Assembly (NCBI GenBank): GCA_016926735.1
Contig: JAFGOA010000225.1
Location: 1 to 35,581, forward strand
Source: Promethearchaeota archaeon
GTDB lineage: Archaea; Asgardarchaeota; Lokiarchaeia; Sigyniarchaeales; SOKP01
Direction: 5' to 3'
Length of the DNA stretch: 35,581 bases
Shown piece by piece: positions 1-35,581 of this stretch. The notes below the pieces were generated by a model, which was not told where the DNA came from, searched no databases, and worked only from the letters and a program-made list of their open reading frames with translations. Every line of letters starts with the position of its first letter. Position 1 is the first letter of the stretch. The translations under genes and the position numbers were made by a program.

Positions 1-140
1 TAATAACATTTAATTTTAGTATAAAAAAATTGATTAATGTTTACTTTTTCAAGTAATAAACAAAAAATTTTAAATGTTTTTCAATCTAATAAATTAATTA
101 ATCATATTTGTGTTATAGCTTTTGACGAAGTTGTTTTAAT

Positions 141-593
141 ATGAAAAGAGATTTTGATGATATTGATAAAGATATAATAAGAATTCTTCAAGATAACGCA
201 AGAACCTCATACCGTGAAATACAAGATAAATTAGGTATTTCTATAGGAACAATTCATAATCGAATAGCAAAACTAAAGAAAAATGAAGTTATTGAAGGAT
301 ATACAATTAAACTAAATAATATGAAATTGGGTTATAAACTCACTTTTCTCATTAGGATACAAATAAAAGGGAAATCCACAGAAGCAATTCTAAATGAAAT
401 TAAAAAAAAACCAGAAGTTTGTTCTGTATTTCACACTACTGGAGAGCAATCCGCAGCTCTTATATGTAGGTTTAGAGAAAGTGATGATGTACATAATTTT
501 ATAAGAGAGCTTAATGAAAAAGACAATGTAACAAGAACTGTTTCAAATATGGTGTTAAAAGAATATAAAAATACATCTTATGTACAAATCTAA
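141..593 (+). CDS. Lrp/AsnC family transcriptional regulator
   Basis: N-terminal 'DDIDKDIIRILQDNARTSYREIQDKLGISIGTIHNRIAKL' HTH and a C-terminal RAM-type domain ('VFHTTGE'); 150 aa. Confidence 0.93.
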   Translation: MKRDFDDIDKDIIRILQDNARTSYREIQDKLGISIGTIHNRIAKLKKNEVIEGYTIKLNNMKLGYKLTFLIRIQIKGKSTEAILNEIKKKPEVCSVFHTTGEQSAALICRFRESDDVHNFIRELNEKDNVTRTVSNMVLKEYKNTSYVQI

Positions 594-636
594 GTATTAT
601 TTTATCTACATTTGAGATTTAAAAACAATCTATTAT

Positions 637-1602
637 CTAATTCAAGGTCCAATCCTTAAGAGATTTGAAATTTTCGTCTTTTTTTAAAATCTCTTTAGTA
701 TTTTTATCAAATATTATTGTTATTGTATAAGATCTTTTTCTCGAAAAAGCCTCTGCTAAGATAATTTTTACCTTTACAAATCCATTTTCATATTTAAATA
801 GTGGAATCATTGCATTCCATTTATAAAAAAAACGATATGATTTACTATATTCAATTGCTTTTTGAAAAAATTCTACCTCAATTGAATTTGTATTATATGA
901 TTTATGAATTAATTCTATTGATTTTGATGATAAGATTCTCTTTTTTATTAATCTATAATCGATTATTTCCTCATTTTCTTTAAATTTATAAATCATATAA
1001 AAAATTGGATTGATTTCTGGGATAAATAAGCTATTGTTTGGTAATTTATGTTGGATATATAATTTAATAATTGCTCTATATCCAAAATATGTTATATAAC
1101 TCAAGATAAAAATATAGAAGAGTAGATTAAATGCGAAGATATTAGCTTTAAATATAAAAAATATAATTAAAATTAGATTATTAACTATAGAAATTGATGC
1201 TAATAAAGGGTTTACTGCTTTATCCCCAAGAAACCTATATTCTTTTTTAGTAATTGGATATAAAATGGGAATTTTAGATGATGTAAAAAAATCAAGAAAA
1301 GTGTGCATTGAATAACCAATCATTCCTCCTAACCATGCAAAAAATATAGATATATTTGGATAGACTAATTTTATAACAAAACTAATAAAACCTGTAAATA
1401 TAAATCCAATAATTATTGAATGAGAAGCTGCTTTATGTGAGAACATATAATTTTTTGTTTTTCTCTGTATGGGTTCTAAAATAATATCAAAATCTGGTAA
1501 GAATGACATTAACCATATAAATATGATTGTTTCTGGAGGTGCATGTCCTAACAATGGTATTGGTATTAAGATTCCCATTAAAATATGTGTAAAAAAATCC
1601 AT
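637..1602 (-). CDS. Membrane-bound metal-dependent hydrolase (YdjM/DUF457-like)
   Basis: Motifs MDxxTH, LPDFD, HKAASHS and HTFLD, plus several hydrophobic helices. Confidence 0.8.
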   Translation of the reverse strand: MDFFTHILMGILIPIPLLGHAPPETIIFIWLMSFLPDFDIILEPIQRKTKNYMFSHKAASHSIIIGFIFTGFISFVIKLVYPNISIFFAWLGGMIGYSMHTFLDFFTSSKIPILYPITKKEYRFLGDKAVNPLLASISIVNNLILIIFFIFKANIFAFNLLFYIFILSYITYFGYRAIIKLYIQHKLPNNSLFIPEINPIFYMIYKFKENEEIIDYRLIKKRILSSKSIELIHKSYNTNSIEVEFFQKAIEYSKSYRFFYKWNAMIPLFKYENGFVKVKIILAEAFSRKRSYTITIIFDKNTKEILKKDENFKSLKDWTLN

Positions 1603-1789
1603 CTTAAATCAAATTATAGAACTAATATTGGTTTAAAACTTTCACTCTAATATTTTGGAATTATACTATTTTGTTATAAAAAAAAATTCATCCAAAGATC
1701 TAAAAAAAAAAGTCAAGAAAATTATAAATTAATATTATTTCAACTCTTCACTGAAATTTTATAAAAACTTATTATTTTTTATACAAACC

Positions 1790-2298
1790 AAAAAAATCAT
1801 CTCTCTCCCTTATTTTAAATATCAATCTCACTTAAAATAAAAGTAATTCATATCTTATATTATAAAATAACAAGGGAGATGATAACACAAGTATCGAAAA
1901 TAAAATCATTGGAGGTAAATATCTTAGAATAAAACGTCTCAACGATAAATACTGCCAACAATTCTTCTTACAATTACACTATTCATTAATATTCACGATC
2001 ACATAACTTATTCCTTTATTGATATCAAAATAGGTATGTGTATACTTAGAAGGGTGATAAATGTTTGGAATTTATTCCAATTTATTCTATGCGGGTATTC
2101 TCACAAGTCAAGGATTTTGAGCCTTGTTTGAAAAAGAATAGTCCCTCCTTAGAATACTATAACATTTATTAGACGGATAAGTATTGCGGGATAACTTCCT
2201 TTAAAACTTCGGAGAGAGTACTCGAGGTACGATCGATGATGTATGTTTTGAACTCAGTAATGAGCGAACAGCCTGATAACCCTAGGGCTGGTCTTTTT
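1790..2298 (+). ncRNA. Candidate structured non-coding RNA (no family recognised)
   Basis: No long ORF. Visibly more GC-rich than the flanks over 2090-2295. Many nested helices, some with G-U pairs on the + strand, and a GNRA-capped hairpin CTCA-GTAA-TGAG (2253-2264). TATA-like TTTATAAA at 1758-1765 and a T-run at 2294-2298. Confidence 0.4.
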
Positions 2299-2360
2299 GA
2301 AAAAAAAAAGATTAATAATTAGAATAGAAATTGGTGATTTTTGTAGAAATTACCAGATTT

Positions 2361-2546
2361 TTATAAATAATTTGAAGGTTCTCTTGATAACATTACTTTT
2401 TTATTTTTTTTTTTTAATATTTTCTTTATAAGTAGCATTACATTCTCAGAATCATTTGTTCTGTAAGCTTTTTTTAAGTCTTCAAAAATTACTTGCAAAA
2501 ATGTCACTATGGAAATATTAGTTTTTTTTAAAATGTATGTATCCAA
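2361..2546 (-). CDS. Small hypothetical protein (61 aa)
   Basis: ORF with TTG start, co-oriented and 44 nt downstream of the Cys-rich ORF; no recognisable motif. Confidence 0.4.
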   Translation of the reverse strand: MDTYILKKTNISIVTFLQVIFEDLKKAYRTNDSENVMLLIKKILKKKNKKVMLSREPSNYL

Positions 2547-2590
2547 TAATCTAGTTGACTAAAATTATTTAAATATTTTTTATTAATAAT

Positions 2591-2764
2591 TTAATATAGA
2601 TTCCTGTATTTCTCTTTTATTTTTTTTTCCTTAATCTGAAATTCTGGACAAATTTTATAGTTTGGAAATTTACATATTAATTCTGTTTGTGGAAGTATGC
2701 AACTATAATTAAAAGGACAATACAAAATATGGATTTTTTCAAGAGATTTACTTTCAACTATCAT
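2591..2764 (-). CDS. Small Cys4 putative zinc-binding protein (57 aa), not in the ORF track
   Basis: Manual translation: MIVESKSLEKIHILYCPFNYSCILPQTELICKFPNYKICPEFQIKEKKIKEKYRNLY*. ATG start, TAA stop, spacing C-x5-C-x8-C-x7-C with CPF and CPEF. Confidence 0.7.
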   Translation of the reverse strand: MIVESKSLEKIHILYCPFNYSCILPQTELICKFPNYKICPEFQIKEKKIKEKYRNLY

Positions 2765-2954
2765 ATCTAATGAATAATATAGTTATATTTAAATACAAAA
2801 TTAAAATTTGAATTTCTAATACTTAAGAGATAGAAGGATTTGTAATTTTCTATAATATATTAAAATGATCTCTATATCACCAAAAATTTTTTTAATTTTA
2901 AGATATTATTTTAGAATTAATACTAAGAAATACATAAAAAAGATTTGAATAAAT

Positions 2955-4538
2955 ATGTCAAATATTCCAGTTATTATTTTAAAGGAAGGAACAGAAGAGG
3001 TTCGTGAAAAAGAAGCTAGAACTCAAAATATTAATGCTATGATTGCAATAACAGATGCTGTTCGTTCTACTATGGGTCCTAAAGGCATGGATAAGATGCT
3101 TGTTGACTCATTAGGAGATGTAACTATCACTAATGATGGAGCTGAAATTCTTGATAAACTTGATATTGAAAATGTTGCCGCAACTATGATGGTTAATTTG
3201 GCAAAATCAATTGATAAGGAAGTAGGAGATGGTACAACGTCTGCAGTCGTATTTTGTGCAGCATTATTAAAAAATGCTCTTGAATTAATTGAACAAGATA
3301 TTCATCCAAAACCTATAATTCAAGGATATAAATTAGCAACGGATAAGGCAATTGTAATTATTAATGAAATAGCTGAAAAAATATCAAAAGATGATGAAAA
3401 AATATTAAAAGCCGCAGCTCTTACTTCTATGAATTCTAAAGATATTGCTTCTGCAAAAGATTATTTTGCCGAATTAGTATTAGAAGCTGTTAAACATATC
3501 GCTGAAAAAAATACGGGTTCAATTTATGACAAAATAAATAATATTAAAATTATTAAAGCATCAGGTAAATCTTTAAAAGATTCAGAATTAATTAATGGGA
3601 TTTATATCCAAAAAGAAAAAGTTAGCTCAAGTATGCCTAATAGTATAAAAGGTGCTAAAATAGCTGTTATTAGGAAGAAATTAGATATTGGAAAATCCAC
3701 TTATGATTCTAAAATAGAGATATCAAGTCCAGAAGATATTCAAAAATTCTTAGACCAAGAAAAAACTATGTTAATGAATTTCTTGCAATACTTTAAAAAT
3801 TTAAATGTTAATATGATTGTTAATAATCAAGATATTTCTGATAAGTTTGGAGCTCTCTTAAGTAAAGAAGGAATTGCTGCAATTAAAAATGTTAGTGAAA
3901 GTGATCTTAAGGCTATATTAAATGCAACAAATGCAAATCTTGTTGATGATCTTAAAGGATTAACCGAGGAAGATCTAGGCAGTGCTGATAGCGTTAAATT
4001 TGAAAAGATTGGAGATGATGACTATACTCTATTTACCGGATGTGAACATCCAAAATCAGTTGCAATTCTGTTAAAGGGGGGTCTTGAAAAAATTTTAAAT
4101 ACTGCTGAAATTGCATTACACGACGTAATAAGTGTATTGGCTAAAATAATTGATACGCAATTAGTTGTTGCTGGTGGTGGCGCGATTTATATGGAATTAG
4201 CCAAAAAATTGAAAGTATTTTCTAATGAAATTAGTGGAAAAGAACAATTAGCAATCCAAGCATTTGCTGTTGCCCTTGAAGAAATCCCAAAGACTCTAAT
4301 TCGAAACGCAGGACTAGATGAGATTAAAAAGATTACAGATCTCAGAGCAGCACATAAAACTCCACAAGATAAATGGATAGGTATCGATACAATTAAAAAT
4401 AAAATAGTTGATAATTTTGAAAATGGAATTGTGGAACCTGCAGATTTAGTAAAACACATCATAATGGCTTCAAGTGAGCTTTCTACTCTTGTATTAAGAG
4501 TAGACAGAATAATAAATGCTAAATCAGCAAAAAAATAA
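2955..4538 (+). CDS. ths: Thermosome (group II chaperonin/CCT) subunit
   Basis: STMGPKGMDKML, ITNDG, EVGDGTTS, VAGGGA, GIVEP and LRVDRII motifs. Confidence 0.95.
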   Translation: MSNIPVIILKEGTEEVREKEARTQNINAMIAITDAVRSTMGPKGMDKMLVDSLGDVTITNDGAEILDKLDIENVAATMMVNLAKSIDKEVGDGTTSAVVFCAALLKNALELIEQDIHPKPIIQGYKLATDKAIVIINEIAEKISKDDEKILKAAALTSMNSKDIASAKDYFAELVLEAVKHIAEKNTGSIYDKINNIKIIKASGKSLKDSELINGIYIQKEKVSSSMPNSIKGAKIAVIRKKLDIGKSTYDSKIEISSPEDIQKFLDQEKTMLMNFLQYFKNLNVNMIVNNQDISDKFGALLSKEGIAAIKNVSESDLKAILNATNANLVDDLKGLTEEDLGSADSVKFEKIGDDDYTLFTGCEHPKSVAILLKGGLEKILNTAEIALHDVISVLAKIIDTQLVVAGGGAIYMELAKKLKVFSNEISGKEQLAIQAFAVALEEIPKTLIRNAGLDEIKKITDLRAAHKTPQDKWIGIDTIKNKIVDNFENGIVEPADLVKHIIMASSELSTLVLRVDRIINAKSAKK

Positions 4539-4548
4539 TTTTTTTTTT
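4539..4548 (+). terminator. Oligo-T archaeal terminator after the thermosome gene
   Basis: Long T run immediately after the TAA stop. Confidence 0.55.
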
Positions 4549-4756
4549 CTATTTTTTGTTATAATAATTGTATTCTGAATGTTTTATAGCTAGAAATTTT
4601 TTAAATCTAATCAATAACCAAATAATAACCTTATATTTCTCATTATTATCATATTTTAAAATCTATGTTTTTTTTTAAAATTATAAATTGAAAGATTTAT
4701 AAATACTAATTTTATCAATCATTATACAAATAATATAAAATAAAAAGAAAATTAAA

Positions 4757-5584
4757 TTGAATGATTCAAAAAATTATGTGAAAATCCTCTATATCTCAGT
4801 TATAGCATTCATAATATTAATGATTACTTTTTGGTTAATCGGAAATAATATATTTCCTGAAGATTGGGCTTTCAGTATCTCCTTAATTCAGTCAATCCTT
4901 CTATTATCTTCATTATGTATTGGTACTATGATATTGATATACGCGGGAATGATGTATAAACTTAATACGATTTCAGGTAAGATATGGATTTTATTAGGAT
5001 TAGGAATGTTAGGATGGTTTTTAGGAGAACTAATATATACTTATTATGACCTTTTCACAGCAGAAGCACCTTTCCCAAGTATTGCTGATTTTTTCTATCT
5101 AATTGCTTATTTACCTTTATCTATTGGGTTAATAATACAAATGCGTCTAATTAAAATAAAACTTTCTAAATTAGAGATCATAATAGTATTGATCTTATAT
5201 ATTATCATTTGTATTTTAGTTAGTTTGTTCGTAATAATCTTTCCTATTCAAGATACATATAATTGGAGCATTCCTTCTGAAGATATTATACCTCTATTGA
5301 TCTCAATGTCTTATCCAATAGTAGACTTAATTTTATTATTTTTTACTATGTTTGTTCTTGCAAAATTACGTCATGGAAAAATAAGCATTGCTTGGTTATT
5401 AATGCTAATTGGATTAATATTTACAATTTTAGCAGATATATTATTTAATTGGGTTGAAAATGTTGTATCAGAAACACAATTATTCGAGCTTTATGACTTA
5501 ATCTTTCTAATTGGGTATATCTTTATCTGTCTTAGTGGTCTTTCGATAATTAATGTTATGTCAAAATCATTTGTGGAAAAATAA
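4757..5584 (+). CDS. Polytopic membrane protein resembling a stand-alone membrane sensor domain
   Basis: About 8 hydrophobic helices; 'WILLGLGMLGWFLGELIYTYY...PFPSIADFFYL' and 'YPIVD' motifs like those in N-terminal sensor regions of GGDEF proteins and kinases; no output domain. Confidence 0.7.
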   Translation: MNDSKNYVKILYISVIAFIILMITFWLIGNNIFPEDWAFSISLIQSILLLSSLCIGTMILIYAGMMYKLNTISGKIWILLGLGMLGWFLGELIYTYYDLFTAEAPFPSIADFFYLIAYLPLSIGLIIQMRLIKIKLSKLEIIIVLILYIIICILVSLFVIIFPIQDTYNWSIPSEDIIPLLISMSYPIVDLILLFFTMFVLAKLRHGKISIAWLLMLIGLIFTILADILFNWVENVVSETQLFELYDLIFLIGYIFICLSGLSIINVMSKSFVEK

Positions 5585-5614
5585 ATAAATTTTCAATATA
5601 AGAGGTTAAATTAG

Positions 5615-6280
5615 ATGACATTAAATGGATTTATTGTATTGAATAATGGAGGCATTCCATTATATTCAAAATTTATAGATATTGATTTAACAATAGATTC
5701 ATTATTATTAGGGGGATTCTTTTCAGCGATACAGACTTTTGTAAAAGAGCTTGATGATACAAAAGAGTCTTTTATAAATGAAATGCAAGTTCATCAAATC
5801 ATTTTTCTATATAGAGAAATAGAATCACTATTATTCGTCGGTATTAAAAATAGTAAAGAAGACTTCAAATCAACTTTAATAGTATTTGAATATATGATTT
5901 GGATATTTATCTCTAAATATCAAAATACACTAAAAAAAAATGATACAGAAGTGTCTCTATTTAATAGTTTTGATGATTTATTCATAAAATATCGAACATC
6001 TAAAGAAAAAGATTTGAAAAAATTATTGCTAAAAGAATCTATTGGGAAAAATTTATTACAAGGTATTCTTAATAATTTAACCAATTATTTTCCTATAAAA
6101 GAATTGATAAAATTAGAGCCTGATTATTTAAAAATTATAGGAAAGGAATTAATTTTAGTAAGTTTTAATATTACAAGTGAAAAAGAAGAATCTATTATTG
6201 AAAATTTAAAAATGAAAGTCACTAATTTATATGGTCCTGGTATGTTCGAGTCACTTTTAAAATCTCTAAAAAATAAATAA
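5615..6280 (+). CDS. Longin-domain protein with a C-terminal extension (eukaryotic-signature-like)
   Basis: 'FIVLNNGGIPLYSK...LLLGGFFSAIQTFVKEL...LLFVGI...FISKY...FNSFD' pattern typical of Asgard longin domains. Confidence 0.75.
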   Translation: MTLNGFIVLNNGGIPLYSKFIDIDLTIDSLLLGGFFSAIQTFVKELDDTKESFINEMQVHQIIFLYREIESLLFVGIKNSKEDFKSTLIVFEYMIWIFISKYQNTLKKNDTEVSLFNSFDDLFIKYRTSKEKDLKKLLLKESIGKNLLQGILNNLTNYFPIKELIKLEPDYLKIIGKELILVSFNITSEKEESIIENLKMKVTNLYGPGMFESLLKSLKNK

Positions 6281-6289
6281 AAAATATTA

Positions 6290-7075
6290 TTATTTTTTTA
6301 CTATAAAAAGTCCGAATCCTGATTGATTTTGATAAGAGATTGTTTTAAAACCTGTTTTTTCTATTAATATTTGCCAATAATTTTTATTTTTAAAAACAAA
6401 GCAAAAAATTCCTAGTGTTGAGATTAATTGCCATGAATTTCTATTCCATTCACTTATATACGCATATCCTCCTTTTTTTAAAACACGATATATCTCTTTC
6501 AAAGCTTTTTCTTTTCCTTCAGAATTATGTATCTCATGGAGCACTGAAGATATATTTATCATATCGAAATAATCATCTTCAAATGGAATCTTGGTGGCAG
6601 AACCATATAGAAAAGTAGTCTTTTCTTCAACACCTTCAATTTTTGCATTATTTTGAACTGTATATAACGAATTTCCAGAAATGGCCATTTTTTCATAAAT
6701 ATCAATCCCATATAAATGTCCACCATTTTTAAGCTCTTTTGCTATTTTAATTGCTGCTCTTCCAGTTCCACATCCAATATCTAAAATCAGAGGATTTTCA
6801 AGTTTATTTATAACAAAATCTTTTCCAATTACATCAATAGTGTTTATTTTGTTAATTAATGCTATTTGCATCGTAGATAATCCAATAGCTGGCCAAAGAA
6901 ATATTAATATGATTAAAAATCCGATAACTCCTAAAATTATTCCTATAATATTTCTTATATAAAATCCAGATATGAAAAGAATTAATCCCGTAAACCCTAA
7001 TAAAAAGAAATATAACATTAAATCTCTGACATACCATCCATATTTTGGTTTTTCTTCTTTAATATTTATCACCAT
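6290..7075 (-). CDS. Membrane-anchored class I SAM-dependent methyltransferase (copy 1)
   Basis: Two N-terminal TM helices, LDIGCGTG motif I, GSATKIPF, VLHE and RVLKKGG; possible ATT start at 7063. Confidence 0.9.
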   Translation of the reverse strand: MVINIKEEKPKYGWYVRDLMLYFFLLGFTGLILFISGFYIRNIIGIILGVIGFLIILIFLWPAIGLSTMQIALINKINTIDVIGKDFVINKLENPLILDIGCGTGRAAIKIAKELKNGGHLYGIDIYEKMAISGNSLYTVQNNAKIEGVEEKTTFLYGSATKIPFEDDYFDMINISSVLHEIHNSEGKEKALKEIYRVLKKGGYAYISEWNRNSWQLISTLGIFCFVFKNKNYWQILIEKTGFKTISYQNQSGFGLFIVKK

Positions 7076-7314
7076 TATCTTTTAGTCCATTAGAAATCAC
7101 GATTAAAGAAAGGATTATTAGTTTATCCAAAATCCATACTGATTATCATTTAATAAATTATATCCTCAATGGAATGAATATTTAAATCTTATTCGATCAC
7201 AGAATACTAATCTTAAATTAACTTTAAATATATTTATAGATCTTTCTCTCTTCATAATCCTCATGTCTATCATAGATTTCTAATTATCTATTACTAATTA
7301 TTATTAATAGAAAC

Positions 7315-7364
7315 ATATTTATAAAGTTTATTGTGTCGAAAACAGATCAACAAATCTTAAATAT
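7315..7364. promoter_or_regulatory. Back-to-back TATA boxes around an imperfect palindrome TGTCGA-N7-TCAACA
   Basis: Minus-strand TTTATAAAT box at about 7317-7325, palindrome at 7334-7352, CTTAAATAT at 7356-7364 (ATG at 7388); same layout at 9246-9292. Confidence 0.55.
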
Positions 7365-7387
7365 CATAAAACAATTTATTAATAACT

Positions 7388-8332
7388 ATGTCTAACAAAA
7401 AAGATCAAAATATTTTAGAAGGATTACATTTAGTAGGATTAAATAAAAATGAATCCAAAGTCTATTATTATCTTATTAAATGTGGTCAAAAAGGTACTAT
7501 TGTAAAACAACTTACTGATAATCTAAATCTAAAAAGGACTACAGTATATTCTATAGTAAAAAAACTTGAAAGAAATGGTTTTGTAATGGAACTTGGAAAT
7601 TCATCTCAATCAAAATGTGCGACCATTTTTGCTGCAATAAATCCCTTAAAATTCTTTGATAAGATTGTATCAAATAAAAAAAAAGAATTAGAATTACTTG
7701 AAGAATTGAGATTAATGTATTCTGATCGTTTAGAAAATATATATAATCAGGATGTAGAATATTCTTTAGAAGATATTGATGAGAATTTAAAACTTTATTT
7801 TGTACCACTTATGAATAAAGGATGGAAACTTATTTCATATATCAGAGAATATAAAACACCACTTATAGATCATGATACGTATGATTGCAAATTAGAGTCA
7901 CCTAATAAAACATTTTATCCACATGTTGGTTTTCTTCTATTTAATTTTGATCATAATATTGAAAATGATAATATTACACAGAGGTATTTCATGAAAATGC
8001 TTAAGAAAAAAGGAAAAGAAGAAATTTTATTTAATACTGACTTAGAGGATATTAATCTAATAGAAACCAAAATCAAATTCAATAATATATCATTTCCAGG
8101 CTTTAAATTTGAATTAAATGTTGATTTGGTTGAAAAATCTAATGATTTTTACTTCCTGAATGAAATAATAAAAAAACATCCAAGAAATAATATCACAAAT
8201 TCTTTAATCATTGGAATTTCAATAGTGATAATAATATCAAATCAAATGTTCGTTCTATGGGGTGAAAATAAAAAAATTCTAAATGAAATAGTGAATTTGA
8301 TATTTAAAGTCCATAATATTTCTAAAAGTTAA
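7388..8332 (+). CDS. TrmB-like winged-helix transcriptional regulator (copy 1)
   Basis: 'GLNKNESKVYYYL...LKRTTVYSIVKKLERNGFV...FAAINP' TrmB N-terminal wHTH; unknown C-terminal domain. Confidence 0.8.
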   Translation: MSNKKDQNILEGLHLVGLNKNESKVYYYLIKCGQKGTIVKQLTDNLNLKRTTVYSIVKKLERNGFVMELGNSSQSKCATIFAAINPLKFFDKIVSNKKKELELLEELRLMYSDRLENIYNQDVEYSLEDIDENLKLYFVPLMNKGWKLISYIREYKTPLIDHDTYDCKLESPNKTFYPHVGFLLFNFDHNIENDNITQRYFMKMLKKKGKEEILFNTDLEDINLIETKIKFNNISFPGFKFELNVDLVEKSNDFYFLNEIIKKHPRNNITNSLIIGISIVIIISNQMFVLWGENKKILNEIVNLIFKVHNISKS

Positions 8333-8426
8333 AAAAAAATGTTTTATATTTAAAAATTTCAGTTTTAGATTTTTTAATTTCTTATATATCTATAATTAAT
8401 CTATATGCCTTTTTTATGGAAATACT

Positions 8427-9182
8427 TTATTTTTTAGCAAAATATCTTATAAATGGACCCTTGTTAAGCATCTCTATCTCTTTAAATCCGTTATTTATTA
8501 GAACATTATTCCAATATTTTTTATCTTTAAACACTAACGAAAATATTCCATTTATAAGAATCGATTGAAATGAAAATCGATTAAATTCAGTTAAGCAAAA
8601 TATTCCATTTTGCTTTAATACTCTTTTAATTTCATTTAGAGCATTCTCTTTCTCTGAAAATTCATGTAATACAAAACTAGTATTTACTAAATCAAATTCA
8701 TTATTATTATAAGGAATATCTAGAGCAGAACCATATTTAAATTCAGTTTTATTATCCACATTTTCAATCTTTGCATTTTTTTGTATAGTATGTATTGAAT
8801 TATTAGATATTATATGTTCATTAAAAATATCTATACCACAAACTATACCTCCATTTTTAAGATTTTTTGCAATACTAATAGCTGCTCTACCCGTTCCACA
8901 ACCTACATCTAATAGTTTAGGTTCATTATTTCGAAGGTTTTCGATGATTTGATATGCTTGATATCTATCATTATTAACCGTTAGATTAACAGTAATTAAA
9001 CCTAGAGCAGGCCAAAGAAAAATAATAGCAATTGTTACTCCCACAATAATTACTATAAATTTTAGAATATTATTCATAAAGAATCCAAAAATACATATAA
9101 TAATACCAAGAATACCAAGAATTGATAAATAAATCATTAGATTCTTGTGGTATAATCCATAATTTGGTTTTTCTTCTTTCAA
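8427..9182 (-). CDS. Membrane-anchored class I SAM-dependent methyltransferase (copy 2)
   Basis: Paralog of 6290..7075 (KEEKPxYG, IFLWPA, LDVGCGTGRAAI, GSALDIPY, VLHE); TTG start. Confidence 0.9.
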   Translation of the reverse strand: MKEEKPNYGLYHKNLMIYLSILGILGIIICIFGFFMNNILKFIVIIVGVTIAIIFLWPALGLITVNLTVNNDRYQAYQIIENLRNNEPKLLDVGCGTGRAAISIAKNLKNGGIVCGIDIFNEHIISNNSIHTIQKNAKIENVDNKTEFKYGSALDIPYNNNEFDLVNTSFVLHEFSEKENALNEIKRVLKQNGIFCLTEFNRFSFQSILINGIFSLVFKDKKYWNNVLINNGFKEIEMLNKGPFIRYFAKK

Positions 9183-9211
9183 TTATTACACTTTTTTTTA
9201 TTTATAATATT

Positions 9212-9241
9212 GTAAATTGTTATTGTGACATAACAATTTAC
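9212..9241. promoter_or_regulatory. Perfect 12-bp inverted repeat, probable operator
   Basis: GTAAATTGTTAT-TGTGAC-ATAACAATTTAC, between the methyltransferase start and its TATA box. Confidence 0.65.
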
Positions 9242-9245
9242 CATT

Positions 9246-9292
9246 ATATTTAAGTTTATCTGTCAAGTCACCCTAACAAAAACCTTAAATAT
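9246..9292. promoter_or_regulatory. Divergent promoter pair (ATATTTAAG / CTTAAATAT) flanking a TGT-N12-ACA site
   Basis: Inverted TATA boxes at 9246-9254 and 9284-9292; TGTCAA-N6-CTAACA at 9261-9278. Confidence 0.55.
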
Positions 9293-9313
9293 TATATATT
9301 CATTCCTTAGCAT

Positions 9314-10195
9314 ATGCTTAATGATTCTTTTAATAATTTTGAAAAAAAGTATATTCAAGGTATAGAAAAATTTAATATGAGTTATGAGGAGGCTAAAATA
9401 TATTTTAAAGTGATTAAATATGGTAAAGAAGGTTGTATGGCAAGAGAATTGAATGAGGAAATACCTGATATTGAGAGAACGACAATTTATTCAATTTTGA
9501 GAAGATTAATAGATTATGGTTGTATTTTTGAGATTGAACGTCAAGCTGGAAGTAAAGTAAAAAAATTTTATGCTCTTAATCCAAAAAAATATTTTGATAC
9601 TATAATATCAATGAAAGAAACAGAATTAGCACAATTAAATGAAATTAAAAAAAAAATCTCAAATGATTTAGAAGATTTCTATAAAAATGGATTAGAATTC
9701 TCATTAAATCAGATAGAAAATGAAATGAAAAAATATCTTGAACCATTAATAGCGAACGGATGGAAAATTCTTCATCAAAATATCAAAAAATACATAGAAT
9801 TATTTGGTTTTAAATTGTATGATTATAGATTAAAAATACCACTTTCAGAAAGTGAAAAATATGATAAAGCAGGATTTCTCCTTTTTATATTTGATTATGA
9901 TATAGAGAACGATGATCTATCCCTAAATTATTATTTTAAACAATTAAAAAGAATATTAATAAGAATACATGAGACTCCTGAAGAATTAATTGAAGTTATA
10001 GAGAATAAGACAACAGTATTTGGAAAGGAATTTCCATCATTTTTAATCAAATTTATAGACAGAAAGAATAAAAAATGTCTTTTAGAAAGTAGGACAATAA
10101 TATTTCCTAATAAAAATAAGATTTTTTTCGTATGGAGTGAAGAAAGAGTAGAAGAAATTATTAAGGTAATATTTCAAATTGAAAATATTAATTAA
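9314..10195 (+). CDS. TrmB-like winged-helix transcriptional regulator (copy 2)
   Basis: Paralog of 7388..8332 (EAKIY, RTTIYSILRRL, ALNP, PLIANGWK, GFLLFIFDYDIEND). Confidence 0.8.
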   Translation: MLNDSFNNFEKKYIQGIEKFNMSYEEAKIYFKVIKYGKEGCMARELNEEIPDIERTTIYSILRRLIDYGCIFEIERQAGSKVKKFYALNPKKYFDTIISMKETELAQLNEIKKKISNDLEDFYKNGLEFSLNQIENEMKKYLEPLIANGWKILHQNIKKYIELFGFKLYDYRLKIPLSESEKYDKAGFLLFIFDYDIENDDLSLNYYFKQLKRILIRIHETPEELIEVIENKTTVFGKEFPSFLIKFIDRKNKKCLLESRTIIFPNKNKIFFVWSEERVEEIIKVIFQIENIN

Positions 10196-10243
10196 AAATA
10201 TAAAGTTTTGAATCTTTTTTATTAAAAAAAAGAATATTTCATA

Positions 10244-10858
10244 ATGAAGTTAGATAGATTAAAATATTCCATAACTACGATAACAGGAATATCATTGATT
10301 ATTTCATATGTTACTTTTACAATATTCTCAATTCTTTTATATAGAGAAAATTGGACACCAATCATTACGAGGATAAGTGATCTCGGAAGTATAGATTATG
10401 GAAATACTCCTTTAGGTGCATTTTTATTCAATTTAGGTGCAATTATAACAGGATTTTTACTCTATCCTTTTTATTTAGGGCTTTGTATTTGGTACAAAAA
10501 TTTAAAAGAAGAAAAAAAGAGAAAACTACTTATTATCACATTGTTGTGTGGGTGTTTATCAGCTACTTGTTTGATATTACTTGGAGTCTTCCCCATTCAT
10601 ACTGATCTAATTCATATTTTTTGGGCAAGTGGTTTTTTTCTCTTATATCAATTAGTATCAATTTTAATTGGGATATCACTTCGATCTCACGAAAAATTTA
10701 TGAAAATAATAGCTTATTATGGATGGAGTATAGGTATTGTTAATTTCTTATTTATAGTAACTCAAGCGCCTATTTTAGAATGGCTTTCTGTTCTATCAGC
10801 TTTACCCCTTGTTGGACTTCTTGCTTATAATACTTATAAATCTTATCTACCAAATTAA
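10244..10858 (+). CDS. DUF998 / Frag1-DRAM-Sfk1-like membrane protein
   Basis: About 6 TM helices; ISDLG, FNLG, GVFP...H and terminal EW motifs. Confidence 0.7.
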   Translation: MKLDRLKYSITTITGISLIISYVTFTIFSILLYRENWTPIITRISDLGSIDYGNTPLGAFLFNLGAIITGFLLYPFYLGLCIWYKNLKEEKKRKLLIITLLCGCLSATCLILLGVFPIHTDLIHIFWASGFFLLYQLVSILIGISLRSHEKFMKIIAYYGWSIGIVNFLFIVTQAPILEWLSVLSALPLVGLLAYNTYKSYLPN

Positions 10859-11130
10859 ACAGTTTTAAAATAGATCAATTCTTCTGTGAATTATAATTTT
10901 CTATTTAATAATTTTAATATTTGATATTGATAATCTATAGAATCATTTAAAATAAAATTAAAAATATTTCATTTACACACATAAATTTTAAATAAGATAG
11001 TTAAGAATTTTAAAAAATAGCTTTAATTTTAAGAAAAATAATGAAAAATATTCAATAAACCCCAACTTTAAATGAATAAAATCATTAATCTTTTTAAAAA
11101 AAATAGAATTTTTTTTAATACTAATGGAAT

Positions 11131-13044
11131 ATGAAAATGGACTTAAAATATTATCTAAAAGATATTGTTGATCTAAATGTTATAGATCAAGAGAATATAA
11201 AAAAACTTGAAGCATTGAATAATCACTATATTTTAGAGATTATTAATGAGTATGTAGCATTATGTAAACCAAGCAAAGTTACAGTTATTACAGATTCTCA
11301 AGATGATATAAATTATGTGCGTAATAAAGCTTTGGAATTAGGAGAAGAATTAAAGCTTGGAATTGAAGGTCATACTGTCCACTTTGATGCATTTGTCAAT
11401 ATGAGTAATCATGATCAAGCAAGAGATAAAACAAATACTAAAGTATTAATTTCTGCTGGTCAATATAAATCTCCTTGGATCAACACAATAGATCGCGAGG
11501 AAGGATTAAATGAAATATTAAAAATTATGGATGGATGCATGAGAGAACATGAATGTGTAGTTCGATTTTTTTGTTTAGGGCCTAAAAATTCAAAATTTTC
11601 ATTGCTAGCACTTCAACTCACTGATAGTTTTTATGTATGTCATTCTGAAGATCTCTTATATAGGTCTGGGTATGAAGAATTTAGAAAATTGGATGGTTCA
11701 AAGAAATTCTTTTCATTCATACATTCTTCGGGAGAATTAACAGGAAAACCTCCTGTAACAAAAAACCTTGATAAAAGGAGAGTATATATTGATTTACAAG
11801 AAGGAAAAGTTTTAACTGTAAATAATCAATACGCTGGAAATTCATTGGGATTAAAAAAACTCGCACTTAGATTAGCGATTCACAAATCAAATAATGAAGA
11901 TTGGTTAGCTGAACATGATTTTATTTTAGGCGTACACCCAAAAGGAAAAAATAGAGTATCTTATTTTTGTGGTGCCTATCCAAGTGCTTGTGGCAAGACT
12001 AGTACGGCGATGTTACCAAATCAGACAATAGTGGGTGATGATATTGCATATTTACGCCCATGGAATGATGGATATGCTCATGCTGTAAATATTGAGCAAG
12101 GTATATTTGGAATAATAAAGGATGTAAACCTCAATGATGATCCTGTTATATGGGATGCTATAACAACTCCTCGAGAGACTATTTTCTCCAATATCCTTGT
12201 CTTAAATGGAATTCCCTATTGGTTAGGAGATGGTAGAACTATTCCCGAAAAAGGAATGAACTTTTCAACTAATTGGGTTAAAAATAAAAAAGATGAAAAC
12301 GGAAAAGAGATTCCTCATGCTCATCCAAATGCTCGCTATACAATAAGAATTGAAGAATTGAGTAATGCAGATAAAAACTTACACAATCCTGATGGTGTTC
12401 CCATCGAAGGAATCTTTTATGGGGGAAGAGATAGTGATACTATGCCTCCTATTTTAGAGAGTTTTAATTGGAACCATGGTGTGTTTTTAGGAGCATCAAT
12501 AGAATCAGAAACAACTTCTGCAACAATAGGTAAGGAAGGTGTTAGAGATGCAAGTCCAATGGCTAATTTGGATTTTATTGTTGTACCATTAGGTAAATAT
12601 TTAGAAAATCATAAAAATTTTGGAGAACGTCTAGAACACCCTCCAAAAGTATTTGCAACAAATTATTTCCTTAAAAACGAAGATGGTAAATATCTAAATG
12701 GTATGCTTGATAAATTATGTTGGGTTCTTTGGGCAGAAGGACGTGCTCATGGTGATTATGGTGCTATAGAGACTCCTATTGGCTATATCCCAAAATATGA
12801 AGACTTAAAAATTTTATTTGAAGAAAATCTAAATAAAACTTATACAAAAGAAAATTATGAACAACAATTTTCAATAAGAATTTCTAAACTTATTGCTAAA
12901 TTAAATCGTATTGAAAATATGTATAAAAAAGAGGATAATGTTCCTCAATTCTTCTGGAATATTTCTGAAGAACTTAATAACAAACTTAATAAACTAGCTA
13001 GTGAAAAAGGAATAGATATAGTTTCTCCATTTCAATTTAAATAA
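11131..13044 (+). CDS. pckG: Phosphoenolpyruvate carboxykinase (GTP)
   Basis: YAGNSLGLKK, WLAEH, YPSACGKTS, VGDDIAY, AHPNARY and YGGR motifs. Confidence 0.95.
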   Translation: MKMDLKYYLKDIVDLNVIDQENIKKLEALNNHYILEIINEYVALCKPSKVTVITDSQDDINYVRNKALELGEELKLGIEGHTVHFDAFVNMSNHDQARDKTNTKVLISAGQYKSPWINTIDREEGLNEILKIMDGCMREHECVVRFFCLGPKNSKFSLLALQLTDSFYVCHSEDLLYRSGYEEFRKLDGSKKFFSFIHSSGELTGKPPVTKNLDKRRVYIDLQEGKVLTVNNQYAGNSLGLKKLALRLAIHKSNNEDWLAEHDFILGVHPKGKNRVSYFCGAYPSACGKTSTAMLPNQTIVGDDIAYLRPWNDGYAHAVNIEQGIFGIIKDVNLNDDPVIWDAITTPRETIFSNILVLNGIPYWLGDGRTIPEKGMNFSTNWVKNKKDENGKEIPHAHPNARYTIRIEELSNADKNLHNPDGVPIEGIFYGGRDSDTMPPILESFNWNHGVFLGASIESETTSATIGKEGVRDASPMANLDFIVVPLGKYLENHKNFGERLEHPPKVFATNYFLKNEDGKYLNGMLDKLCWVLWAEGRAHGDYGAIETPIGYIPKYEDLKILFEENLNKTYTKENYEQQFSIRISKLIAKLNRIENMYKKEDNVPQFFWNISEELNNKLNKLASEKGIDIVSPFQFK

Positions 13045-13174
13045 TTATTTAAAATATTAAATAGAATATCGTTTCCTTATTTTCTTTTTTTTTTCAATAG
13101 AATATTAATTCTATTATCTTAAACCAGATTCTTATTTTTTCATCATATTTTTATTAGATCATACTTACTCTATA

Positions 13175-13714
13175 ATGAATATTCATTCAAATTATATAAT
13201 TGAGGAAAAAAAAATGCCAAGTTTTAAAGAAACATATGAAGCTATTAAAAATGATTGGGAAAAGGGAGAAAAGAATTTTAACATAGAATGTGAAATGCTC
13301 CATGAAGGAATGCAGATAAAATGCACAATGGATACTAAACCATTTGAATTAATAATAGATGCTCCTGAAGGATTAGATGGAACTAATATGGGTCCATCTC
13401 CATTATTGGTGATATTATCTTCAATTGGGGCGTGTATTATAGCTGTAACTAAATTTTGGGCTAAAATAATGGAAATAGAAATTGAAGAAATGAAAGTGTT
13501 TTCTCGTGGACATATCAACTTAGGAGCTATATTTGGTTTAGATGATTCAAAATTAGCAGGTTATGATAAACTGGAGCCTGTAATTAGAATTAAAGCAAAT
13601 GCTTCTGAAGAAAAAATTAATGAGCTTATGGATAAAGTTTTTTCCCATTGTCCTATAATCAATAATATGGGTGGAGCCTCTCCAATAAATCCTAAAGTCC
13701 AAATAAAGAAATAA
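13175..13714 (+). CDS. OsmC/Ohr family protein
   Basis: DAPEGLDGTNMGPSP...GAC and HCPI two-cysteine signature; real start may be the ATG at 13214 (GAGG upstream). Confidence 0.85.
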   Translation: MNIHSNYIIEEKKMPSFKETYEAIKNDWEKGEKNFNIECEMLHEGMQIKCTMDTKPFELIIDAPEGLDGTNMGPSPLLVILSSIGACIIAVTKFWAKIMEIEIEEMKVFSRGHINLGAIFGLDDSKLAGYDKLEPVIRIKANASEEKINELMDKVFSHCPIINNMGGASPINPKVQIKK

Positions 13715-13744
13715 AATTTTTTCTTTTTTTTATTAGAAGAAATC

Positions 13745-14416
13745 TTAATTCAAAACATTTTTTACTTTATAAGTTTTATTAGATCTATCTATTTCAATTA
13801 ATTTCCTAATCTCTAATTTATTTAGGAAATCTTTAATCTCAATTTTATCTTTTTTTAATTTATCTGCAAGACCCTTAATGTTATTTTCATATGATTTTAG
13901 AATTTCTAAAAGATCCTTATAATTCATAAATATCTTTTCAAAAATAATCTTCAAGGATTCTGTTATATTTAATCCTGTTTTTACACTAATAGGTAACATC
14001 TTAATTTTATTTGATAAATTATTTTGTTTTATAATTTCTTTAGGCGTACGAGCATTCTCTAAATCTTGTTTATTAGCTAAAAAGAGAACTGGTAATTGAT
14101 CTCCAAGTATCTTATATAGGGAATTTAATATATTTATTGCTTCTTTATCTTTTTCTGGTTCTGAAGCATCGAAAATAAATATTATACCATCTGAACCACT
14201 TGAGATAATTTCTCTTATAGTAGAGAATCTTGTGAGACCGGGAGTTCCAAAAAGATAAATTCTATAATTATTGATTTTGACTGATCCTAAATCCATCCCT
14301 ACAGTATATAATTTTTCATCTGCTCCTTTTGCTTGAATGTTCAGTGAATTAGGATCAAAATTTCTGATATAACTAGATTTACCACTCTGCACCGGACCTG
14401 ATATTAGAATTTTCAT
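13745..14416 (-). CDS. MglA/conservon-type small GTPase with a C-terminal winged-helix-like domain
   Basis: G1 GPVQSGKS, TVGMDLG, G3 FGTPGL, G4 NKQD, G5 SVKTG; tail 'IKGLADKLKKDKIEIKDFLNKLEIRKLIEIDRSNKTYKV'. Confidence 0.85.
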   Translation of the reverse strand: MKILISGPVQSGKSSYIRNFDPNSLNIQAKGADEKLYTVGMDLGSVKINNYRIYLFGTPGLTRFSTIREIISSGSDGIIFIFDASEPEKDKEAINILNSLYKILGDQLPVLFLANKQDLENARTPKEIIKQNNLSNKIKMLPISVKTGLNITESLKIIFEKIFMNYKDLLEILKSYENNIKGLADKLKKDKIEIKDFLNKLEIRKLIEIDRSNKTYKVKNVLN

Positions 14417-14822
14417 TATATAATTTCCAATAGAAGTAAGAAAGATCTTTTATATATAAAAATATTAATTAAAATTCCTAATAAATATTGATATTTTTCA
14501 AATTTGAAGAAATTTAAGATTTTTTTAATTAAAATAATTTCCATTACCCAAAATTATAGATAAAGGAAAGAATCATAAAATCCTTATATTTTCATCAAAT
14601 TTTTTTATTATTAAATTCCTTACTATGAATAGAACTATGAAATAATTTAACAGTAATCTTATAGCATAGATTACTTTTTTTTTATTATTTTAATTGAAAA
14701 AGATCCTTTGTTTTAAATGTCCTAATTTCCAGATAAATATTAATAGTAAATTCATTTTTTATTTATTCACATTTGAAAATTTATTTTAACTTTTAATATT
14801 CAAAAAAAAAAATGACATACTT

Positions 14823-16331
14823 ATGAATAAAACTATAGATAAAGAATTAAAAAAAATCATCAAAGCAGAAAGAACTCAAGTAAAACTTGTTAATTATATG
14901 GTTAAAGTAGGACGCTGGTTATTATTTATTTTTCCTTTGATTCTTGTAATAATAACTCTATATGCAATAATAATTACTTGGGATATTGAAAATGTTAATT
15001 TCTGGACGCAAAATTTAGATTATCAAATATTGATGATTCTCTATCTTATTCTAATTGCACTATATTTTTTAAATTCTATTATATTACTATTAGGCGCTTT
15101 TAAAACAAATCAATCCCTCACTAAACGATTAGAATTTGAGAGAAAAAGGGGCCGACCTATAGATAGCCTTGATGGATTTAAAACACTATCTAATAATGTA
15201 ATGCGGGTTGTTAATCTTCTTAAACTTATTTCATTAATATGTATAACCTCTGTAATTTTGTTTTTAATAATGCTAACGATTAGTAACCTAACTTTAGGAT
15301 ATGCTGCAATGAGTACCGCATTAGTTGGGCTTGGACTAGCATTGCTTGTAAGAAGCTTAAATCTTAATATTCATGATGTTAATGGATTGCAGGATTTCTT
15401 TAAACCTACAACACATCAAATTTTTTTAGATAATTTCTTTGCCGAAATATTTTCTAATCATTTAGATCCTGTAACTTTTTTAAAATGGGATGAATTTGTT
15501 TTAGGATTAAGCAATATTTTAAATCTTAAATTTGTTGAGAAAATTAAGAATCAGGAGGGAAATGAATTACCTATTACCTTTGCATTAGAGAAAATCCTCT
15601 TTCTCTATTATTTAAATTATCAAGGAGTTTTAAATAAAGATCTACTTATTCAAGAATTTAAAGAAGTTATTAACTTAGATGCAGAACAATTTGATATTGA
15701 AAAGGGGCTTTTTATAGATGGTGCTTGGTATTTTTCTAGTAAGGATATAAATAAGCTTTTTAATTTTATAAAAGATTACAATCCTGGATTCTTTAAAATT
15801 ATTGATCGCCTCCAATTAGAGCTTGCTGACAATATTACTAGATTATCTAAAGATCCAATTTATATGGATTCAACTGCTCAAGAATTAGTATATACTGGAA
15901 GTGAACTTAATATCATGGTTTTTCTCTACAATAATAATTTAGAACCAAAAAAATTTAGAGTAAGAATCTCAGCTCCGGGATTTGAACCAAGTAATACTAT
16001 TTTAAATATTGAGGTTGAAGGTCGTGGAAAATTTATTATTCCTGATCACCCTATTCCCTTAACATCTGATAATAAAGAAGACATTACAGAAGTTCTTTCT
16101 AATATGCTCGAAAATGGGGATACACTCTGGCTTACTCTAGAACCACGAGAAAAAGGAGAACAGACAATTCAAATATTTTTAGAAAATGAAGATGGCACTA
16201 TTATCGAAGGTAAAACCCGAAATATAAAGGTAACTAAAAATTTTAAAGATAATCTTAAAAAATTATCATCATTAGGGTCTTTTATTGGTGGAGTGGGAGT
16301 AGTAATTAGTAGGTTAATCACTTCAATGTAA
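14823..16331 (+). CDS. Hypothetical membrane protein (4 N-terminal TM helices, soluble helical and beta-sandwich-like regions, C-terminal hydrophobic tail)
   Basis: Hydrophobic segments by eye; alternating beta pattern 'ELNIMVFLYN...FRVRISAPGF...LWLTLEP...QTIQIFLEN'. Confidence 0.75.
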   Translation: MNKTIDKELKKIIKAERTQVKLVNYMVKVGRWLLFIFPLILVIITLYAIIITWDIENVNFWTQNLDYQILMILYLILIALYFLNSIILLLGAFKTNQSLTKRLEFERKRGRPIDSLDGFKTLSNNVMRVVNLLKLISLICITSVILFLIMLTISNLTLGYAAMSTALVGLGLALLVRSLNLNIHDVNGLQDFFKPTTHQIFLDNFFAEIFSNHLDPVTFLKWDEFVLGLSNILNLKFVEKIKNQEGNELPITFALEKILFLYYLNYQGVLNKDLLIQEFKEVINLDAEQFDIEKGLFIDGAWYFSSKDINKLFNFIKDYNPGFFKIIDRLQLELADNITRLSKDPIYMDSTAQELVYTGSELNIMVFLYNNNLEPKKFRVRISAPGFEPSNTILNIEVEGRGKFIIPDHPIPLTSDNKEDITEVLSNMLENGDTLWLTLEPREKGEQTIQIFLENEDGTIIEGKTRNIKVTKNFKDNLKKLSSLGSFIGGVGVVISRLITSM

Positions 16332-16572
16332 TTTTTTTTTATTTTTATTATTTATTTTTGAATAAATAATATTCTGTTTTTTTGAAAGAAGAATCAATTT
16401 TATAATAAAATTATGTATAAATAGTATCAGAATCTATGATGATATTCATAAAACAAATAATTATTAATAATTAACCTTTAATGGATAAATTAATTTCATT
16501 TCAATAATATATTTCTATATTTCTATACAATTTATTTTAATCTTCAAATTTTAAAAACAAGAGAAATGAAAA

Positions 16573-17244
16573 ATGGTTGTAATAACAACAAGAAAACCAG
16601 ATGAGGAAATATTTGATACTCTTGAAAAATACAATGCAAAAAAAATAGTAATAATATCTTGTGGAACGTGCGCTGCTTTATGTCAAACAGGTGGAACTCA
16701 AGGATTGGAAGAATGGACAGAAAAACTTGAACAAAAAGGATTTAAAGTTCTAACAGGGATTGTTTCAGAAGATATTTGTGATAATAGAGTGATGAAAAAA
16801 GATTTACGAAAAATTGATGATGATATTGGACAATCAGATCTTATTATGACATTGTCTTGTGGTGTTGGTACTCAATCTGTTATAGAAGTATTACAAAAAA
16901 GCCATCCAAAAATACCTGTAATTGTAACAAATAATACCGAATTTATAGGAATGACTGAACGTATTGGACGGTTCTATATGAGGTGTAGAGGGTGTGGAGA
17001 TTGTCTCTTAAATGAGACTGGAGGCATTTGTCCAGTGACTACATGTGCAAAAAGCTTAATGAATGGACCTTGTGGTGGTTCTATTGAGGGTAAATGCGAA
17101 GTTGGAGATTATAAAATTGCTTGTGGTTGGATTTTAATATATAATCGTCTTAAAGAAATAGGGAGACTTGATTTATTTAGTAAATTAAGACCTCCTGCAG
17201 ATTGGAGTGAAATTGGTCATCAAAGAGAAGTTGTATGGAGATAA
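16573..17244 (+). CDS. metV: Methylenetetrahydrofolate reductase small Fe-S/Zn subunit (MetV, MTHFR_C)
   Basis: CGTCAALC, CGVG, CRGCGDC, CPVTTCAKSLMNGPCGG and CGW cysteine pattern; adjacent to metF. Confidence 0.88.
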   Translation: MVVITTRKPDEEIFDTLEKYNAKKIVIISCGTCAALCQTGGTQGLEEWTEKLEQKGFKVLTGIVSEDICDNRVMKKDLRKIDDDIGQSDLIMTLSCGVGTQSVIEVLQKSHPKIPVIVTNNTEFIGMTERIGRFYMRCRGCGDCLLNETGGICPVTTCAKSLMNGPCGGSIEGKCEVGDYKIACGWILIYNRLKEIGRLDLFSKLRPPADWSEIGHQREVVWR

Positions 17245-17475
17245 ATTATCCTTATTATTATACTCCAAATTCTATACAGATAATTTAAAACCTAATTTTA
17301 AACCCTTTTTAAATTTTAATTCATTAAAAGTGAAAACTATTCATATATATAATAATTAAATTTTAAAGTTTGATATAATTTTTAATTTCAATATTATCAA
17401 TCATATTTTCATTAAATTAATAAAAAAGCAAACAAAATGTTAATTTTTCTTTTATATTAGTAAAGGTGTTAGATT

Positions 17476-18405
17476 ATTACAATAAAAAATATATTTTCGA
17501 AATTCGGAAAAGCCCTTTCAAATGGATCTTTTATTTTAACTGGAGAACTTGAGCCTGAAAAGACTTGTGATTTAAGTAAAACTATAAAAGAAGCAAGAGA
17601 AATGGCACCTTATGTCATAGCTGCAAATGTCACTGATAGTCCATTAGGAATTGTCACAATTAATTCTATGGCAGCTTCTCATATAATTCAAAGAGAAACA
17701 GGATTAGAAACGATATGGCAATTAACTGTTAGAGATGTAAATAAATTAGGTATTGCAGGTATGATCATGGGAGGTCATGCACTTGGATTGAGAAATATTT
17801 TATCTCTAACTGGCGATCATCCAAAATTAGGGGATATGCCAGAATCAAAACCCGTTTTTGATTTAGATTCTGCCACTTTAATTTCCTTTATCCGTGAAAT
17901 GGTTGATAATGGTAAAATAAATAATAAAGAAATTAATTGTCCTCCTCAATTTCATATTGGAGCTGCTGCAAATCCAAATTCAGATCCTATGGAAGCGGAA
18001 ATATTAAAAATTGGGAGAAAAGTACAAGCAGGGGTAGAATTTTTACAGACTCAAGTAGTTTATGATTTAGATAAATCTATTGAATTTTTTAATGAATTAA
18101 AAAAATATAATATTCCTATTCTTCTTGGAATCTTTCCTATGAAAAGTTATTCCATAGCGAAAGGTTTTGATGAATTTGTTCCCGGAGTTAATGTTCCAAA
18201 AGAAATATTATCTCGATGGAAATTAATTAAAACAGAGATTTTAGATAAAAAATTACAAAGCGAAGAATATGACAAAGCGAATTATGAATTTTTTAAACCA
18301 TTTATATCGGAATTAAGGAAAAATAAACTTATTTCAGGAATTCATTGTATGGCTGTTCATTATACCAAATTTTTCCCTTATTTATCTAAAATAATCAATT
18401 CTTAA
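17476..18405 (+). CDS. metF: Methylenetetrahydrofolate reductase (MetF); probable ATT start upstream of the track ATG at 17602
   Basis: NVTDSP, QLTVRDVN, LSLTGD, FDLDS and FLQTQVVYD. The frame is open from 17473 and encodes the conserved N-terminal 'SKFGKALSNGSFILTGELEP'. Confidence 0.9.
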   Translation: MTIKNIFSKFGKALSNGSFILTGELEPEKTCDLSKTIKEAREMAPYVIAANVTDSPLGIVTINSMAASHIIQRETGLETIWQLTVRDVNKLGIAGMIMGGHALGLRNILSLTGDHPKLGDMPESKPVFDLDSATLISFIREMVDNGKINNKEINCPPQFHIGAAANPNSDPMEAEILKIGRKVQAGVEFLQTQVVYDLDKSIEFFNELKKYNIPILLGIFPMKSYSIAKGFDEFVPGVNVPKEILSRWKLIKTEILDKKLQSEEYDKANYEFFKPFISELRKNKLISGIHCMAVHYTKFFPYLSKIINS

Positions 18406-18679
18406 AATATATATTTTCTATTTTGAATCAAATGATTCATATATCACTATCCCCAGTTCTATTTATAAATCATTCTGGATTGGTATTTATCTTATTATTT
18501 TTAGCACAAAAAACCATATTATACAAAATTTTAAATATTCTTTCTTTCTTTTTTTTTTTTAGTTCAATATAATCGTACAATAATTTACTCATTTCATAAT
18601 TTTAATTTCTATTATGGTTGAGTTCTAAATAAGAATAAAAATAATTCTTGCATTTTGAAGTATAAAAAAGTGATTTCTT

Positions 18680-20962
18680 CTGAATAACACACCTACTAAT
18701 TTAAATGCTAAGGATCTTACAATTGATAAATATAATGTAATATATAAGAATCTATTTGAACAAACTCCTTATTATATATTATTGATTAATCAAGAGGGAA
18801 GAATCATTGATTGCAATAAAGCAACAGAGACAATCTTAGGATATAAAAAAGAAGAATTAATTTCCAAGTTATTGAAAGATATTAAGATTATTTCTGCAGA
18901 AATGTATTCTAAATTAGAATGCAAATATGCTGGCGTATTTGATAGTACAATCTTTGAACCCGATGAAATGAAAATTTTAAGAAAAGATGGAAAAAAACTC
19001 TGGATAAATTCGCGTTTATATATTTTAGAATTAGAAAATGAATATATAACTTTAATAATAGGTCAAGATATAACTGAAAAAAAGAAAGCAGAAATAAAAT
19101 TAAATAATTCTAAAGAAAAATATCATGATTTATTTAGCAATTCTCCTCTAGGAATATTTATTTTAGACGATAAGGGAAACCTCATTGATTCTAATGAAAA
19201 ATCAAAAATTATTTTTTCTCATTTATCTCTAAAAGAATATTATGGAAAAAATTTTGCTAATATTCTATCTGATTTCAAAAATTCAGATGAACTAAAGGCT
19301 ATTTTTAAAGAATGGAATAATCTGTGGTCTATAGGAGAAAATGTAGTACCTATTGATATCAAATTCATAGAAAAGGATGGTAAGGAGAAATGGCTACAGT
19401 GGCAAAGTTCTATGTTAAATCTTAAGAAAAAAACAATATTTAAGATAATAATACAAGATATTACAGAAAGAAAATTAGTAGAAATAAGATTAAAAGAATC
19501 TGAAGATAAATTTAAGACAATTTCAGATCAAACTATGATAGGTATTTGTATTGTTCAAGATGGAGTTTTTAAATATCTTAATTCTCATATGGAAACTCTT
19601 ACAGGATACACGATTAATGAAATGACATCATGGAATGCAAATTATCTTTTTAATTTAGTAGCTCCAGAATTTTTAGATACTGTAAAAGAGCAAAAGAAAA
19701 AAAAAGAACTTGGATTGAATGACGTAACCCCTAAATATGAAATAAGAGGAATACAAAAATCTGGGAAGGAAATATGGGTTGAAAATTATTCAAAACATTT
19801 AATATATAAAGGGAAACCAGCAATATTAGCTATATTTATTGATATTACTGAAAAAAAAAAAGCTGAGAAAGCACTTGAAGAATCTGAAATCACATTAAAG
19901 ACAGCTGTCGAGAGTCTACCTTTTGATATTTTTATATTAAATAAGAATAAAGAATGTACATTACAAAACACGGCTTCTAGAGAATTTTGGGGAAATGTTA
20001 TTGGAAAAACCCCCGAAGAAGTGGCATCAAATAGTGAAATCTTAGATATATGGAAAGAAAACAATGATAGGGCATTATCTGGTCAAATAACAAAAAAAGA
20101 GATTAAAATAAAAATAGAAGAAAAAGAAAAATATCTTTACAATATAATTTCTCCTATTAAAAAGGATGATAATATACGAGGAATTCTTGGTGTAAATATT
20201 GATATTACTGATCAAAAAAACATTCAAAACAAATTAAAAGAATCTGAAAAAAAATATCGTGAAGCTTATAGAAAAGCAAATTTATATGAAGATCTATTTG
20301 CTCATGATGTTAATAATATTTTACAAAATATAAAATCCTCTATTGAACTTAGTAAAATCTATCTAAACGAACCTAATAAATTTGAAAAGATTCGTGAATT
20401 TTTTGGTATTATTGAAGAGCAGATAATAAGGGGTTCAAATTTGGTCTCAAATGTTGTAAAATTATTTAAAATGGACGATACCTTAAACATTCCCATAGAG
20501 GAGGTAGATTTAATATCCTCTATAAAAAAAGCAGTAGATTTTGTTAGACAAAGCCATCAAATTAGAAATTTATCAATAAAAACAGAAATATATGAAAATA
20601 ATACTACTGTTAAAGCGAATAATTTTCTGATTGATATATTTGAAAACATTTTATTTAATGCCGTTATGTACAATGATAATATATTGATTAAAATTAGAAT
20701 AAAAGTTCAAAAATATGAAAAAGATAATTCTTTTTTCAAAATAGAATTTATTGATAATGGTCGTGGCATTTCAAATAGAAGAAAGAAAATTATTTTTGGA
20801 GAAAATATAGAAGGAAAAAGAAAAGGAGGTATGGGATTAGGATTATCGCTTGTAAAAAAAATTTTAGAGAGTTATAATGGAAGAATCTGGGTTGAGGATA
20901 GAATTGAAGGAGATTTTACACAAGGAAGTGATTTTATAATATTAATTCCCGAATCAGATTAG
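18680..20962 (+). CDS. Cytoplasmic multi-PAS sensor histidine kinase (four PAS domains); probable CTG start
   Basis: Repeated DITExK linkers, H-box FAHDVNN, NAVMYN, DNGRG and GMGLGL. The first PAS begins 'YKNLFEQTPYYILL', upstream of the track start at 18782. Confidence 0.9.
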   Translation: MNNTPTNLNAKDLTIDKYNVIYKNLFEQTPYYILLINQEGRIIDCNKATETILGYKKEELISKLLKDIKIISAEMYSKLECKYAGVFDSTIFEPDEMKILRKDGKKLWINSRLYILELENEYITLIIGQDITEKKKAEIKLNNSKEKYHDLFSNSPLGIFILDDKGNLIDSNEKSKIIFSHLSLKEYYGKNFANILSDFKNSDELKAIFKEWNNLWSIGENVVPIDIKFIEKDGKEKWLQWQSSMLNLKKKTIFKIIIQDITERKLVEIRLKESEDKFKTISDQTMIGICIVQDGVFKYLNSHMETLTGYTINEMTSWNANYLFNLVAPEFLDTVKEQKKKKELGLNDVTPKYEIRGIQKSGKEIWVENYSKHLIYKGKPAILAIFIDITEKKKAEKALEESEITLKTAVESLPFDIFILNKNKECTLQNTASREFWGNVIGKTPEEVASNSEILDIWKENNDRALSGQITKKEIKIKIEEKEKYLYNIISPIKKDDNIRGILGVNIDITDQKNIQNKLKESEKKYREAYRKANLYEDLFAHDVNNILQNIKSSIELSKIYLNEPNKFEKIREFFGIIEEQIIRGSNLVSNVVKLFKMDDTLNIPIEEVDLISSIKKAVDFVRQSHQIRNLSIKTEIYENNTTVKANNFLIDIFENILFNAVMYNDNILIKIRIKVQKYEKDNSFFKIEFIDNGRGISNRRKKIIFGENIEGKRKGGMGLGLSLVKKILESYNGRIWVEDRIEGDFTQGSDFIILIPESD

Positions 20963-21037
20963 AATAATTTAAAAAAATTACAAGAGATTAACCAAGAGAC
21001 AAAAAATCTTATAAGAGATATTAAGAATTCTTTATTA

Positions 21038-22984
21038 TTGATAGATTTAAATTATTATAATAGAAATAAAAGATTAGGTCAATTTTTTACGCCTGAATAT
21101 ATTGCGGCATTTATGGTCAAAAATAGTTATGATTATATTATCAAATATATACATAAACCCATAGATGAAATTTCTATTTTAGAACCTTCTGCCGGAAAAG
21201 GAATATTTCTTCAATATTTAATAGATTTCGGATTTAAAAATATTACTGCATATGAAATAGATCCAAAATTGATACTTCTTCTTAAAAAGAAATATCCCAT
21301 TGTAGATTTTAGGTTTGAAAATATTTTAACGGCATCTATTAATAAAAAATATGATCTAATTATTGGAAATCCTCCTTATTTAGGTCAAAATTATCATTCC
21401 AAATTATTCCAAGATTATATTAAAAAATCACCTTTTTGTCAGAAATATTTTGTTGGAAATATGGATTTATTCTATTATTTTATCCACATTGGAATTGAAA
21501 AACTTTATCCTAAAGGAATTTTATCATTTATTACTACAAATTATTGGATTACTAAACATAAAAATACAGGTATTAAATTCTTAAAACCCCATTTGGTAAA
21601 GAACTGTTATTTTCTTCAATATATAGATTTATCAAATATGATCTTATTCAATGAAGCTAAAGGGCAACATAATTGTATTTTTACTATTCAAAAAAAAGAT
21701 TCAAAAAATTATTATCAAAAAGGACCAAAAATTGAAGTAATAAGAATAAGAAAATCTAAAAATCAAAAAATAAAAGAAGCTAAAGAAATTAAATCTATTT
21801 TTAATTATCTAATTGATGGAAAAGAATATTGTTTAATTGATAAATATAATTCAGCTTTAAATCAAAAAGAATTGATGATTAATTTGAATTGGAATATTCT
21901 TTATCCAGAAGTTGTAAGAAATATAATTGATAAATTTGAAGAATTATGTAAAAAAGATAATAAAATCACAACCCTAAAAGATTATTTCATAATACGAAAT
22001 GGTATTATTTTCATTAAAGATGATATATTTATACTTGAAAAATCAAAGAACCTTATTATTAAAAATAGTGATTTTTATATTAAAATAAATGAAAAATACT
22101 ACAAATTAACAGAAAATGAGAAAAAAAGATTAAAAAAAATTTTTAAAAGTAAGGCTATTCGAGAATATAATTATTGTAAAGACGATTACATCGGTTATGG
22201 AATATTTATTAATAAAAATGAATTTCTCTTTAAAACTAAAAAAGAGAGAAATCAAAACATCAAAGAATGTTATCCTCATTTATCAAAATATATATTAAAT
22301 CATAGTGATGAACTAAAAAAGATATTAATTAATGCTAAAGAGAATCAAGATGATTTTTATTTTCCAAGAAGAGGAGTTTTTATCAGAAATTTTTCTACGA
22401 ATTCTCTGAATAAAATTGATCTAGAGAAGTCATATGAAAAAAGAAAAAAAATCTTTTTTAAATTTATTTCTGAAAAAAATGTCTTTGGTTATTCAGAAAC
22501 CCAATATTATGCAACCTCTGATACATATTTTTTATGGCCAAAAATTAATGAGGAATATATTGATTATCCTTTATTTATAGCTTATTTGAATTCCAAATTT
22601 GTCTATTTTTTATTTAAAGCAAAAGGGATTTCAATAAAAAGAAGTAAATCAAAGTTAGAAGAAAATTTACCTATTCCTAACTTTTCTCTCTTAAATTCTA
22701 ACAATGACAAATTAATCCTTTCATTTATTAGAATTCTTGCTCAATATTTATCTAAAAGTACAAAATTTAATTTTAAAGAAAAATCTTCTACTCTTTTGGA
22801 AAAAATAAAAACCCTTATCAATAAATCTAATTCTCCTCATTTTAATTTTTTAAAACAAATTCAAGATGCAATAAAATGTAATGATAATATTAAAATTAAA
22901 GATATTATTGATGAAATGTTTTTTTTATTATTTAAAATTGAAAAAGAAACTATAATGGAACTACTCTATAAATATTATAATTGA
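21038..22984 (+). CDS. N6-adenine DNA methyltransferase, gamma class (TaqI/Eco57I-like), apparently orphan
   Basis: GQFFTP, LEPSAGKG, IIGNPPY, DLFYYF and a C-terminal 'YLNS...LPIP' TRD-like region. Confidence 0.88.
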   Translation: MIDLNYYNRNKRLGQFFTPEYIAAFMVKNSYDYIIKYIHKPIDEISILEPSAGKGIFLQYLIDFGFKNITAYEIDPKLILLLKKKYPIVDFRFENILTASINKKYDLIIGNPPYLGQNYHSKLFQDYIKKSPFCQKYFVGNMDLFYYFIHIGIEKLYPKGILSFITTNYWITKHKNTGIKFLKPHLVKNCYFLQYIDLSNMILFNEAKGQHNCIFTIQKKDSKNYYQKGPKIEVIRIRKSKNQKIKEAKEIKSIFNYLIDGKEYCLIDKYNSALNQKELMINLNWNILYPEVVRNIIDKFEELCKKDNKITTLKDYFIIRNGIIFIKDDIFILEKSKNLIIKNSDFYIKINEKYYKLTENEKKRLKKIFKSKAIREYNYCKDDYIGYGIFINKNEFLFKTKKERNQNIKECYPHLSKYILNHSDELKKILINAKENQDDFYFPRRGVFIRNFSTNSLNKIDLEKSYEKRKKIFFKFISEKNVFGYSETQYYATSDTYFLWPKINEEYIDYPLFIAYLNSKFVYFLFKAKGISIKRSKSKLEENLPIPNFSLLNSNNDKLILSFIRILAQYLSKSTKFNFKEKSSTLLEKIKTLINKSNSPHFNFLKQIQDAIKCNDNIKIKDIIDEMFFLLFKIEKETIMELLYKYYN

Positions 22985-23045
22985 TATTAAATATTAATAC
23001 AAAAATTAGAAAAACTATTTTTTTATTTTAAAATTATAGAAATTA

Positions 23046-24110
23046 ATGAGTTTCTTTCCATTATATGATGATGTGGGTAGTTATCCTTTACCCGAATATA
23101 TAGATAATAAGACCTTTAATCAGTTTTATTGGACAGCATATAAAGCAATAATAAATAAAGCAGAAATTTCCGAACATAGAGGAATTCAAAATTATTTTAT
23201 AACACCAGTTATCAATTCATTTAAACAAAAACTTGAAGCTGGAGTTGAGATAATAAATTATCCCCAACATATGGATATGTATAATCAATTTTTAATACCA
23301 TTAGCGGATTATGAATTGGAGCCCAATTTAATTGACCCTAAAGGAGCAATAATTCCTGAGGTTAGAGTAATCAAAGAATTTGCAAAAGAGTACTATGAAA
23401 AAAATGAAGAAAAATTAAAACTTAAAATTTGCATAACAGGTCCTATAGATTTATATATTAAAAAACACGATTTTACTATATATAAGGATTTAGCTATTAA
23501 TCTTTCTCAATCTATAAACAATTTTATTAAAAACTCTATTATTGATCAAAAATACTTAGAAACTTCAATTATTGCTATTGATGAACCATCATTAGGATTT
23601 ATAGATATCGTAAATATAAACGATGATGATATTATAGATATATTTGATAGATGTTTTGAGGGAATAAATTCAAAAATAGATACTCAAATCCATCTTCATT
23701 CTTTAAAAAAAGCACAATTAGCATTAGAAAGTAAAAAAATTAATGTTTTAACTTGTGAGTATGCTTCAGATAAAACTAATACGATCCCTAAAAACAATCT
23801 AGATAAATATGATAAATTTATAAGAGTTGGGATAACTCGCACTAATATTGATGGTATTATTGGAGAAAATATTGATATAGGAACAAGTTGGGATAGTTTA
23901 AAGTCAATAGAAGGAACATTAAAATTAATTGATTCAAAAGAAAGAATCAAACATTGTTTTAAGGACGCTTTGATACATTATGATGATCGCCTTAAATATA
24001 TAGGGCCTGATTGTGGACTATCTGGATGGAAGCCTCCTGAAGTTGCTTATGAGCTTTTAAAAAGAACTAAAGATGTCATTATGCAATTTAGATCGGAAAT
24101 GACTAAATAA
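23046..24110 (+). CDS. Core (single-barrel) cobalamin-independent methionine synthase-like protein
   Basis: DVGSYP, ITGP, IDEP, IHLH and GPDCGL motifs; 354 aa, C-terminal barrel of MetE only. Confidence 0.8.
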   Translation: MSFFPLYDDVGSYPLPEYIDNKTFNQFYWTAYKAIINKAEISEHRGIQNYFITPVINSFKQKLEAGVEIINYPQHMDMYNQFLIPLADYELEPNLIDPKGAIIPEVRVIKEFAKEYYEKNEEKLKLKICITGPIDLYIKKHDFTIYKDLAINLSQSINNFIKNSIIDQKYLETSIIAIDEPSLGFIDIVNINDDDIIDIFDRCFEGINSKIDTQIHLHSLKKAQLALESKKINVLTCEYASDKTNTIPKNNLDKYDKFIRVGITRTNIDGIIGENIDIGTSWDSLKSIEGTLKLIDSKERIKHCFKDALIHYDDRLKYIGPDCGLSGWKPPEVAYELLKRTKDVIMQFRSEMTK

Positions 24111-24261
24111 ATTATACATTAGAATGTTTCTTATCTCTTCTATATTTAAAAATTCATTTTTTTTTATAAAAAATACTTTGAGAATAATCGTATTCTGTAA
24201 TCTGAACCTTCCTTTTTCTTTAGAAAAAAAAGAATAAAATTTTTATATGTAAAAAACCATA

Positions 24262-24280
24262 TGTAAATTAAATCTTGACA
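24262..24280. promoter_or_regulatory. Candidate heat-shock repressor operator TGTAAA-N7-TTGACA
   Basis: Imperfect palindrome just downstream of TATA-like TTTTATAT (24241-24248), upstream of hsp20. Confidence 0.4.
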
Positions 24281-24332
24281 ACAAATAATAGGTGAAAATA
24301 AATGTTAAAAAATCGATTGGAAGTGAAATATC

Positions 24333-24953
24333 ATGGTTGATAATAATGATTTTAAAGATTTTTTGAAAAAATTTAAAGATTATTTCAATATAGACACAGA
24401 TATGTTTGATGCAGAATTTTTTCTATTTTCTGATAAAGATTCTGATAAAAAACCCGAAATCAATTCAAATAATGAAAATAATTTTAGAATTTCTTATCAC
24501 TTTGAAAATGGGATGGATAAACCAGATATAAAAATAAATGGAAATATTGATGATATTGATATTAATGAATACTTGAATAATATAGATTTTTCAAAGATTT
24601 TTGATCTAAATAAGAAGAATAATAAGCAAGATCTTTCTTTTGAAATAATAGATACAGAGAAATTATCAGTTCTTCCAGAGGAACAAAAAGAAGAATTAAA
24701 TTTTGAGGAGCCACACATCGAAATTTATGACTCAAATGATACAATTGAAATTTTAGTTGATGCTCCAGGGATTGAAAAAGATGATATTTTAATAACTAAC
24801 CATAGTGATAAAAAGTCTATAATATTTGATGCTGAAACTAAAGAAAAAAGATATTATAAAAAAATTAAGCTTCCAAGTAAGATATCTTCGATTTTGAATG
24901 ATACTGTTGAAGTTAATAATGGTATAATAACATTTAAATGTAAAAAGAAATAA
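24333..24953 (+). CDS. Small heat-shock protein (Hsp20/alpha-crystallin)
   Basis: EEPHIEI...DAPGIEKDDI...YYKKIKLP...NNGII C-terminal alpha-crystallin domain; first gene of the hsp20-cdc48 cluster. Confidence 0.88.
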   Translation: MVDNNDFKDFLKKFKDYFNIDTDMFDAEFFLFSDKDSDKKPEINSNNENNFRISYHFENGMDKPDIKINGNIDDIDINEYLNNIDFSKIFDLNKKNNKQDLSFEIIDTEKLSVLPEEQKEELNFEEPHIEIYDSNDTIEILVDAPGIEKDDILITNHSDKKSIIFDAETKEKRYYKKIKLPSKISSILNDTVEVNNGIITFKCKKK

Positions 24954-25002
24954 ATTTAAGGGAAAAATTTAGATATATATTATTAAAAAAGTGAATATTA
25001 AT

Positions 25003-27228
25003 ATGAGTAGAATAGCTGAAACAGGTGGAAGAGAAGGGAGAAAAGTTAAAGTTAAAGACGCGTTCAAACAAGATGCAGGGAGAGGGATTATAAGAGTAGA
25101 TCCTGATCTTAGTAATCTACAAGGTTGGAAAACTGGTGATGTCATAGAAATTATGCATACTCAGACATTAGAGAAAACAGCAGCACTTTTATATCCTGGA
25201 AGGCCCGAAGATCAAGGTTTGGGGATTATAAGAATGGATGCATCTCTTAGAAGGAATCTAGGTGCATCTTTAGATGATATTGTATCTATTCGTAAAATTG
25301 ATGCAGCATTAGCCGAGAGGGTTGTATTTGCGGGATTAGAAGAAGCTGTAATCTTGAGAAATTCTCAACAATTAGCTAGTAAACTAGAAAATAGAATAAT
25401 TACAAAAAATGATATCTTAAGTTTCTATGCATATGGTAGAAGAGTAGATTTAATTGTTGTTAATTTTTTTCCAAAGGCAGATGCTGTTAGAATTCATTTG
25501 AAAAGTCAGATAATACTTAGTGAAAAAAGTCATAAAGAATTAGTACAGATTGAAAAATCAAGAGTCACTTATGAAGATATTGGTGGACTAGAGGATGAAA
25601 TTCAGAAAATAAGGGAAATGATAGAATTACCGATAAAGCATCCAGAGTTATTTACGAGAATAGGTATTGATCCTCCTAAAGGTGTATTATTACATGGTCC
25701 TCCTGGGACAGGAAAAACTTTGTTAGCTAGAGCTGTTGCATATGAAACTGATGCAAATTTCATTACAATTAGTGGTCCTGAAATTATGAGTAAATTTTAT
25801 GGGCAAAGCGAAGAAAATTTGCGTAAAGTATTTGAAGAAGCAAAGGAAAATGCTCCTTCTATTATCTTTATAGATGAGTTAGATTCTATTGCTCCAAAAA
25901 GAGGTGAAGTAACTGGGGAAGTAGAGAGAAGAGTTGTTGCTCAATTATTATCCTTGATGGATGGATTAGAAGGACGAGGTGAAGTAATTGTTATCGGGGC
26001 TACAAATAGGGTAAATGATATCGATAGTGCTTTAAGAAGGCCTGGACGATTTGATAGAGAAATTGAAATTGGTGTCCCTAATGCTGATGGCAGGCTCGAA
26101 ATACTTTTAATCCATACTAGAGGTATACCTCTAAAAAAGGATGTAAACCTGAGAGAAATAGCTGAAAAAACACACGGTTTTGTTGGAGCTGACGTAGAAT
26201 CTCTTGCTAAAGAAGCGGCAATGTTAGCAATACGGGAAATATTACCTAAGTTAAATTTAGATGAACCAATTCCAGCTGAGATTTTAAATGAAATTAAAAT
26301 AAGCAGTGAAAATCTTCATGATGCATTAACTAACATCGAACCATCTGCTCTTAGAGAAGTACTTATAACTAAACCAACAGAAACCTGGGATGATATTGGA
26401 GGATTGGACGATGCAAAATTGCAATTAAAAGAAGTTGTAGAATGGCCACTTAAATATCCAGAATTATATACTCATTTGAAATCTAAACCTCCGAGTGGAA
26501 TTTTATTGCATGGAATTCCTGGAACCGGAAAAACATTAGTAGCAAAGGCCTTAGCTCATGAAAGTGAAGTTAATTTTATTTCTGTAAAAGGACCTGAGTT
26601 TTTATCAAAATGGGTAGGTGAAAGTGAAAAGGCTGTCAGAGAAACATTTAGAAAAGCAAGGTCTGCCTCTCCATGTATTATATTCTTTGATGAGATTGAT
26701 GCTATTGCAGGAATGAGAGGAAGAGGTTCAGGTTCGCAAGTTAATGAACAAGTTGTATCTCAATTGCTAACTGAAATGGACGGACTTGAAGATTTACGGG
26801 GAGTTATTCTCTTAGCAGCTACTAATCGTCCAGATATGCTTGATCCTGCATTATTAAGGGCAGGAAGATTTGGTAGACATATAGAAATACCAGCACCAGA
26901 CGAAAAAGCCAGAGAACAAATTTTTAAAATACACCTAAAAGAAAAACCTTTAGCTATTGATGTTTCAATTCAAGATATGGTTAAAAAGTTAGAAGGATAT
27001 ACTGGAGCAGATATCTATGCTCTATGTGAAGAAGCTACTTTATTAACAATAAGGAGAGCTATTTCAGATATTTCTATTGATACTCATGATAAAGAATCTG
27101 TGTCTAAAATTAATATCGGAAAAGAAGAATTTGACTTTGCTATTGAAAAAACCTTAAAAAGTGCTGATAGGGCTCAGAAAGCATATAAAGATGCTTCTAA
27201 GGAGCCTAAAGAAGATTTATACAGATAA
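25003..27228 (+). CDS. cdc48: CDC48/VAT/p97 AAA+ ATPase
   Basis: N-domain ([10 protein letters not shown]), two AAA modules ([16 protein letters not shown]; DELD, DEID; RPGRFD, RAGRF) and C-terminal HbYX 'LYR'. The ATG at 25003 follows AGTGA; the track GTG at 24991 is the alternative. Confidence 0.96.
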
Positions 27229-27270
27229 TAAATTTAATTTTATAAATAAATATTATGGGGTTGAAATAAT

Positions 27271-28047
27271 ATGGAGTTAAATGAAGAAAAACAAAAAATA
27301 AGTTTAGATAATCTATTAGAAATATTAGGAAATCCTACGAGAAGAGTTATAATTTCTAAATTAGCAAAAGTACCTCATTCAACTTCAGAATTAAGTAGAA
27401 TTTTAGGTATTTCAAGACAAGCAGTACATAGTCAACTTGAGATTCTAAAAAATTATAAGATTATTGAAAGAATAACCCCTGAAGAGCGTGGGAGTAAATA
27501 TCGGATAAAAAGCAATTTATCTTTAATAATTGATATTTCTCCTGATTATTATCATATTAAATACAAATTAACAAATATTGATCCTAAGTCTGAAGCTATT
27601 TTTCTAAAGAGTTCTAAAGATTCAGAAACATATGATAAATTAGATAATCCTAATAAAAAAATGAAATATTTAGGAGAAAATATTAAAGAAATTGAACAAA
27701 ATCTTTTTAAATTAGAACGAACTCGTAGACAATTATTACAAAAAAAAGAAAGTTTTATAATTGAACTAAAACATTTAATGGAACAACAATACAGGGATAA
27801 ACTTAGAAAAGAGAAATCAATGCTGGATAATTTAGAAATGGAAATTTTCTATACACTGTTTTTTAATCCTGTAAAATTCCACAGTAAAATAAATATTGAT
27901 AGTTTACTTGATGAATTATTTTTTTCAGACCTCGATAGAATTTCAAGAGCAAGTCATAGAACTTCAATTGAGCATCTCCTCAGAGATTTAGCAAAATCAA
28001 TGGATATCCTAAGAAAGGTAGATGATAATTGGTTCTTTGATATATAG
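27271..28047 (+). CDS. ArsR-like Phr/HSR1-type heat-shock transcriptional regulator
   Basis: 'LLEILGNPTRRVII...SELSRILGISRQAVHSQLEIL' resembles Pyrococcus Phr; coiled-coil C-terminus; synteny with hsp20 and cdc48. Confidence 0.78.
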   Translation: MELNEEKQKISLDNLLEILGNPTRRVIISKLAKVPHSTSELSRILGISRQAVHSQLEILKNYKIIERITPEERGSKYRIKSNLSLIIDISPDYYHIKYKLTNIDPKSEAIFLKSSKDSETYDKLDNPNKKMKYLGENIKEIEQNLFKLERTRRQLLQKKESFIIELKHLMEQQYRDKLRKEKSMLDNLEMEIFYTLFFNPVKFHSKINIDSLLDELFFSDLDRISRASHRTSIEHLLRDLAKSMDILRKVDDNWFFDI

Positions 28048-28139
28048 GATGATTTATTAGATTATTTTATTTTAGTTTTTTTTATTTCAAACTTATAATT
28101 ATTACCTAATTTACATATATTATAAAAAAGGGTGAATAT

Positions 28140-28640
28140 ATGGATTTAAAGGATTTTAAAAAGGAATTACCAAAAATTTTCGAAAATGTTAAAAAAGATG
28201 TAGAAAAGATTTATGGGAAACACAGAGCAGGATTAAGCTTAGGTCTTGCAGAAATGGGGATATCTCGAGATGATTTTATAGGAGGTATGCACTTTTATCC
28301 CGGTACGGATATAATTATGAATAAAACTCCTTTAAGGTTAATTCTAAAAGAACAATCACATAAAATTAGTTGGGCATACGCATACCACATACTTTTACAT
28401 GAATATATACATTCTCTTGGGATTATAGATGAATATCAATGCCGTATGTTAACTAAACATATAACAAAGAAGATATTTAAAGAAGAAAATCATCCTGCGA
28501 TAATTCTTTCTGAAAAAGGAATTGGAGCTTATATTCCTAATTTTAATCTAATATATAATTCTATTGGACTAAATCGAAATGATTTGAATATTGAATATAT
28601 CTATGGGTTTGATGAAAATAGTTATACGTATTATTCTTAA
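28140..28640 (+). CDS. Small zincin-like metallopeptidase (HExxH)
   Basis: LLHEYIHSLGIIDE motif; GGTGA ribosome-binding site upstream. Confidence 0.7.
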   Translation: MDLKDFKKELPKIFENVKKDVEKIYGKHRAGLSLGLAEMGISRDDFIGGMHFYPGTDIIMNKTPLRLILKEQSHKISWAYAYHILLHEYIHSLGIIDEYQCRMLTKHITKKIFKEENHPAIILSEKGIGAYIPNFNLIYNSIGLNRNDLNIEYIYGFDENSYTYYS

Positions 28641-28843
28641 GATTATAAAGATTACAAATAGACTTTTTTTTTTCAAAATAATTTTACTATTCAAATAATT
28701 TGATGATATATTTGAAACATTAAAAATAATTACAATAATTTTTTTAAATTAATTAGACATTATTTTAACAAAAAGATAGTTGATTACTAATTTCAGAAGA
28801 TATATCAATTGATAAGAAGAAAGAGGAGCATATTGAAAAAACA

Positions 28844-29854
28844 ATGGAAGTAAGCCAAGAACAGATTATCATTAATTGGCAATTTAAAGACGTTAAAAAA
28901 AAACTTACTTATGATATTAAAAAATGTGTTGGATGCAGTCTCTGTATGATCATTTGTCCTGTAGAAGCAATTGATCTTGGACCAATTCCTCAAATTGTTC
29001 AAAATATATTAGATGAGACTAATCCTAAAATATTAATAAATGACAACTGTATGAATTGTATGCTCTGCGCAATTGTTTGTCCTAATAATGCTTTTCATGA
29101 ACATATAACTCCAGAAGGTATAATTGATCTTGATGAATATCCTTCAATTGGTAAGTTCTATGAAATAGATGATAAATTATGTACAGAAGATAAAAAAGAT
29201 CCAATATGTCTTCTTTGTAAAGAATCACGTAATATGAATTCCATAAAAGACTATCATAAAATATCTTTAAATTGTCCTAAAAAATGTTTCAAAATAAAAT
29301 CTCCATTAAAAGGAAAAGTCCATATAAAAAAACCTATGTTATGGAAATGTGATCCACAAGGTTGTAAAGCATGTGTTAATATATGTCCTGTAGAAGCCTT
29401 TTATATTCCAGAAAAGGCTGAAGATGTAAAGAAATTTGGAAAAATTGCTTGTAATGAAGATGATTGTTTATACTGTGGAGCTTGCGAAAATGCTTGTCCA
29501 GATAATTTGATATTTATTGAAAGAAATAATATTGAAATTTTAGATCCAAAAAGAAAAGGAGGATATCCTTGGGTAGATGGATGGATTAATAGTTTTAAAA
29601 ATATACTAAGAAATAATTTATTAACCGGAAAGACTCAAATCAAATTATTTATTAATGAAGAGAGTAAAAAACTTGAAGATACTATTGAAGAACAACTTCC
29701 TCATATAAATGAGAATGAACAAAAAGAACTTAATAAAATTAACAATATTATACAGAGTCTACTCAAAACAAAAAAAATTCGATATTGGATTAAAGATAAT
29801 AGACTTGATAAAATTGGTTTAGAAATTAAAAAGATATTAGACAAAAAAAAATAA
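28844..29854 (+). CDS. Polyferredoxin (FwdF-like multi-[4Fe-4S] protein)
   Basis: Several CxxCxxCxxxCP motifs; the frame is open upstream to a possible ATT start at 28790. Confidence 0.88.
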   Translation: MEVSQEQIIINWQFKDVKKKLTYDIKKCVGCSLCMIICPVEAIDLGPIPQIVQNILDETNPKILINDNCMNCMLCAIVCPNNAFHEHITPEGIIDLDEYPSIGKFYEIDDKLCTEDKKDPICLLCKESRNMNSIKDYHKISLNCPKKCFKIKSPLKGKVHIKKPMLWKCDPQGCKACVNICPVEAFYIPEKAEDVKKFGKIACNEDDCLYCGACENACPDNLIFIERNNIEILDPKRKGGYPWVDGWINSFKNILRNNLLTGKTQIKLFINEESKKLEDTIEEQLPHINENEQKELNKINNIIQSLLKTKKIRYWIKDNRLDKIGLEIKKILDKKK

Positions 29855-29880
29855 TACGATTTTTATAATATGTAAAAGAG

Positions 29881-29982
29881 TGGGAGGAACGGGATTCGAA
29901 CCCGCGACCTCCTGGTCCCAAACCAGGAATCAGTTTGGAAAAATTAAAGTATAATTTTTATACCAAGCTAGACTACCCTCCC
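29881..29982 (-). tRNA. tRNA-Pro(UGG) with a 28-nt intron at non-canonical position 21/22
   Basis: Acceptor stem GGGAGGG/TCCTCCC+A, anticodon arm CCTGG-TTTGGGA-CCAGG, T arm GCGGG-TTCGAAT-CCCGT. Intron at 29933-29960 sits in a BHB motif. CCA is not encoded. Confidence 0.95.
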
Positions 29983-30118
29983 GTTTTTAAAAAGAGAGAT
30001 GATCTCTACAATAATCCAATGATAAAAGTAAAAATGTTTTTTTGGTTTTTAATTTTTTTATTTCTCAAAAAAATACTTACTCTAACCGTATTTTTATTCT
30101 TCAAATTTTATTAATTAT

Positions 30119-31129
30119 TTATATAAATTTTCTAAATTGTTTTGTATATGTATTATATAGATTCTCAGAAATACTTAAAATATATTTCTTGTTTTTTACA
30201 ATCCTTATCATTCTTGATGATATTTTATTATATCCAAAATACGCTCCTGCTAGTCCCCCTCCAATTGCTCCAACTGTATTTGTATCACCACCTGCGGTTG
30301 CAAATGAGATAATGGATTCTTCGAAAGAACTAAGATTTTTTAGAAAGATAAATAAAACACAAATCAATGTACTGAGACTAAAGGGGTGAATAAATGCTTT
30401 ACCTAAATATTCTTCAATAAAATATGGGGATTTTACTCCAATTTGAGAAAATTTAATCAGTCCTGCTTCGAGAGATAAATCTAAATTTTCATTTAATTTT
30501 TTTAGGGCATCAATATAAATTTCTTGAATATCATTGTCTATATCTGAAATTGAATGAATCAATATTTTAAAAAAATTATCTATTGGAAATTCATCATTAT
30601 TTTGCAGTTTTATTACATAAGAAATTGCACTCGCAATAATTATCGATCCTGCTATTGCTAAAGGATCACAATGAGTGATCATACTTGATATTTCAGCTGT
30701 TTTTTTTAATAATTCAAGATTATTATTATATAGTAATCCAATAGGTGCTATTCGGCTCATACTCCCATTTCCTTTACTTCTTGTGGCGGCATTCTTATAT
30801 TCTATTCCCCTTTCTAATCTTTTTATAGCAGTTAGACGTTCATAACTTGGATTTATAGGAGGATCATATAACCATAAAACAAATTCTTTAATGGTATTAT
30901 CAACCCTAAATCCGTTTCCTTTTATTAATGATTCTGCCAGATGTAATGTTAATTGAGTTTCATTAGTATAAGTCTTAAAAGCATGAATATTACTATCCAA
31001 AAAATCCTTAAAATCATCGAATTTTAGAGTAATGTCTTCTCTTAGTTTTCCTTTAAATGGAAAACCTAATGTATCCCCAATAGCAATACCTGTTAATGTT
31101 CCTTTGAATTTATCTAAATAATTTTGCAT
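30119..31129 (-). CDS. ADP-ribosylglycohydrolase (DraG/ARH) family protein with a degenerate active site
   Basis: GIAIGDTLG, YTNETQLT, GNGSMSRIAP, ITH and GGDTNT motifs. Confidence 0.85.
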   Translation of the reverse strand: MQNYLDKFKGTLTGIAIGDTLGFPFKGKLREDITLKFDDFKDFLDSNIHAFKTYTNETQLTLHLAESLIKGNGFRVDNTIKEFVLWLYDPPINPSYERLTAIKRLERGIEYKNAATRSKGNGSMSRIAPIGLLYNNNLELLKKTAEISSMITHCDPLAIAGSIIIASAISYVIKLQNNDEFPIDNFFKILIHSISDIDNDIQEIYIDALKKLNENLDLSLEAGLIKFSQIGVKSPYFIEEYLGKAFIHPFSLSTLICVLFIFLKNLSSFEESIISFATAGGDTNTVGAIGGGLAGAYFGYNKISSRMIRIVKNKKYILSISENLYNTYTKQFRKFI

Positions 31130-31179
31130 AATTAATATTCATTTATATTAATAATTAGATTTTTTGAAATTAAAAGCTA

Positions 31180-31545
31180 CTACTCTTTTTTAATCGTTTT
31201 ATTTATATGTTTAATTAAATTGTCAAGATTGAAAGGTTTTTCCAAAAAACCTTTAATTCCTATAGATAGAGCCTCATTTTTTATTGATCTATCTGCACTT
31301 GCAAAAATAATGTTAGATTTTTTATCTAGTCTAAGAATTTCTTTAGTTGCAGAAAGACCATCTTTCAAAGGCATTCTATGATCCATAATTATAATATCAG
31401 GTTTTTTAATAAATAATTTAAACTTATCAATTGCTTCTATACCATTATTAGCAATGTCTAAAACAACATATCCATATAGATTCAAATATTTTTGATATAA
31501 TAATTGTATGGATTTATCATCTTCTACAATGAAAACAGATCTCAC
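31180..31545 (-). CDS. Stand-alone response regulator (CheY-like receiver)
   Basis: IVEDD, MDHRMP, FASAD and KPF; GTG start after AGGAG. Confidence 0.92.
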   Translation of the reverse strand: MRSVFIVEDDKSIQLLYQKYLNLYGYVVLDIANNGIEAIDKFKLFIKKPDIIIMDHRMPLKDGLSATKEILRLDKKSNIIFASADRSIKNEALSIGIKGFLEKPFNLDNLIKHINKTIKKE

Positions 31546-31852
31546 TTTAGAGGAAACTCCTTATTATAGTTATTTAATGCTAATCTATTCACTGTTGTTG
31601 TTATTAGATATAAACATTATATGTATGATTTCTCAAAGATTATTTCTCTATAATGATCGAAATTCCTTTAAAAATCAAAAGAATAGAAATATTATTTTGC
31701 TTAGTATCAGATTTACGATTTTATCCTATTAAAAAAATTATATTCCTATATTTAATATTTTTGTTTTAATAGAAAAAATTAAGGTCCTATTTTTTAGTTT
31801 TATATCTATATTCTAAAAAATAAAATTAACATAAAGATTAATTAAAGTACAA

Positions 31853-32224
31853 TTATTTTGAATTTAAACATGCATTTATTTCTTCTATCAAATCTTCATA
31901 ACTAAAAGGCTTTGATAAGAATTTAGATGCTCCTACAGCAATTGCTTTTTCTTTAATACTTTTATCCGCACTTGCAAAAATAATAATGGAAGTATGGTTT
32001 AATTTTATAATTTCTTCAGTAGTGTCAATTCCATTTTTAATCGGCATTCTATGATCCATTAAAATAATTTCTGGTTTTTCATGAAATTCCTTATACATTG
32101 TTAATGCTTCTTCTCCGTTATTTGCTTTTCCAACTACTTCAAATCCATAATTTGTAAGCATTAATTCATATAACCTTTGCAAAGAGAAATCATCCTCCAC
32201 AATTAGAATTTTAGTCAGTTTCAA
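31853..32224 (-). CDS. Stand-alone response regulator (CheY-like receiver), overlapping the kinase stop
   Basis: IVEDD, MDHRMP, FASAD and KPF; start is TTG at 32224 or CTG at 32218. Confidence 0.92.
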   Translation of the reverse strand: MKLTKILIVEDDFSLQRLYELMLTNYGFEVVGKANNGEEALTMYKEFHEKPEIILMDHRMPIKNGIDTTEEIIKLNHTSIIIFASADKSIKEKAIAVGASKFLSKPFSYEDLIEEINACLNSK

Positions 32225-33728
32225 TCGCCTCTGGTATCATTATTTTAAAATTACTTCCTTGTGTATAATCTCCTTCTATTCTATTCTCAACCCAGATTAT
32301 CCCCTTATAACTCTCTAAAATTTTTTTTACAAGTGATAACCCTAATCCCATGCCTCCTTCAATATTAAATTTATCTTCACCTCTTTGGAAGATTTGCTCT
32401 TTTCTCTGGTCTTTAATTCCAATTCCATTATCCATAAATTGAAATTGAACAAAATTACCCTCTTTATTAATAATCTTTTTAATATCTATATCAATTCTTA
32501 TAATTGGACTTTGATTATATTTAACAGCGTTAATGAGAATATTTTCAAACACATCTAGTATAAATTCATTCCCAAACACAACTAAATTTGCATTAAAAGG
32601 GTGAACCCGTATTCGTATATCTCTTTCTTGGAACATTTTTTCAATAAAAGTAATAGCACTTTCCAATAATAAATTAAATTGTATTGGTTTTATTTTTTTA
32701 CTAAATTCTTCAAGTAGAGAGGACTTACGAATATTAGAGACTAAATTAGCTCCTCTCATAACTTGAGTATTAATAATTTCATTTACTTCAGCAAGTCTTT
32801 CCTCTTTATTAATATCATTACGAAGTATCTGACGTAATTCATTTGCAGATCTTATATTTTGAAGGATATTATTAATATCATGAGCGAATAAATCTTTATA
32901 AAACTCAGCTCGATTATATGCTTCACGATATTTTAATTCTGATTCTTTTAACTTTATTTCAGCATTTTTTTTTTCTGTAATATCTAAAACAACTACTAAG
33001 ATAAATTCCTCATCAGAAAGAGATATTTTACTCATATGAGATAGTAACCAAATTTTTTTTCCTTCTTTTGCCTCAACTAACACTTCTATTGGTTCAATTT
33101 GTTCTCCTTTCTTTAATAATTTTAATCTTTTTTTTAAATTTGGTACTAAAGATTCATTATACAAATGTAATTCTAAGTAATTTTTACCAATAAATAAAGT
33201 TTTATCATATCCCGTTAATTCTTTGATTATAGAATTAACTTCCATAATTTTGCCTTCTATATCAAGTAATGCTATGATATAAGGAGAATTCTCAAATAAA
33301 TTACGATATCTCTCTTCAGATTCTTTTAATTTTTGCTCAGCTGTTTTCCATTCTTCCTCTCTATGTATGATGTCAGTATGAACAAAAATAACATCGGGAG
33401 GAATATAGATATAAGAACACATAAGTCTCTTTGAAAGATTTATTGATTGATAATGGTAATCTATTTCTTTTGGAGGAATAAATTTTCCTTCCAAACAATG
33501 ATTTAAATCCTTTAAAATTCCTGGATTATCCTTGTATAGTTCAGAAGCTTTTATTCCGAGGAATTTTTCCATTTGATTATTTACTATCTCATCAGCTTCT
33601 ATATTATAATTAATTAGAATAAGATCATTTCCTTGTTTTCTCCATATGTAACTGGGTGTTGGTATTTTTTCAAAGTATTCCCGGAAATATTTATCCTCTA
33701 TTGAATCTCTAGGTCTTTTATCATTCAA
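32211..33728 (-). CDS. PAS-domain sensor histidine kinase
   Basis: Two PAS regions, H-box FAHDINN, NAVKYN, DNGIG and GMGLGL; kinase core is a clear paralog of 18680..20962. Confidence 0.92.
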   Translation of the reverse strand: MNDKRPRDSIEDKYFREYFEKIPTPSYIWRKQGNDLILINYNIEADEIVNNQMEKFLGIKASELYKDNPGILKDLNHCLEGKFIPPKEIDYHYQSINLSKRLMCSYIYIPPDVIFVHTDIIHREEEWKTAEQKLKESEERYRNLFENSPYIIALLDIEGKIMEVNSIIKELTGYDKTLFIGKNYLELHLYNESLVPNLKKRLKLLKKGEQIEPIEVLVEAKEGKKIWLLSHMSKISLSDEEFILVVVLDITEKKNAEIKLKESELKYREAYNRAEFYKDLFAHDINNILQNIRSANELRQILRNDINKEERLAEVNEIINTQVMRGANLVSNIRKSSLLEEFSKKIKPIQFNLLLESAITFIEKMFQERDIRIRVHPFNANLVVFGNEFILDVFENILINAVKYNQSPIIRIDIDIKKIINKEGNFVQFQFMDNGIGIKDQRKEQIFQRGEDKFNIEGGMGLGLSLVKKILESYKGIIWVENRIEGDYTQGSNFKIMIPEAIETD

Positions 33729-33874
33729 AATTAGATGATCTCTTATTGGTTAATAATAGATCTAATATGTTTATTAAAATATTTAATCTTTTTTCAAATT
33801 GATAAATAGATTATAGTAAAAATTAATTTTATCCAAATATTTTTTATAATATTATTCTAAAGAGAATTTAAATT

Positions 33875-35119
33875 ATGAGTCGATTAGGACCAAAAAAACA
33901 AGAATATGAGAAAATCTTACTTCTTTATAGTGGTGGGCTTGATACTTCATGTATGGTAAAATGGTTACAGGAAAAATATAATGCTAAAATCTATACATTT
34001 ACAGCAGATCTAGGTCAAGAGTTTGCGGATCCATCCCGATTTAAATTAATTGAGGAAAAAGCGTATAATCTTGGAGCTGTTAAACATTTTACTATGGATT
34101 GTAAAGAATCATTTGTAAATGACTATGTTTTTCCTACTATAAAAGCAAATGGATTATATCAAGGGATATATCCACTCAGTACCGCTATCGGACGACCTCT
34201 TATTGCTATTGAAGCCGTTAAAATAGCAAAAAGGGAAAATATATCGGTTTTAGCTCATGGTTGTACAGGAAAAGGAAATGATCAGATTAGAATAAATGTT
34301 ACAGCTCAAGCATATGCTCCTGATATAGAAGTCCTTCAACCTATGATTGAATGGAATATGGGAAGAGATGAGGAAATTAGATATGCAGAAAAGAATGGAA
34401 TTCCTATCTCTAATCAAAATAAAAAGTATAGCACTGATGAAAATCTTTTTGGAAGAAGTGCAGAATGTGATATTTTAGAATATCCAAATGAAATTCCTCC
34501 AGAAGATTCTAGAGAGTGGACTATCTCTCCAAATAAGGCACCTGATAAACCAGAATATTTAAAAATAGACTTTAAAGAAGGAATTCCTGTAGGTATTAAT
34601 GGTATAAATATCAAATCAATTGATTTGATTAAAAAACTTCATGATATTGGATGTAAGCATGGAATAGGTAGAATTGAACATATGGAAGATCGAGCAATAG
34701 GATTAAAATCAAGAGAAACATATGAAGTACCTGCAGCTTTAATATTAATCAAAGCTCACAAGGATCTAGAGAAGTATGTGTGTACTAAACATGAAAACTC
34801 TTTTAAAACAATAATAGACCAAAAATGGACTGAATTAGTATATGATGGTCTTTGGGTAGATCCATTAAGAGAAGATTTGGAAGCATTCATTAATGAATTA
34901 AATAAAAAAGTCACTGGGACTGTTACTATTGAATTATTTAAAGGAAGTGCTAATGTAGTTGCCAGAGAATCTCCTTATGGATTATATGATTTAAATCTTG
35001 CCACTTATGATACAAAGAGTTCCTTTGATCAACAACTAAGCTATGGTTTTATACCTATATGGGGATTACAAAGTAGAATGGGATTTATTATTAAAAAGAA
35101 AGCTTCAGTTGAAAAATAA
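33875..35119 (+). CDS. argG: Argininosuccinate synthase
   Basis: LLYSGGLDTS, YPLSTAIGRP, HGCTGKGNDQ, YSTDENL and KSRETYE motifs. Confidence 0.97.
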   Translation: MSRLGPKKQEYEKILLLYSGGLDTSCMVKWLQEKYNAKIYTFTADLGQEFADPSRFKLIEEKAYNLGAVKHFTMDCKESFVNDYVFPTIKANGLYQGIYPLSTAIGRPLIAIEAVKIAKRENISVLAHGCTGKGNDQIRINVTAQAYAPDIEVLQPMIEWNMGRDEEIRYAEKNGIPISNQNKKYSTDENLFGRSAECDILEYPNEIPPEDSREWTISPNKAPDKPEYLKIDFKEGIPVGINGINIKSIDLIKKLHDIGCKHGIGRIEHMEDRAIGLKSRETYEVPAALILIKAHKDLEKYVCTKHENSFKTIIDQKWTELVYDGLWVDPLREDLEAFINELNKKVTGTVTIELFKGSANVVARESPYGLYDLNLATYDTKSSFDQQLSYGFIPIWGLQSRMGFIIKKKASVEK

Positions 35120-35581
35120 TTCAAAGTTTTTTTTTATATTATTATTTAAATTATTCGAGTCGGTAATGTATTATTAAAAAATAGCAGGATTTCTCCCAAA
35201 GGAAAAAAATTTATTATGTAAAACATATTAATCTATTTGTATTATGATAAAAATAATTAATAATTTTAAACTTAAGGATAAGGCCCCTTTAATGGGGTAA
35301 ATTCACATTCACTGCTAAATTTTCTAAATCTATATCTTTAAATTGATTATTAATTATTTGGATTACTTCTATTAGATTTAACAATCCATACTATTTGATA
35401 TACGATATAGTTAGAAATATAACAGTAGATATAATAAAATTACAATGTTCTTTTCAAGTGTGTATTATCTTTAGCGTAATTCAATTTAGGTTAGTAAAAT
35501 AAGCGTTACAGACGTAGGATTTAAATAAAATCTCCCCTTATAAATAAATTAATCATAAAAATAAAACAAAATATGATAAGA

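What the first reader, a model, noticed from the sequence alone, without database searches (positions are those of the whole stretch)
1790..2300. Candidate ~500-nt structured ncRNA of no recognisable family
Seen: a ~760-bp gap between two minus-strand genes with no long ORF and a visibly GC-richer core. Helices found by eye: TCTCCCTT(1804-1811)/AAGGGAGA(1872-1879), with an alternative register ATCATCTC/GAGATGAT; ATTCTTCT(1961-1968)/AGAAGGGT(2048-2055) enclosing CACAT-ACTTATT(2000-2012)/AATAGGT-ATGTG(2029-2040); GGG-TATTCT/AGAATA-gt-CCC (2093-2145) enclosing CAAGG/CCTTG; AATACT/AGTATT (2153-2185); a GNRA hairpin (2253-2264); a terminal CAGCCT/AGGGCTG hairpin followed by a T-run. G-U wobbles read on the + strand, and a TATA-like box lies about 30 nt upstream (1758-1765). 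Inference: an independently transcribed multi-branched RNA. I could not match it to RNase P, SRP, rRNA or an intact group I/II intron, so it may be a new Asgard RNA class.
Basis: partly seen in the sequence, partly recalled or inferred. Interest (0 to 1): 0.72.

Follow-up and report, generated by a model that had tools for sequence, protein, structure and literature searches.

The report
Gene-less transposon keeping its guide RNA
The supposed new RNA gene is a 644-base, protein-less copy of a jumping gene of Asgard archaea that still carries the folded guide-RNA part of its lost TnpB nuclease gene, which is a known kind of element and not a new RNA class.

Summary
The gap and its GC-richer core are real, and part of it is a conserved folded RNA. 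It is not an independent gene. Window 1737-2380 is one of five complete copies of a 644-bp repeat in this genome (75-95% identical). It is missing from the same intergenic spacer in two sister species. Its left end and its last ~390 nt match IS607-type elements that encode a serine recombinase plus a TnpB-related protein. Window 1990-2343 is the stop-riddled C-terminal remnant of that tnpB gene. Across 64 copies from several Asgard lineages the last 300 nt keep ten helices plus a pseudoknot to the element's last six bases: 94.2% of cells paired against 39-50% in slid controls, and 48 of 79 pairs with compensatory changes. That is the architecture of a TnpB omegaRNA. Three do not, and the "terminator" T-run is one strand of a further helix. 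No Rfam family matches. Verdict: a PATE-like, gene-less IS607 derivative carrying an omegaRNA scaffold. It is a new member of a known kind, and this scan has already met the kind in other Asgard genomes.

The parts
1733..1736 (+). TATT directly left of the element. Candidate target-adjacent motif (TAM), whose last TT would be the crossover dinucleotide shared with the right end.
   Evidence: TATT precedes the left end in 11 of 12 copies in this genome and AATT in the twelfth. It also precedes the autonomous element in G001:C1. The joined flanks align best to the empty sites when the cut is placed after 1736: score 103 to G001, against 91 and 102 at the other cuts tried.
1737..2380 (+). The whole non-autonomous, gene-less IS607-family element (644 bp).
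   Evidence: Copy boundaries are shared by 5 full copies. The right end ...AAGGTT is followed by unrelated sequence in all copies listed. The orthologous spacers of G001 and G002 lack it.
1737..1757 (+). Left-end terminal hairpin ATTTCA / TGAAAT.
   Evidence: Read directly from the sequence and present in the minimum-energy fold. The motif is kept in the left ends. Covariation was not tested.
1757..1768 (+). Conserved TATA-like box TTTTATAAAAAC in the left end; likely the promoter of the element's transcript.
   Evidence: Present in all 12 left ends of this genome and conserved in the 12-copy alignment. Promoter function is inferred.
1990..2343 (+). Remnant of the C-terminal ~120 codons of the tnpB-type gene, with in-frame stops.
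   Evidence: tblastn to residues 395-512 of the G007 protein, 44.5% identity. The translation shows stop codons. The profile search counts 7 stops inside the match. All ORF-less copies are broken in this frame.
2000..2040 (+). Hairpin H0. In intact genes it lies over the codons of the RuvC-III His motif.
   Evidence: 95.8% of cells paired in 12 ORF-less copies. In 54 sequences, 86.9% paired, with CG/UA and AU/GC exchanges at two pairs.
2065..2080 (+). Small hairpin H0b, GGAA-loop-UUCC.
   Evidence: 97.7% of cells paired, with 5 compensatory cells.
2093..2145 (+). Helices H1 (2093-2101 with 2135-2145) and H2 (2104-2113 with 2122-2130).
   Evidence: H1: 93.9% paired, 4 of 9 pairs with changes on both sides. 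H2: 98.0% paired, 5 of 9.
2186..2267 (+). Multibranch domain: H3 (2186-2191 with 2197-2199 and 2265-2267), H4 (2200-2210 with 2238-2252), variable hairpin H5 (2214-2220 with 2228-2234) and GNRA hairpin H6 (2253-2264).
   Evidence: H5 has 6 of 7 pairs with changes on both sides, H6 has 4 of 4, and the main part of H4 has 5 of 8.
2269..2290 (+). Hairpin H7. Its conserved loop GAUAACC(C/U)UA supplies the pseudoknot strand (2278-2283).
   Evidence: 97.8% paired, 4 of 5 pairs with changes on both sides.
2291..2312 (+). Hairpin H8, UCUUUUU / AAAAAGA.
   Evidence: 96-97% paired; 7 of 8 pairs with changes on both sides, for example UA to CG in 16-17 sequences.
2317..2372 (+). H9 (2317-2328 with 2360-2372) enclosing the right-end hairpin H10 (2331-2356).
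   Evidence: H9 95.6-98.8% paired; the outer pairs of H10 91.6% paired, with UA/GC exchange in 20 sequences. The inner register of H10 differs between lineages and was judged by eye only.
2375..2380 (+). Element terminus AAGGTT. It pairs with 2278-2283 to form the pseudoknot and ends in the TT shared with the target.
   Evidence: All 6 pairs are paired in 99-100% of 64 sequences. There is one G-C double change (row L096) and G-U variants in other rows. The window copy itself has a C-A mismatch at 2282/2376.
2381..2400 (+). Flank where the guide segment of the RNA would lie if it works like an omegaRNA.
   Evidence: Sequence directly 3' of AAGGTT is unrelated between copies. The guide role is inferred from the TnpB literature.

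Best explanation
Window 1737-2380 is a non-autonomous, protein-less deletion derivative of an IS607-family insertion sequence of Asgard archaea. The parent type carries a serine-recombinase gene (tnpA) and a tnpB-related gene. Its TnpB is of the zinc-finger-less type with Asp, Glu and His at the RuvC positions. The derivative has kept the left end with its TATA-like promoter and the last ~385 nt. In intact elements those ~385 nt overlap the 3' end of tnpB and encode the scaffold of the element's guide RNA (omegaRNA): about twelve helices plus a pseudoknot between a hairpin loop and the element's last six bases.

Likely mechanism, inferred from characterised TnpB systems. A transcript started at the left-end promoter runs through the scaffold into the flank. 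A TnpB protein made by a full-length copy elsewhere trims and binds it. The flank-derived guide together with the TATT motif directs TnpB to the empty site left after excision, so that the element is copied back. A serine recombinase supplied in trans moves the element, crossing over at TT.

Shown here: repeat status, boundaries, insertion polymorphism, homology to tnpB, the covarying + strand structure, and the link to serine recombinase. Inferred: transcription, processing, binding and cutting by TnpB, and the roles of TATT and of the flank.
For: Repeat and mobility. There are 5 full copies at 75-100% identity in this genome, plus fragments at contig ends. Matches occur in 17 of 41 related genomes, this genome included. 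In G001:C84 and G002:C105 the two flanks lie 153 and 138 nt apart, against 757 nt here, and the joined flanks align across the junction.

Parent element. In G007 the left and right ends flank a 518-aa ORF. In the congener G001:C1 a ~2.36-kb element has TATT, a left end 85% identical to the window's, a 208-aa ORF, a 511-aa ORF, and a right end 75% identical that ends in AAGGTT.

Protein identity. TIGR01766 scores E 5.9e-7. Sources name relatives 'IS200/IS605 family accessory protein TnpB-related' among 1168 hits. The predicted fold matches Cas12f and TnpB: 68 chains at E <= 0.001, best 2.6e-7, and ISDra2 TnpB at 1.5e-4. D278, E339 and H404 are invariant and there is no CxxC motif. That fits the description of clade RIIIr-4 (passages of PMC10691335).

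Serine recombinase. 6 of 51 upstream ORFs carry the Resolvase domain, four of them also with a MerR-type HTH over its cut-off.

RNA structure. 94.2% of 4989 cells pair, against 39-50% when the partners are slid. 48 of 79 pairs show changes on both sides, against 11-28 when slid. 0 of 500 shuffles reach any of the five measures. The 17 rows with a broken reading frame keep 93.1% of pairs and the 47 other rows keep 94.4%. Pairing is 94.2% on the + strand against 85.7% on the - strand.

Coding-sequence signal. Third-codon-position entropy falls from 1.05-1.47 bits to 0.76 from 124 codons before the stop, and to 0.36-0.69 in the last 64 codons (40 intact genes). The model is unconfident for residues 460-518, with pLDDT 34-40. 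Both fit a nucleotide-level constraint on that stretch.

Integrity of this copy. The window copy keeps 74 of 79 consensus pairs.
Against: No intact tnpB and no close serine-recombinase gene is assembled in this genome. There are only frame-intact tnpB fragments that touch contig ends (C69, C10, C115, C58, C111), a frameshifted tnpA remnant on C69, and recombinases at 29-36% identity. A trans-acting partner is therefore assumed and not shown.

The window copy has a C-A mismatch in the pseudoknot, seen in no other of the 64 sequences.

Transcription is not shown. Two metatranscriptome runs from the study of the best DNA holder gave no contig. One RNA-library run of another study gave a single 332-nt contig over 2022-2353 at about 95% identity, which may be DNA carry-over or another copy.

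Nuclease activity of the His-type TnpB clade is, on the passages I read, only inferred by the authors.

The sequences in the alignments are related, so the counts overstate the number of independent changes.
Confidence: 0.85

Rival explanations
1. This particular copy is an inert, decaying relic. It derives from the transposon as described, but no longer makes a working RNA, and its structure survives only because the insertion is recent.
For: It has a unique C-A mismatch in the pseudoknot, and 5 of 79 consensus pairs are lost. There are seven stops in the tnpB remnant. No intact tnpB or matching tnpA is assembled. No contig was found in the two RNA runs of the likely source study.
Against: 74 of 79 pairs are intact. 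The nearest copy is 94.8% identical, so the family was active not long ago. Among ORF-less copies the 3' module is far better kept than the 5' half: C4 against the window is 87.5% over 2088-2380 but 66.7% over 1744-2100. That argues for selection on the 3' module in gene-less copies. Frame-intact tnpB fragments at five contig ends suggest that full copies exist but are unassembled.
Confidence: 0.3
2. The conserved 3' module is a DNA-level signal, namely binding sites for the recombinase, and not an RNA.
For: Transposon ends must hold recombinase sites. The last ~35 nt and the left end share an imperfect inverted match: L007 116-152 against window 2335-2372, 81.6%. An element on C50 keeps only those last 34 nt together with a left end.
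Against: Compensatory changes keep base pairs across 300 nt, including long-range helices and a pseudoknot. There are on average 7.6 G-U pairs per sequence, which would be mismatches on the other strand. Suppression of synonymous sites extends 124 codons into the gene. On the passages read, IS607 ends lack palindromes.
Confidence: 0.07
3. It is an independent, host-encoded structured ncRNA gene of a new class.
For: No Rfam match. A conserved TATA-like box lies upstream. The fold z-score is good.
Against: It is multicopy, with defined transposon ends. It is absent from the orthologous spacer in two congeners. It is homologous to the 3' end of tnpB. Its 5' third shows no conserved structure.
Confidence: 0.03

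Closest known systems
PATE-like, protein-less IS200/IS605-type elements that encode omegaRNAs (Geobacillus stearothermophilus; Meers et al., bioRxiv 10.1101/2023.03.14.532601, passages read)
   Same: Both transposon ends are kept, there is no protein gene, there are several copies, and the guide-RNA scaffold is retained. The scaffold would have to be used in trans by a TnpB encoded elsewhere.
   Different: The parent here is IS607-type (serine recombinase), not Y1-type. The host is an Asgard archaeon. About 250 nt of unexplained sequence between the left end and the scaffold is retained. The scaffold is long, about 385 nt.
omegaRNA of IS607-family TnpB (CboIStron and Xylella examples; Zedaveinyte et al., bioRxiv 10.1101/2023.11.20.567912, passages and figure legends read)
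   Same: The RNA overlaps the 3' end of tnpB and ends at the right end of the element. A stem-loop forms a pseudoknot with the 3' end of the scaffold. The guide would be the flank. There are no target-site duplications or terminal inverted repeats. A dinucleotide is shared between the target motif and the right end (GG there, TT here).
   Different: No sequence or Rfam-level similarity was found. There is no group I intron. The target motif differs: TATT is proposed here and TGGG is reported there. Nothing here has been tested biochemically.
TnpB major clade RIIIr-4 (Altae-Tran et al. 2023, PMC10691335, passages read)
   Same: The RuvC-III aspartate is replaced by histidine and the C4 zinc finger is missing, as the paper describes for this clade (alignment).
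   Different: Membership rests on those two traits only. I built no tree with the paper's sequences, and I did not see its supplements, which may list guide RNAs for this clade.
Haloarchaeal sotRNAs/omegaRNAs (Rfam RF02656, RF02657; PMC12558985, passages read)
   Same: They are sense-overlapping RNAs at the 3' end of archaeal tnpB, with a pseudoknot to the transposon-encoded end motif and a right-end hairpin.
   Different: The window and four full-length relatives do not match these or any other Rfam models, even at E <= 1 to 10.

Membership tests
TnpB omegaRNA (OMEGA guide-RNA scaffold) | Lies on the sense strand, overlaps the 3' end of tnpB and ends at the transposon's right end. | tested here: met
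   The window's last 300 nt align with the last 300 nt before the right end in 47 rows from loci that carry the gene. Synonymous-site suppression starts 124 codons before the stop. The + strand is favoured, 94.2% against 85.7%.
TnpB omegaRNA (OMEGA guide-RNA scaffold) | Conserved multi-helix scaffold supported by covariation. | tested here: met
   48 of 79 pairs show changes on both sides. 94.2% of cells pair, against 39-50% in slid controls. The upstream hairpins pair at 89.6%, against 34-48%.
TnpB omegaRNA (OMEGA guide-RNA scaffold) | Pseudoknot between a stem-loop and the scaffold's 3' end (the transposon-encoded end motif), plus a right-end hairpin. | tested here: met
   AACCUU in the H7 loop pairs with the terminal AAGGUU in 99-100% of 64 sequences, with one G-C double change and G-U variants. 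The right-end hairpin is 2331-2356. Almost all columns are invariant, so the covariation support is thin.
TnpB omegaRNA (OMEGA guide-RNA scaffold) | A variable guide directly 3' of the scaffold, taken from the flank. | tested here: inconclusive
   Flanks are unrelated from the first base after AAGGTT, as required. Whether the RNA extends into the flank is unknown.
TnpB omegaRNA (OMEGA guide-RNA scaffold) | Transcribed, processed and bound by TnpB. | not testable with these tools
   The only data are a 332-nt contig at about 95% identity in one RNA library and nothing in two others.
Non-autonomous (PATE/MITE-like) transposon derivative | Has the ends of an autonomous element but no transposase or nuclease gene. 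| tested here: met
   Left end 85% and right-end module 75% identical to the tnpA+tnpB element of G001:C1. No ORF of 45 aa or more lies wholly within 1737-2380. Only a stop-riddled tnpB tail is present.
Non-autonomous (PATE/MITE-like) transposon derivative | Multiple dispersed copies and insertion polymorphism. | tested here: met
   Five full copies plus fragments. Empty orthologous spacers in G001 and G002. These intergenic sequences are diverged, so the exact junction is approximate.
IS607 family | A serine recombinase with an N-terminal MerR-type HTH is encoded upstream of tnpB. | tested here: met
   This holds for relatives, not for this copy. 6 of 51 upstream ORFs carry Resolvase (E 1e-16 to 1e-23); four also show MerR/HTH_17, two over the Pfam cut-offs and two below them. 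One case lies in a congener. Y1 transposase was not found in this genome (0 matches, completeness 99.3%). It was found in 7 of 26 genomes searched, this genome included, and was never examined for linkage.
IS607 family | No terminal inverted repeats and no target-site duplication; a crossover dinucleotide is shared by the target and the right end. | tested here: inconclusive
   By inspection of the flanks of five copies there is no duplication. TT precedes the left end in 12 of 12 copies, and the element ends in TT in 63 of 64. There is no dedicated statistical test and no experimental junction.
TnpB clade RIIIr-4 | RuvC-III Asp replaced by His; C4 zinc finger absent. | tested here: met
   H404 is invariant in 20 proteins, at the position I aligned from memory to the canonical NADxN motif. 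There is no Cys cluster between RuvC-II and RuvC-III. Phylogenetic placement was not tested.
Any Rfam family (including sotRNA RF02656/RF02657) | Match to the covariance model. | tested here: not met
   No relevant hit at gathering score over the whole window, at E <= 10 over 1500-3000, or at E <= 1 in four full-length relatives.

The most novel reading that the evidence does not exclude
The guide RNA of the His-type, zinc-finger-less TnpB of Asgard archaea is unusually large, about 385 nt with twelve helices and a pseudoknot, and reaches back over the codons of the catalytic His motif. Gene-less copies such as this one are kept because their RNAs are used in trans by that nuclease. If so, the window gives a fully specified test system for a TnpB clade whose DNA cutting has not been shown: scaffold 1998-2380, proposed target motif TATT, and a guide starting at 2381.
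Probability: 0.4. Interest if true: 0.45.

Novelty: new member of a known kind. Interest (0 to 1): 0.27.

Why it matters
It removes a false lead: this is not a new Asgard RNA class. It also explains why such GC-richer, ORF-free islands recur in these very AT-rich genomes and why contigs break at them. As a by-product it gives a covariation-supported secondary structure, boundaries and a proposed target motif for the guide RNA of a widespread Asgard TnpB family that no Rfam model covers. That could be used to annotate these elements and to test whether the His-type nuclease is active.

Tried and rejected
- **Rfam.** Whole window at gathering scores, 1500-3000 at E <= 10, and four full-length relatives at E <= 1. 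Only a tRNA elsewhere and two microRNA-like chance hits appeared.
- **Group II intron, RNase P and SRP.** Nothing in those scans.
- **Solved structures by sequence.** One chance hit, at E 2.
- **Pfam on the G007 protein.** Only a weak Cas12f1-like_TNB hit, at E 0.036.
- **IS605/Y1 reading.** This was my first reading. I dropped it as the primary one when serine recombinases were found upstream of tnpB in 6 of 51 loci and none of Y1 type in this genome.
- **tnpA remnant inside the mini-elements.** tblastn at E <= 1 found none, so the origin of about 1830-1990 stays open.
- **Exact empty-site junction.** The orthologous spacers are too diverged for base-level certainty.
- **Left-end alignment across all lineages.** Too diverged to use.
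- **Expression.** Two RNA runs of the likely source study gave no contig. One other RNA run gave a 332-nt contig. Neither shows transcription or its absence.
- **A first attempt to cut right ends** failed through a wrong search pattern and was redone.
- **Not done.** I built no covariance model, ran no phylogeny-aware covariation test and made no metagenome scan.
- **Literature.** Searches for TnpB with Asgard, TnpB with Lokiarchae*, Asgard with IS605, and TnpB with non-autonomous and guide RNA found no description of this family's guide RNA. Supplements of PMC10691335 were not opened and may bear on that.

Full report
**What is there.** The window is very AT-rich. Between the minus-strand gene 637-1602 and the small minus-strand ORFs beyond 2361 no sizeable ORF exists. 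GC rises to 35-43% in 2051-2300, from 13-25% around it. No Rfam family matches, either at gathering scores over the whole window or at E <= 10 over 1500-3000, where only two microRNA-like chance hits appear. The stretch as given folds moderately better than shuffles: z -2.59 on the + strand and -1.89 on the - strand.

**It is a repeat.** A DNA search of 41 related genomes found matches in 17, this genome included, and many matches lie at contig ends. In this genome BLAST finds five full-length copies: C52 (the window), C210 at 94.8%, C177 at 91.5%, C18 at 88.6% and C4 at 75.3%. All span window positions about 1733-2380. There are also left-end and right-end fragments. Aligning the copies with their flanks fixes the right end at ...TTTATAAATAATTTGAAGGTT (2380), after which the copies are unrelated. 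The left end starts at ATTTCAAC (1737). It is preceded by TATT in 11 of 12 left ends of this genome and by AATT in one.

**It is an insertion.** In two species of the same genus the genes on either side are present, but the spacer between the flank matches is 153 nt (G001:C84) and 138 nt (G002:C105), against 757 nt here. In a third species (G003:C208) the same spacer holds a different insertion of about 1.2 kb. The window's two flanks, joined in a script, align across the junction to both empty spacers. The score to G001 is best when TATT is counted as flank: 103, against 91 and 102 at the other cuts. The spacers are diverged, so the junction is approximate.

**What it derives from.** In G007 the same left end (~90 nt) and right part (~300 nt) enclose a 518-aa ORF. 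That protein has the following properties.
- It scores E 5.9e-7 to TIGR01766, 'TnpB-related'.
- It has 1168 relatives at E <= 0.001, several named by their sources 'IS200/IS605 family accessory protein TnpB-related protein' or 'IS605 OrfB family transposase'.
- Its model (mean pLDDT 72.3) matches Cas12f, Cas12k and TnpB structures: 68 chains at E <= 0.001, best 2.6e-7, and ISDra2 TnpB 8h1j at 1.5e-4.
- In 20 family members D278, E339 and H404 are invariant, and no cysteine cluster lies between the second and third motifs.

Altae-Tran et al. (PMC10691335, passages read) describe exactly this pair of traits, His for the RuvC-III Asp and no zinc finger, for their large clade RIIIr-4, and infer but do not show activity. 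I did not place the protein in their tree.

Window 1990-2343 reads in one frame as residues 395-512 of the G007 protein at 44.5% identity, but with stop codons (seven stops in the profile match). Every ORF-less copy is broken in this frame, by stops or frameshifts.

**Which transposon family.** I first read it as IS605-type. A note from earlier in this scan named the His-type TnpB as IS607-linked, so I tested that. Of 51 largest ORFs in the 700 nt upstream of tnpB in the loci, six carry the Resolvase domain, and four of these also show a MerR-type helix-turn-helix, two over the Pfam cut-offs and two below them. One of the six is in a congener: G001:C1 holds TATT, a left end (85% to the window), a 208-aa ORF, a 511-aa ORF, and a right end (75%, ending AAGGTT), about 2.36 kb in all.

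A Y1 transposase profile finds nothing in this genome. It finds something in 7 of 26 genomes searched, this genome included, but I did not examine linkage. The passages I read in Zedaveinyte et al. say that IS607 elements move through a circular double-stranded form, lack inverted repeats and target duplications, and share a core dinucleotide between the target motif and the right end. Here TT precedes the left end in 12 of 12 copies, and the element ends in TT in 63 of 64.

This genome's assembly holds no intact tnpB. Of 11 places matched, six have stops and five are stop-free fragments touching contig ends. For the recombinase there is only a frameshifted remnant on C69 and distant genes at 29-36% identity. 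No tnpA remnant is detectable inside the mini-elements.

**The RNA.** I aligned the last 300 nt before the right end from 64 sequences.
- The window and 16 further rows with a broken frame.
- 2 full-length copies from G007.
- 45 of the 61 loci.

Loci left out: eight that stop before the 3' end (L104, L113, L114, L124, L126-L129); L082 and L097, which lack a normal end; L107, which has a duplicated end; and five that duplicate loci already held (L069, L078, L079, L086, L106).

On this MAFFT alignment I wrote a structure of ten helices plus a pseudoknot and counted pairs.
- 94.2% of 4989 cells form standard pairs, against 39.1-50.0% when partners are slid by 1-3 columns.
- 48 of 79 pairs have a change on both sides, against 11-28 when slid.
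- 355 cells carry such changes, against 34-118 when slid and a shuffled mean of 110.
- 0 of 500 shuffles reach any of the five measures.

The structure was partly derived from these sequences and the rows are kin, so these figures overstate independence.

The pseudoknot joins AACCUU in the loop of hairpin H7 to the terminal AAGGUU. All six pairs hold in 99-100% of the rows. One row (L096) changes both partners to G-C, and other rows show G-U variants at these pairs.

Rows with broken frames keep 93.1% of pairs and the others keep 94.4%. Read on the other strand, only 85.7% of cells would pair.

Two further hairpins lie upstream (2000-2040 and 2067-2078). They pair in 89.6% of cells in 54 sequences, against 34-48% when slid, with compensatory exchanges at three pairs.

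Independent support comes from the coding sequences. In 40 intact genes (46 examined; six had an early stop in the frame I read) third-position entropy is 1.05-1.47 bits along the gene. It drops to 0.76 from 124 codons before the stop, and to 0.36-0.69 in the last 64 codons. The protein model is unconfident there, with pLDDT 34-40 for residues 460-518.

The constrained stretch is therefore about 386 nt, which puts its start near window 1995. The window copy keeps 74 of 79 consensus pairs. One of the five losses is a C-A mismatch in the pseudoknot that no other sequence shows. The refined stretch 1995-2380 folds at -97.1 kcal/mol on the + strand (z -3.44, 0 of 100 shuffles as good), against -66.5 (z -1.81) on the - strand.

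- Supported: the helices at 2093-2145, the GNRA hairpin, the CAGCC/GGCTG hairpin and the 2000-2040 hairpin.
- Not supported: the two helices in 1796-1883 and the helix 1961-1968 with 2048-2055, and AATACT/AGTATT. The 5' part does fold well as a single sequence (z -2.95), so those helices may exist in this subfamily only.
- The T-run is the 5' strand of helix H8.
- The TATA-like box is a conserved left-end motif.

**How it most likely works.** This part is inferred by analogy with studied systems (passages).
- The left-end promoter drives a transcript through the scaffold into the flank.
- A TnpB supplied by a full-length copy binds it.
- The complex recognises TATT plus the flank sequence, which together make up the joint left when the element is excised, and cuts it. 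Recombination with a filled copy then restores the element.
- Movement needs the serine recombinase in trans.

Meers et al. already note that protein-less PATE-like elements often encode such RNAs, which must be used in trans.

Expression could not be settled. One RNA-library contig of 332 nt covers 2022-2353 at about 95% identity. Two RNA runs of the study that holds the DNA gave nothing.

**Novelty.** The kind is known, and this scan has already reported gene-less guide-RNA mini-transposons and the His-type TnpB in other Asgard genomes. What is specific here is a documented structure and boundaries for this family's RNA. No Rfam model covers it, and four literature searches did not find it described. 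Supplements of PMC10691335 were not seen.

Noticed in passing
G000 contig C50:38150-39938 (locus L059, about 100-1890): A ~1.8-kb unit begins with TATT plus a left end 81% like the window's. It ends with the last 34 nt of the right end (94%). Instead of tnpB it encloses a 363-aa ORF with only a weak, sub-threshold Abi_C hit (E 0.015). It may be a cargo-carrying relative of the element that lacks the guide-RNA scaffold.
   Followed up: partly
G003 contig C208:4395-5641 (locus L130): In a third species of the genus the same intergenic spacer holds a different insertion of about 1.2 kb, with left-end-like pieces in the opposite orientation. The spacer may be a repeated landing site.
   Followed up: no
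window 29881-29982, minus strand: The only Rfam hit in the window is a tRNA match that spans 102 nt for a 71-position model (49.3 bits). This suggests a tRNA gene with an intron.
   Followed up: no
G000 contig C69:91652-92111: A left end is followed by a frameshifted remnant of the serine-recombinase gene (residues 7-63, 72-84% identical to the G001 protein) and then by an intact start of tnpB that runs off the contig end. It is a likely full-length or tnpA-deleted copy that the assembly breaks.
   Followed up: partly
proteins P0001-P0120; residues 445-518 of the 518-aa model: The C-terminal ~60-75 residues of this TnpB family are strongly conserved in sequence but modelled with very low confidence (pLDDT 34-54). 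They coincide with the part of the gene under the strongest RNA-level constraint. Their conservation may owe more to the RNA than to the protein.
   Followed up: partly
G002 (for example C114:4150-4469, and many contig ends): This congener holds dozens of matches to only the last 120-200 nt of the element. At least one unit of about 320 nt consists of a left end joined almost directly to that 200-nt module, a still smaller derivative of the same family.
   Followed up: no
loci L118, L122, L128: Three contigs carrying this Asgard-type tnpB are filed under bacterial bin names (Patescibacteria, Deferrimicrobium, Bacteroides). These are probably binning errors and not transfers.
   Followed up: no
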